Shown here in pieces: positions 1 through 64,000 of a stretch of DNA of 64,000 nt. The DNA lies in contig JALMLS010000420.1 in the NCBI GenBank assembly GCA_038496445.1, positions 708,880 through 772,879 of the forward strand, written 5' to 3'. Source of the stretch: Trichosphaerium sp. ATCC 40318. Taxonomy: Eukaryota > Protista > Tubulinea. Under the pieces are notes generated by a model that saw only the letters and a program-made list of their open reading frames with translations, did no database searches and was not told the DNA's origin. The position numbers were made by a program, and so were the translations under genes. How positions within the stretch are numbered: position 1 is the first letter of the stretch; the number at the start of each line of letters is the position of its first letter.

Positions 1-386
1 GATATGGCGCTTAGTGAGGTTGATGCATGCAGTTATAGTAATGGAAGAAGAAAAAAAGGAGAAACAGCATGTGCGATACATTTGTTGTTTATTGAAATTG
101 TTTTTTAAATGACCTTTTTTTTTTGTTTGGCGTTGTGTACTTAAATAAGCTCTTTAAGAAATTAATAAACTCATCCATTACGTAGCTTGCAGATGAGTAC
201 GAGATGAGTCTCCTCAGAGAAAAAATCAGAAAATTACAAGACAAAAAACACAAACTAAGAAAAAACAACAGCGAATTAAAATCAAAGCTATCAGAATCAG
301 TAACAGTCGAGTCCGAAGATGACGAAGCAGAAGAACAATCTGAACAAAAAATCCCAAAAGTAATTGACATTGAATACGTATCATAA
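1..386 (+). CDS. 3' part of a coiled-coil/acidic hypothetical protein (start uncertain, possibly outside the window)
   Basis: ORF 204-386 (LLREKIRKLQDKKHKLRKNNSELKSKL...acidic tail), preceded by an intron-like GTGCGA...CAG segment. Confidence 0.4.
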
Positions 387-1045
387 AAACCTGATGTAGT
401 GATAATAAAGACGGACGCACTGGGAGTTAGAATGTTTGTATTTTTCATTTCTAAGCGCAGGTAATACTCGAGGTACTTTATCTAGGTGTAGTGTGGGCAA
501 TGTCAGATAATACAGACGATCGCTTGTGGAATTAGCCGTGGCAGAAAAGAAGACTGAATAGAAATAACAGAAATGAGGGATACTAACAATTTATAACGCT
601 TACAGCGTACAATTTGGTTTTTTAATGCAAATTATTTTATTGAGATGCAATTATAGCTCCACAGGCGAATTTTACGCGTGGAAATGCGCAAAATGGAACT
701 AAAACCCTCGCTTATGAATTTTTCCCGAAGTGCGATACACAGTACGTTGTCGTGTAAAGTGCACTTCACAAACCCCAGGTAAATAGCTCATAGACTTACA
801 TGTACTTAGACACAAGAGTGTGGAAGGTGTAATTTTGACTCTTATAGACTTGGAGAATTTGCAAGCGAAAAGTCCAAATTCCATCTCCAAACGTCTGTAG
901 TGCATCAATGAAAACCAACGGCCGTAAAAGCTATTTGCTGGCATAGTTTGTAAAGGTTATGAACAACCGTGCCAAACAACTTAAAAACAAGAGTATTAAG
1001 CCTATTAAGCTTGTTTGGTGACATTTACTACCAACACGAGACAAA

Positions 1046-2402
1046 ATGATGCAGTATATGCTTATAATAGCGTTGGCATTGTGTATAGGCAAAACAATGG
1101 CGTCATGTTCCGAATTTGCGCATTGCAAGTCGTGCGCCAACGCCTCTTCGTGGATTAGCAACTGTAGGTGGTGTCCTAAGGACCAACGTTGTCACGCTTA
1201 CGGCTCCCTTTTGAACACTTGTTCAGAAGATGAAAATATCAAAAACCCGATGTACTGCCCGCCAGGTACGACACCACGTGCTCGATTTATCTTCATGATC
1301 TTCACAATCTTTTTTCGGTTTTTTTTTTTTTTCAACACGAAAATCACTAATATAGTCGCATTTGACTTGCTTTGCAGCTTACTCAGCTCTTCTAGTAAAC
1401 AAGCAAACTGATTTTGATCTCAATATGGCGTATGCTATGCTTGGGTACAGCAATGCCACAAAAGCTGAAGATCCAGCGTTAGCAATACCCAAAACAGCGA
1501 CGCTTCTAGGGAAATGGCTCTTTCCCGCAATAAATACTTCAACATTCGGCTTCATGGCCAAGGACGATAGTCAAAGTCAGATTATACTTGCGTTCCGCGG
1601 TACAGTCGAAATTAAACAACTAATGGAAGAAGTTCTTAACTCTGAAGGCGTACCATACCCTGGTGCTCCATGTACACTAAAAAAAAACCACTTCGATTTG
1701 AGTACTAATTTTTCATTAGCTTTGACAATTCTCAAGTATTTCTATGCTGCTTGGTTTCCATTTGTACAACCAATGAATACCATACTGAAAGAACAGCTAC
1801 AAAAACATTCTAACTATACCGTGCTCGTAACCGGCCACTCACTTGGCGCCGCTATTGCATCGCTAATGGCTTTCGAAATAGCCAGAGCGAAGATTGCAAC
1901 TCCTGTGTTGTACACTTTCGGACAACCTAGAACAGGTAGCATGGAATACGCCGATGCTCATAACAAAGCTGTACCGCAGTCATATAGGGTGGTAAACAAC
2001 AGAGATCCTGTACCACATTTGAATTTGTGCGTACCAAGCGCAACGGAAAAAAAGTGTAAATTTACACTCACTTCATGGAGCCCTTGGTACGAGACTTACC
2101 TCCAAACTTTATCCTTTTTACGTTATGTTAGGCATCACGGGACTGAGATGTTCTTTGGCGCAGGAGAATATAAAAATCAAGTCATGTGTGGATATAGAGA
2201 GTGTACACGACAACCCTTTGGAGAAGACCATTCTTGTGCTGATGGTTTTATAAACTTACCTACTGCCATATTCGCTCCTGGAGTTAGTAAATTAAAACGG
2301 ATAGTTCTTATTTCTGTATGGGCTGTAGAGCTTGTTGAACAACATACAATAGAATACTGGAAAGCACTGTCAGATGGATATTGCGGAGTCAACGCACAAT
2401 AA
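1046..2402 (+). CDS. Secreted class 3 lipase with N-terminal Cys-rich PSI-like domain (about 4 introns)
   Basis: Signal peptide; CxxCxxC...CRWC...CH module; AFRGT, GHSLG (catalytic Ser), TFGQPRTG, RVVNNRDPVPH, HHGTE and C-terminal His. Short in-frame GT-AG introns lie inside ORF 1362-2402. Confidence 0.9.
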
Positions 2403-2565
2403 AGATATTTTATATTTTATTACCAAACGCTTTTTCTGTTATGAATTATCTTTACCAGGAGTGCTGAATAAATTGTTTTTACTACTTGGCAGTTTTTTTG
2501 GACCAAGAAAATTGTACGATTGAATCAAATGCTCCAAAAAAAAACCGTTTAGATTACATAACTAC

Positions 2566-2847
2566 ATGAAACGCGTAAAGTCACAGCCAGCTTCAAAGAA
2601 AAGGAACAACAACGCCATTCTACTAGGAGCGATTGTTTTTCCTATTGAAATTATTGTGATTATTCTACAATACGCTCCAATCGATGCACTAATCCATGTT
2701 ATGATCACGTGCAAGCTACAAAGAATACTGTAAGGCAATCTATTTTAAAACAATTATTATGTGGCAATGACACATGAAGGGTTTAAAGCAATTGCAGGTG
2801 TTCATGGAATTCCCATTGATCAAAGCGCTGGGTGGTGTTCATGTTTG
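2566..2847 (+). pseudogene. Decayed F-box/LRR gene of the AGVH-repeat family
   Basis: F-box-like FPIEIIVIILQYAPIDALIHVMITCK then a stop, followed by out-of-frame remnants EGFKAIAGVH and IKALGGVH that match the repeat of 34839-36146. Confidence 0.7.
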
Positions 2848-2914
2848 ACAGTCAACAAACAATCGGTGGGCATGATGAAAATAGAAACACAATTTTATTA
2901 CAATGAGTTACACT

Positions 2915-3510
2915 TCAAGATCCCCAGTAGAAAGGCATAAATACAGAATCAGAGTTCTGTCCCAGAGATGTCTCGGCAAGAGCCACGCCAGTGGCAGCGA
3001 GCCTGTCACCAAATTTTCCAAAGACAGTCTGTGAAGTCGCTAAAACATAGTTTAGGATTTGTAAGTCTTGCTCTAGGAAGTACCTGGTAGGAGTTGGTTC
3101 CAACCGCCTCCACCCATGAGGTGAAGTTCGAAATGAAGCTTAGAGGATCCGGAGCTATCACAGTTTGCCGATGCACCGTCGTAGTAGTAGACAGTGTTCA
3201 TTATACAATTGTTGTAATGCATTCTGCTGATGGTGATACTTTTAAATTGACTTTTTGGATTTGCCAACCCATTAACAAAGTCGATAATATGCTCACCAGC
3301 TTGTTTCCATGTTGTAGATGACTCTAAGAGACTGTAAGAAGCGTTTGATACGTGTTGGGCGTTATTTTTAGATAACCTTTCTGTACCTTCGTAAAACACT
3401 TTGCATAGTAGTTTACGCTCCTCCGGAGCTTTTTTGGTTGGTTTCGAGTTAATTGTAATGTTGTATGTTCCTGGTTGTTGTAGTACGATTGTTTGTTTTG
3501 CTTCTGCCAT
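2915..3510 (-). CDS. Hypothetical protein of about 185 aa (one intron)
   Basis: ORFs 3073-3510 and 2915-3103 join in frame through a GTACTT...TTTTAG intron (..WNQLLP|ATSQTVFGKFG..); no motif recognised. Confidence 0.55.
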
Positions 3511-5021
3511 TTTGCTTGCTTGTTGTTGTTGGTTTGTTTCTTTACACTTGTGTAAATTTGTGTAAACCTTTCACTGAACCTAGTTAACCACAATTTTTCT
3601 TATTTGAACTGTTTGCAAGGATCTTGTACTGTTGTCAAATTTCGCTCAAATCCTGCGACTCTATCTGTCTGTCTTTTAGGAAGGTGGTTAGTTCTACGCA
3701 CCAAGTAATGCACTTCTTAGGAACCCTTCATTAAAATCGAGTCACCCAAGGTAGAGATGTTAACGAAGCGGTTCAGCTTGTAGCGACTTGTTGGCGTGTA
3801 AGCAGTTTAGACCCATGGCGAAGCCGTTAACATGGAAAAAAAGAGGATTGAGATGAAGAAATTAGTTTCGTTTCTTAGGTTTGTTTTATGCATTTTTTGT
3901 TAAACTGTTTTTCCCACAGTCGTTTAACTTCTGTATTGCTTTTTTGAGCGTAGAAAATGTTGTTCGACATTGTGTCACATAAAGTGCCTCAGTTTTTTAG
4001 GTAGTTTCCGGAAAAATGTGCGAAATAAGTGAGTTGCTCGTATTCACAGTTTGAGAATAAAAACCGAATTTTTGAAGTTTAAGACTTGAGACCGAAACAG
4101 CCAGTGAAAATGGGGACTGTTACAAAAACAGATTCGTTATCCCTCTACCCCAAGGAACAGCATCAGTTATCTTGTTACTTTCTTTTGTGAAAATGATAGA
4201 TTGTATAATTGCATACTTTTGTAAAGATTTTCGAAGGCCAGAAATAAAAATGTCGACTCTGTGTTGCTGTCAGTGCCTCAGAGCGAAGGCTACAAAGTAT
4301 ACTATCAGTGCCTCTAATCTGCTTGGAAGTACTTAGTCTTCGTATGTTCGAAGGTGGTGTCGTTTATTCGTACCGAGTACATAAACAAGCCTACCTTCCA
4401 CTTAGATATAGTTTGGGTATAAACACCTCGGTACGTTTGACAACTTGAACACTTTGAACTGCAGTGTATTCACATGTGAATAACGGAACAAAACTTGCGA
4501 AAATCTAATCATACAGAATGTAACCATTACCTTACTGACAATATTAAAATATCGTAAAAAAATCCTTGTTTTTGTGCCTGTGTTGAACATTCGGGTTTTT
4601 TGAAATGCCGAAGCAAACCTATCGTTAGTTACCAAACAAAAGCTTTGTTTCATGATGTAACTTTATGAAGACTATTCGTTGGTTTTATCTTTTGGCATGT
4701 TGGGAACAGTTAGCGCGACATATTGCAGAAATACCTGCCACTGACGATCTACAGATGTTTATACGTATCTAGGAAAAGATACTAGCGCGTATCACGTGCT
4801 TGAAGCATTCGCTGCGTAAACCACGCATGTGATAACCATGTTGATGCTGCACTTCGTTGTAGTAATCTTTGTACTCGCTGTACTAGCGCACCAGTAAAGC
4901 GCTTTGGCGCTCCTAGCGTATTTGCTGTAAATAGTAAGAGCTAGCGCTATTGTTACACATTCCAAGTACACATAGCATCTTTCAGTTTAGTCAAGACATT
5001 AAAACAGCGAAACAATACAAC

Positions 5022-7109
5022 ATGCGCACCTCAACACTATTGTACAACGCTCCACGTTTTTTACCATGTAACACCATTTTAGGTTGTGCTTGGTGTTGTT
5101 TTTCGCAATCGCCGCATGTGGCAGGCTCCAATACTATGGTATGTTGCTATACTACGCATTTTCATGTTGTTCTGACTTATTGTAGGGGTAAACTACGCTG
5201 GAGCTGGTAATATTTTTTCGCCGTTTTATCACGTGTGATAACGAACTAAATCGCTTTAGAATTCGGCCATGGTTCTTTCTGGCCTAGAGCAAGTACTGTA
5301 GACTATTTTAGGAGCAAGGTACTGTTGACACAAGCCTCAATAGGGCCACGCTTACATAAGCCATTAACGCTAATGTCTGTTAGCAATTATGCACTTTCCG
5401 TCTTCCTTTCTTGTGGCAACGGCTTCAACAACCAAGTGATTTCAGCGTAAGATTTGGAGAATCAGGTTATTGGAACTCGTTACAATCTGCTGTAACGATG
5501 ATAACAAACAAAGGATCATATGTAATCATTGATCCTCATAACTAGTACGTAGCAGTCTTTTTTTCGTTTTTTTTGTGTGCACTGTTTTTTTTACTGTAGT
5601 TCATGCGTTGTATTAATTTCGCGCTAGCGCTCGTTACACCTCCAACAAAAATTGTGAGGGTCCTTGGTGTGGTAGTGTTCTTGGTTCCGGTCAAGCATCT
5701 GCCGACGATTTTATTGGAATGTGGAGACTCTTTGCTGATAAGTACAAGAATAACGGCAGAGTAATCTTTGTACGTACAGATTGAGACCTGTGTACTATCT
5801 TCGCTTACCTGTACTACAGGGCCTGATGAATGAACCTCACGACTTGGGTGGTCTTGGTACCCGGGGTTGGAGAGATATTGCTCAGAGAACAATAAACGCA
5901 ATCAGACAAAGAGGTGAGTAATCATGTTCTCTGTTATGTTACAATATTAACTCTTCGAAGGCGCTAACAATCTCATACTTGTTCCTGGTAATCACTGGAC
6001 TGGCGCTCACTCTTGGATCAGCAGCGAGTGCGTTGAATATTACTCTAAGATAAGCGTACTGACGATCATACAATAGCAATGACAATAACTTTGGAAGTAT
6101 TACTGATCCTGCAAATAACTTCGCAATTGAAGTTCATAACTACTTTGACGGTGACCACTCTGGTACTTCTTCAGGATGCTCTTGTACGATTGATGATTTT
6201 ACTACCCTCAGACTTATCCATACTATAGCGAATTGCGCAAGCCAATTGAGCTCCTTTACAACCTGGGCAAGAAACAGAGGTTACAAAGCTTTCTTGGCCG
6301 AATTTGGCGGTGGAAGAAACAGTGGTTGCTCAACATGTATCAGACAAGTTCTTGAGTACGTAATTTGTGTTTGTTTTTAGACTTCTATCGCCAAAACTAA
6401 ATGTTGCTGCAGCCATATGGAATCGAACAGCAATGTTTGGATCGGTTGGACTTGGTGGGCAGCAGGAGAAGAATGGCAAGATGACTACCTATTCAACTTA
6501 CAACCTGTAAATGGAGACAGACAACAACTACCTTGGTTGACACGTGTCGCTTCATGCAGCGGTGGTAGCGGTGGTAAGTACTACATTTTTCTTCATAGCC
6601 TTTTCTAACTTTTATTAGGTCCACCACCTCCTCCTCCTCCTCCTCCTCCTCCACCACCACCTCCTCCACCACCATCGAGTGGTACTTTCACACTTCGTAA
6701 AGGGAACGGTCAGAGTCATGCCCTTGACGCTGGTCCAAATAATGTCAACAATGAGAACGTTAAACTGTGGAGGCACAATATTTACAACCCTTACCAGCAG
6801 TTTGTTGAAATAAATCGTGGAGGCGGTTTTTACTCATACAGAAAGATGAACACAAACTTTTGTTTGGATGGTGGCAATGGCGGTAGAAACGGACAAAACG
6901 TCAAAGTGTACAATTGCAACAGTGGAAACCGAAACCAACACTGGCAAAAAATCAACGTTGGAGGCGGAAAATTCAGACTTCAGAAGCGTAACTCTCCTGG
7001 ATTCTCTATTGATGGAGGTACTGGTGTTTCTAATAACCAGAATGTTAAATTATGGGCATCTAGTAACTCTAATGGAAACCAACAATGGGTGTTCACAAGT
7101 GTTCCTTAA
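5022..7109 (+). CDS. Secreted GH5 endoglucanase (GH5_5-like) + 18-Pro linker + ricin-type beta-trefoil (CBM13); about 11 introns
   Basis: Spliced product has GVNYAGAEFG, FRLPFLWQRL, IIDPHNYARY, GLMNEPHD (acid/base), GNHWTGAHSW, EVHNYFD, FLAEFG (nucleophile) and WIGWTWWAAG, then QxW-type repeats (YQQF, NQHW, NQQW). Confidence 0.93.
6621..6674 (+). repeat. CCA/CCT trinucleotide run encoding 18 consecutive prolines (interdomain linker)
   Basis: Read directly from the sequence at the start of the last GH5 exon. Confidence 0.9.
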
Positions 7110-7429
7110 AAACAAAATAAATTCAACCATTTGCAACAATACAATTCCGCTTATACAATTATCTTGTTCTACTTGTCCTATAACTTATACTTTATAAACA
7201 AAGGATTGTGGGGTTTTTTGTAGTCTGTGGTTTGGTCAATGTTGTCAAACTGGCTTCTTGTTTATTTCCTACTTGTTCAAAATCGTAAAATGGTTCACGT
7301 GGCAAATTATTTGGGTATTTTTTTTTGGAACAAGTCGAAATTTGACCATACTAAATAAACTAAATCAAGCTTGTGGCCACAATGTGCAGCTTACCCAAAG
7401 TCGCTCGAACTTTTGGCCGTGTTCACCCT

Positions 7430-8642
7430 ATGGCGGAAAAACTAAAGTACATGTGTGGCACATGGCAAGGGGACGGCTCTGGTGCGTATTTAGCGGTAAT
7501 TTAGCGTTTATAAGTGTATTGTAGGGTTTTATCCAACGATTAAACCGTTTACTTACAGCGAAACGACAAAGTACGTGCGTTTACTTCAGTAACGTTACTT
7601 ACAGCGACAGAATAGATAGTGTGCCGTCTAAACCAATTTTGACTTACAATCAAGTAACGCGCAATAAGAAAGGTACACCTATCCCCAGCGACAAGTACTG
7701 GAGCGTAATTAGTCGAAATAATCATTCTTAAATCCTGTATTTTTAAAACAGCGTCAGGGGAGATAGCACATTGCGAATCAGGGTTTATTAGGATAGTAGA
7801 AGAGCTGGACGATGATAACCATGGCGTTAAAGCCGAATTAGTACTTGCAGATAATACAGGTTTGTTGAAAAGTAACAAACTGACTGAAGACGCTAATATG
7901 CCAATACAGGGTATACTTCCATATACTCAGGTACTTCTAAGCGTACAGACACTGGTTATAAATCATTTTGGTCGACCGTTAACGTGTCAAAACCGCCATC
8001 AAACAAGAAATATGTCAGGTAGTTCATGTCACCCTTAACAAGAATTAACCATGTGTATCAGGCAACTGACTCGTGAGTTACTTTTCAACGACAACCAACT
8101 GAACTACACAATGCGGATGGCCACAGACCAAGTACGCTATAGAGCGTAGAAAAGAACTCACTGCTTACTTCTTAGGTTACTCTGCAAGATCACCTCACAG
8201 CGACTCTTCAGCTACAAGAAAGTGATAAATCGCTATACAAAGAAGTCACAGTACAAGAAACAGAGCAAAACCAGGTAATCATTTGCAATACCTTTCGCCT
8301 ACTTACCGAAATGTTAAAGGCAGACTACGCAGTAATAGACGTAAGGGAGCCAGATGAGTTGGAGAGCTCTGGAGAAATGCCTCACGCAGCAAATTTACCT
8401 CTAGGATATGTTCTCGGTCCTAACGGAAGAAAGGATGCTTACATTCAGAACTTACCCAAACATAGACCCGTGCTTGTTGTTTGTCGTGCTGGTATAAGAG
8501 CCAGACTAGCTGCAGAACAAATAGCTGGGGTACGTGTAGTTGATATAAAAAGACGTTTAATTGTCTGTAATAGTGGGGATTTGGTAATGTAGATGTTCTC
8601 AAAGGAGGTTACATTGCGTGGAAGAAGCATCAAAAGAGATAA
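7430..8642 (+). CDS. Nitrobindin (THAP4-like heme beta-barrel, DUF1794) fused to a rhodanese domain; 8 introns, about 275 aa
   Basis: Spliced: MAEKLKYMCGTWQGDGSGFYPTIKPFTYSE...KPILTYNQ...AHCESGFIR...LNYTMRMATDQVTLQDHLTATL, then VIDVREPDE...HAANLPL...VVCRAGIRA...VLKGGYIAW. Confidence 0.88.
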
Positions 8643-8836
8643 TCTCTCGCGAATGTCTTGGCAATCACTGCAATTAGATATACATTATAATCATAAACGG
8701 CAATACATTCAATACGTCACATGGCGCTCAGAAAGGAAAAAAAAGACAAATCTTGACCGCTGTTTTTTTTTCAATAGCGCGGAACCTTACAATTGTACAA
8801 ATAATACATCGTCTACGCGCGTAGTACAGTTTATCT

Positions 8837-10045
8837 ATGCTTTCGGAATTAATACTCCTTTGTTGTATCACGTCATTCTCTATCTTTTCGTGTTGTATGG
8901 TACAGTCTTTAAACAACCCTTTTTTTGATGTTTTGCATTTTATGGATGTTTTACAGTTTTTTTCAGAATTGGAGTGTTTGTCGAATAATCACGTGGTTTT
9001 ATAGGCATGCGATGTACCGAATAACATTGAAACACATTGTGCAGATGGTAGAAGTGTATTTGATTGTCCTGTAGGTAGTAGAATAGATTTACGAGGAACT
9101 AAACTATCTGTAACGTCTACAAGTGCGTAAAAGGAAAAAACGGTAAAAATCACGTGATTAATTTCTTTTTAACTAGCGGATATGCCTGATGCGTTTCTCC
9201 GTGATGAACAGATATGGATAGATGATACCAGTAGTATACGTTTCACTTACTGTCCAGTGTGGGAATCAATATTTGTAATTTACTTTGGGCCTGTACATAA
9301 TCAAGATCACATTACACTTTTTAGTGTCCCAGACAATTGCACTATCAGCAGCGACGGCCTTAATGTTATGATGATTAATGATGATGAAATAGGTGGTTGT
9401 AGTATCGGCTGTTCTGTTGCTAGTACGTATATCACTGTTTGTTTCGATCAGTTCGTCCAACATGTTAATTTCTGCTTAGGTTCTAATATCGCTAGTGGTT
9501 TTTTTGACTTTGAAAATGATGATTGCAATAAACACAACTTACTCGCAAGGATATTACCTACAGTTATCATAATAGTTGCTTTAATAGCACTAATAACATG
9601 TATAATTGTTTCTTGTTGTGTTAAATCTATAAGAAGACGAGTACGGAGACTTGTGTCTTTAAGTTTTTTGTTGAAGTAAAAAACTAACAAAATAAATCAG
9701 ATTTTCTCGTATGAAGATGACAAGCAACCGGACTCTGACAAAGGTTATTACCCTAGCAATACTCCATTTTCTAAGCAACTATAGATTCTGAAGATCCACC
9801 AGTCTCAGAGTATTCCGAAAGCGAAGACGAGCCGACACCTGCTGTTTCTTTGGTAATCTTTTTTTGTGTTTATTTTATAAACTTCTTAATTACTTTTATA
9901 GAACCCTCTGCAGATTGCCTTGGCATCTGAACTGAAAGAAAAAACAAAAACGATAGAATTAGGTACAATGAAAGACGCTGAGAAGAGCGTGGAATCAAAA
10001 GACGAAGAGAACACAAGTGTTGAAACTGTTAGCCAAACATTGTAA
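8837..10045 (+). CDS. Type I membrane protein with Cys-containing ectodomain and acidic cytosolic tail
   Basis: Signal-like MLSELILLCCITSFSIFSCCM, TM ILPTVIIIVALIALITCIIVSCCV followed by basic KSIRRR, acidic exons to TAA at 10043-10045. Confidence 0.6.
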
Positions 10046-10491
10046 CTAATTTACTTCAATTTCAACCAATTTTGGTCAGTTTCTTGTGTATATAGGTGGG
10101 CAATAAAACAACTGAATCAATAATAAGGAGCGAGAAGTTGAGCAAACCGTTATTCAATACTTTAAATGCAGGTTAGCTTGTACCTTTGACAGCTGTTTCC
10201 TAATCTCGGACATAATTTTGCCAAAAAATATCAGGTATTGCAATCTGGAGAGAAAGAAAGTACAGAATCAGTGAAACATGGATTCTTTTTTACAAGTCTA
10301 TGGTGACGCTCAATACGTTATCAATGGCATCAAGAGTTACCAAGATTAAAATAGTCGAAACAGCCTCAGGAAATCACAAATTTCTAACTACCCGTTGCTG
10401 GAAAAAAACAAATAAACATCACGAAACTAAAAGCCAGCTATGAGTAAAGAATACAGTAAGGAGACAATACAAACAGTACATGTTATAAAGT

Positions 10492-11611
10492 TTAATTCTT
10501 TATTTTTTGTTGTTTTTTTTGTCGTTTTTTTTCGCATTTAAGTGCGTATTGCTTCATTTTCTTTGAAATTTTCTTTGTGTCCTTCGCATTAGCCCAATTT
10601 CTCTTTACAGTTTTTTTGAATTCTTTTGTAGATAGAGCGTTTTTTGTGATAAATGGATGTTTCAGCAACTCTGTAATGTATGATTGATTCTCATGGCTCA
10701 AGCATTGTTCAACAAAAGAGGTGAAGTCCTTATCAAAACCCCAAATGTTACGAAATGTAATCTCAGTTTGCTTTGTAACATAAAAACTTTCGCAGAAAGA
10801 GTCATCGTGAGGTTCCACTGAGGCCATTTCGCCAACTCCAAGTTGCATGGCCATCACGCCAATGGCGTAAATGTCTGTTGATCTGCTATATCCATACAGC
10901 TGGGCATGTGGTGACACAAAACCAGATGTACCAATAAATTGTTTTGTCCTGTTTGATTTTTCTTTGGCGAGTCCAAAATCAGCCAACTGAGGAATAAAGT
11001 CTTTAGTGATCAAAATATTCTCCGCTTTTATATCTCCGTGAGTAATCCCAGATTTATGAAGCTCAAAAGCTGCTTCGAGAGTTGCTTTTACTATTGTAGC
11101 AACCTCATTAATATCTTTAAAGTGACTTAGTTCGGTGGCATCGCAGAGTGCCCTTTGCATGACCAATGAAGCACCGTCATCTTTCTCAATATAACCAACT
11201 GCCGCCATAATATTCTCTGAAGGAACAGCTCGAGATAATGTATACTCATTTTTCTAACAAAAACAGTTAGAACAATAATAAATAAACGTGGAAAAAAAAC
11301 GAAAAATTTTTACACAAAAAGAAAGCCAACAAGTTGACTTAGTGAAAAAAAAAAAATGCTGAAAGCTAAAGACGTACCAGGGTTTCAGTCAGGGCTTCGA
11401 TCTTTTCGTCGCTTTCATCAGTTTTGTTAACGACTTTGATAGCAAGCTTCTCGCCTGTTTTTCTATCTTTGGCCTTGAACACAGTGCCGCAACCGCCAGT
11501 TCCAAGAGGAATAGTAGACGTAACTTTAATGCCAGTTTTCTGAGTCCTGCCGGTAATGCCGTAGAAGAATGATCGTGCACATCTGGAAATCGATTGGATA
11601 AATTGGGCCAT
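10492..11611 (-). CDS. Ser/Thr protein kinase (STE-like), one intron
   Basis: GTGGCGTV, LAIK, HGDIKAEN, LADFG, GTSGFVSPH (APE variant), DIYAIG; exons joined ETL|KNEY. Confidence 0.9.
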
Positions 11612-13087
11612 TGTTGTCGGAGGAGGTGTTACTGTCGTATAGTATTGGAAGTTATGAAATTAGAGGTGTAAAACTGACTATTTTTTAATTGTGCTTCAAA
11701 TTTCTCTTGACCAGATATCTTTGTTCTCAACTCTACAAACACTGTGGTATTACTGTGATGCTGTTCCGTACTCCCGAGAGTTCTAAGCGACTATAAAAAG
11801 AACTTGACAATGCTATTAAACGGCACACTCTTCATACTATTAAAAAAGCCTCAGGTACCTCTGTATCAAGTCTCAATGCGTGGAAACGGCCAAAACTGTG
11901 ACGATAGAGATTTCTTGTGTTGTTGAGTTGAAATCTTGACAGATCAGTTTTAAAAGGACTAAGACGACCAATCACAAGCACTAACAGCACATTGGCAAGG
12001 ATTTCTGACTTTATTATCAGTCAGAATCTGTATATTCACTATTCTTCAACGTAAACTGCTTGAAAAAATAAATACAACACCCATACGCCGAATACAGGTA
12101 CTATACAGTATTTTGATTCTTTTTCAAAATGTAAGACTCAGAGCGTTACTCGCTTTGAATCCCACCGCTTAGAAGCAGTAATCCTCTGCCGCACAAACAT
12201 GAAAGTTAATTCCCGAGTAGTGGAAACTAAACAGACATTTTTAATGTTCTAAATCAAGAGACACGACAAACTAGACATAGCTGAACCCATTAATATACAT
12301 GCCAACGGATAAAATTGTAAGTTAACGTTTCTACCATTTCACCTGCTTTTCTCATTTTTTCTTTATTTTCCGTACTATTTTTGATATTGAGCCAAAAATA
12401 CAGAATTTGAGAATCCATGATGCGCTTGGTTGGGTAGGGAAACGCCATTACAAGCATTTCCGGATGTAGCGCCCAAAACTCGAAAAAAGGAAAATAATTG
12501 CAGACTTTCAGAAAAGTCAGGATAATTTCGTAACATCTATTCATACATCTTACCCTTTCCCAGCGCTTCTTCGCGAGAAATACAAATTTAGCACAAACCT
12601 CCGTACTTGCTTGACCAAAATAATACTGTGTAGCTTTTTTGTACATTCTATAAGATACAAAGCGTTATTGTCCCTTTAAAAAACCCTACTACGCTAGTTT
12701 ATAGCATGGAGCGCATGAAATTGTTCTTTTACTACCCTAAACTGATCTCGATTAAAATCACGTTTCGGCAACCGAAACAACGCCGAACAAGCCTAAAGTG
12801 CTCTTGTTGTACGTTGAATACTGTATTCAATAGATATAACATGTTACTCGAGCGCGTTTACTATTCTTACCTTTTTGACCAAAAGAATGTTATTGTTTTC
12901 CAACAAGTTAATTCTTAACACTTCAAGGCAACCAACTATGGCATCAGTCTCAAGCATGGGATTCGTTCATACCTAGATTATAATATTTCTCCGGCTACGA
13001 TGTTAGTTATCGGCTTCCAACTGCGCAGTATTCACGCACGCACCAATATTATCTAACTACTACTACAAAGCAACTACTCCACTCAAA

Positions 13088-13594
13088 ATGCCTATCCGAT
13101 CCTCCCTCAACACTAAGAAGAACCAACAACCTACCTCCGTAAGCCTTTCTCAGTTCGCGAGTAAAGGATTGAAGCACAAAACTATTCTCATGGTGCTCAA
13201 ATCAACAGTGATACAGCTTAGAGCCTTGCATCAAGCAGGGTATGCTTATAATCGCATCAACGGACACAACATAAAAGTACATCGGAAAGAACACTGTCTA
13301 ATGCTCACTGGTTCTCTCAACTACGACAACAACGCCTATTACAGCTCTATGGGACTTGAAGAGCAAAAAACAAAAGATATTTACCAACTCGGATGCTTGG
13401 CAACCTGGCTCGCACTTGGAGGCGAATTTGATTGCGTAAAAACACTGGACAGGCACCAACAACTTCTTGCTTTGAAAAAAACTCGAGCATCCGCCACACT
13501 CATCAACTTTGTATCTGCGTGCTTTGAAGGAACCATAACTACCGTACACCTTGTTAACAAGCTAGAAACTGTACATGTAAGAAAGCTAAAATAA
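13088..13594 (+). CDS. Intronless kinase C-lobe-like protein (pseudokinase)
   Basis: LRALHQAGYAYNRINGHNIKV resembles LHxxGxxHRDIKxxNIL; DIYQLG resembles DIWSLG; LINFVSAC resembles subdomain XI; no N-lobe, no HRD or DFG. Confidence 0.55.
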   Translation: MPIRSSLNTKKNQQPTSVSLSQFASKGLKHKTILMVLKSTVIQLRALHQAGYAYNRINGHNIKVHRKEHCLMLTGSLNYDNNAYYSSMGLEEQKTKDIYQLGCLATWLALGGEFDCVKTLDRHQQLLALKKTRASATLINFVSACFEGTITTVHLVNKLETVHVRKLK

Positions 13595-14297
13595 AAAAAC
13601 TTTAATTGGATGTCTCATTCAAGTTTTACTTCTAGTGTCTATAAAGTGAGTTTGTATATCCTGTGTCAGTTTCACACTATTTTACCTACACCTTGGGAAG
13701 ATGATCGCAGTATTTTACACTGCACACAGTACGTTAAAACCGGGTTTAATGGTCCAATTACCGGCAAACACGGTGTGAATGCCTCAAACGCCACTTGCCG
13801 TTTGTTTTGCTTCTAAAAAATCAACGTACGTGTATAACGTACTAGCGCTGACATTAGCGCTGCCCCACGCTAACAGAAGAACTCCCATAGCATTCAAACA
13901 GCAAAGTAGGTATAATAACGTGAAACCCCTTCAACACTACCAACGTTGCTTAAGGCTGGTAAACGCCACGGGTCAAATATGTAAATAATAATTTTGGGTT
14001 TGTTAAATCACGTGGGTTTGAAACGGTTGGATTAGCAAGACATTTTCCTCTGACACGTGAGGGTATCACATTTAAAAATGTGAGATTTGCCAGTTCCGTC
14101 AGAAGTGTCCACAGTTTTATCCGTTCTTACTTCTACTCTGTTTGCGTTGAATGCAGGTCTATTTTTACTAGCAACGCGCACTCCTCTACAAAAAAATGCA
14201 CTAGTGCTGTCAAGTTGGGACATACACATGTGTACCTTTTACAATTCAAATCACAATACTCCGGAACAAAGTAAAAATCTCACCATTGGAACGCATC

Positions 14298-15815
14298 ATG
14301 CTTAGATACTTTTATTTGTGTATAATATCTGCTCTCATAGGTAACCTGGTAGGTTTGCTTGTTAGCTAATAATGGTTTGCGTAGTTTTAGCAGCGAGAAG
14401 CTGTGATTGCCCAACAACAGCGTGTGATAATTGTAATTTCGCCCAATGCACTCAAATAACTACAGGTGGAACGCGTGCGTATTCCCTTTCGGTTTTTTGT
14501 ATCTTTTAGGCAATGCTCAAATAGCTTGACACTTTTACGTGTGCGAACACGTACAAACAAATGTTTTTCTTTTTAAGACATGGTAAAAACTATCCACAAA
14601 AATCTTTTTCTTCAACATCTGTAAAAAAGATTTTTTCTAAAAGCTCGTAGATAGTGGAGCGTGTTTGGACATTAACACAATGGACCCACTAGTGGACGTT
14701 GCAGGGACTGTAGGAGCCGATTGTATACGAATAACAGGTGGAATGTTATCAGGACGTATTGGATTAGGGGATAGCGACGACTGCCTTATACTCATTTCAA
14801 CAACCGTAATGGGACAAGTCAATGGAGGTTTGTTTGTATCTTTTTTTGTTGATTTTTTTGAACTGACTGATTTTTTAAGGGGGAGATGACGATTGTATAG
14901 TTATGCAGGATAGCAGTGTTGGATCATTATCACCAGCTGCAGGAAGTCATAGTGTCATTATAGAAGGAAGTGATACTGATCCTGATGGGGATGGCATGTG
15001 CGTGTGCAAACAACAAATTGACATTTTCTTTTGAAAAGAGTTTGTCACTAGGTCTATTTTATGAAGCTCAACCCATCCTAGGCTGGGCATAGTGGGAGGT
15101 GGTGAAGGAGTGGATTGTGTTTTAATCACTGCAAACTCACGTGTAGGCAACATCTTCACTGGAGATGGAGATGATTGTATTGAAATATCGCAGAGTAATA
15201 CTGGTAGTGTTGGAGGTACCCCTTTTCCTTTTTTTTTATAAATCTACACACAAACTGACACCTCAAGGCGGTGAAGGTAACGATGTATTTGATATTGACG
15301 GATCGATAATAAGGAGAGTATTTGCTGGCGAGGGTGATGATGTGGCTACAATATCAAACTTTAATTTGCGTATGTTTCTCTTTTTCCTTTGTTTATATCA
15401 AACAGATTGTTTACCACATAATTTTGGACTCTGCGTCTGTTCAACAACAAAGATGTAAAAAGTCTTATTTCATTTACAAAGCGCTATTGGCTCTGAACTT
15501 ATTTCAACTTTTTTGGAAAGAACTAATGTTCTCTAGAGCCGGATTCTGAGGCAGCACCATTTCGTGGTTCAGATGGAGATGACGTATTCATAATAACTGG
15601 ATTCCTTGGGAACACAAGCCCATCAATTCTTGGAGATGGTGACATGGATAGGTAGCTAAAACAAATTCTGTTTTGCAGACTTATCAAAGATCAGTCTACT
15701 AACCATTTGTTAACAATTCACTAGGTGTTGTTATGACTCAACATTGTCTAGTACCCTTGATTGTGATGAAATAATATCGCCCTGTCCTATTAGATGTATC
15801 AGACGTTTGGATTAA
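14298..15815 (+). CDS. Secreted protein with RTX/hemolysin-type Ca-binding-like GxGxD repeats (multi-exon)
   Basis: Signal peptide; about 9 repeats such as GTVGADCI, LGDSDDCL, GGEGVDCV, TGDGDDCI, GGEGNDVF, AGEGDDVA, GSDGDDVF; Cys-rich termini. Confidence 0.65.
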
Positions 15816-16043
15816 TAAAACCAACAGTTTTATTGATTTTAACAAAGACTGGTAAATAATACTAGTAAAACTTATTATTTGAACCCTTGTTGACACAATA
15901 GTGTTGGTCAAAGTGTACTAAAGTGTAAACTTTGGCAATGTTATAGGTGAAAGATTTGTAGCTAAACTTGGATAATAAGATTATTCCCAGACAGTGGTGT
16001 GCCACTGTTTAGAAAATGTTTTAAACAAAACAAGTGTTTTTAT

Positions 16044-17259
16044 TCACATGACAAGTCTGTAAGTAATGTATCGCCCAGCAGTTTCGCTTGATCGTAAAAT
16101 CTTAATAATCTACAACAAACTAGGTTAACAAATAGCCTCATAAAACCAGACAATAATCTAGCAGAAAAAAGAGTTCAGCCTTGCGGTTTTTTTCGTCAGC
16201 GTTCGAACAAGTGTTTTTTTCTGGTACACCTTTTCTGGCCAAGAACAACTGTTATTGCGCACCTGTCCTTTCTGTAAACCGTAGTAACGGGCTACAGGAT
16301 CCACAGATTGTATTCGAGGGAGTTGTGTTTCTTGTAATTTACTACAATCCTTGTAAGCAAAGTAACACTGTCAATGCTTAATTATTTTTCTTTCAAAATA
16401 AAATCTAGTATTTTCATTGGAAAGCAAACGCTGTCCGTGTAATTTTGGTACAGCGATAATATCAAGGCGTATGGTTGGTAGAGAGGAGCGTCAAGTGCCG
16501 TTCTGACATAAAAATTGACAGAATCTTTTAAACGTACTAGCGTGTTAATAGTGATTCTTGCTCTTCTTTTGATAGTAATACGTGTTTAGGAACAAGTCTA
16601 TGCTTTGTAATATTAACAAGGAGTTCTGACTCTTTGAATTGCTCCATGATTATAGGACGTAGTGTTTCAATACACTGAAAGAAGTATTAGACAGCGTTTA
16701 AGAAAGAAAAACTGTTTCATTACTAATAATGAGCTTTAAAGGCGACGTACGGATCGTGCGTGGGGAGTGATTGCTTGGGAGTATACCATGATACATCTTG
16801 TTACGTTAGAAGCCTTCATTTTGGTATAACACCTTTTTGGTCATTTAGTGACACTTTGCGTTTGTTTTGAGCTTTTTTCGCACGTACTCTTTAATTTCTT
16901 TCGCGCCGACCTTGCTAGGCTCCAAAAAGAAGACGTATATTTGTTCATCAATAAAATCTTGATGTTGGTACATTTTCACCACAGATGTACGACTGTAGTA
17001 ATGTCAGAAGTATTAGATTTGTATTTGGCGTACATGTGTTCTTGTTCACCGTGTTGATTTTTAAAATCTTCCAGAGTCATGTCTTTTACCCTCTGTTCGA
17101 TAATATAGCGCCTAACGTATATTTACACATCTGCAAATCATTTTCATAATAAATGAGGCGTTTATTGCATAAAACGCGTACGTACCTATCGCTAAGCATT
17201 TCGATGACTGTTTTGTGGACTTTGTACAAATGCTCAATTTCCGCATCATTATTTGCCAT
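16044..17259 (-). CDS. RPB5: DNA-directed RNA polymerases I/II/III subunit RPABC1 (Rpb5)
   Basis: Spliced: [16 protein letters not shown]...[21 protein letters not shown]...[41 protein letters not shown]. Confidence 0.96.
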
Positions 17260-17544
17260 TGTGTTAGTATATTATTATGTGACTAGAGACCTTTAACAAA
17301 GCGCCAGAAAAAAGTAAAAAGGTTCGAATAGTACGTGACTTTTCCGGAAAGTCAACCAAGCTTAAAGAAACACGAACTTTACTGTAGCTACAACCCGACT
17401 AATAATAGGTATTTGTAAGCTACAGGTGACTGAATCAAAAAGGAGTAAGACAGTCTACTGATTTACAGGTCGCAAAAACCAACAAGTAAACGAAACACAG
17501 AGTTTATTTCAACATTTTGACGTTTATCAAAACAAAAACCTTTC

Positions 17545-19211
17545 TTAAAAGGCGAAAGGAAGACTCAAATCCATAGCCCAACAGGTGGACAATTGAGGCT
17601 TCTGAGTAAAGGAACCGTCAAGTACAGCCTTCATTCTTCTCAAGAGCAAGTTGCAGGTCCATTCCTTTTGGTCTACAATACGTTAGTACTTGCCTTCAAA
17701 GACGCAAAAAAAATAAGTAACACTTACGATCCATGGCCTCCATAAAGGCGAAGGTAAGGGCACCTCCTTGTGAACCGTCGGCGAATTCAGCGTCAGCTGA
17801 AGTTTGGTCATCTTTACATCCACTGAAGAGAATAGCTTCTCTTGCAGTGAAAGTGAGCTTTCCAGTACCTTCGAAAGCTTTGCTAGATAGAAATAAACAT
17901 ACAATCACTCACATCACAGTTGTGGCGTACGATAGACCACGCATGGCATTGATAATCTTCTTTTTAGAAGAAGTAGGATCGAGATCGACCTTCCATACCA
18001 AAGGAAGGTCCATACCAGTACCACTGTGGCAGCAGTCCATGATACTAACCAATCTAGCGACTGGAGGTAGTGGCTTAACGAGCAAGCCAAATACTTCATC
18101 ATCCTACAAAGAGAGTTACGGTTTTTATCCTTTAAAAATAATTGCCACTACGTACAGTGATACAGCTTGTTTTATGGCCGTCTTCCATAGTGAGGATGGC
18201 TTCGTCCATACCATCTTCTTCCTCACCATCATCATCGTCTTCACGTTGAATACCGTGACCAGAGAATTGGAAAAAGCGAATATCACCTCCCTTGGTACCT
18301 TCCATAAGCCATTTCATACCAGCCATGATGTTGTCTCTGCAATGAGGTTAGTTCTTGACCTAACAATAAAATCCTTTCAAAAAAAAACAAGCGGCATACC
18401 TAGATGGCTGCAAATCTGCTGGGGTTTCATCAGCGTCGTTGATCATTCTGATGTTTTCTTCTGGGTAACCACGAGCAAGAAGAGTAGCCTTCATCTTTTG
18501 AGTATCATTGATACATCCGTCAAGGTGTCTGTCTGCTTTTGGATGGTTTTTGTACAAGATACCTACAACCCGTTAACAAGATCTTTTTGGGCAAAACGCG
18601 CTATTGTTGACGCTATCATACCAACCAACAAAGCTCTCTTATTTCCTTTGGATCTAAGGTCTTTGATCATCTCTGTAGGGTAGTAGTGGATTGCCATGTT
18701 AATTTTTGAATCACCTAGTGCCTTTCCTTTCTTGTTGGTAATATCTACCCACCCATCAACGCCACCTTCGTTGGCGAGGTCTGCGAATCTGTATATGAGG
18801 TGTCTATGCTGTATTAGTGGTTTTAATTGCCTTTTATCGCGTGCCCGATATTATCATCGCTGAAGTGGTCCTCGTCCCAAACTTGGATTTCAAGCTTAGC
18901 TGGGTTACCAACCAAACTGATGAGAGTTTCTAGTACGGTTTAGTTTCGTTAGAAAACTAGGAGTGTGAACTCCGAAGAGCGCTTTTGCATATAACGTTTA
19001 CGTACCGTGTCCCCATTGTGGGTTAGCCTCGTTACTAAGCTTTGCAGTAGTTACTCTAACTTCACCGTCGACCTACGCGTTTAATGAGTTGCTTGTCGAT
19101 CTGTAGTGATTGTAGTACCTTTACAGTTACGAAAGGATCGGAAGCACCGCCCATATCGCCATTGATCAAATCTTTGGCTTCTCTGATGTTAATGTATAGC
19201 TGACTTTCCAT
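17545..19211 (-). CDS. Type I-like metacaspase (peptidase C14B) with N-terminal C2 domain
   Basis: C2: LYINIREAKDL...GASDPFVTV...NPQW...IQVWDEDHFSDDNIG. Caspase fold: KRALLVGI, LDGCINDT, FSGHG, DGMDE, DCCHSGTGMDLP, SGCKDDQTSAD, GALT, QKPQLS...LPFAF*. Confidence 0.93.
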
Positions 19212-19448
19212 TGTTGTTGATACTGTTTGAGTTGAAGTGCTCTGAACAATTTAAGCAAGTTTTTGCGACTAAACGAATATAAGTACTTACGGTGCTTTCT
19301 CTCGGGCTCCGGTTACCCATTGGACGAATTTGAAATACGTTTAAGCGGTAAAAAAACGAATTGTTACTTTATTACCATTTTGGTGTTTTTACCCCGAGCG
19401 CATTGTGCTTCATTATAAAGCGATTCTAGTACTTACAGACGAATGTAG

Positions 19449-20820
19449 TCATTTTCCTTTTTTAAACGTTGCAAAACCTTCCAGTACGCTATCAATTGCG
19501 TCAAACACAACTAAACAATGCGTCAAACAGGAACGAACACTAAACTTACCGTTAGGATTATTGTACGGAATGTAATGATCGCTTTGAGTCTGTAATACAA
19601 CGTAGTTGTTACTCAAATCTTTAAAGATTGCCTCGTCATGATAAGAATTTGACACAACATGCACAATTGGAATGTCACCCAAGCCTTGTTCAAAAATTTT
19701 TGTAACAACCTTTGCTGTCTATGCAGTGTTAGATTAATGGCTACCACGTGTGGTAGATATTTTTGTCTTTGGACCTCTTTGAATTGTTTTAGCTCATTAT
19801 AAGCTGTGATACTAAATGACATTTTGTTGACATAGTAGATTGTTCTCCAGAAAGCTTCGGAATCTTGTAGCTTACTAGGTGCGCCAGCTACTTGTATTAA
19901 CGTCCAACATGTATTTTAAGCATACCTTCAGCTGGGAGAGTTGTTGTGATACCCATTAATCCCATGAGGCCTAATGGGTACAGATATGTTGTGATAAGGA
20001 ACGAAGAAATTCCTTCCTAGTTTCGTTAATCTCTGTCACCACGTGAAAGGTGGAGGGTTACCTCTAGGCTTGTCAAAAAAGTTTCGTTAGTGCACTGCTG
20101 TGGCGTAGTAGAGTCCATCAAAACAATTCCAGTAAGAGTATCTCCATACAATGAAGCAAATGACAAGGCTACCAATCTATAAATAAACTTGCCTCACGTG
20201 TATTTTGTACCATCGAAGCCTCCATAACTCCAACTATTAAAGTAAATAATACAACCAAGTCTGCTACTTACCCTACATAAATTATTGGCTTACCAGCCAT
20301 GTCCCCACTGTGTTGAATGGCATCATATACATCTCTTGCAACGTCCATGCTTGGCCAAGTTATAATTACACCTGACAACTAACGCACCTCGTGCGCGAAT
20401 CGGGGTCATTTGGAAGCGAACTAAGTCCATAACCAGGCCTGTAAATAAGTTACACGTGCACAACAATATTTATTTGGTAGAGGCACCTATCAAAAGCACA
20501 AATACGTGCGTCTAATTGTGTCAGTTTGCTAGATGTCAAGACTCTAGAAAAAGAGGCTGAGGTGAATGGTAGCCCTGCATCTAGTATAACGAGGGTTTCG
20601 CCAGTGCCTGTTTGGAAAAAAAATTAACGTTTTTGGTTGCTGGACTCTACGCACCGTTACAAAGCCAGTGCATCACTGTATCTGGCGTTTTCTCATTTAC
20701 AGAGATTAAAGTATGCGGTTTGAAGCGAAATGAACCATACAGGGTAAGAATGGAACTAGATACGCATAAGGCGTATAATACCGCTATAGTAATTACTACA
20801 CAGGAGCTTGCTTGGTTCAT
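19449..20820 (-). CDS. Membrane-anchored or secreted alpha/beta-hydrolase
   Basis: N-terminal hydrophobic segment, VILDAGLP, CAFDRPGYGLS, VGWSYGG nucleophile elbow, GIVLMDS, C-terminal SDHYIP (His). One splice junction after GWSYGG is not cleanly resolvable. Confidence 0.8.
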
Positions 20821-20944
20821 GTATTATTTGTCGTATGTCCGAAAAAAGCGAAACGAAAGTCAAACATCAGTATACTGCCACACATGGTGTAACACTGCCT
20901 TGCGATCTTAATTTTATACCTTGGCGCAGTGCCCGTTCCGCACT
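20821..20944. promoter_or_regulatory. Compact bidirectional promoter between the hydrolase and WD40 genes
   Basis: Divergent ATGs only 124 bp apart. Confidence 0.5.
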
Positions 20945-23900
20945 ATGAACCAAACGAGATTAATATATACAAAGCTGTATGACCCAGACAGTAAAGCGGT
21001 AGCGCTAAACTTTCACCCTGTAAAACAATGGATTGCGGTAGCCGACGAAAATGGCACAGGTACGCGCACGAGCGCTGGCACACCTCGTTTGCGTGCCCTT
21101 GCTCTATTTTAGTGCAACTGGGTTAATTTTGCCTAGTGACGGTCTGGGATTACGAACATAAGCTTGTAGTTTTTTCTGTGAGTATTAACGACCCAGAAAT
21201 GCTACAAAGAGACGAGTTAGTGTATCAGCAACAACTGGAGAAAGAACACGACTACCAAGGCCCAAAGCTCGCCGAACAGCTCGCAAAGAACCTAGAAAGT
21301 AGCGTAGTCAAACCAAAACGACGAAATGCGAAATTAACTGTAAGAGCAATTCGCTTTTACGATAATGACGTGCGTGCGGTACGAGGCATTGTAGATGAAG
21401 TGCAGGTGCGTAAAACAATACCAAACAGAATAGAATCAAAGTTATCTCCACAAGTGGCTCACTTTCGCAATAGCACACACAAAAAGGCACTTCCATGTTT
21501 AGGGGTGGATCATTCCCTAACTATGTCATCATTGCAGTTGAAAACAGGCACGTGGGAGGAAGAGAAACGAGAATTTTTTTCGTATTTAATCCCAAAACCG
21601 TTTCACTGGTACATAAACGCTGAATCGCTTTATTAGGGTTTTAATTTATGATTATGTTACTCTCGAGTACAAGGAGATTGATATAGGCCAAATGGAAGGC
21701 AGAGGACTTTCATGTATTGAAGTATTTGCTAGGGAGACGTATATTGCTTTGGGTGGTATGTTTATGACGTTTATAGCGAAATGGACATACAATGAATTAA
21801 TTCCTTTTTCGCATTTTTCGTTTTTGTAATTTTTTTAAAACTTTCCCTTTTGAGCTTACTGGACGCTAGGTAATGATGGAGTAATACGAATATTTGATTT
21901 AGTACAATGGAAAATAGTAACAAAGCTAAAAGGTGCTCATTCAAGAGCTATACGCGCCATTGACACTTACTTGGTACAAACTTGTGTTTTTTTGAGACAA
22001 ATTCTCAGTTTGTTGAACAACTTTCTAGAAAAAAACTTTTGTGTTTTTTTTATTTTGTTCGGTCTACAAAACCTGTTTTATAGTGGGTTATAAGTATATG
22101 TATTCCTAATGTATTGAAAAGGATGATGGTTTAACAAAAATATGGTCTATGGATGCTGGTGGAACACTATGCAATTTTGTTTTAACGGATGTGCCTAATA
22201 GAGGAAATGGCAGACTAGATCATCTAAAAAATTGTAAACTTGGCGATGTTTATGACTGCGCTTTTAACCCTTGTACAAACCAGATTAATATTGTCGCAGA
22301 TAAAGTGTACGTTATTGTTTGAGCTTAAACAGTCACCTTTCGAGCTGGTTTCTTAACTGACATATTCTCGTTTAGAAGCGTATTTACTAAGGCTTTACAG
22401 CCTATTGAAAACTCCAATACGGCTACATCGCATAAAGGCGATACTTACTCGCTTGTTGAGAACTTTCCACATCCATTGTGGTCAAACGATACCGTGCTTG
22501 TGGTAAAGGTACGTCTCAAAAAATTTTAGCTGGCATTTTCATGTTCTTTTTTTTTTTTTCGCTTGATTTTAGCGCCACAGGCTCATTGTGTATGCACTCA
22601 ACTGACGTGTGGTTTAGGATTCTTGTATTTATATTTTCGACACAGTTTGCGGTATGAGCCAAGAGTTACTTGATTTGAATAATATCGAAGGACTTAATTT
22701 TGAGGAGAAAGTAAGTTATTTATTTTTAGAATTGATTATCGATTTATGGTTTATTCTAGCGCTCAAAAATATTTGCACTGCATGTACATCCTACATCACC
22801 ACATATTTTTGCTGTTGCGAGCACAGAAGGTTTAGTTGTTTTAGATGTAGAAGCACAAAGGTACTAGTGTTAATTAAAAAAATCCTTTGTATTTTTTTTG
22901 CTTACTTCTTGATCTAGCAATCTACCTGTGTCACTTGTTTCTTACGGTAAAAAATCAGCAACGAAGTTATATATGTGTAAAAATTCAAAACTTTTCGCAG
23001 AGAACATACGTGATAACACGTGCGTTGAGTGTTATGATGATAATTTTCTTGTTTTTTTCTGTCTGAAGCATTTTAACTTTTTCTAGATTTTCGCAGCTTT
23101 ATTCGTTACCTTTAGACGATTGTAGTAGATTAGGTATATTATACATAATGTATACGCTAAATAACACATGATAGGTTCTGTAGTAGTTGAGCATAGTTGG
23201 TCAAAACAATACATTTCATTGTTTTGTTTGCATGAGAATAAATACCTTATTGTTAGTGCAAAAAGTGGCAAGGTACGATTACACCTTATTTTTACCTTCC
23301 CTTCGCTTTAATCTAATATTATTTAAGTTAATTGAGCGTGGTGAGGCTTGGAGTTTTGCTTGGAGTGCTACTAAAGATTACTATGCTATAATTAGAGCGG
23401 TTCAGAAGAAAGATAAAGCTGGTATTAACTGTTTTAAATTTGAAAAAACAACTTGCTACTATGTTTCGGTTTTAATTGTTTCAATTTGTTGTATTTGCGT
23501 CTAACCAATGTATGCAAGATCTTGCTGCCCAAAAAAAAGCCCATAAAAAGAAAAAGACGCCAAGACAAGAATTACCTGTAACTGTGTTCTTTGTTATAAA
23601 GAAGGTCAAATCTGATTGGTATGAAGCACAGTGTTTTTGCTTTCTTTCTGTATCTTCTTTGACATTTTATTTAGTTCAACTGCTGTTGTTTGTGATACAA
23701 TAAAGCAACAGAAGCAGTCACGTTACAATCCAATAAAATTGGCTGGTGGACCTGTTCTTGGCGTTACTTTATCTATGCGTATGACTTTTATTTCTAGTCT
23801 TGATGCTTGGTTTTTTGATTTGCTTACAGTATTCTAGATCAACAATATAGTGTAGCGAATGTTGCAGAGTATGATAAGCATAGAAGTATGCAGTTTTATG

Positions 23901-25821
23901 ATTGGTCTGGTGAAAAAATTGGCAGGTATGTCTCTGAAACAGTCAGTTTTTGTTTGAATGTTTCTTACTTTTGTTTGACATGTTAATTTTTTTAGAGTGT
24001 TACCTCCTGCAAGAAATATAATATGGAGTCCTGATGGTGAGAATTGTGTCGTTATGTTCACAAAGTTTTTTATTATCCTACAAATAGTGTACGCTTTGTT
24101 TGATATGATTGTATTTGACATTTTTTTGTTGATGTGTTTTTGATCGTTCTGAGCTTTGTTGTTTTGATTTGTTTCGTTTTAGGGACAGCAAGGTTATCTA
24201 TGTTTGTAAGCACCATGACACTATTACATCTGCGTTATGGTCTGATAAGACTTTGATTTATAGTAATGATAATGATATAAAAGCTTGTGCGTTTTTGTTT
24301 TTATCTCTTTTTGTTGTCACTTGAAGGTGTTCTTACTTCCTTTAGACTTTCCACACAAGAAAAAACCTGTTTCAGTAGTATTAAAATCGCGGCACTCAGC
24401 CATTAAAGCATAGTACGTACAGCAATGTTGCTCCTGTTGTAGACTTTATTTTATCTGGTTTCGAAAATGTTTTGACTTTGAAACCAGACCTCCATACCGG
24501 CGGTCTTGGGTTGAGTTCTTAGAAACTGATATTTGTGTTTAGCCATGCTGGTAAAGATTGTAAAGACTTGGAGTGGATTGTTTGTTCTTCTTTAGTCTCA
24601 ATGAATGACAACGTGCGACGATAAACATATGTCTGCTGATTTTTAGTTCTGACTTTTTTCAAAATTTAGACGTTGTTCGTACTTACAGCGAGTCAGAATG
24701 TTATACGGATTGAAGTCAAAAAGCCTTTATATGAATTTTATAGCTTATGCCAAGCTGATAAAGTTGACGAAGCTTTAGAACTGGTAAACCAACACGGCAT
24801 TAATAGTTTTTTTTTTAACTTTTTTTTTTTAGCTTTCTAAAGTTAGTGAAAAGCGACACCCTGAAATATCAGAGTATTTCATAAAGAGAGGGATGCCTCA
24901 ATATATTACACAACTATCAGGGATACCTATAACTGCTAGGGTATGTTACACGTTTGTCAATAATTCCTTTGTTTCTCAGTTTTTTAACCTTTTTCGCATC
25001 TTCAGCTTAAAGTTTGCATTGATCACAAGTTGTATGTAAATATGGCAAAGTCTTTGCTGGAGCCTACAATAGCACATATAAGTCTTTTAAAGCCCAGCGA
25101 GAAACCGAAAGATGAAGTAGTCGCACTTATACTTCAGTTTGCTCAGATAGCTATTAACAACCGAGCAAGAACTACAGCGCTTAAAGTACTTGCAAAAGTT
25201 GCTAGTGTATACCCACCGTACGTGCCTTATTTTATGCCATCATGATGGCAGTTGGTCTCCATGTTGGTTTCTTCTTATTGTTGTTTAGGGCTTACCGTCA
25301 GTTGGTTCTTCTTAAAGTTCAAGGAAAGAGACCAGATTATAGTTTTGTTAAAGAATTGCGAAAGTCTTTGTTGGAAAAAGGGTTTCATGAGGAAGCAAAG
25401 TTTTGTGCTGCTGTTCTTGGGTTTGATGAACTGACAGAGACGTGGGAGAGTAACGGTAAATCACCGTGTTCTGAAGCGTTGTCATTTTTTGGGTGCGAAG
25501 AGATTTACTTTTTTTTTTGTTGTTTTTTTTCTCTTTTTTGGAGATTTCTCCATGTAGTCTTTGAGGGATACAAACCAAAGTTATTGTATGCGAATTGTAT
25601 ATTTTTTTAGATACTTTTTCATTTATCAAACAAATTTTATTGATGTTGTGATGGCTGAAACAAGTCAGTTTTTGTTTTTTTTTTCAAGTCTTTTACGATT
25701 TTTGTTGATTTTTTTTTGATTTAGACAGAGCGATGCAGGTATTGCGCGGTGGAATAAGAATGTAAATGAAAAATACCCAAATGTACCATCAGTGACTTAC
25801 GATAATTCTCATTGCGAATGA
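20945..25821 (+). CDS. WD40/alpha-solenoid subunit of the TSET/TPLATE complex (TWD40-2/TTRAY-like), many introns
   Basis: N-terminus FHPVKQWIAVADENGTVTVWDYEHKLVVF...VRAIRFYDNDVR...AVENRVLIYDYVT parallels plant TWD40-2 as I recall it (HPTHPWLVTAD...VSVWNWEHRQVIY...VKFYDDDVR); also GGPVLGV, FYDWSG, WSPDG. Confidence 0.8.
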
Positions 25822-26412
25822 TTTTTGTGAGCCAAAAAAAAACAAACAAAAAAAAAACCAAAACAAAATCCGTAACAGAAAAAAAAAATACTTTGTAAAT
25901 AAAAGAAATACCAGAAAACTCACAAAATACTTATCAATGCTCAGAAATCTGTGGTTACTCACAACTGGTACTTTTGAAGATTGAATCGTTCAAAGAGGAT
26001 TTTAAATGATCTCAACGTGATCTGGTGGGTCAAAACTGCAAGTTTTTTGTAGTTTATGTAAACACTCCTAATTAATTACTGTTTGAAGTTTTCTTTTCTA
26101 TTTAGCTGAATATAGAGAGGAAGTACCCGTACAATGCCCTTTGTCGTGAGTTTTGGTTTCTCGCGTATGATTACGTTGGCAAAAAAAGGCCCACGGTTTT
26201 AATTTTCAGCGAAAGCCGTTTGCCATCGTTTCTTTGCACCCACGTGGTTAATAGTTGTTATATTACTTTCTATATAGAGATGACGTAGTGTTTAGTCCAC
26301 TTAAAGGAGAGAACCGGCGATTCACGTGACGTCAGAGAAACTTCAACTAAACTAACGTGTGGATAAATTCCAAACCATAAACAAGCATACATCAACTCAA
26401 CAACGTCATCAA

Positions 26413-27020
26413 ATGGCAAGGAGACTATGTACGTTTACTAAAGACCTTAAGAATTTTGTCTGGCCTTTTGTTCTTATCCTTGTACAGTATTTAGAGATCT
26501 AGTAGACAGCGCCAGAAGGAAGGCTGATAAACGAACAATAATCGAAGGCGCATTAAGTATTAGCGTCGAAGACGCTAACAAAGCACGTGATTGTATCCTA
26601 GAAGTAACATTGCGATCCTCTGCCGATACCAGAAGGCGAAAGAAACGTGTACTGAACACATCAACAAAGCAGAGGCAGAGCCCAATCAAAGTAATTTCAA
26701 GCACAGCTGACCTAATGTTTGTCGATTTTAAAGTAAGAAAACGTATAGTTGGTATTAAGAAAACTATTGGTAAGGCTGTGATACACTTGGATGCATTTGG
26801 AGATATGAACAGTGTGTTCACAGGAACTTTTGATATTCCTCTTCGGAACAAGTATAAACTTGGCAATGAAGCACTTCGTGTCAAGATGGTATATGCTCCA
26901 GATAGCGATGTGAGTAATGAAGACCTTGAAAATTTGATAGCTATAAAGAATATAACTACAGATGATGTACCTGTATCAAATAGTAGTGAAGAACTTGACT
27001 TCAGAGAAGCATACTTGTAA
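26413..27020 (+). CDS. Small divergent C2-domain-like protein, copy 1 (one intron)
   Basis: MARRL|LFRDLVDSA...LSISVEDA...FVDFKV...TIGKAVIHL...FDIPL...LRVKMVY; close paralogue at 54126-54718. Confidence 0.75.
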
Positions 27021-27070
27021 AAATAATGTAAACATAAAAAACAACCAATTTGTACTTTTATTTTGTGTAC

Positions 27071-27950
27071 TTATTTGTCGTCCATAGGTACATATCCTTG
27101 TTCTGTAGCATAGTACGTATTACGTTTCTTTTTGTATATGCAGAAAAAGATCAATGCTCCAACTAGAAAAAAGTGTTTTAGATGAAGCAGAGACAGTGTT
27201 TATTATAAGTATGTGAAAAGGTTCATTTCTTGATATTTTTTTGTACGTACCAACTATGATCGTGACAATAATAAGTATAGGAAGTGTTACAGTAAGTGCA
27301 AGCATTTCAGGGTTTAAATATCCATTACAAGTGTATCCAACGCTTTGGTTTTCAATGAAAGACTAGCAACAATGTTATAAAATTGATTACAGTTTAAACT
27401 ATCGCCAGTGCAACGATAAAATAAAGTCATAATGTCATTCTATTATACAAAATCCACCAAAGGATACAATCAGAGACTGTAAAAGATCAAATTGTTTGGC
27501 TTTTTTCATTTTTTTTTTCAAAATAAAAACCTTACCTGAGTATATATAATAGCTGCTCTCATGTCGTCTCTTGTGCATGTTTCAGGTCTACATACAGCAA
27601 GAGATAAACCAACTAACAATTATAAATAAATGACGTTCTTTGAATTGTAGAGTGTAAAAAAACCAAAATACTCACGTCCTGATGCACTTGTTGCTTTTAT
27701 ATGACAAATTCTTCCAGAGCAAGCATCTTCGTATGAATTTGTAGGGCTTGTTTTACATTCTCTTTGGTTTTCTGAATTACACTTAGCAGTGGTAGTTAGT
27801 ATTCGGCAGGTACAGGTGAGCGTAGTGAAGTTTGAATAGTAAAAAGGTTGTTTTGATTTGTACCTTGGTTATTTGAGTGATTATATTAGCTTCGTATTGA
27901 TGCACAACATGGAAAGGCATATTCTAAGGTGGGTAGTAAGGTTAGTGTTG
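27071..27950 (-). CDS. Small type I membrane protein with Cys-rich ectodomain (5' end uncertain)
   Basis: Exons CNSENQREC...CSGRICHI, AVCRPETCT; TM LALTVTLPILIIVTIIVVGALIFFCI; tail KKKRNTYYATEQGYVPMDDK*. Confidence 0.5.
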
Positions 27951-28656
27951 TTAAGAAAAGTTGTTTGTAGTTTGCTTGTCAAAAATGAAGAGGGAGAAGA
28001 GTGCTCCGGGTAAAGTTTGTAGCGTTTGATATTTGGGCAAGGTTTCCACCTTTTTAGGCAATTACTGGTTTGGCAATAAGGTAATGGGTTGTGTCAGTCA
28101 TAGAAGCGACTTGTTGGTTCGTGAACGTATTAGAAAGCAAAGTTTTCACTTCCAGTTTCGAAAAAATGCTCTTTTTGGATAAACGCGCTTGTTATACGTA
28201 CTGAATATGCCAGACGACATTCGTGAGAAATGCCAGGTGTCGAAGCTCCAATAAAGACCAGTTCCGCTAATTAGACGTTATTATAATCATTTCGAGTGGC
28301 TGTATGCTTTAAAACTAATAGTAGGCGTACGTCTGATATCGTTACTCAGAGCGCACGCTAAAAAGCATAAAACTAACGCTGAAAGCGTGATAAAGTTAGA
28401 CATTAAACGTTGCAAAGAAGACACCGATTAATCCTTTTTGGGTTGACAATGCAACGAACAAAGTTGACTCATTAAAAAAAACAGAGAAAAAACTCCACAA
28501 CAAAAAGTTTCTGTCAATAGCTTGAAAATAGGCTATTCTACACTTGTTTGGCATTTAAGATATTTGGTACTTCTCATAAAACTGGTTGGGTGGACGCTGC
28601 TAGAGGCGAACCACTTGAAACATGTGATTTATAAATCCATGTAGAAGCTATGGAAT

Positions 28657-30181
28657 TTATTGTTTAACGTAAGGTCTCCAAGTTTCGCTAATCATTTGAG
28701 TAGCATTCTTCAACTCTTCAGTAGCCATACGGAATTCAAAAGGCTCTGATCCAAGAATTATTCCTTTATCTTCCAGCCAAGAAAACATGCCTTGATCAAA
28801 GAATAAGAACGAACAAATAAAAATTGTAAGAAAAAAAAAAGAAAGTTTCAAACTTACCACTTCCAGCGAACTCAGCAAGAGGGTTTAGTTCAACAACGAA
28901 CACCTAATAGAAGTAATAAATAATATTGTACATGGTAATTAAATTGTAAAACAAGTACTTCAAGGTCATCTAATTTATCAGAACCAGGTGTTTTTTCGAG
29001 AAGCATGAAGTCAATTACAAAGTTGTCCATCTTAACACTACCTATAAGATTTTTTTTCATAAACTCTTGAATAGTCTTTAGTATGTAGTCACGTTGTTTT
29101 ACAAGTATTGGAAAGTAACAGAACTAAAATTATAAGAGTTAGTATTACTAAAGAATGAGGACTTGTAACACGTGTACTTGATTGTATTGAGTGAGTGCTG
29201 TTAATTTGTTTTTGTAAACAAAACCACGGAACTCAAGTTCAGGCTAAATAAAATCAATCATTTGTTCTTCATAACTGGTCTGTAGTTACTTCTGCATACC
29301 TTGAAATCCACGAACTCACGGACAACTACGTTAAAGTCTTTGTTTATTTTCCCTTCTGCATGAAGTGACAAGTCACCTTGAATCCTTGGAAAGATGTCAA
29401 TACGTTAGAAAATCAATTTTAATTACCTTTTACTTTCTATCAACAACTGGACTGCAGCCTCTCCAGATGAAACCCGAAGACCTTTAGTACTTGCAACATA
29501 TAATGCGTGAAGTCGTATATTCTCATCAGTTGTTGTCACACCAGCGTCAGCATACATTTTTGTTAATTGTTTCAGCGCCTATTTTAGAATACGCATGTCA
29601 AAAAAAATCGTAAAAGTACGAGGCCGTACAGCATCAAACAGAGGTTTGAACTTTTCAGCAGTGAGAGCAGCATCCTAGGTACAATGTTAAAAACAATATT
29701 TTGAAAATCGGTTGAGTGTACTTTTGGTGAACGGGAAGAAAGGCGAATGAATATTCCATCAACTCCCAAAGTCGATTTATCTTGCTCAATTTTCTTGGCT
29801 ACAGCCATCAAACACTCTCTTTTCTTCCATGCATCGACTTCACCGCCTTCTATAGTGTAAGGTACTAAGCTAGCAACGACTCAAGTACCTGACAATAATT
29901 TTTTATGTTCTTCTCCAATTGTCTTCGCAGCTTCTTTAGTAAGAGGAAAGAACGTTGATTTGAACGTAAAATCCTTCATTGCGGCATAATACTCTTCAAG
30001 GTATGCATCTTCCATCAAATCCTTGTATTGTTGCTCATCTTCGCATAATTGTATCTATTAGAGTATTATAAACGCAAACTAAGGAAATATGGTGTCGTAC
30101 ATTTACTTTTTGCTTTTTTACAGGCGCTTCTTGCTTTTTTAGCTTATTTTTGTTCTGTTTTAGTTCGTTGAGGAAGCTCAT
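28657..30181 (-). CDS. CDC123/R2K-clade ATP-grasp protein with a WH2-like N-terminus
   Basis: IFIRLSSRSPKD, LLIESKRIQGDL, VVVREF, LEFRGFV, LTALTQY, VIDF, VVELNP, GMFSW; N-terminus MSFLNELKQNKNKLKK. Confidence 0.85.
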
Positions 30182-30315
30182 GATGTTTTGTAGGTTGTTG
30201 AGATAAATTTAGAGCAAGAGGTTAAGTCTTGGTTTTTTAGTGAAACAACAAGAAAAATTAGAAGAATGTAATTGTAAAGTGTTTTCAGTTAATTGTGTAA
30301 CAGCCTCGGATTTGT

Positions 30316-33300
30316 TTAGGTAATCTCATTCAGCGTCACATCCTGAAGATCGTCGTCTGTGCCGATCCAATATTTTAGCTTAGCGATATTCAAGCAGTCA
30401 TCTGGCTACTTTCAATGTAATTTTTTTTGATTTTATGATACAGTGGCTTCAATGTTACTTAAAATTTTTGATTGTAAGGATGACACTTTCTGTAGAGCCT
30501 TTATCAAGTCTGGGTGACTTAATTCAGATACATCTATTTCATCTATTACGTTTTCAACCCTAAGTAGAGCTCAGTTAGCTGTATATTCAGAAAAACAAGT
30601 GTTGGTTGCAACAACGTACTTTTCCAACCAACTCTCAGCATTAGCGGTATTATTTGTTTCCTTCCTCGGTGATTCTGACTTTGATGTTCTTTTCCTATTA
30701 GGCAGAGCGAGCAAGAAACTAAGACTTTGTTAGTGAAGTTGACTTTGACCGAAAAAAACTTTACCTGCTAACAGCTTTCCTTAGTAGAGGATTACTCGGT
30801 ATTACAATTTTACTTTCTGTAGATTCTTTGTGAACATGACTGGCAAGGCCTGCTCGAACTAATAGATATGGGTTATGGAGAGGAGTGTTTGTTTCTTGTA
30901 CCCTTATCTTGGCTGTCAGGGTACCTGTAGAATGAGTTAATAATTGTTTTGGCAGTTGAGTAAGTTTACGCACTTATCCAGTAATGATGCAGCATCATCA
31001 GGTGCCAAAAAAAGCACGCAAGTAGGCGTTGCCTCTACTTTAATAAGGGTGTCTGATTTTATTTGTTGAGCAAACTAACATTGTTAAAAAAATTGTACAA
31101 TACCAGAATAAATTGAGAACCTCAGTTGCTTGGTTCTTTGAATATCCAACGGTATGCTTTAGTAAGTCTACTTCACCAAAGAATTGATCTTCATGTAACT
31201 TGTTTACTGTTTGATGATGTTCTATAACCTATTTGGATGGGTAAAATATGCAACAGGAATAGGAACAGGCTTACCTTAAGTGACCCAATGCCAATGAACA
31301 TTAATGAATTTTCATGTGATCTGTCACGTGCACTCAAAACAAATTGTCGTCTTACATAGCTGTGTATTGTGCATGCTTCAATTAAGTCATTACGAAACTC
31401 TTCTGAACAACTAGAGAAGAAAATAGAGTTCTTCAAAGCCTTTCTCATAGCGTCACCTTTATAAAACAAACCATGTAAGCAAAACTGCTAAACTCTTTTG
31501 GAAATGTAACTAAACTTACGTGATACACGTTGTTGTGCTATAGAACGGAATCGTTCTCTATAAACAAAGAAAATCTTGTGAGAAGCTATGGTGTAGATTA
31601 TGGCACTTACTTTTGTTCAGGGAAGTCAGATAATACTTTACTCAAAGAATCCTTTGATAGAGCATATAAATCACAATAAGCAGTTGCGCGCACTGAGGCA
31701 GTTCGTTTACTATCAAGAAGAAGTACAACCTCTCCAAAGAAGTCACCTGTGCAGATTAGAGCTGAGACACATCTATCATTTCTAATTACCTTCACCCATT
31801 GTAGTGAGTTTGTTGTAGTTCTCATCTAGGACTTCTACAGCACCTCTACTTATAAAAAACATATTTTTTCCGGGATCTCCATAGTTTACTATCCAATCTC
31901 CTGGAGCAAAAATGTGGGTTTTGAGGCGTTTTATAATTGCTTTAATAAAGCCTATACGAAACTATGTTAGTTGATTCCTTTCGAGATGCTTTTGTTTACC
32001 TTCTGAGCATGAGTGAAACAATGGAACTTTCTTTACTATATGACCATTCAAGCACCAATTAATTTCAGTTTTCAAGTGGGTTGGCAACTCTGCTAGTATC
32101 CTCTCGTCATGTTCACCTTGTCTTCTAGATTGCAACTAAACAGTTTTAAGTAATACGCTCTTAATTAAGATATAGCTATTTTTTACGCACGTGATCATAG
32201 TACCTCAAAACTCTTGTTTGAAGTTTTTTAGGTAGTCTTTTATTTGTCATGAAAGATTTAATCTTATCCAATTTATGACGAAATGCAACTTGTTGTTCGT
32301 TCAGATTAGAGATAACCTCAGTTATACCAGCAATTACTATTCAAGTATTAGTAAAATAACATGATTATAAAACGTACTCATAGATGTTATGAAAAGAACA
32401 ACAAAGCACAACGCAAGCATAAAAAAAAGTTCTCTATCTGTTTCTGGTCTTTTAGGTGAACCGCCAACTCTTGTCAAAACATTTGTAGCCCACCAAATAG
32501 CACGCCTATACCAATAATTATTTTCAAAATCCTTACCATAGATATCGAATACATACAAGTATTGTGTTCCAAACGACACGTTTTTCGACGCCAGGGTAGG
32601 TAGAAAATCTGAGCTTCCAAACCCTTCGATGTACGCCATCCTACACTTTAGGTCAACTAGTATAACCACTAGTAGTGCGCACCCATAGTAAGTACATGCC
32701 ATCCAATGTGAAACAAGGAATATGCCGATAAGAACCTTAGCGATCAAGTACTATTGGACATTGTGTCAGAGCAAGTAAGAGTTTGAGTGTAAGTGAAAAC
32801 GCACACGAACTGTTCCACTGGCTTGTATTTCCCATTTTGTTGAGTATACAAACACGTGAGGTAATCTCAATAGCCTTGGCATACGCGCTAGGGTGTGATC
32901 TGGAAGTATGCGTGAGAAGAGAGTGATTTAATAAGCTGACAAAAAAGACATACGCCAATGTCCGCCCCAAATAAATAAATCGAACGGTAAAGATGCCAAT
33001 AAATCTAAGGTGAACCAGTGTTTCAAATAGTGCTATTTCTGTGTGGTTAGATGGATGCACGTTTTCTTTCATGAAGTAAAGAAGGTAATCGAACAACGCT
33101 GTAAGCGGTACTAGTCACGTACTAAAGCAATACTTTTCGAGTCATGTACAGATATGCCTGTTTTTTTGAAAACAGTACGAAAGTTAACGTACAAATCAAT
33201 AGCGAATATTATATCCCTACGCGAAGAGTAAGCGTAACACGCACTCAATAAATTTTAAGATAGTTATTAAAGGATACTGACCCAATATAGTCCACAATTA

Positions 33301-33737
33301 GCATTATAAAGTACGTCCAACCGCTCTGGTGGTTCCAAAGAACTCTAAATCCTAGTCTACCAATGTTAGAATATTTTCTTTTTTTGCTTGTTTCTCCGTA
33401 CCGTAGAGGTACTGTTACGCAGTTATACAGTACAAAGAATGTTACTGTTACACGCCAGAGTATTAGTTTCGACGGTTGAAATGGTCCAGTTAACTACAAG
33501 CGTAAATATGTCGTTACGTTATAACAATACACGTACAAACGATTTTAAAGTTCTTCGAGGTTTTGGCGGTTCTAACAACGCCGGAATGAGTGGTATTTCA
33601 ACATCCTCCCCATTTATGCTCTGGGCACGCTGTGGGCCTTTCAGTTTGGTTACAGACGCCATAAAACCCATGTCTTCCTTTGGGGCTTTCGCTCGCGAAC
33701 GCAGGCTGTACAAGCGATTTCCACGCTCAAGCTGCAT
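30316..33737 (-). CDS. Cyclic-nucleotide-gated/EAG-type cation channel with two cNMP-binding domains
   Basis: S4 LARMPRLLRL, S5 SHWMACTYY, pore WWATNVLTRVGG..P, C-linker LAELPTHLKTEI, CNBD1 GDFFGEV...RTASVRATAYCDL, CNBD2 DQFFGEV. Confidence 0.9.
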
Positions 33738-34838
33738 TACGGCGCTGCAGTTTGTACAGATACAACAATAAAGTTTTTATGGCGATTTCTGACATTCCTT
33801 ATGTGACAAACAATGAAACTTAGACAATTATTTAAACGACAGAGAGTGTATCACGCTGATATCGGTTCGTAAGTGTAGTGCATGCTGTAATAAGAAAAAC
33901 GAGAAAAGTTTCAAAAAAGGAGTTTGAATCTTTCAGATACCTATTGCTAGGGATGTTATGGCAAAACAATATCGTTGAAAAAATCGCAGTTGCACTTTAT
34001 TGAACCAGTTGGCAATAGGATTGGAGATGAAATTAAAACATACCTCTTTGCTACGATACGTTCAACCTTAGTTTTGAAATCAAACGACACCCCACTACAC
34101 CTATAACATGCTTGAATGTTCCAGCTGTAGATGACTTGAGATTGCAGGTTATTGCAGCAGGAGAGCATGCATGGAAACATCATGTCATGTCGTTGGGTGT
34201 TGGTATATGGGGACGTTTCATTAAGTCAACCAAAGACTCCCTAAATCCGCCCCGCTGTGACTAAAAGTGCATGTCTATAGATTATGTGTGTTTGAGGTTA
34301 CCCTGCATTCATTAAGCAGCAGGAGAGCTTAGTCCGAGCTTGCTTTAATTCAAGTTTCTGCGAACGCGTCAAAACAGGTTCAGACGCTGTTCGAGCTGGT
34401 TGTGCTCTTCCTTTTTAGTTGATCCTAAGGCTACAAACAATGGCTTAAGTAGGTTCAATCAGTCTCATACTATTATTTTACGCAATAGGCATCATCGCTT
34501 TGAGAATTGGTTAGAGGATTGACTAACCGAAAAGTTTGCCCGGCATAATAGAATTACACAGATTCGCGTTTTTTAGCATTCAAATACGTTATCAAGTTGG
34601 TTTAGACCATTTGTACGTTTTTTAAATCCAACAACTAGTATCTTTCGTTTAATCGCGTATGAAGTGCTTTTTCGTAATGCCTACAACAAAAATACGCGTG
34701 GAAGCGACCTTAGCTAGGTTCCTCGTATGGTTTTTTGCCGACAGTCGTAAATTTGTTGTCCCGTTTTCTCTTCCAACTTTCGGCAACACGTGTTTGTTTA
34801 GGGCTGTTCTAATTTTACTTTTTAGTCAGACAGTGATC

Positions 34839-36146
34839 ATGGAGTTGCTCTATCTCCCACTTGAGATGATTGTCCAGGTTTTATATAATTTATCTCAGAA
34901 GGAGCGATGTGCAGCAGCACAAGCATGTCGCGCATTGGCGAACACAGTGAAGCAACATTTTATTACGAGACGAAGAATTTTAATCGAGTCAAAAGAAGAC
35001 ATTAAACAAGTCTCAAAGCGCAAGCATTTACTAAAATCAGCAACAGTAGTGTGTTACCGTGAGATACCAGATGACAAAATCTCAAAACTAGCCGGTGTCC
35101 ATACGATATACCTTCAGCTTTGCTGCAACTTAACATCAAAGGGATTAAGTACGCTAGCTGGAGTACACACGATAAATATCGGCGGATGCCCGAAAGTAAC
35201 AGACTCCGGTGTTAAAGCCTTAGCTGGAGTACATTCTCTAACAATGTGGTATTGTCCAAGGATTACTGGAAGTTGCCTCAAGTCGTTATCTGGTGTGCAC
35301 TATATAAACTTAAGTGGTACTAAAGGAAAAAATAAAGGACTTGGAAGCATTGCTAGTGCTCATTCAGTCAACCTTGGCTTTTGTAAGTGGTTATCAGATG
35401 AAGGTGTGTCAATGCTATCAGGCGTTCATACTATTCAAGTTAACTCAACTAATGTAACGGATAAAGGACTAAAGGCATTGAATGGAGTACATACTATAAA
35501 TGTTGGAATTTGTAGGAATATAACATCAAAAGGTGTTGCTGCTCTTGCTGGAGTTCATGCTATATACTTACAACATTGTATCCATATTACAGACAATGCC
35601 ATAATACCATTAGCTGGAGTACATACGATAAATCTTGCCTGTTGTGACAAGATAACAGATAGAGGCATTTCTGCGCTTGCTGGTGTTCATTCAATAGATC
35701 TGACAAGATGTACAAAAATAACTAGCAAGGGAGTCAACTCATTACATGGTGTTCATTATATTTCACTCCGTGGATGTCATAGAGTTACTGATGAAGGTAT
35801 ATCAGCTTTAGCTGGTGTACATACAATAGATTTGGCCAATTGCAAAAGAGTCTCTGATGTTGGAATTAAAAAACTTTCGGGTGTTCATATCATCGATCTT
35901 ATTGGCACAAAAGTGACTGATGATGGCTTAATGAGTCTTGCTGGTGTACATACAATTAAACTTACAGGTAATGAGCATATTACAGATAAAGGTATCGCCT
36001 CTCTTAGCGGTGTACACACTATCTTTATTGCGTACTGTCCGAAAGTAACAAAAAAAGGTGTAAACGCTCTTGTTAATGTGCATGCTGTCCACAGTAACAA
36101 GCTTCTTTTGAAAGTAAGTGCTGGAAGAAATAAATCAATTGTATAG
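34839..36146 (+). CDS. F-box/LRR protein with about 16 short (21-22 aa) AGVH-type LRRs, intronless CDS
   Basis: F-box LLYLPLEMIVQVLYNL...AQACR; repeats LAGVHTIxLxxCxxITDxGxxA. Confidence 0.92.
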   Translation: MELLYLPLEMIVQVLYNLSQKERCAAAQACRALANTVKQHFITRRRILIESKEDIKQVSKRKHLLKSATVVCYREIPDDKISKLAGVHTIYLQLCCNLTSKGLSTLAGVHTINIGGCPKVTDSGVKALAGVHSLTMWYCPRITGSCLKSLSGVHYINLSGTKGKNKGLGSIASAHSVNLGFCKWLSDEGVSMLSGVHTIQVNSTNVTDKGLKALNGVHTINVGICRNITSKGVAALAGVHAIYLQHCIHITDNAIIPLAGVHTINLACCDKITDRGISALAGVHSIDLTRCTKITSKGVNSLHGVHYISLRGCHRVTDEGISALAGVHTIDLANCKRVSDVGIKKLSGVHIIDLIGTKVTDDGLMSLAGVHTIKLTGNEHITDKGIASLSGVHTIFIAYCPKVTKKGVNALVNVHAVHSNKLLLKVSAGRNKSIV

Positions 36147-36462
36147 AAGTTAGGGTGGTCAACTATTCGTCATTATTCGACTTACAGTTTGGCAATTTTT
36201 TCAAACACAAGTCTTTTTTGAAATTTTTCACTGTAGTTCTTGCAACCTAAACTGGCCTTTTACAATCAGTTTCATCCTCTGCATGATGCACAACAAATAT
36301 CAAGGCTATTGACAGTATTTAAGATCCCTAAAACACATATTGTGTCTCATGAACACCTCGACAATAGAAATAATCTGTTCAGGATAAAAATTGAAAAACA
36401 GTGTTTATTTTTGCAGAATAAAAGTCAACGGTATTTTCGTAACGCCGTTTCACCTCATAATA

Positions 36463-39128
36463 ATGGCAGCCTTGGATACGCCCAAAAAGCCAACAAAAAC
36501 CCATTTTAGCGTAATCAACATCTCATGATAGTAAACGTGCTTATTCCGCCATTTAGGAAGAGCCTACTCTTTATTCAGTGCCTTATGACGTAATAACCGA
36601 GATTATGTTGTATTTAAGCACCAAAAACGTATTTACACTGAGACTTGTGTCAAAGCGACTGTGTAGAACATTAAACGAGAAATCCTTCATGAAGGTACAC
36701 AAATTGAGTCCTTTATTGTAAGCCACGCGCAGCTTTATCCAGTGGTATTGAAGCGTTTGCAAATTAATTTGACTACTCCTCATCCTTTTTCCAGGGTATT
36801 GTGCCAATGCTTTTGCACAGCGACTTCTGGCGTGGTATTTTTGAGGAACAAAATGTTGTACGGTTTTTTTTAGCGTGACCAAACACGTGCTTTTTTATTT
36901 GATTTTTTAATCGCTAAACTACTTTTAAGCCAGACGAAGCCCGACCATGTTTAGACGCAATGATTGCTTTTTTTCTGAAGAATGTGTTTAATGTCGCTGA
37001 TCGACATGCAAGGCAAACTGTATTCCAATTACTTTCTCATTTTTTGGATGTTCATAGAGAAATGTATGCTATGGTCGAAGATGTATAACATTTAATATCA
37101 TGTTTGCATACTTAGCCACGTTTAGATTAAAAGAATGGCATTGGAGGCTATTGACAGCACACATCCAAGTATCAGGAGAGATGCCTTGTACAACACGATG
37201 GATTTATTGTTTATTTCTCGGTTTTTACTAACTTATTTACAGCAAGGTTTTGGGTGTTTATGCAATAGCAGAAAGGTTGAATAGTGAAAGAAAAAACGAA
37301 ATTTTTAGCCGTTTGGATGATGAGGATCAAATGTTTGATGTAGCTAGGTTTATTTATATAATGGGTACTTATTTTGAAGAACAAGATGACTGGGTACGCC
37401 TCTTTGTAATATTAGGCATTGAGTTTCTTGTATAGGTTGGAGTAAATCTAACACTGGAAAAGCTCTTGAATATAATCAATTTTGACGAGAAACTAAGGTA
37501 ACACAGCTTTAGCTTGCTACCAAAACTACTTACACGAGTGTTTACAGGACTAGTTCAATTCTGTTTCACCAACGAGGAACAGATTTGATACAAGCTCTAC
37601 AAACAGTATTAATGGCATTAGGACCAGATTATAGGTTTAGAAAACAAGGCATCTTGTCTGCCATGGTTAAGGCTATCAGAGAAAGTGATTTGTTTCCACG
37701 TTCAGCCCAAATAGCAAACACCATGAAGAGTCTTATTGAAGCAGTTGTTGCAGTAATTCTTGATACGGGTATGTTTCGTCCCTTTAATCTGTTCAATTGC
37801 ACTATTAACAGTCGATCTAGGGTACATAGGTAATGTGCTACATGGAAAACTAATGCCTGTTCTCTTTCAAATAATTCGGCATGAAGTCACCTGTGACGAA
37901 CAACAACAATTACAACATGAGGCAATATCAGCTATGCATTGTGTTGCTATACGTGAATACACCTTTATTTCACAGGCGAACATTAACCGCAAATATTAGC
38001 TTGTCCAACAATAGTAATCTATGAAGATGTTGTCCCGTTGTTTGTACAACAGATAAAGAATCAGAAAGTAACCGACTGGAAAGTGCGTTTAGCACTAAGT
38101 GGCAGAGGAGAACTAACCAACCTGTCATAGATCATTTGCGAGCTTGTTAATCTGATAGAATATCGTGCTTGTCAACAATCAGTACCATTTGTTAAACATA
38201 TCAAATCGGTGATGCAAGTGTTATTTGATGTTGAGGTAAATCAATTACTGTAAAGAAGTGCTTTTACCACAGCTGTAAAGCTATACATCCTTATATTACT
38301 TCGTTTCTTGCTATTAATAACCTCATACTAACTTGTGTTGTAGAAAAGAGTTGCTAGTGAAAAATGGTCAGACGTAGCTACTGAGGAAGCTGCTAAGGCT
38401 ACCTGTTTAGGGAGCTTAGGATCTTGCTTTGCATCTATTATTTCAACAGTTGGTGATGAATATGAACGTTATGTTGAATCCACTTTGAGATGTATCACTA
38501 TTATGCATACCACACTGCTTCAAAGTACACAATCTTTGGCATTTACCTTGATGGTGAAGGGTTTATGTGATGTTTACACAGCGTTTATTGAAAGCAAGTA
38601 TGTCAAGCAGCTTGATAACAGTGCACTACAGGAGGCAATAAATCTTGTAACACAAAAACATGCATGTGGTAAAGACAAACGCAGTTCAATAGCAAAGTTC
38701 TTAGGGTAAGCTCATTAAATCTGAAAGTCAAGTGTTTTAGTTTGCTGTAGCTTAAGTATTTCCAAGAACTGATAATCAAACTAATATTTCTTCAGGGCTT
38801 GCGCAACAATTAATGGCATGATACCTGCACTTGCTACTATCAAAGTACATACCATTTTAACAGAAATAATTAACCGTGGCTATGGTCACAACTTCAAGTC
38901 TGGCTGTGAAGCGAAGAGGACCTATGAGGTAACATATATTAATACTCTTGAGCTTACTGTGGCTAGATGATTAAGAAGGCTGCCACAAAGGAAGGAGAAC
39001 AACATCCCATATTTAACTGTTTTAATTGAGTACCAAGAGTAGAAAAAAGTCTTATGCTTCCAGGCAATGAACAGCTAACAACTGCTTTACAGTAGTACCA
39101 ACCGACATGTATTGTTTAGTATGATTTA
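36463..39128 (+). CDS. F-box protein with long helical (HEAT/ARM-like) C-terminus, many introns (3' end approximate)
   Basis: Exon 2 LYSVPYDVITEIMLYLSTKNVFTLRLVSKRL is an F-box; downstream exons are amphipathic-helical (LMPVLFQII...AISAMHCVA, LGSLGSCFASIISTVG..YERYVESTL). Confidence 0.65.
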
Positions 39129-39459
39129 AAAACATAAACTAAAAGAAAAACAGAATAGAACCATTTCCTGGATTACAACCTTGACTGTATTACTACAATA
39201 GCTTTGTATGTACTGTTACAATAGTAGTTAGGAAATTGTAGGAATGTTCTCAGATCTGAAAAGCTTAGCACTTGAGTAATGCTTGTATCATCATTTTGAT
39301 GCTGTTAGCCTTATGGACTTATGATTAAAGTGGTTAACTTCTTGATTCAAAAAATGTATTTCACTTAATTTACTATGGTCCTCTTGGTTCTCACCGACAG
39401 ATATACTTACTAACTCAACACAGTTTCTTTATAGTTTTATTAATTTTATAGACGTTTCT

Positions 39460-40692
39460 ATGGAGAGTTTAGACAAAATCAATTCAGTGTTTGCTGAAAT
39501 GCCTGTAGAGGTCATTATTTACATTCTGCAGTTAGTGTCTGTACTATCTATGCACTCAGTGGTTCATACATGTACATTATTTGCAAATATTGCTAGAAAG
39601 TACTTGGAATACACAAACAGGAGAGAAATTGTAATTAAAACAAAAAAGCAGCTTAAAAAACTGTTTGCAACACTCCCTCATCTAATCAAATCAAACAAGA
39701 TTATTCTCAAGTTCCCGATAAAACAAAAACACTTAGATTACCTACAAGGTGCATATTCAGTGCGACTTTACAAGAAATTTGGCAAGGATCTGGACTTTAC
39801 AAGCTTTAACATTGAGCATGGTTTGTATTTGGGAGGTTGTACGTCAGTGACTGATGCTCATCTTAAACAACTATCTGGAATCCACAAAGTATCGCTATGC
39901 AACACAGATGTGACTGATGATGGTGTTAAAGCACTAGCTGGCATTCATGCTATAAATTTAAATCGGTGTTCTCGCATCACAGATGATAGTGTTAAAGCAC
40001 TTGCTGGTGTTCATTCTATTGAATTATGTTGGTGTACACGTATTACAAATGATGGCATCAAAGCACTGGCTGGCGTTTACAAGATATGTCTAGATCATTG
40101 TAGTAATGTGACAGATGAAGGTATTAAAGCATTAGCTGGCGTTCATACAATCAAGCTTTATAACACAAATGTTACAGATGAAGGAATTAAGGCGTTGGCT
40201 GGTGTTCATACTATTAATTTAGGGTGTTGTCACGTGACAGATGAAGGTATTAAAGAACTCAAAGGTGTCTACGATATAATTCTATTCAACACAGCTATTT
40301 CAGATAAAGGTCTTAAAACTCTGAAAGGTGTTCATAGGATACATTTAGGCAATTGTAGCATTGGAGATACAGGGATCAAAGCCTTAGCTGGCGTTCATAC
40401 TATCAGTCTTTATAACACATCTGTGACAGATGAAGGTCTTAGAGCATTAAAAGATGTTCATGTAATTGATTTAGGCCATTGCAATCACGTGACAGATGAG
40501 GGTGTGAAGCATATTGCTAGCGCTAATACAATTAATCTCATAGGCACAAGCGTGACAGACAAAGGAGTTAACGCTATTAAACGTCTCAAATCATTGGCTG
40601 GTGTGCAATCTGTTAGTCTTTCAAAACCAAACAGTGAACATAAAACTAACACCTTAGATATTCACACTATTTATCATCAACAAGCACACTAG
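39460..40692 (+). CDS. F-box/LRR protein with about 13 AGVH-type LRRs, intronless CDS
   Basis: F-box FAEMPVEVIIYILQLV...VHTCTLF; repeats ALAGVHTIxLxxxxVTDEGIK. Confidence 0.92.
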   Translation: MESLDKINSVFAEMPVEVIIYILQLVSVLSMHSVVHTCTLFANIARKYLEYTNRREIVIKTKKQLKKLFATLPHLIKSNKIILKFPIKQKHLDYLQGAYSVRLYKKFGKDLDFTSFNIEHGLYLGGCTSVTDAHLKQLSGIHKVSLCNTDVTDDGVKALAGIHAINLNRCSRITDDSVKALAGVHSIELCWCTRITNDGIKALAGVYKICLDHCSNVTDEGIKALAGVHTIKLYNTNVTDEGIKALAGVHTINLGCCHVTDEGIKELKGVYDIILFNTAISDKGLKTLKGVHRIHLGNCSIGDTGIKALAGVHTISLYNTSVTDEGLRALKDVHVIDLGHCNHVTDEGVKHIASANTINLIGTSVTDKGVNAIKRLKSLAGVQSVSLSKPNSEHKTNTLDIHTIYHQQAH

Positions 40693-40855
40693 CAAAGAAC
40701 ATTGTAAAATTTTTGCAATAATCAATTACAAGTAAATTTGTAAACAAACTGGGCAAGGTTAAAAAGGTGATTCAATTTGCCACCTACGTGCTCAAGAGAA
40801 AATGTTATGACTTAATCATACATTAAGTTAACAGCGTTGGCGTACGTTCATTAGG

Positions 40856-43800
40856 ATGGCGAGTGGTATCATTAAAATGCTGCCTGAAAGAGTAAAAGAG
40901 CACGTTAGAAGTGGTGTAGTTATATACTCGCAAGCACAAGCGGTAGAGGAGCTTGTTCAAAATAGTACGAACCAAGGACACCTGATACGTTTAATATTGT
41001 TTCAGGTATCGATGCTTGCGCGTCGTGTATACATATAAGGTTTCTAGTTTTTGTAGATTTCGTTTACAATCTCTTTTAGTTTAAATCCTTCCAGATGGGG
41101 CTTTGAAGTGAGGGATGACGGAAGAGGTATAGTTTATGAGGACATGAAGGTAAACCGACGCTTTTTTCTTTTTTCGCATAATGTTCCTACTTTGTTGCTA
41201 GGCTATTGGTGCTCGCTATGGTACATTGGTTGGTATTATTCTTTTTAGGCTAACGCTTAAAGTTACTTCGAAGCTGTCTTCCATCCAAGATCTAAACGTA
41301 GTAACTACATACGGCTTTCGAGGAGAAGCTTTAGCGTCTATAGCCTCAGTGAGCACTGTTAAAATAATCTCAAAGTCTAAGCAGTCTTATAAAACTTTGA
41401 CAAAGACTCTTGGCCTTGACGAGGACAATACTGCTGTCAGAGAGTCCGAAGTTGGAAGACAAGGTATTGCTTTACTCATAGCATTCGTACAATAGCACTT
41501 GTTAACGTTTGTCTGTAGTTGGCACAACTGTGCAAGTCCGAGATTTGTTTTTGAATTTTCCTGTAAGAAGACGATTTAGTGCTTCTGAGAATACTATCTT
41601 GTTTATCAAACAACGTGTTGAAGCTTTAGCTCTTATCCAACCAGGTAACGATAACTTTGAGTCGCAAACATACCATCTCGTTTTAAATCGAGATTTTTTT
41701 GTTGTAGAATTACACATCACGTTGTACAATGCCGATAAGGGATCTACTTTGATAGACTCTGTGCAATATTCGTCTGTGTTGTTATCTTTTCGTTCTTTGT
41801 TCGGTAAAGCTGCTGCCTCGCACATGAAGGAGATAAGTTTTGGTACTTTAAAACAAAACTGATTTGGATTCTTCGACTAACACGTGATTTAGGTAGTGGT
41901 GATTATATTGTGGAAGGATTTTTAGAATTTCCACCGCTTCACAGGGCATCACGTGGAAAAAATCTTCAGTTCATTTGTATCATTTTGTTTTTGATAACTT
42001 TGAGTTTGCTGCTCTTGTCAGATCTTTAACTCAATAGACGTGAATAAGAGACATATACCTTCATCGAAATTTAACAAGCTAGTACAAGGCGTATATCAAG
42101 AGTTCTTGAAAAGAACGGAATCTAGCTCAGATATGGATCAAGTGCACCAAAAGCGTAAACGAAGGCGGTCTAAATATGTACTCAATATCAAGTGTCCAGT
42201 ATCGTTCTATGATATTACTATTGCACCTGATAAAAGAACAATTCACATGAAGGTATGTCTTTGTTTTTTAGTGCCAACCGAATTTTAAACGAGATAGGAC
42301 TGGGACAAGGCGTTGAGTGCTTTAAGTAGTGCACTTGATCAATACATTTCTGACTATCATGGTCATCATCCGTATGCAAAACTTCTTAAGGTATGTCAAT
42401 GATTTGGTTATGCTTTACTAATAGTATGCCGTAGAACCCTGAACAGCACGTACTAGAGAATACGCCTCGAACATTACGAAGGAAACTTGCGCAGTTCAGA
42501 TATGCAGAGGTATTTTTTATGTTATTTCTGTTTTTCTCAGAATCATAGAACACCGAAGATAAAGTTGCTCGGTTCAAGAGAAAGCACATAAACAATGTTA
42601 CTCAAGTGCCTTCTATTGGTAGAATTGATGTACTATCTCATTCATTCAAACAGTTGCATGTTAATGTTACTAGTGGAACTCACCTGGTTTGGATGAAGAA
42701 GACGGAATAATGTCGGAAAATATTGACCCTAATATGGTGCAGGGTATTTCTGATGTAAGAGAGTTAAGCTTTATCGGTAAACAAAGTTCATTGCTTCCCC
42801 TTCCACATCAAAAACCGCAATTGAAAGTTGGCGCTATGTTTAAGGCGAGTTAAATATTAATATGCTTTCAGTTTTTTTAATGCTTAAGAAGGAGTGGAGG
42901 AACCCATACAATCGCTTTGAAGCAGAGGTAATTAAGCCTCGCGATAGGTATAGTGGACTACCAGGGTACAGCGCTGTAGACAAAGCATCTATCCATAGCA
43001 TGATGGTAATAAACCAGTATGATAAAAAGTACATTCGTATGTTTACCATATTTTTTTTTGGAAATGTTCTAACCGACAGTTAGTTACGTTTTGCAATGAC
43101 ATACTGTGGGTTCATAACGTAATACTAGTATTTGATTAACTGTTAATTAGATATGTCATTGATCAACACGCAGCACATGAACGTGTTCGATTAGGTACGG
43201 ATTTTTTTCAACATTGTAGTAACATGTTGGTGTCCATAGAGATTCTTCAAGATAAGGTTGGGTTAACGCACGGATCTCTAAAACTTGGAACTAAGCCTGT
43301 ACATATTAAGGTACTAATTATCCATTTTGTCATAGAATTATCTTAGTCCTATGTAGAAGACAGTATCACTAAATGAGTGGAGCATATTGCAGAGGTGGTC
43401 TTACTTTATTTATGTGTTGCTCAATCTTGTATAGATTCCAACATCAAGTGGCATTGTTTGGATGGCGATATGAAGGAGAGAGGTGCAGACAATAAAAAGA
43501 ATTTCTCTGATATATTATAGGTGTAAAGATGCAATTATGTTGCATATTAAGCAACTTGGTACACTCTTAGGTGTACCACTCCGGGTACCGGATTTAATGG
43601 ACTTTGTTCATCACTTGCAACAACAAAAAGGAATTTCAAACCAAATACCACAATGTATTGAGCGTATCATTGCCTCAAAGGCTTGTAGGAGTACGATATA
43701 CACACTCTTGTTTCATTGATTAATTATTAGAGGCTGTAATGTTTGGTAAAAATCTTTCAAAGCAACAGTGTAAAGTGCTTGTCCATAGTATGGGTAGCAC

Positions 43801-43999
43801 TAAAAATCCATTTATTTGCGCTCATGGTATGAAAGTCAATTCTTTCTTTCTTTGTTAACATTAAAAAGGGCGACCAAGTATTGTTCCGTTGTTTCAGTTT
43901 ACCAAAATACGCAAACAAAATCGTAAACAATCAAAGCATAGGGACTTATCTTCACTTATATCAATGTCACGTTGTAAATGGTCACGTGCAACTAGATAA
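40856..43999 (+). CDS. MLH3: MutL homolog 3 (mismatch repair / meiotic crossover endonuclease)
   Basis: VRSGVVI...[45 protein letters not shown] endonuclease motif, IASKACR.AVMFG, PFICAHGRPS. Confidence 0.92.
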
Positions 44000-44540
44000 A
44001 TGAATAGAATCTTGGTTCGTCGGTCATAAGGTAAGCGTAATCAAACTGTGCCATTTGCTATGATAATTATTGAAATAGCCTATAGGTATGATATTAAATG
44101 ACCTGTTGGGAACACTGACATGAAGACAGTTTTTAATTGTGACACGTACATGTTAAAATAATTGCTACAAAGTTGTTCCATAATTTCAAATGATAAACAA
44201 TGTTTTTATTGTTTTCTTTCTTTTCTTGTTCTTCTTATTCTTTTCGTATTTGAGCTTGTTCGATTAACTTCAAATGATCAATTAATACGTAGAAATATTT
44301 GTTGAATTGCTAACATTCAATGAAAGAAAGGCGTTGAAGCTTCATGTGTTGCTGTCATACGCAGTTCTACGGGCTTCTTAACTCATCAATCTCTAAGCTT
44401 ATTTGCTTGCCTTAAACGCTTGTTGTGTCTTGTAACAAGCAGAAAGCGCTTGCTTTACTTGCAGAGTAACACAACTTATAGCAGTCTGACACTCGAACTA
44501 GAGACATAGTAGGGTTTATCTTGTTTTATTATTTGGTTTT

Positions 44541-46496
44541 TCAAGAGCAAGAAAATCTTGATGAAATTACGTTGTAGACTTTTGTGGAAAATGTCTTTGC
44601 CATATTAACATCCTTATCGCATTGACTGTTTGTACACCTGCCTTCATTCTTTTTTACTATTTCTATTAACTCAGGCATTTTTTTGGCATAATCACAAGCA
44701 AGATCTTTGTCATTTGAAGTAAAATGTATTCTCGCAAGATTTGTAATAGCAAATAGTTTTTGAGGAGTGTTAGGCTTCATATCTTCTAGTACCTTCTTAA
44801 GAGTTTCGACACCCTTAGTTTCTCTTCTATACGCTAATGCGTATACAGATAATTGTATATGAGCTAACGCACGTGAGTCAAACTCCAACACAAAAAAAGC
44901 GCAAAGTGACAACGTACCACTAACCGAGTTTGGGAAATTCTTTGAGACATAATCAAAATATTGCATGCCTTCGTCTATTCGTCCTTGGGTTAGCTTCTCT
45001 TGCGCAATGCCTGTATGTATATCTACAAGTACGTCTGAAGACATAGGATGAAGATGCCAAAGTAACAACGCAACAAACGTTATCTGAAGAAGTACAAGCC
45101 TATTTGCTTTAAAATTCAACACAGAACATAACCCAATTGCAATCGCTGCTAAGCGTGCTCCTGGAACAGGTAAGGATAATAATACTCCTGAAGGTACTAA
45201 TGTAATAGGTAATTTCATCCAAGTAGTTGTAAGTATAGTTGTAGGAAGATGCGAGTCAATATTAAAAGATGAGATAGCTTTTGGAATAGGAGAGTAGAGT
45301 AAATACAACGCCATCATATAGTAAGAGAATAAACCTATCCCAAGCCCTACTTGGTTGATTCCAAAGTGGAAAGACATACCAATAAATGCTGTGATATACC
45401 TCATCCATGAACCTCCCATGCCTTGTGTAAGTGATAACCACAGGAGAATAAGTAGAAGGCATTCTGTGAATACTGAAATATTTGCCATAACGAACCAAAA
45501 GTCAAATCCTAAAATCTTCGCAGCCACTAATGGCTGTACAACTGAGTTTGTCCATGGGCTAACCATACGTGGAAATAAGTCCCCTGATAGCCATTTCGCA
45601 TCGATCTTACATACAATAGTCCAAAAATAGACAAAACTGAACAAACAATGAGATGACATTACATGACACTTTTGTGAGAAAAAAAAAGGAAAAAACACAA
45701 ACTGCCCCAATTTGTTTTCTTTTGTTTTACCTTGTCTGTAGTATTATCAAAAGGGTAAGTTGCCTTTTATCATCTACTCCTTGAATACCAATAATAACAA
45801 GAAGAAGAAACAAAAAGTAATGATGCTGATAGTTGTCGATTTGAGAGATAAAATACAGAGCACCATTCAACATAGGTAAACTCCAAAGAGCATATTTCGG
45901 TGGCGTTCTCAGTATTACTACGCTCCTATACATAACATTATTCAATTGTAACCAACAAAGGTATTTAGAGTCCAATTAAGTGAATGGAAAGATGAATTCT
46001 GATGAATTCTGCTAAAATACGTACCATGCGAGATAGCTCTGCGTTATCCACATACTAGCCGAGATATTGCCACTAGAAAACCCAAGGGCTTCTTTAACGG
46101 TAGTATATAACGTCGTTTCAGTCAAGGTAGACGGAATAGTAAAGTTCTGCGCAATTAGCGCTAAATCACCGTGAGGTACATTAAAATCATCTAACGTTGC
46201 GTATTTACTGACTCTCGTGAGCTAAAAAAGCGATAAGTGTTCTCTATGCTGTTGGACCAAAAAAAAACGGTTATACGTACCTGTATGAACATGTCATTTG
46301 CGTATAACGCAAAGAATACTATAAAGAAAACGCCCACTACAGACGCATCTGGAAGGTTTAATGACAAACAGTTGTTTTTGAAATGTCTTCCCACTTTTGT
46401 TTGTTGTTGTATTTTTTTTGAACTACTCGCTTTATTGGCCTTTTCAGGGTTTCGCATAGCCTTTGAGTTACGGCTTCTATTACGGATGGTCGACAT
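44541..46496 (-). CDS. HTTM-domain (vitamin K-dependent gamma-carboxylase-like) membrane protein with C-terminal TPRs; start at 46496 or 46457
   Basis: FFALYANDMFIQ..DFNVPH, SQIDNYQHHY, VYFWTIVCKIDAKWLSG, GMSFHFGI...IGLFSYYM, then TPR-like helices. Confidence 0.82.
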
Positions 46497-46934
46497 TTCG
46501 CTAGCAAATCTGAAAGAAGATTAAGAATGTATGTTGACACCTTGTTGGTTTGTACCTAACCACGCTTTTTGGAACTTAGGTGCTAGTGATGGAGTTAGTA
46601 TTTGAAATGAAGCTTATGTACCTAGTTTTATGACTGAATCCTCTTTTACGTCTATAAATGTAACGCGACAAGAGTTTAAAAGTGACAGAGAGCTGAACAT
46701 GCCTAGTACGCACGAATACGTTTTAATGAGCGTAAAACTTAGTAAAAAGCTTTGCGTACGCCAAGTGAAACGCTCATCGTCAATCTCTAGCTGTTTTTGT
46801 GTCCAATTATTTGTGTAAGCCGTATAGTAATAACGGACTGGAAAATAAGCTTGACAAACAAAAAATAACAACCAAAATAGTCCTAGGAGTTGCTCAGAAG
46901 TATTTTCAAAAGCCAGCGTACGTGTGGTTTGCAT
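46358..46934 (-). CDS. Small HTTM-partner protein resembling the post-HTTM region of VKGC-like proteins (QxxxPxRYY...ERFxWRMF)
   Basis: Spliced: MQTT..LFWLLFFVCQAYFPVRYYY...DDERFTWRMFSSL...CRVTF...KAWLDLLAKCRPSVIEAVTQRLCE...KTTVCH*. Confidence 0.75.
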
Positions 46935-47171
46935 CAAACTTTAAAAGTCACCACATTTCTCTTAAACTGAAATTTACGCTTGGAGACAATAATAGCTTGT
47001 TGTAGAAGTAGTATTTGTACAGCGTGGTTTTGTAGGTTTAGGGCGGCCTGGGCTTTTTGGAAAGAGGTTTAATAAACACTTGCTATTCACTCCACGAGCG
47101 CGTTAGTACCAAAAAGAACAAGTTGACGTCAACCGTTGCATTTTCAGCCTCCGATTGGCCCAATAAGCGTT
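46935..47171. promoter_or_regulatory. Bidirectional promoter (HTTM pair / myosin) with back-to-back ATTGG and CCAAT boxes
   Basis: Divergent starts about 240 bp apart; CCGATTGGCCCAAT near 47151-47164. Confidence 0.4.
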
Positions 47172-50100
47172 ATGGCATCTAAAAACCTCAGTTCCGATGA
47201 TCTTGCGGCGTTAAAAAGACGGGAGCGTCGATTAGCCGGTATTTTGGACTATTTATGTCAGCAGGCACAGATCTAACACTCATTAGCCAAACGAGCGCGA
47301 CAAGCAAAAGAAGCCGAGGCTAAAAAGCAAAAACTAAAAAATGCACCTGTCAAGACGACCCGCATGATTTCTCCTCGTACTTATGCCAAATCAGCGGTAT
47401 GAATACGTACCGGAAATTTACTTCTAATACATTTCTAGCCAACAGTTGAAGGCACTGAAGATTTTTACGTCGGTAGGCGTGTATGGGTAGATGTACGCGC
47501 TGAGAAGCATTTCTAGGCACTTTGATTAAAGTTAAAGAAATTCAAAATCCTATTTTTAATTAAAACAGTAGCGGTCACTTCTGATACTACTAGGCACGCG
47601 AATCGTTTGTTCCAGGCGTAGTGTCACATATAGATGGAACAAGTGTCACTATAACGCCTGATGATGACTCAGACGCACGCACACGCTCGATTTAAGCCAC
47701 AGCTAATTATTTCGCCTTTATAGCCAATAACAGAAGACTACAATAGCGTATTTGTTAGAAATCCGCCTGTACTTGAGGGCACAAACGATTTAACTGCCTT
47801 GTCTTATCTTCACGAAGCCGCAGTGTTACATGGTATTAACGTGCGATACCAAAAGGATTGTATCTACACTCTTAGCGGCTCAATATTAATCGCTGTACGT
47901 TTTGCACTATTCTTAACAGTGATAAACGTCTAGAGCTTTGTTGACGTTGTTTGTAGGTTAATCCGTACAGAAGGCTTCCTCTTTATAGTTCAGATATTAT
48001 AGAAACGTATGCACAAGCTACAGAAGACACATCAGGTCAATTACCACCACATATTTATTCTATTGGAAATCAAGCCTACAAGAACATGAAAATAGAGGAT
48101 AAGAATCAAGTTATACTTGTTAGTGGTGAATCAGGCGCAGGTAACCTAATAAGACAGTTTAAATGTAAGGATGTCAAGCAATGACATTTATTTTAGGAAA
48201 AACTGAAACGACTAAATTTTTGCTTCAATTTTTTGCCGCTATGGGAACAGATGACCCTGAAACTAATATTGAAGATAAAGTACTTGGTAGTACACCTATC
48301 TTGGAATCTTTTGGTACCAGCAGTGTTTAACTGAAACATTCTAATCATGTGCTAAGGAAATGCTAAAACGTTGAGAAACGACAATTCTTCAAGGCATGAC
48401 AACAGTATTTTTTGCATTTCAATAACTTTGCCGTTTAGATTTGGTAAACTTATTGAAGTGCAGTTTGGAAGTAGCGGTAGTATATGCGGTGCTAACATAA
48501 CAACGTATTTGCTTGAGAAATCAAGGATTGTTACACAAGCCAAGGGAGAAAGAAGCTACCACATTTTCTATCAGGTAAGTTTTGTGTTTTGAAATTATCA
48601 TGTGTCTAACTTTGTTTATTTCAAAGCTCGTTAAAGGCCTAGAAGAACCTCTTCGAACTGAATTAAGCTTATCATATGATCCAAATGATTACTTTTATTT
48701 AAACCGAGGAGATTGTACAACTGTAGATAAAGTAGATGACGCTAAGGTGTTTGAAGAGACAAAAAAAGCGCTTGAAGTTGTAGGTATTACAGGATCAGAA
48801 CTAAACAGTGTATTCCGTATTATTGCCGCCATCCTGCATCTTGGTAATATAGAGTACGATAGACAGCATGTAAGAGTTTCTAATATCTTTCAGGTTTGTT
48901 TCTGGTGTTGATACAAGTGGTGAAGACGAAGATGAAGTAGCAGCGATGGTTTCTGATGAACCGTTACAAATTGCTTGTGATGCTCTTGGTGTTGACTTCG
49001 AAGGAGTTGCTATTTCACTTCTTTTTAAAGTACAACAATACCTTTCTGTTCAAATTATTTACCCTGGTAATTTTAGATGCTTAGAACAGGTATTGAGACA
49101 TTGAATACACCAAGAAGTCCTAGTGCTGCAAGTAAAGCACGTGACGCTTTAGCTTTGTTGATTTATTCTCGATTATTCGATTGGTAAAATGCTCCATAGT
49201 ATTTTGGTTTATGCTGACAATGCTTTCGTTCTATAGGCTTGTACAACGTATCAATGTTTCTATTGATAAACGGGATAAAATGGTCAATTTTATTGGTGTT
49301 TTGGATATCTACGGATTCGAGAGTTTTGCTGTAAATAGCTTTGAACAATTTTGTATTAATTACGCTAATGAGAAATTACAACAACAATTCAATCAAGTAC
49401 GCTTTTCTTTTTCACGTGATAAGGTATTTAACTGTTAACTGTATTTTTTAGCATATATTTAAAGTAGAGCAAGATGAGTATAAAAAAGAGAGTATATCTT
49501 GGGAGTACATTGAGTTTGCTGATAACAAAGTACAGTATTTTTTTAATGACATTGTAAGTTAAATTCTGATGATTATTAGTTTTGTATTGAGCTCATAGAA
49601 AAGCGTCTTGGTATTCTATCTATATTAGACGAAGAGTCAAAAGTAAGATCAGCTACTGACAAGCGATTTGCTGAGTACGTAGTTCGCACGAGCATATTGA
49701 TATTGGAACTAATATATTTTTTTCAACAGGAAACTATATAAACATAATGGACGTCATCCTTACTTTACAAAACCGCGAATGACTGATAACGAATTCGTTA
49801 TATCTCATTACGCTGGTAAAGTCACATACTTGGTAACTGAGTACGTATTAAAGCGAAAGATTCTAATGTATTTCAAGACCTTTTTTCTCTAAGGCTGTCT
49901 AGTTTTATTGTAAAGAACCGTGATTACATAATTGGGGAACAAATTGCAGAGCTCAAAGAGTCTACAGATGAATTCGTAGCAGATTTGATGGAATGGGATG
50001 TCGTAGATACAACAAATGCAAAATCTACATTTGTTTCTATTGCATCTCAATTTAAAGCATCGCTTGGCTCACTCATGGATACAATACATGAAACAACACC

Positions 50101-52127
50101 TCATTATGTTCGTTGTATAAAGCCAAACGAATGTAAGAAACCGTTGGTATTCGAGGGCAAGAAGACACTTCACCAGCTGAGGTACTTTTTAATACGTTTA
50201 CAAAGGCACTTAATCGATAATCAGGTGTGGAGGTATTCTTGAGTGTATTCGTATTTGTAAAGCTGGGTTCCCTACCAGACGCAAGTACAAGATTTTTTGG
50301 CAACGTTATAAGATGTTAGCACCTGCTGGATCAGTAAAACAACCAAAAGCTGGTAGTAGCGCAAACTATCAAGCAGTAGTCCGAAAATTAGTCACCTTGC
50401 TTGGCATAAGTACGTCCAACAAAGAAGTTTGTTGCCAATACTTAGTTTCCTGTTTTTCTTTCAGAGCCTGAGGAAGCACGTTGGGGTTCTACAAAGCTAT
50501 TCTTAAAGAGTGGATTATTGGGATCCATAGAAGATAGAAGAACACTAAGGTTAGGTGCAGCTGCACGTACTATACAACAATATTACAGGCGCTATCATTG
50601 CCGTAATGCATATTTAAAAATCCGATTTGCAACCATAAAAATTCAGTCAGGTACATTTTTTTTAAAGTATTGAGTAATCAAAGCGGTTAACTTATTTCTT
50701 TTCAAGTTGCACGTATGGTCGCTTCTAAAAAACTTGTACAAATAATTAGAGAGCAGTATCATGCTACAATGCTTCAGAAATATATTCGTGGATATAACGC
50801 TTCGACTGATTTTACTTCATCGAAAGATAGTGTTGTATTTTTACAATCACGTGCGTGCAAATGGTTTTTTTTACATAATTGTTCTGTTGTTTTCGCGATG
50901 TTGTTTTCGTACATGTATGTGTTTGTTAATATAAATAGAGATACGATGTACTATTGCTATGCTTATTTTAGAGTATAAACAACAGCAGTATCATGCTACA
51001 GTTATTCAAAAATATATACGTGGATGGCGTGAAAATTCAAGCCTTAAACGACTCTATAGAGGTGTTATTACAGCACAAACGCGGTGGCGTGGATTTCAAG
51101 CAAAGTACTTGTTTAACACATGGTTCATTGTACAAAACTAAGCCTTGTTTTTATAGAAAAGAGCTAAGAGCGTTGAGGGTCGAAGCTCGACAAATAGGCA
51201 ATATCATAGCTCAGAAAAGAGTCCTAGAATCACGTATTGCTGTTTTACAATCCAGTATAGCTCAAATAGAAGAAGAAAGAGATATGTATAAGCGCGAAGC
51301 AATGGAGAAAGTACGCACCAGCCCTTTTGTTGCTTTTGAGTATTTACCTGAGAAAAAAATAGGAAAAGCTTGTGTTGGAATGGAGAGATAAGTTTTGGAA
51401 ACTTCAAGGTTCTGATAGTAAGCGTAAAGCTGTATCAAAAGCACCTAGTAGAGGACTATCTCCAAGGGTAAATTATACAACACCAACAGCAAAACCTATC
51501 TTACTAGCTCCTGTTGATTCTCTTTCGCAACCACTTCAAAAGAACATTGTTATAAAGCAAACAAAAAAGAAACAATGGAAACAAGATACAAAAGAAGAAC
51601 GTGCAGCTAAAGCTGCACGTATAGCCAAAGCAGAAGAAGCACTAAGACTTGCTGAGAAGGAGAAACAAGAAATAGAAAAGTTAGAAAAGTTAACAATAGA
51701 GAACGATAAACAAGCTGCTGAGCATAAAGCAACTTTAGTTGAACATGAAAAGAAACTTGCAGAACATGAAGAGACAGTTGCCGAACATGAAAAATTAGTT
51801 GCCGAGTCTGTACAAAAGAGGCTAGAAGCTGAGGCTGAACAAGAAAAGTCTCTGAGTAAAGCATATGAAGCAGCACATGCTTGGAGGACTAAATATGAAC
51901 AGCTAGAAGAAACAACAGAAAAGTTGAGAGAAGTCAATCAAAAGTTGATGGACATGTCTCATAATCCGAAAGCAGGTAGTATTATGGAAGCTGAACTTGC
52001 TTCTGAATGGAAAGAAAAGTATGAGAAGCTTTTAGCTGTTACAAAATCAAAACCAGCTGGAATGGCTGGTTTTGTTAGTGGATATATTGAAGCTTTTGTT
52101 TGTAATATGAAATGTTCACTTACTTAA
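47172..52127 (+). CDS. Myosin heavy chain, class V/XI-like motor with SH3-like N-terminus, 4-5 IQ motifs and a coiled-coil tail
   Basis: [98 protein letters not shown] repeats. Confidence 0.96.
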
Positions 52128-52515
52128 ACCAAAACCCAAAAAAAAAATAGAAACCAAGTGCTTGTGATTGTACATTATTAAAAAAAAATAAAGCCAATAA
52201 TTATATATACACTACTGAACAATGCTTATGTTTATGGAGTAAAGAAGAAGGCACCAATGAAGAACAAGGTGATATTTTAGAAATGTGCTTGTTGTGTCTT
52301 TGTTAACATAAGTCCATTTTATCCTGTAGTTGCTCTTTCTGTTATGATGCTAATATAAAGCAAAGCGTGGTTTTATTGAGGTTTGGACAATTACAAAAGG
52401 TACAAGTAGATAACAAATATTGTGGTCGATAGTGTTCAGCGAAAGGTCCAAGGATATCTTCAGTGAATATTAAGTACGTAACTTAACACTTTCTTATTTC
52501 ATAAGTAAAAGTCTT

Positions 52516-53414
52516 CTAATGAGGAGCGTTCATAGCCATATGCATTCCCTTATCCCATTTTTTTGGGCAAGGTGTTATCTTGAATTTTGTTTTCTGTTGT
52601 AGCTCATGTCGGTACATACGAATACCGAACATTGTATCTGTAGTAGTGTACAAACATCCATGAGCATATACCATTTGATCAAAACCACCACGTATCCATA
52701 GCTTTTTATAAAAGCGACAAAACTTGGTTACTACTAAAACATAACACCATTTACCCATTGAAAAGAAAATAAGACCACACTCGCCAGCACATGCTGAATC
52801 TAACTTTGAACCAGTAGGAGCTGTGAAGAATATTTCGTTTGTCGTATCATCAATGATATTCTGTCCTTCAATGTGGACAGAAGTCCATGCTGGAGGGACA
52901 ACTTGAGCTGTTATTTTTAAAATCTTTGATTTGTTTTTGATAGTTGTGGTGTGACATTTGATTGTGTTGTTGAAAATACTATCATAGACAGTGAACTTAG
53001 TTGAAGTTAGAAATGGATATAAGTATATCATGCTTACTATGTGGGTATCTGGATGATCATAGATGTACATAATCAATATACTGGATCCGAACTTTAAGTT
53101 TAAGCTCTCAACAGACTAGTAAGGCATTAGACATACTGTAAAAAAGTAAACAAAAATCGCACATAGCCACGTGGCTATTTTTGACGTGCGGAAAGAGCAA
53201 TCGCCTTTCAACAAAAAATAAAAAGACGTTTCCCAACATTGTTTGGGAATAAAAACACCCGCCTTCGTTGTACCTTTATTTCTGGCATATCTTCTTGGAT
53301 ATATTGTCTTAAAGTACTACAAGTGGCACGAATACGTATTTTAATATCGCAAGAAGCCATCTGTAGCGCTTTGTATATCATTTCTGGCGGTAAATCAAGA
53401 AGAAGACAGGCCAT
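52516..53414 (-). CDS. F-box protein with beta-rich C-terminal domain (one intron)
   Basis: LLDLPPEMIYKAL...IRIRATCSTL F-box; second exon contains ORF 52516-53076. Confidence 0.65.
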
Positions 53415-54125
53415 TGATAATTCTTGCGTATGATTGGGTGTTAGTGGTTATGATCAAAAGGTATTTATAAATCTAATAAAAGAAGATTTATGGTAAACTT
53501 AATATGTGAAAATAGCGAAGCGGTTTTGACTTACGGTAAAATAAATACCTTTCTTCATGTTGGCGTAACGACTACCGCGGGAAAATGTAGTGTTATTATC
53601 ACTTACAAAATCTAGTCAGCCATACACTGAATAAATGCACTTGAAACCAAATGAACTAAAGAACCATCACTACTGCCAAAGCTTGCTACCAGAGCAACCT
53701 TTGATGGTTATTTAGCCGTTTTCTAATAATAATAGTTTTAGGCAGGCAAATCCACAGATTTTGCCGAAACTTTCAAAAATTCTTATTCCAAACACTCATA
53801 GTTTTGATTTACATTGTAACAATTGTGACGTTTGAACCTGTGTTTGATGTATTCGATATGAGTGCTACTTCTGGACTATTTACAAAGTTTAAAAAAAGAT
53901 CTCCATCTTTAGAAACTACATCGTAGATGCAAGAAGATCATTAATGGAACTAGATTTGTGAGTTTGACAGCAATATGAAAAACTTATCTAGCCTTCAACT
54001 AGGTTTTTAAAGAATAGACTTCAAGGAAGTTCTTCACTACAATGCTACTAATAGATTAGTTTATGTAATCCAACCAGGTAAAACTAGGTAAACAGAGCGT
54101 TAATAAAGCTATACATTTTTTTATT

Positions 54126-54718
54126 TTACAAGTACTCTTCTCTGAAGTCAAATTCTTCGCTACTACTTGACATGTGTACATTGTCTGTTATCTTCTTTCT
54201 TGCTATCAATCTTTTGAGGTCTTCATTGCTCACATCACAATCTGGAGCATATACCATCTTGACACGAAGTGCTTCATTGCCACGTTTATACTTGTTCCGA
54301 AGAGGAATATCAAAAGTTCCTGTGAACACACTGTTCATATCTCCAAACTCATCCAAGTGTATCACAGCCTTACCAATAGTTTTCTTAACACCAGAAAGTC
54401 GCTTTTTTAATTTAAAATCAACAAACATAAGCTCCGTAGTACTAGAAACAACTTTGATTGGGCTCGGCATCTGCTTTGCTGATGTGTTCAGCACACGTTT
54501 TTTACGACGCCTGGTATCAGCAGAGGACCGCAGTTTTACTTCCAAGATACAATCGGGAGCTGTGTTTGTGTCTTCGACGCTAATACTTAGTGCGCCCTCT
54601 AGTATAGCCATGTTTTGAGTCTTCCTTTGCGCGCTGTCCACAAGATCTCGAAGTACTACATGCTGTTGGTACAATACTTAATTTTTTTGCCTGCTAACGT
54701 ACGTTCCCTTCTTGCCAT
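54126..54718 (-). CDS. Small divergent C2-domain-like protein, copy 2 (one intron)
   Basis: MARRE|LLRDLVDSA...; same intron position as 26413-27020 and long identical stretches (RSSADTRRRKKRVLNTS; FGDMNSVFTGTFDIPLRNKYK). Confidence 0.75.
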
Positions 54719-56002
54719 TTTATAATCACGTGGTTGTGGTGCGATGCTCCCTTTATTTATCTGGTCTGAAATTTATGCACAACAGTATTGTTGTAGTTTT
54801 GTAAAAGCGTTTGTGATCGCAGTCAAACTTGTTGTTATATAGAACCTGGCATGTAGATAATACGTAACCACGTAACAATTTGGTAAAATACTACAAGTTT
54901 AAAACTCATGTGCGTACTTAATACTACGACTTGGTAGGTACTGCAAGTGCGCTTATAAGGATATCACAGACAGAAAACCCCGAACAGTAATTAATTAATT
55001 ACTGTTAGGAATGTGCTACAATAAAACTACAAATAGTTCGCTACCAGATTGAGGACAGCTTTCCAAATTACCATGTTTTACCTGGATCATACGAATTGTA
55101 CTGGCTTTATGATCATACCTTAGAAATTTCGCTGAAGTCAACCTTTAAGAAACCTGTTGAAAAAGTTAACATGGCTTTATTAATTACAATGTTGTCAACA
55201 TGCAAATTTAGTCCATGGCAATAAAGTTTGTAATTACATCTGAAGTAAGGTATGAACAATATTCACTTCCAAACATCTCTGTTTGCATAGACAAAACCAT
55301 CTCCTTAAAAGTCGCCCACGTTGTTTTTTGCAGAAAAAAATGCCGTTTCGTGATGTTGTTTCGTTTACACGTGATAAGCATAGCGTACAAGTTTATAATT
55401 TGCCAGATTCATAGGCACCTTGTCGCTGTCTTATAATCTCTGAATCTGATAATATAGTGACCACACTGACAGCCTTCTTACAATACACGTAAGAAAGCTG
55501 TAATGAGCGTTAACACTATGACTATCAGAATGAATACAGACCCTGATAAAGAGTAAAGTATTGGGGTTGTAAAAAGTAACTAATTCTTCTCAATCAGGCG
55601 AAATTTATTTGTAGCAAAAGATTGTATCGAAATGAAAAGTATGCTTGAAGAATCCACTAGGCATAATATGCGAGTAAATTCACCAACGAGAATTCAATGA
55701 CAATACCAACAGTACAACAACACGCAACAGCTTACAAGTGTCTTGCTACACCTTTTAAAGACCGAAGTGCTAACATGAAAAAGACGTTGTTCAAGTGATA
55801 GCTGTCAAAGTTTATAGCGTACCCACAAAGGACTTAGTCTCTTTTTAAAGTTAATTTGGCAAAACGCAGCAATCTGAGGCATTCTCTTGTTAGAGGTATA
55901 TAGTTTTTCAGAAGATATGTTTCAGAAAATGTGGTACCGAAAATAAATAAGGTAGACTCCACTGGCTTTGTTTTAACCAACTTTAAATATTTCGTATATT
56001 TA

Positions 56003-56785
56003 TTACAATGAGCAAGCCCATGCTACAGCGTCAACATTTACAGCAAAGTCAAAAGAATTAAGCTCTATGTGTGACACCTCATCGGTACATTCCCATTTCC
56101 ACGCAACACAATGTCTTTCGTATAGTACACGGCGTACTTCTTGGTTTACTTCCCACCAACGCGATTTTTCAGATTCTTTTAATGTAAAACGCCATGAAAG
56201 GCCTTTCTTGCGCGTATCAAGCATGTTAACCCACCTAGAAAGCAAAAGTAAGCACATCAACATTCTTTTTTTGGTTCAGAGTCTAAACAGACGAAAAGTC
56301 GATCTTTTTTTTTTAATGTATAACATACCTAGACATTGACCTATACGTGCTGTAATCGTTTATTGGTCTCTTAGTTTTCTCAGAGCAGAATATAGCTACT
56401 GAAAGCATGAATGAGTCATGGTTACTACCAAGCGTAAGTATAACACGTGTAACAATCAAGGTAAAAAACAAATGACCCCAATCTAATTTTTTAGCACGCA
56501 CATAACTTTATAAAAACTTCCTTCCTGATCATCCGCAGGTATAACACCTAGCTTTAGAGATATTGTCATAGCCAAGGCATATAATACAGGTCTTGTTGAT
56601 TTACCGAAGACTTTCTGTAACATAGGGTCATAGTCTAAAGAGAAGAGCGAGAACGGATCCTTTATGAAAAAATTAGAACAAAAAAATTGCCTGTAAATAA
56701 AATGGGTTCTATTATTTTTCTGCTCTTTGTAAACATCGTACCGCGCTCTCATTACTTCTTTGTCCATTGTCGTCTTTGTTACCAT
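56003..56785 (-). CDS. Hypothetical protein of about 185 aa (3 introns)
   Basis: ORFs 56483-56785, 56313-56501 and 56003-56263 join in frame through GT-AG introns (RAR|QFFC; KVI|NHDS; MSR|WVNM). Confidence 0.55.
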
Positions 56786-58619
56786 TCAGAGCGAAGCTCA
56801 CTTCTTTGTAACTGGGTACGCCAATGTTATTATTGTTTAGGACTGTACAAAACTTTGGGGTGACTGGTATCATGTGATCAATGCAGATTTTCTTAGTGAA
56901 CTCTTTGCTGTTGGCGAAACTGATAGAATTGCCTGTGAAATGATTGCGCAATGTGAACTTGAACTGAGCGCATCATGAATTAGTTTGACATGACGCGTCA
57001 TCGTCATGTGAATTTAAGACGTTATCACGTGCCTAAGCCTTTTTTTGTACACGGTGAGCGGTTTGTTTTATTTTTGTTTTCACCTCTTTTCGTGGTGCGA
57101 AGGAGGTTCCGTGGAGGTTAATACTCGTATGTGGGCGAACTAGAAGTGGTTTTAGCAAAAAGTTGTTCTTTTAATTTCCTTCTTTATAATAATACGTGCC
57201 GTAGTAAGCAGCAAAGTTTGGGTGTTGATTTATCCGGTTGCTACTAGTAGAGGTAATAGAAACAAGAAAGGCAATGTAGATCCATGTTGTGAGTGTATGA
57301 GCCGCGTTGGTGGGAAGTAAACCAAGAGCGAAAAGTAAAACTACTTGCGCTAGTATTGCAAGGATTTAATCATACAAAGCGCCTGACTGGAGAATCACCT
57401 TGCTTCCCTGTAGTAGAACATTAGAAAGGGCTCGTCGCAAACCCTAAAGTTGCTACTATACCTTGTTGCAATACCTGTGAGGAGGGAGAGTAACGGTGGC
57501 AATATTGATATTTAGCTAAGAATTTGATGTTAAAGCAGATCCAAATTGTCAACACTCGTCAGTCGCGGTCTACTAACCGTGCGGTCCACCAACCGTACGG
57601 CGCTTTGAATAGCTCTTGTACCAAGGAGTACCGAATAAGCTTCAATAACAACAAACGCAGGTATGGTAGTGACTGTAGTGTTTAGTGCTAGGTGGCTAAT
57701 GAGTGCTACCCGCTTTTGTTTCGGTAACACTAAGCTATTTTGCTTCATGGTTTCACTAGCACAGGTCTTTCTACGCGTCATGTGCCAACATTACAAGTAC
57801 CGGTTGAAAAGGATTGTTTATAATCACGTGATGTTGAATAGTTTTTTTAGAATTATTTTAATGTCACTTGTTAAGTTTTGGCTGATATTAGGTGCCTAAG
57901 GAGTTTAATAAGAGATGATGTATACTACGGGATTTGTCTGCGGACACTTATCGAAACGTTTTTTTATAAAACTCCGTTACAAGTACCGAAAACGCGTCTG
58001 CCAAATCATCGGCTTGTAAGCTTGAATATTCAACAAGAACGCCATTGTAATGGCATTGTAGAACACAACCTAGAACAATTTGGGACTATGTTGCTACACA
58101 GACTGCCTGTTTTTGGGAATCACTACATTCTTGTGTTGACGGAAAATATTACTTTATTTAGTGCACAACACAGACGTACAAAATAAACTCCTCGCCATTT
58201 GATTACAGCATAAGTAGCAACGTGTATAAGCAGAGCCACATCATCAATATTATACTTATATTGTCTACTGGCTACCAAACAGTCATTTCCATCATTCCAA
58301 AAATAGTTTTTTTACATGTATTCTCCATCTGCACCTATAGTCTTCTAAAGCTACAGACAAAAATTTAGGAGCTAAGGCCTAGTGGCCACAATTACGTTTA
58401 CGTTAGAACATCTAGGTTTCTTGAATATAATTGTCTCCGCCTTGACGCGAAATGGATCCATACTATGCAACGTTCAGTATTATTACAGTTTGGCAGCTAG
58501 CTAACAATTCATTTACAGAATAAACTTATGTACACCTTCTATTAACGCATTTATTGATTGTTTCGAATGTTACTGTAAGGTCTGGGTTTGGTTCAGTAAG
58601 AAATTTACTGAAGGTAGAA

Positions 58620-59170
58620 CGGAAACCTGATGGATCTTCATTCTGGTCTACTACAAGAAACGTAAGGCAACAAAACTAACAGTATACCAAGTTTAAATTT
58701 AATACTTCCTGGTGGCTTTGTGATTGTAAAGCGTCTCACAATACTAATCATTGTAACGAATTCTGTTGTTGCAAGGTTCTGACCAATAGCACAGTTTCTT
58801 GGACCACTGAATGGAACCAAGAAAAAGAGCTTGCACCTGTTGTAGTAAATCTATCTGGATTGAAGGTATTTGAGTATTGCCTGTGAGTTAACAGTAACTA
58901 AAACCTCAAACAATATACCGCATACCATAATTCTGGGTCACGCATAACAAAGAATTTTGTCAGAAGGACATTTTGGCCTGCCTTTTGATTTGTATTTATA
59001 AAATGGTTTGATGGATCAAGGTGGGTCCTCTAAAGTGTAGCTGTACGTCATAGATAGGTCTTGTTTTTAAATACGAACCAGGAAATTATTCGAAGGACAA
59101 AGACATCAAGTGCAAAAAAAGAAAGGCTTACTCAATACCTTGGAACGTCTGGTTAGACAACTGACACTAG
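58620..59170 (-). pseudogene. Cytochrome P450 3' remnant
   Basis: MRDPELW, FNPDRF and a damaged heme motif PFSGPRNCAIGQNLA (vs FxxGxRxCxG); frameshifts and stops, no 5' half. Confidence 0.75.
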
Positions 59171-59321
59171 TTGCAAAGGCACTTTGACTCCAGCTTGACA
59201 ACACAATAGACAGTTGTTAAGCTCGCTCACTAAACTCAGTGTACCCGAAATAACATCTTGAAATTATGGGTTTAAGTTAACCAGCAAAAGTGGATCCATC
59301 TTTCCTAAATCAAACATAAAC

Positions 59322-62314
59322 ATGTTACAACGTCACACAGTGTTTCTATTTCTCGCTATTGCACTTACGAATGTACGGTTTTGCTCTTTCCCAAAAACTT
59401 TCGCACTTCAGGTTAAACAATTCTCCTACACGGTTAAAATCAAGCCTATTATTACAACATAACGCTTGAAAACACGTGTTTACTAATGTCACAAGAAAAT
59501 TACAAGTTTGGTGGTTTTTTTTTTGAAGACCTTAGCGCTGTAAGCGCATCAAGCAAAGCTAAAACGCATGAATTTGAGAAACACTAAGTAATGTCCCACC
59601 CAATTTTTAATTTGTATTTATTAGGTGATTGTAGCGCAGCCCACAGCGCCTTCAGGTACCATAAAAACGCGGAACGAGAGCAAAAATTTATTTAATTTTT
59701 TGTCACAGCGCCTCTCGCTCCTGTTTCGCCAACACAAACGCCTACCGCTCCTGTTTCACCAACACCAACGCCTACCGCTCCTGTCTCGCCAACACAAGCG
59801 CCTACCGCTCCTGTCTCGCCAACACAAACGCCTACCGCTCCTGTATCACCAACATCAGAGCCCACTACTGTTACACCAACACAAATGCCAACTGCTCCTA
59901 CAATGGCTCCCGTTTCACCTACACCCGCACCTACTGTTGTGCCTACGCCGCCTGTTTCACCTACAGTAGCTCCTGTCGCTCCTACGCCTGCCCCAGTCTC
60001 TCCTACAAGTGCACCAACGCCTTCACCTGTAATAAGTTTCACGTGCTACATTTCACCACAAGGTTTGTCAACTGTACGTATCCGCGATCGTTTTTGTTTT
60101 ACATACGGCTAACCATTGCATACAATAGAACAATGGAACTAATGAATTCCCATTCTTTAACATCAGTGATTGTTTCAACTCTCGACCAAACTCTAGTGTT
60201 CTACAAGAAGCAATCGTCATCGCTTCTGGTATGTTTGTCAAATCACGCTTACAACACGTGATTTCTTGGTTTTAAGTCAACCTTATAAAACTTTGTAGGT
60301 GGCGTGTACAACTACACATCTCAACAAAAGGCTGTCATTTCGCGTCTGAATGTTACAAGTATCACAATAAAGTCCATAGGACTTAAAAGTGAGTTCCGTG
60401 GAGTAGGATTGGTACGAAAAACTTGTTTTAGATAAGAACTTACTCAGCAAAGGATCTTTGTTTTGATGCTTCTGTTGCACACATTATTGACTCCATTGAT
60501 GCTTATCCATTTAAAATATGCCCTAATGGGATTGCGAAGCTTGAGGACACTTTTAAAATTGTCAATAGTGTATTACGTGAAGGTAAGTTGTAATTACAAA
60601 AAAACCTAACTAAAAACCATACTTACTCCTTTTATTTAGTTCAAATTGACTTACCATTCATCAAGTCGTTCGAAGTAATAGACTCAGAAATAACTGATAA
60701 ACTATCCCTTGCGAAATTCCTAACACTAGAGATCATAATGGAAAATGTTAACATTACAAATTTTATTCTTTGTGCGCACATTTCGAAATGAGTTCACGTT
60801 CACTTTACACCTCTTTTTTTTTTTAATTCTCCTTGAGCTAACGTTTTCTTAACTAAAGCTACTCCCACTGGATGTTCTAAGCTAGATTTATATGGTGTCA
60901 TATCTACAAATGTTGCTTTCAGAACAGACTGCGATCAATGTACATTCTTGTTTGAAGTTTTGACATGATATGTAGCATGTGACTTACTCTTTACTAGCTA
61001 CTATCAGGTTGAGCTCTTTCACACAATCTAGCCTAGATTTGAGTCGGTCAATAAGCGTCTCAATCGATGAATCATCTTTCAGTAACTACATGGGTGGCTC
61101 CGACAATGTAAGTTGAAAAAAATAGAGAAAAACAGCTTTTTCCATGTCGTTGTATCTAACCTCCTTTGTTTGAAGCCTGTTTTGGTTTTAGCAAGTGCCA
61201 TACCAGAGAATTACACCATTTCAATCATAAACTCAATCTTTGCCGATAACGGGTACATTCAGAAACAATGCCCTTTTTGAAAATGCCGAAAACACGTGTT
61301 TCCAAGTTCATTTAACGTTTGTCTTGTATTAATGCTGTAACGTTCACAGGGTGGATTTCGAGGAACCAGTATATTCATCATATTATTCTACCATATTGTT
61401 TGGCAATGCTTTTTTCGATTCAGCAAACAATGCATCAATTGTTATTTCTGGATGTTCTTTCATAAACAACACTGCAATTTTAAAGAACACAACTATATTT
61501 GCTCCTCCTTTCGGAAGAGGTTCCAAAAAAAGACTTGATTGGCCTAACAACAGCACACTTGACTTTAATACTGAACCGAAAACTCCAAGTAAGATAACCT
61601 CTAGTGGTTCTCTGTTTAACTTATCATTTTTCTTAGCTTGTTTCCCTGGATCAGACACTTTATCAAAGAACGACACTTGCGTTCTATGTGACTATGGCCA
61701 GTACTCACCAAAAGGCGGTATGTGTCAGCCATGCCCTGCTGGTAATATTGCGAAACTACAAGGTCAAGATAAATGTGAACCTTGTCGCCCAGGACTATTC
61801 CAAAACGAAACGTACAACTGATTTAAACAGTTTTTTGACATTTAACTGATTTTGATACCTAGTGGACAAGGTAGATGCAATTCTTGTCCTCGATGGACTA
61901 TTGCTCCTGGTCTTGGTAGTATAACTTGCACATTATGTGGTCCCGGGAATTACACAATAGACAATTTGAAATGCACACCATGCCAAGCAGGTAAAAACTT
62001 TTTTTTGTTAAGTACCTCTTGACTTAAAGCAATCTAGGTTCTTACCAAACACCTCACGACTCAGATAGTGCCCTTGTATGTACTTCATGCCAATGGTTTG
62101 AAGGATCAAAGGAAGGCGCTGTAAAGTGTAATTGTACGCCATTTATTCTTTTATTTGCACATAAAGTAACTTGTTTTTTTTTATAGTTGGCAGCACAGTT
62201 ATCTATGTTGTTATTGCTGGTGGTATACTTATTGTAGCTGCTGTTATCTTGATTATTGTATACTGTACTTGCTGCAGAAAGAAAAAACGGCAAGGATACA
62301 TGCAAGTAGGATAG
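59322..62314 (+). CDS. Type I membrane protein: signal peptide, Pro/Thr mucin-like stalk, beta-helix-like region, Cys-rich CxxCxxG repeats, TM, GYxxPhi tail
   Basis: MLQRHTVFLFLAIALT; APVSPT repeats; ISGCSFINN; CVLCDYGQYS, CQPCPAG, CEPCRPG, CNSCPRG, CTPCQAG; TM then CCRKKKRQGYMQVG*. Confidence 0.75.
59716..59854 (+). repeat. 30-bp coding tandem repeat (about 4.6 copies) encoding APVSPTQTPT
   Basis: Unit CGCTCCTGTYTCRCCAACACMARCGCCTAC seen directly. Confidence 0.9.
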
Positions 62315-62937
62315 ACAAAAGCCCCTTCGGAGAGAGCAGTAGTTAACTGTAATTATTAATAAAGTGATTCATCCTTTCTTTCTTAAAATTCCACGGATTA
62401 AACTATATGTGTGTGCACTGCTACTATTTGGTCGGTCAGAACACCATCAAACAACTTTTGTTACCATACAATTTACCTGCAACAATTCTAGTTAAAAATC
62501 TTGTAGAAGTACAAAAAAGAGCCAGTATTACAGGTAGCTGCGGACCTACTAGGGTACTTAAACTGGTCATGGATAAGGCATGACTTTTTACCAATCGTTC
62601 TTATACCTTCGCCAGCCAGAACTACCACATAGTTCATCTTGGGATATTATTAAGGATCACTTACTGAACTATCTCCAACAGAGGTAGGCACTTTTTGGAG
62701 TACCATTTCTGTGGGACAAGTTTGGTGCTGTGCTATGGGTGCAATAACAACTGTGCTGCACCACAACCTCCATCAACTTTACCTCTACCACTGAAGCGCT
62801 AACCACTGTTATTCAAGCTTGTCTTGGAAGTAATTCGAAATCACTAGTTAGCAACATTTGAAAACAGGTTATTTGTTAAACATGAGAGAAGTCGATTGAC
62901 TTTTTTTTTTATGTAAACTCAATTATTTACACGTAAT

Positions 62938-64000
62938 ATGCAGCACACTGAACGGTAAGTCTTTACGTAAACGTCTCAGAGAAAAAGTAACGCTTTGTTA
63001 GGAATACCTCACCCCTTTATCTTCTATACCTCCCAATAGAACTCTTGACGCTAATACTACAACTATTACCCAGATTCATGCGATTTAGAGCATCAAACGT
63101 TTGTATGCTTTTATCAGAGATAATACACCTGCACGTAGGTTATACTTTCCTCAATATAACAGACCATCAAAGCCTTAACCTACTAAGAGACTCTCATTTG
63201 ATAAAAAACACTGAAATTAACTTAACATCGTTTACTGGCTTAAAAGATGAAGATTTAACGGGATTTGATGGAGCATATAAACTATGGCTTCGTAGTGTAC
63301 ATATAACAGATATTGGTCTTTCAAAAATATCACGTGTCAGAAGTTTATTACTTTGGAATTGCACTGGGATATCAGGAGAAGGTTTAAAAACTGTTTCTGG
63401 ACTTAAGGAGATAACAGTTTTAAGTTGCGATCAATTAGAACCTAGTAGCTATAAGGCTTTTGCTGAGCAGAAATAATTAGTTTGAATTGTTCAAATGTAA
63501 ATGATGAAGCTGTAAAAACATTCGCTGGTGTAAAGACTATAAAACTAATCGGTTGTAGATATATTACAGATTCCTCAATATATGCACTCTCAGGTGCACA
63601 TACAATACACCTAAGTTCAACTAATATAACAGACAAAGGTATAAAATCGCTTTTATCATCAAAGAAGAATAAGGGAAGTATTCGCAATATCTTACTTTCA
63701 GAGCTAAAAATAACAGATGAATCACTTTTTGCTTTGGGTTCTTATGTGTTCCTCACACTGTAGATATTTGTTGTTGTAAGAATATTACAGACATCGGTAT
63801 TTGTGCGCTAGAGGGCGTTCATACAATTGCATTGAGTTATACGAAAGTTGGAGATGAGGGATTGAGTGCTTTGAGCGGAGCTTATAGTATCACTATTGAT
63901 GATTGTAGTCGGGTACAGCCAAAGGGATTAAAGCTATTAGCGGCGTTCATTACATTAGTATGCGCCATAATAAGCAAGCAGGAGACGATTGGCTTCAGGC
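62938..64000 (+). pseudogene. F-box/LRR (AGVH family) gene with frameshifts, running off the window end
   Basis: MQHTER|NTSPLYLLYLPIELLTLILQLL F-box; LRRs FAGVKTIKL, LSGAHTIHL, LEGVHTIAL; frame breaks near 63470, 63745 and 63940. Confidence 0.75.

Follow-up and report, generated by a model that had tools for sequence, protein, structure and literature searches.

The window, a stretch of 64,000 nucleotides from Trichosphaerium sp. ATCC 40318, carries on its + strand a transcribed eukaryotic gene of nine exons whose product is a single chain comprising a nitrobindin-type haem barrel and a rhodanese domain. Read in three frames, the region 7000-9200 shows protein-like segments that switch frame at GT...AG borders. 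The only sense-frame ORF of at least 60 amino acids, 8311-8592, covers the rhodanese portion, as an earlier interpretation made from the sequence alone (hereafter the sequence-only reading) had pointed out. A nine-exon splice model was derived from the sequence and then checked against public RNA contigs; six public runs contained near-identical sequence, and four of them (X1-X4) were aligned to the locus. The gene is made up as follows:

7362..7381, + strand: transcription start and 20-nt 5' UTR, from the starts of the X3 and X4 contigs and the oligo tail GTATCAACGCAGAGTACGGGG in X4
7382..7481, + strand: exon 1 coding part, with ATG 7382 (first ATG of the transcript), the N-terminal tail MCSLPKVARTFGR, Cys2 at 7385-7387 and the nitrobindin start GTWQGDGSG
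7525..7570, + strand: exon 2, FYPTIKPFTYSETT, with the Phe equivalent to At-Nb Phe44 at 7548-7550; RNA joints 7481/7525 and 7570/7611
7611..7672, + strand: exon 3, KIDSVPSKPILTYNQVTRNKK, from RNA contig joints
7758..7859, + strand: exon 4, with His74 (7769-7771), Cys75 (7772-7774), the loop insertion ELDDDNHG and Thr103 (equivalent to Thr98); from removal of the 85-nt intron 7673-7757 and the nitrobindin profile alignment
7910..8018, + strand: exon 5, barrel strands, from RNA contig joints
8062..8131, + strand: exon 6, barrel strands, with Met159 (equivalent to Met148) at 8117-8119, from RNA contig joints
8176..8274, + strand: exon 7, the junction, a stop-free single exon with the last barrel strand, His169 (8191-8193), a linker of about 15 residues and the rhodanese start
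8320..8529, + strand: exon 8, rhodanese core with the loop C251-R-A-G-I-R256 (Cys codon 8482-8484), from Pfam PF00581 and a local rhodanese profile
8574..8642, + strand: exon 9, last rhodanese strand and helix WGFGNVDVLKGGYIAWKK, with stop codon TAA at 8640-8642, from the joint 8529/8574
8643..8800, + strand: 3' UTR, which continues past 8800 in the RNA contigs; a further ORF lies downstream at 9182-9679

All eight introns (7482-7524, 7571-7610, 7673-7757, 7860-7909, 8019-8061, 8132-8175, 8275-8319 and 8530-8573) have GT..AG borders, and all of them are removed in record 4 of the X3 contigs, in agreement with the eight GT-AG introns proposed from sequence. This record (1344 nt, depth 37) extends from 7362 to beyond 8800 and spans both domains. 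It aligns in the blocks 7362-7480, 7611-7670, 7756-7852, 7903-8014, 8058-8131, 8176-8272, 8318-8528 and 8573-8800; its letters 120-166 represent exon 2 and are placed at 7524-7570 by record 5 of X4. The X4 contigs confirm seven of the eight joints, the exception being 7673-7757, and X1 and X2 confirm the 8530-8573 joint, with the result that joint 8529/8574 is present in each of the four aligned runs. The contigs that serve as RNA evidence are assemblies and not single reads. Two coding differences from the window are listed for the contigs (N90S and one silent change), which shows that they stem from another allele or strain and gives them some independence from the genome assembly. Introns of about 45 nt and 37% GC were noted for the genome that hosts the locus.

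The X3 and X4 contigs both start at 7362, and in X4 a template-switch oligo tail directly precedes this position, so that transcription begins there. This makes 7382 the first ATG; it has an A at -3 and lies in frame with the ATG at 7430. The product beginning there (MCSLPK) has 288 residues; a start at 7430 would give 272. The sequence-only reading, which described an ORF of roughly 275 codons from 7430, thus had strand and place right but the start too far downstream and one splice acceptor slightly off. Intron 3 ends at 7757 and not at 7751, with the AG at 7756-7757 as its acceptor, giving ...NKK-G-EIAHCESGF. The motifs that it quoted (GTWQGDGSGFYPTI, KPILTYNQ, HCESGFIR, LQDHLTATL and CRAGIR) are all present in the spliced product.

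Nitrobindins range from bacteria to humans. The nitrobindin half of the product is a complete domain of the THAP4_heme-bd family, with a predicted 10-stranded haem-b barrel. Pfam searches with the single nitrobindin exons (23-36 aa each) gave no match, the exons being too short. A nitrobindin profile was built locally from 129 PF08768-only proteins and searched against the spliced product, which it matched with 107 bits (E 5e-35) over residues 14-176 and profile positions 5-159 of 161. The same full-length profile match, the proximal and distal-side histidines and most haem contacts are shared with the known nitrobindins At1g79260, Rv2717c and the C-terminal domain of human THAP4 (PF08768). 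These are stand-alone proteins or carry an N-terminal THAP zinc finger, whereas the window protein has a C-terminal rhodanese and a Met-Cys tail. It differs from them also by a loop insertion of about seven residues (ELDDDNHG) after the distal-His strand and by an Ala in place of M75.

In the pocket of At1g79260 the haem ligand is His158, and His76 on the distal side lies parallel to the haem and touches it, 6.9 A from the iron, without being a ligand (PMC10135655). We took as the pocket set the residues within 4 A of the haem together with His76, Glu78 and His158 (PMC10135655), and mapped them by hand through chained alignments via P0011, a homologue described below. Eight of the 11 positions, both histidines among them, are identical: F44, H76 (H74 in the window protein), E78, T98, V128, M148, H158 (H169) and L159. 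The remaining three are M75 (Ala), L100 (Tyr) and I131 (Leu, conservative). His169, in LQDHL, aligns with an invariant His of all members of the fusion family and, via P0011, with His158 of 3emm. The proximal haem-ligand His proposed earlier is thus intact, and the barrel very probably holds haem b at its open rim with His169 as the ligand, in the manner of At1g79260, Rv2717c and THAP4. His74 had been called the distal His; it is intact and in the position of His76, but the residue at this position is a haem contact rather than a ligand (PMC10135655).

The suggestion that the Cys next to the distal His could act as a relay did not hold up. Position 75 is Y, T, T, F and T in the five relatives, so that a conserved relay role of Cys75 is unlikely; we rejected it as a family feature, and at best it would be specific to the window protein.

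In vitro, nitrobindins isomerise peroxynitrite, scavenge NO by reductive nitrosylation and reduce nitrite (PMC6275384, PMC7763097, PMC10094804, PMC10135655). Their haem is stably ferric and solvent-exposed (PMC7915275), and their cellular function is still called unknown (PMC6275384).

In the rhodanese half, exon 8 alone matched Pfam PF00581 with 28.0 bits (cut-off 22.2), and the segment 8176-8529 did so with 29.5 bits. A local rhodanese profile, made from 41 single-domain rhodaneses, matched the spliced product with 108 bits (E 8.5e-36) over residues 176-286. The active-site loop C251-R-A-G-I-R256 is intact, as had been claimed; it has the six residues of the sulfurtransferase type (CRxGxR/T) and not the seven of the Cdc25 loop, and each of the six fusion proteins conforms to the pattern C-x-[SA]-G-x-R. 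Cys251 very probably forms a persulfide, as the corresponding residue does in sulfurtransferases.

The two domains meet within exon 7 (8176-8274), which encodes VTLQDHLTATLQ, the final strand of the barrel containing the haem-ligand His, then a short linker, and then KEVTVQETEQNQ, where the rhodanese profile match starts. This exon had been proposed to hold both elements; it is free of stop codons and is joined to its neighbours in the RNA contigs. Intron 7 is 45 nt long and stop-free, and no stop interrupts frame 7372 between 8176 and 8592, so that both domains would share one polypeptide even if intron 7 were retained.

An exhaustive search with 8176-8529 returned mostly ordinary rhodaneses, together with three proteins of 265-300 aa that combine PF08768 and PF00581, and word-indexed searches added two further fusion proteins of this kind. 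Together with the window protein they form a family from six eukaryotic lineages. P0011 stems from soil metagenome or metatranscriptome contigs and is encoded beside a PRPP-synthetase gene, P0123 is found in two transcriptome-like Logan contigs, and P0124 is a protein of the choanoflagellate Salpingoeca helianthica in EukProt. P0072 is complete at the N-terminus. The N-terminus of P0086 is cut by a contig end, and a RhoGEF gene adjoins it, which marks it as eukaryotic. Pfam PF08768 scored 117 bits on P0011, 83 bits on P0072 and 165 bits on P0086.

The window protein aligns with P0011 from end to end (residues 1-288, 36% identity, E 1e-49), and a profile of the five other fusion proteins matched its residues 1-284 with 209 bits (E 4.8e-66, model positions 1-280 of 282). 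The family score and the separate matches of the two halves (E 5e-35 and 8.5e-36) far exceed what chance would give and bear out the earlier claim that a true nitrobindin and a rhodanese are combined in a single chain. Identity between members is only about 35%. The two histidines, the catalytic Cys of the rhodanese and the Arg of its loop do not vary among the five relatives, and the window protein has them as well. In a quick tree that lacked stand-alone eukaryotic nitrobindins, a single split with support 0.83 separated the six nitrobindin halves from 70 nitrobindin-only proteins, most of them bacterial. The rhodanese halves were ungrouped and unresolved in such a tree, which was built on loose domain envelopes and is given no weight.

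The architecture is rare, and it is present in public data without having been named or described; it is not unique to the window genome. Searches of large protein databases, including one seeded with translations of the window exons, found only four fusion clusters, none of them from NCBI, UniRef or nr. No near-identical protein was found in a search with 8176-8529 of a representative library, from which the window product itself is thus absent; no cluster of at least 50 members in the ESM Atlas had both domains, and no AlphaFold DB fold cluster matched over both domains (best TM by query 0.51). Among 8.4 million full texts, none joined nitrobindin or DUF1794 with rhodanese. Judged by titles and abstracts, the literature that names nitrobindin together with sulfide, and that on PF08768, concerns other subjects. 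To our knowledge, THAP4 is the only described nitrobindin fusion. The statement in the sequence-only reading that no fusion of the two domains had been described therefore agrees with the literature search, but public sequences from at least five further eukaryotic lineages already contain the architecture, without a name for it.

As a stand-in for the window protein, P0011 was modelled with AF2 from a 114-row alignment. The model (mean pLDDT 88, pTM 0.64) has ten strands over residues 28-181, which corresponds to the 10-stranded barrel of nitrobindins, and then an alpha/beta domain. The pLDDT drops below 50 only at residues 1-12 and 185-188. In a Foldseek comparison with the PDB, the best matches were 2fr2 (Rv2717c, TM 0.91), the At-Nb entries (At1g79260, about 0.89) and 3ia8 (the haem domain of THAP4, 0.85), followed by the rhodanese domains of the persulfide dioxygenase fusions 3tp9 and 5ve3 and of the CoA-persulfide reductases 3ict, 3nta and 8a56. 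With its moderate pTM and low-confidence linker, the model does not give the relative orientation of the domains with confidence and predicts no fixed geometry between haem and Cys. Only seven residues separate the haem-ligand His from the point where the linker leaves the barrel, so that the rhodanese is attached at the barrel's haem end.

Among solved structures, the nearest relatives of the rhodanese exon of the window were 5ve3 (BpPRF, a persulfide dioxygenase-rhodanese fusion), 1qxn (Wolinella Sud, a polysulfide transferase/carrier) and 3nta (a persulfide reductase), with weak matches (the query had 70 aa, and E was about 1e-3). For the P0011 rhodanese, too, the closest solved structures were rhodaneses that handle persulfide or polysulfide, in agreement with the result for the exon. 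The rhodaneses of persulfide enzymes (5ve3 and 3tp9, and the CoA-disulfide/persulfide reductases 3icr, 3nta and 8a56), which are among the nearest solved relatives of the rhodanese half, have the six-residue Cys loop in common with the window protein, and their fusions share its logic, a catalytic partner with a tethered persulfide carrier. The partner differs, being a predicted haem b barrel in the window protein and a non-haem-iron dioxygenase or flavoenzyme in the persulfide fusions. The single-domain sulfurtransferases GlpE (1gmx), TSTD1 (6bev) and yeast RDL2 (6k6r) have the same fold, size and catalytic Cys loop, but they are stand-alone proteins, and the window rhodanese is less similar to them than to the fused rhodaneses. 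P0073, an uncharacterised protein with a cytochrome c domain and a rhodanese, resembles the window protein in that a single chain, of about 250 aa, combines haem domain and rhodanese, but its haem domain is a c-type cytochrome unrelated to nitrobindin.

We also scanned the flanks of 160 prokaryotic nitrobindin loci for rhodanese genes. They were found at only three loci, representing two independent cases, and in each they directly adjoined the nitrobindin gene. One case comprises a Nitriliruptoraceae MAG and a metagenome contig that matches it (L070/L142); there the nitrobindin gene is followed after a 42-nt gap by a gene for a 111-aa rhodanese and then by one for a CoADR-like pyridine-nucleotide-disulfide oxidoreductase. 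In the other case (L102), a gene encoding a metallo-beta-lactamase fold and two rhodanese domains, of the persulfide-dioxygenase type, abuts the nitrobindin gene, with its stop codon no more than a few bases away from the nitrobindin start. Rhodanese genes make up, as a rough estimate, about 0.25% of actinobacterial genes. Two independent cases are, by this rough reckoning, about what chance would give for whole flanks. What is mildly unusual is only that the genes are co-oriented immediate neighbours; this is at most suggestive and is not counted as statistical support.

We tentatively favour the reading that the haem and rhodanese sites may act together on reactive sulfur, in a haem-linked sulfide/persulfide chemistry, and consider it plausible while stopping short of calling it probable. 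The solvent-exposed ferric haem would oxidise or bind HS- or persulfide, possibly alongside NO, nitrite or peroxynitrite, and the tethered rhodanese Cys would pick up or deliver sulfane sulfur (thiosulfate or persulfide), for which the acceptor could be a small molecule or a protein. Such a relay would match the role of the rhodanese fused to a persulfide dioxygenase or a CoA-persulfide reductase. Ferric haemoproteins with open distal sites or accessible iron are known to oxidise H2S to thiosulfate and polysulfides (reviewed in PMC5486136). A unit of haem and persulfide carrier appears best supported because of the rhodanese kinship, the bacterial adjacency, the ferric open haem and the tether at the haem end taken together. 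The coupling of NO/H2S chemistry to persulfide transfer, which had been proposed earlier, may likewise apply; here the rhodanese kinship and the two bacterial neighbourhoods lend circumstantial support.

Several observations run against the sulfur model. What has been published on nitrobindin activity in vitro deals with NO, nitrite and peroxynitrite and not with sulfide. In addition, the bacterial rhodanese adjacency is near chance, the rhodanese halves do not group in the tree, and the AF2 model has no fixed domain geometry.

The main alternative is that the protein detoxifies reactive nitrogen species, with the haem performing the known nitrobindin chemistry and the rhodanese Cys or its persulfide serving as a built-in reductant, an antioxidant partner or a trans-nitrosation site. 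Every published nitrobindin activity is of this type, the nitrobindin half is canonical with both histidines in place, and bacterial relatives are named 'peroxynitrite isomerase' in UniRef and NCBI. However, the isomerisation of peroxynitrite requires no partner domain, the characterised rhodaneses that are fused to enzymes (5ve3, 3nta, 3icr) are sulfane-sulfur carriers, and both bacterial neighbourhoods hold persulfide genes rather than NO genes. With these points on either side, we regard this alternative as somewhat unlikely, yet one to be taken seriously.

It is less likely still that the domains work independently, the barrel binding a hydrophobic ligand other than haem, the rhodanese acting alone, and the fusion only co-localising or co-expressing two housekeeping activities. 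The family has long been annotated as 'FABP-like', and many relatives are still called 'FABP family protein'; the moderate inter-domain confidence of AF2 (pTM 0.64), the floppy linker and the non-monophyly of the rhodanese halves in the quick tree would also fit. Independence sits poorly, however, with the retention of the haem-ligand His and of eight of the ten other pocket residues, the conservative change of I131 to Leu counted. Moreover, six lineages at about 35% identity have all retained the architecture, the order of the domains and the two catalytic residues, which argues for selection on the combination of the domains.

The N-terminal tail introduces a further alternative. A Met-Cys start is present in four of the five N-complete members, and the motif MCS-x-P is common to the window protein, P0011, P0123 and P0124. 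In the last three an in-frame stop lies upstream of it. P0072 begins with MRAAIAAP... and has no Cys2. The tail, of about 12 residues, is predicted to be disordered in the AF2 model of P0011 (pLDDT 40). Degrons with an N-terminal Cys are sensitive to O2 and NO (PMC11199558, PMC12403002), and their substrates (RGS4/5/16, IL-32 and plant ERF-VII) have in common with the window protein a Met-Cys on a disordered tail, here in a protein tied to NO chemistry. This is a likeness of motif only, and the lack of Cys2 in one fusion member departs from the pattern of N-degron substrates. The protein might accordingly be a gas- or redox-sensing regulator, in which Met removal exposes a Cys degron of the Cys/Arg N-degron pathway, and haem ligation and persulfide state set stability or output, so that NO, O2 or H2S would be reported without turnover. 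The conservation of MCS-x-P in four proteins of only about 35% identity and the predicted disorder fit this idea. On the other hand, only four sequences are involved and P0072 is an exception, Cys2 could equally be acylated, acetylated or irrelevant, and a partner or output domain is absent; we consider a sensing role quite improbable. Cys2 could alternatively serve as an acylation site or as a mobile persulfide acceptor.

That two adjacent genes were joined by read-through, mis-splicing or mis-assembly is by far the least credible explanation; nothing was found in its favour, and it is opposed by the facts that the junction lies within a single exon, that identical joints occur in two to four runs, that a co-linear protein of the same kind exists in six independent lineages, and that eight spliceosomal introns exclude bacterial contamination.

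The favoured reading, joint action of haem and rhodanese on reactive sulfur, could extend to a more far-reaching role as a hub of gasotransmitter cross-talk, which we think has little likelihood. The haem would then oxidise H2S, or make mixed S/N species such as thionitrite and nitrosopersulfide from NO and persulfide, the rhodanese Cys would carry sulfane sulfur, and the N-terminal Cys would tie the lifetime of the protein to O2 and NO. If true, this would provide the first physiological role for nitrobindins, in reactive-sulfur metabolism, and a haem-dependent, SQR-independent module for sulfide oxidation in eukaryotes. Natural fusions are classic pointers to functional partners, and the one described here hints that nitrobindins may work with sulfane-sulfur or persulfide chemistry. 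If this is borne out, a haem-b barrel would join the short list of enzymes that are wired to a rhodanese persulfide carrier.

In two bacterial loci (L070:2989-5326 and L142), one from a Nitriliruptoraceae MAG and one from a metagenome contig, a nitrobindin gene is followed after a gap of 42 nt by a gene for a 111-aa rhodanese and then by one for a CoADR-like pyridine-nucleotide-disulfide oxidoreductase. The nitrobindin and rhodanese genes share one frame, with a single stop codon between them. In a metagenome contig of 66% GC (L102:641-2532), a gene of the persulfide-dioxygenase type, whose product joins a metallo-beta-lactamase fold to two rhodanese domains, stops within a few bases of the nitrobindin start. 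Haem and rhodanese are also combined in a single chain in P0073 (247 aa), which carries a cytochrome c domain; its architecture is unrelated to that of the nitrobindin-rhodanese fusion.

The 45 nt of intron 7 of the fusion gene (window 8275-8319) keep the reading frame and contain no stop. Were the intron retained, the protein would stay intact and the linker would be separated from the rhodanese core by 15 additional residues. RNA contigs differ from the window at 7818 (A>G, changing N90 to S within the loop insertion ELDDDNHG) and at 7959 (T>C, silent), which is allelic or strain variation.

The following are further features of the window, of which the N-terminal tail belongs to the fusion gene.

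1362-2399, plus strand: long ORF matching class-3 lipase
6417-7109, plus strand: terminal part of the upstream neighbour gene, recognised by eye
7382-7420, plus strand: N-terminal tail of the fusion protein, with Cys2 at 7385-7387
9182-9679, plus strand: downstream ORF of 165 aa with a C-terminal membrane anchor, in the region from 8800 to about 9700
10492-11205, minus strand: long ORF matching a protein kinase domain
39460-40689, plus strand: long ORF matching leucine-rich repeats

The RNA contig from run X4 (1662 nt) extends about 900 nt beyond 8800 and may therefore reach the 165-aa ORF. The two genes could overlap or be transcribed together, or the 3' UTR could be long. By eye, the terminal part of the upstream neighbour consists of a glycoside-hydrolase-like segment (WWAAGEEW..DY), a low-complexity Gly/Glu-coding stretch (about 6490-6690) and a ricin-B/CBM13-like QxW lectin repeat, whose end is at 7109. 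The lipase, kinase and leucine-rich-repeat ORFs are ordinary eukaryotic genes unrelated to the fusion.

Four of the five N-complete members of the fusion family (the window protein, P0011, P0123 and P0124) start with Met-Cys-Ser-x-Pro, and the tail that bears this motif is predicted to be disordered. In place of MCS, P0072, from a lineage of 56% GC, has an Arg/Ala-rich N-terminal extension (MRAAIAAPVPPIVARGTTR..., L168:1-140, upstream of P0072), which may be an organelle-targeting peptide. The conserved Cys2 could form an N-terminal-Cys degron, undergo acylation or act as a mobile acceptor of sulfur.

Follow-up and report, generated by a model that had tools for sequence, protein, structure and literature searches.

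Organization of the A/B locus

The window, a 64,000-nucleotide stretch of Trichosphaerium sp. ATCC 40318 DNA, carries on its minus strand two intron-containing ORFs, named A and B, which overlap in different reading frames (Table 1). The product of ORF A is composed of an N-terminal transmembrane (TM) helix with QAYFPVRYYY, the motif DDERFTWRMF, and a Cys-containing domain (..AWLDLLAKCRPSVIEAVTQRLC.. ..VCH-stop); a 57-nt intron splits ERFTW/RMF, which is joined on splicing. The product of ORF B begins with a basic N-terminal tail; the HTTM domain and more TM helices come next, then a TPR-like region, with a Cys motif at the C terminus. The motifs YQHHY, FVYFWTIVCKIDAKWLSG, and FH..IGLFSYYM precede the TPR-like tail. 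Only two ATGs, at 46496 and 46457, are found ahead of the first HTTM helix, and both lie in the −1 frame within the last exon of A, giving an overlap of 139 or 100 nt. The start of B has to be placed inside this overlap, since the first TM helix would otherwise be lost. Codon-usage log-odds did not tell the two frames of the overlap apart.

Table 1 Features of the A/B locus in window coordinates.
Feature	Position	Strand	Remarks
ORF A	46358..46934	minus	131 aa spliced; ATG at 46934, TAA stop at 46360-46358
ORF A exons	46934-46922, 46882-46760, 46702-46622, 46582-46556, 46509-46358	minus	last exon ends with TAA
ORF B	44541..46496	minus	549 aa spliced; TGA stop
ORF B exons	46496-46281, 46221-46025, 45925-45731, 45636-44918, 44863-44541	minus	last exon ends with TGA
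Dual-coding overlap	46358..46496	minus	139 nt; last 45 sense codons and stop of A, first 46 codons of B in the −1 frame
A8 run	46412..46419	minus	codons CAA AAA AAA in the frame of A; heptamer A AAA AAA at 46419-46413
Hypothetical alternative intron	46349..46555	minus	207 nt; A3 donor to acceptor ccttccag/ATG at 46348; would bring A1-A3 in frame with B at DASVVG
Lys codon of CKIDAKW	45606..45608	minus	falls on the catalytic Lys218 of human GGCX in the profile-to-GGCX alignment
TPR-like region of B	44679..45011	minus	weak TPR_6 and TPR_8 matches on the exon
Divergent intergenic region	46935..47171		flanked by ORF A and by a plus-strand myosin gene; presumed shared promoter

Five introns are confirmed by RNA-type contigs of this genome. 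Introns 46759-46703 and 46621-46583 of ORF A are seen as joints in spliced contigs, as are 46024-45926, 45730-45637, and 44917-44864 of ORF B, and 46921-46883 of ORF A corresponds to a loose contig end only. The A-run falls within a segment, 46066-46560, that these contigs leave uncovered, and so do the A3/A4 junction and the first intron of B. The A parts and B parts on either side of this segment are both transcribed and spliced, and no contig bridges them. The A3/A4 junction (46555-46510) and the first intron of B (46280-46222) are predicted; together with the A-run, they are supported by the exact spacing in the protein-family alignment. An acceptor at 46348 was considered for the main splice form and dropped, since the last exon of A is conserved coding sequence and the intron would delete the conserved C-terminal domain of A; the corresponding junction appears in none of the contigs, which do not cover this region.

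The spliced contigs and the flanking myosin gene testify to a genuinely eukaryotic locus rather than contamination. Because the divergent region upstream of A is short and is followed by the myosin gene, it leaves no place for an HTTM exon ahead of A. No paralogue of A or B was detected by tblastn elsewhere in the 64-kb window. Searches and family scans of the window were made with individual exons, and the joined A and B sequences served for translation and ATG counts.

The initial annotation of this DNA had placed the motifs, the −1 overlap, the two ATGs, and the A8 run exactly where they are found here, and its permuted order, with a lumenal part encoded upstream of the HTTM part in a separate ORF and a different frame, stands as well. 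Its gene models required one more intron each: for A, the coordinates and motifs are retained and the first exon is revised, as it contains the 39-nt intron 46921-46883; for B, the motifs and starts are retained and the 54-nt intron 44917-44864, which had been missed, is added.

ORF B resembles the HTTM domain of GGCX

The last exon of B by itself gave a sub-threshold match to the Pfam HTTM family (E 0.005), and a word-indexed homology search with it returned nothing. An exhaustive search yielded 57 relatives of B, and the B orthologues score 47–55 bits against the HTTM profile PF05090, above the cut-off of 27.7. A family profile that includes the B exons of the window matches residues 56–308 of human GGCX with an E value of 7e-17. 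In this alignment, the Lys of CKIDAKW falls on the second Lys of GGCX VKKLDADW, which is Lys218, in agreement with the initial assignment of a Lys of B to the catalytic-Lys region; in addition, the Glu of TECLL is aligned to Asp263 and the Asn of FHFGINQ to Asn290. As judged from these alignments, ORF B is an HTTM membrane domain of the HTTM/VKGC superfamily that keeps the equivalent of Lys218. The B family profile also matches TPR proteins strongly, and clear TPRs are present in the bacterial relatives. The TPR domain of B probably holds the substrate, and its presence suggests that this is a protein or a peptide.

ORF A resembles the lumenal domain of VKGC proteins

ORF A is homologous to the A proteins of dictyostelids and bacteria, and its frame is conserved across the family up to the terminal Cys. 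The initial annotation had likened A to the segment that follows HTTM in VKGC proteins, a likeness that is weak by sequence and borne out by structure. The match of ORF A to the PF22777 profile (E 0.006, 17 bits) lies under the curated cut-off of 27.7; weak matches recur in four members of the A family, with E values of 0.071, 0.3, and 0.66 for the relatives, and fall in every case on the beginning of the profile. Searches of PDB sequences with phmmer and A-family profiles never reached GGCX, and the NCBIfam search of A gave no match, the SdpA-type family included.

The fold was assigned from an AF2 model (pLDDT 78) of a D. discoideum-type A orthologue. The informative searches were those made with the soluble part folded by itself, as the full-length model gave no match with Foldseek and its long TM helix swamped the result of VIA-align. 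The model resembles, with TM scores of 0.61–0.69, atlas clusters that have PF22777 as their sole family or in combination with PF05090. It also aligns to residues 382–489 of GGCX (9bum_A) over 92 of 108 residues with an rmsd of 2.8 and a Z score of 4.5, which is not significant taken alone. On the basis of this model, ORF A is predicted to be a membrane-anchored protein with the VKGC lumenal domain fold, the counterpart of GGCX residues ~382–489.

Stand-alone A-like genes with no adjacent B are also found in some eukaryotes (loci L007 and L008), which weighs against a two-subunit system.

The overlapping layout is common to other amoebae

D. discoideum, D. purpureum, Cavenderia, Acytostelium, and an environmental contig all carry the A/B overlap, which measures 154–181 nt in these five other species and always has B in the −1 frame. 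An overlapping, operon-like split gamma-carboxylase-like pair, as first proposed for this DNA, is supported. Just past a stop, a conserved ATG marks the opening of the −1 frame. The overlap of D. purpureum is interrupted by an intron that preserves both frames. The environmental contig (L001; ORF A at 44–547 and ORF B at 391–2151 in L001/L002) is unspliced in the A/B region, and it is taken as a transcript on the sole ground that its ends hug the gene pair.

Other annotators have called A as a stand-alone protein. In some public models, the two ORFs are fused (XP_012749902 from Acytostelium, XP_004357960 from Cavenderia, and KAM9959863 from D. discoideum), and the D. purpureum model XP_003293853 is truncated; these four entries need correction. 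We considered the annotated fused dictyostelid proteins as a single permuted polypeptide and rejected this, as two frames are present at these loci and the introns that connect them are ad hoc.

Relation to a bacterial operon

Of 41 bacterial loci, most of them from Myxococcota, 35 have an A-like gene directly upstream of an HTTM-TPR gene on the same strand, so that the bacterial homologues, whose adjacency had been proposed as a check, are indeed operon neighbors in the same order. B is in the −1 frame in 28 of these 35 pairs, usually via a 4-nt RTGA stop/start overlap, and in 22 of them an RTG start is placed 4 nt into the stop of A. No A–B fusion was seen among the bacterial loci examined, and gene neighbors beyond the pair are not conserved. 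Eukaryote-like B proteins, including that of the window, form one group (SH-aLRT 96) in an unrooted tree; the direction of transfer is therefore argued from distribution and operon logic.

The −1 relation of B in eukaryotes is explained by the bacterial overlap and looks like a relic of the RTGA junction. Among the options raised initially, a dicistronic unit of bacterial operon origin is the one favored by the evidence, given the common gene order (35/41) and the 28 pairs with the same −1 frame. Both the gene order, with A first, and the frame would originate from a Myxococcota-type two-gene operon with a 4-nt RTGA overlap. Once transferred into an amoebozoan ancestor, the two genes would have gained introns, and the start of B would have shifted ~135–180 nt upstream to an ATG within the coding region of A. 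By this upstream move, the C-terminal codons of A would have been overprinted with the basic cytosolic tail of B.

Translation of the two ORFs

An ATG-poor upstream sequence is a classic mark of leaky scanning. The sequence upstream of the ATG of B contains 8 ATGs where 33.7 are expected from the coding density of B itself, and 2 out-of-frame ATGs where 18.5 are expected, a count as low as this being reached in 0 of 5000 synonymous resamplings; these figures come from related species, so that the P values overstate independence. The rare codons CAC and GAC in HDERF avert ATGs, whereas GAT is used 18 times out of 18 in B of D. discoideum. Such a depletion suggests that a shared mRNA is read by leaky scanning. 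The ATG of B has the context ACAATGG or GACATGG in five dictyostelid-type sequences, with G at −3 and T at +4 in the window, and that of the WRMF Met reads CGTATGT. The context of the ATG of A itself in dictyostelids is not clearly weak, which counts against leaky scanning. Both ORFs would be translated from one spliced mRNA, of which L001/L002 and the intron shared by the two frames in D. purpureum are suggestive: some of the scanning ribosomes would initiate at the ATG of A, and others would pass it together with a single in-frame ATG in weak context, that of the WRMF Met, and reach the ATG of B.

Alternatively, B could be made from a shorter transcript of its own, initiated at an internal promoter inside A, the overlap being a mere leftover of the operon with no translational link. 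Compact genomes often have internal transcription starts, the ATG of B is in good context, and A and B are joined by no contig of this genome. This alternative is nevertheless unlikely: it leaves unexplained the selection against ATGs over the 260–350 nt of A that precede the start of B, rare codons included, and it sits poorly with the D. purpureum intron that serves both frames and with L001 and L002, where both ORFs are present and the contig ends lie close to the pair.

Two ways of producing an A–B fusion would each place the lumenal domain of A straight before HTTM helix 1, which would invert the topology of HTTM relative to the known topology of GGCX. The first is a programmed −1 frameshift at A AAA AAA, yielding the fusion besides free A. 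The heptamer fits the slippery pattern X XXY YYZ in the zero frame of the window, it is found in the frame of A in Cavenderia as well, D. discoideum has A AAA AAC, and the frame of B is −1 throughout. This mechanism, which the initial annotation had listed, appears improbable for several reasons in addition to topology. The heptamer is absent from L001 and Acytostelium and its positions are not homologous, that of D. discoideum lying elsewhere; no stable RNA structure is predicted downstream (folding z 0 to 0.33 overall and 0.2–0.3 after the A8 run of the window); the −1 frame is already accounted for by the bacterial RTGA overlap and opens at the conserved ATG past the stop; and the bacterial ancestors are separate proteins, with no fusion among the loci examined.

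The second, equally improbable, is alternative splicing that skips the C-terminal part of A to fuse its N-terminal part to B, as in human MOCS1, which provides a precedent (10.1101/429183). An in-frame acceptor is present in the window at 46348, and the public models of three dictyostelids link the two frames through introns, but these models disagree with each other and remove a conserved domain of A; moreover, A stands alone in the calls of other annotators and L001 is unspliced in this region.

Finally, a ninth A in the true sequence, which would make the pair one fused gene and the overlap an assembly error, might be suspected because homopolymer runs are error-prone and the A-run has no read coverage, but this is refuted by the same two-frame layout in independent assemblies of five other species and by the frame of A past the run, which aligns with the family up to the conserved terminal Cys (KKYNNKQ....VC-stop versus KKQYKNQQ....NC-stop).

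Leaky scanning on a shared mRNA remains the preferred reading. We tentatively propose, as a serious possibility, that the operon junction survives in amoebae as a dual-coding overlap of 140–180 nt, with a −1 frame set by RTGA, an AUG-free 5′ part of A, and leaky scanning to B.

A putative two-subunit HTTM enzyme

Taken as a whole, A and B are probably two subunits of one membrane enzyme of the HTTM/VKGC superfamily, of bacterial operon origin and expressed from one mRNA by leaky scanning. Their products would form a complex and act together, the membrane epoxidase-like HTTM and the carboxylation-linked lumenal segment being two subunits in bacteria and amoebae. If so, the lumenal segment specific to the carboxylase would be separable from the rest of GGCX as a subunit, and two-part enzymes may be ancestral, the single-chain GGCX resulting from a later fusion. 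With the split subunits, the two halves of the GGCX reaction could be studied apart, and a new class of substrates could be sought.

Conserved overlapping pairs of cellular genes are rare in eukaryotes; here the origin is traceable and the frame offset is still visible, which would make the pair a clean case of a prokaryotic polycistron adapted to eukaryotic scanning translation. As D. discoideum, a model organism, has the same arrangement, leaky scanning is directly testable.

Comparison with known systems

One of the closest known counterparts is the vitamin K-dependent gamma-glutamyl carboxylase GGCX, which combines PF05090 and PF22777: B aligns to its residues 56–308 with the Lys218 equivalent, and FTWRMF of A lies opposite the YSWDMM segment, within residues 382–489. 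The region 384–415 of GGCX has been reported as needed for carboxylation (10.64898/2026.03.26.714578). GGCX is a single chain with HTTM first, whereas the amoeba system consists of two polypeptides with the lumenal part encoded first; A spans only ~100 residues of the lumenal domain, and B has additional TM helices as well as a TPR domain and a Cys motif.

The bacterial cassette of A-like and HTTM-TPR genes shares with the amoeba pair the two families, the gene order, and the −1 relation, and small A-fold proteins form atlas clusters in Myxococcota too. It differs in its overlap, typically 4 nt (RTGA) against 139–181 nt in eukaryotes, and in the absence of introns; the bacterial B has neither the long basic N-terminal tail nor the C-terminal Cys motif.

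For the yeast siderophore operon, some shared transcripts have reportedly been observed. This horizontally transferred operon (10.1101/399394) resembles the amoeba pair in being a bacterial multi-gene unit kept together in a eukaryote. Unlike its genes, those of the amoeba physically overlap and share coding sequence, the frame of the junction is retained, and the age of the unit is such that distant amoebae have it in common.

MOCS1A/MOCS1B and the viral leaky-scanning mRNAs also provide two functionally linked proteins from overlapping frames of one gene. According to the MOCS1 report, only the first ORF of the bicistronic transcripts is translated and alternative splicing gives the other products (10.1101/429183). 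The A/B overlap differs from MOCS1 in originating from a bacterial operon junction, and an A–B fusion looks topologically unfit.

The truncated gamma-carboxylase-like epoxidases of giant viruses likewise have an HTTM that keeps Lys218, with the 374–418 segment missing from the same polypeptide, and the authors of that study report finding no small ORF with this segment (10.64898/2026.03.26.714578). In the amoeba system, by contrast, this segment appears to be supplied by ORF A.

Structure and transcription of an overlapping HTTM gene pair

The window carries the overlapping, same-strand pair of intron-containing frames described in the initial annotation, encoding a putative two-subunit, GGCX-like HTTM enzyme: ORF A, a small upstream gene with a domain resembling the lumenal domain of vitamin K-dependent carboxylase (VKGC; GGCX in human), and ORF B, with the HTTM membrane domain of this superfamily and TPRs. 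Because a divergent myosin motor gene lies upstream, A is a 5'-terminal unit rather than the end of some further HTTM gene; the myosin introns are short, several beginning with GTACGT or GTAAGT.

Coordinates of the gene pair and its surroundings in the window, with the loci of doubtful public gene models
Feature	Position	Strand	Remark
Gene pair	46934-44541	-
ORF A	ATG 46934 to TAA 46360-46358	-	spliced, 131 aa
ORF A exons	46934-46922, 46882-46760, 46702-46622, 46582-46556, 46509-46358	-
ORF B	start ATG 46496, further in-frame ATG 46457	-	spliced, 549 aa
ORF B exons	46496-46281, 46221-46025, 45925-45731, 45636-44918, 44863-44541	-
A/B overlap	46496-46358	-	139 nt common to both; B in -1 frame relative to A
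A8 run	46412-46419	-	CAA AAA AAA in A's frame
Myosin motor gene	47172-49500	+	multi-exon; divergent from ORF A, ~240 bp of upstream DNA common to both
Four doubtful public models (dictyostelid loci)	L004 2501-4725; L005 2501-4831; L006 2501-4762; L051 3607-5205

In spliced contigs from four public runs, with coverage on both sides of 46066-46560 and none across that interval, introns 44917-44864, 45730-45637, 46024-45926, 46621-46583 and 46759-46703 are present as contig joints, and a further 39-nt intron (46921-46883) is indicated by a 15-nt loose end of one contig that matches 46922-46936. In this amoeba, therefore, each ORF is both transcribed and spliced. No part of the window was flagged as resembling human sequence. 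A 77-nt contig of run X9, which joins 45711-45728 to 46856-46877 on opposite strands in low-complexity, T/A-rich sequence, is probably an assembly chimera.

In the family alignment, conservation of the A frame runs to the very end (W.DL..CR..VIE....LC, followed by a Cys just before the stop), beyond the A-run of the window, which rules out the one-base assembly error (A9) that had been suspected of hiding a fusion and makes alternative acceptor 46348 unlikely as the main splice form. Separate small A proteins have been recorded by other annotators in D. cf. discoideum, D. purpureum and Heterostelium. The overlap is the best-conserved nucleotide stretch between D. discoideum and D. purpureum (identity 0.82-0.83 vs 0.61-0.69 in the flanks), consistent with dual coding without being decisive.

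Relation of A and B to GGCX

B-family profiles match human GGCX residues 56-308 (E 7e-17), and also strongly match TPR proteins. In the profile alignment, the Lys of the window's CKIDAKW falls, as had been proposed, in the catalytic-Lys region, on GGCX Lys218, while the Glu of TECLL and the Asn of FHFGINQ fall on Asp263 and Asn290; the roles of these three residues follow 10.64898/2026.03.26.714578. By sequence, A resembles the post-HTTM segment of VKGC weakly: PF22777, the VKGC lumenal domain, gives recurrent matches at the profile start (E 0.006, 0.071, 0.3, 0.66), and GGCX in the PDB was not reached by searches with A sequences. Structure makes a clearer case for a VKGC lumenal-type fold. 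When the soluble part of A from D. cf. discoideum was modelled with AF2 (pLDDT 78), the model matched small Myxococcota proteins and atlas clusters with PF22777, alone or with PF05090 (TM 0.61-0.69), and aligned with GGCX 382-489 over 92 of 108 residues (Z 4.5, rmsd 2.8), exactly the segment predicted by the motif FTWRMF / YSWDMM. Within it, residues 384-415 are reported to be essential for carboxylation and are missing from giant-virus HTTM proteins (10.64898/2026.03.26.714578). Between them, the two proteins account for GGCX 56-308 and 382-489 with the gene order permuted, A being encoded first, as initially noted.

In GGCX the N-terminus is cytosolic, whereas the C-terminal domain lies in the lumen. 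The short, slightly positive N-terminus of A, followed by one TM helix and a domain with four conserved Cys, would fit a lumenal location of this domain, and the strongly basic tail preceding helix 1 of B would fit a cytosolic one. In a product fusing A to B, through frameshifting or splicing, helix 1 would follow immediately on a lumenal domain, inverting the HTTM domain, and the ancestral bacterial genes are separate; A and B are therefore taken to be two subunits.

Conservation of the layout in Amoebozoa

With the last exon of B as query, a word-indexed homology search gave no match; an exhaustive one found 57 relatives (25-42% identity). Those with names belong to Amoebozoa (Dictyostelium, Cavenderia, Acytostelium, Stenamoeba) and have a common architecture of HTTM, multiple TM helices, TPR-like repeats and a C-terminal Cys motif. 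Three annotated proteins seem to have an A-like N-terminus fused to HTTM, an arrangement that was rejected because the genomic loci contain two separate frames: A is a complete ORF of ~160 aa in every genome, B begins in the -1 frame at an ATG within the final third of A, and ad hoc introns bridge the frames in the public models. KAM9959863 (D. discoideum), XP_004357960 (Cavenderia) and XP_012749902 (Acytostelium), joined by such invented introns, are apparently wrong, as is XP_003293853 (D. purpureum), which begins inside HTTM helix 1. This two-frame layout recurs at the D. purpureum locus, where an intron within the overlap keeps both frames. Both ORFs are uninterrupted on environmental contig L001 (A 44-547, B 391-2151; flanks of only 43 and 28 nt), to which L002, from an independent assembly, is identical. 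Overlaps in six species, including the window, measure 139, 157, 181, 166, 175 and 154 nt.

Two AT-rich contigs carry an A-like gene alone (L007 4001-4636, L008 3-410), and no HTTM frame overlaps or follows it within their available DNA; L007 is eukaryotic in appearance, with a cyclin gene close by.

A bacterial cassette as the likely source

A scan with the A profile, covering a single genome for each prokaryotic species, returned 41 A-like loci, mostly from Myxococcota. The operon-neighbour check suggested initially found an HTTM(-TPR) gene next downstream on the same strand in 35/41, with B in the -1 frame in 28 of these 35 pairs; at 22 bacterial pairs an ATG, GTG or TTG start overlaps A's stop by 4 nt. 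Neighbours beyond the pair are otherwise unrelated. Since this RTGA overlap necessarily gives a -1 frame, the eukaryotic frame relation would most simply be a relic of that junction. Conserved gene order and frame support descent of the pair, conserved in Amoebozoa, from a bacterial operon, as had been proposed for a dicistronic mRNA. In a quick, unrooted maximum-likelihood tree, the eukaryote-like B proteins, the window's included, form one group (SH-aLRT 96), separate from 74 other rows including all bacterial locus sequences (most P-numbered rows are of unchecked origin). We infer transfer from bacteria to eukaryote from distribution and operon structure.

An Acidobacteriota MAG contains the pair twice, with flanking transposases; the A genes of its two contigs, L043 and L044, are identical, transposase and integrase genes flank the L043 pair, and in L044 a stop near 6866-6870 breaks the HTTM frame. 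In a Guaymas deltaproteobacterial MAG (L014 1238-3066), ATG, GTG and TTG are all absent from the HTTM frame close to A's stop, and the sole candidate starts are found 109 and 151 nt upstream; a long overlap may already be present in some bacteria. The 134-aa proteins of a Bacteroidota atlas cluster consist of the VKGC lumenal domain alone, and split HTTM/lumenal systems may extend beyond the Myxococcota family.

Translation of B

No usable ATG lies between A's stop and helix 1 of B, so that initiation downstream of this stop would cost B the helix. Programmed -1 frameshifting is weakly supported: the slippery run noted initially is indeed present in A's frame, and A-rich heptamers occur in 3/5 sequences examined, but at non-homologous places and, in a folding test, with no RNA structure downstream.

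Expression is probably from one mRNA yielding both A and B, with ribosomes that scan from A's 5' end reaching B's ATG by leaky scanning. Between the two ATGs, the six species, which are related, contain 8 ATG triplets vs 33.7 expected from B's coding density, and 2 out-of-frame ATGs vs 18.5 expected from synonymous resampling of A's codons, a count as low in 0/5000 resamplings. The (H/D)DERF codons are CAC GAC or GAC GAC in 5/5 dictyostelid-type sequences, while D. discoideum B uses GAT at 18/18 and CAT at 9/10 positions; GAT followed by GA. would generate ATG. The only remaining in-frame ATG (Met of WRMF) is in the context CGTATGT and B's ATG in ACAATGG or GACATGG; the context of A's own ATG is not obviously weak. 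This pattern is the signature expected if scanning ribosomes reach B, and argues against a separate B transcript from an internal promoter, an option raised initially. The sole out-of-frame upstream ATG of the window, in GAT GAG of DDERF (offset 118 of A's mRNA), opens a 14-codon ORF (46817-46775) that ends 94 nt before B's ATG and would still permit reinitiation.

Comparison with known systems

Our literature search found no paper linking HTTM and Dictyostelium. The nearest precedents appear to be horizontal operon transfer in yeasts (10.1101/399394) and the bicistronic MOCS1.
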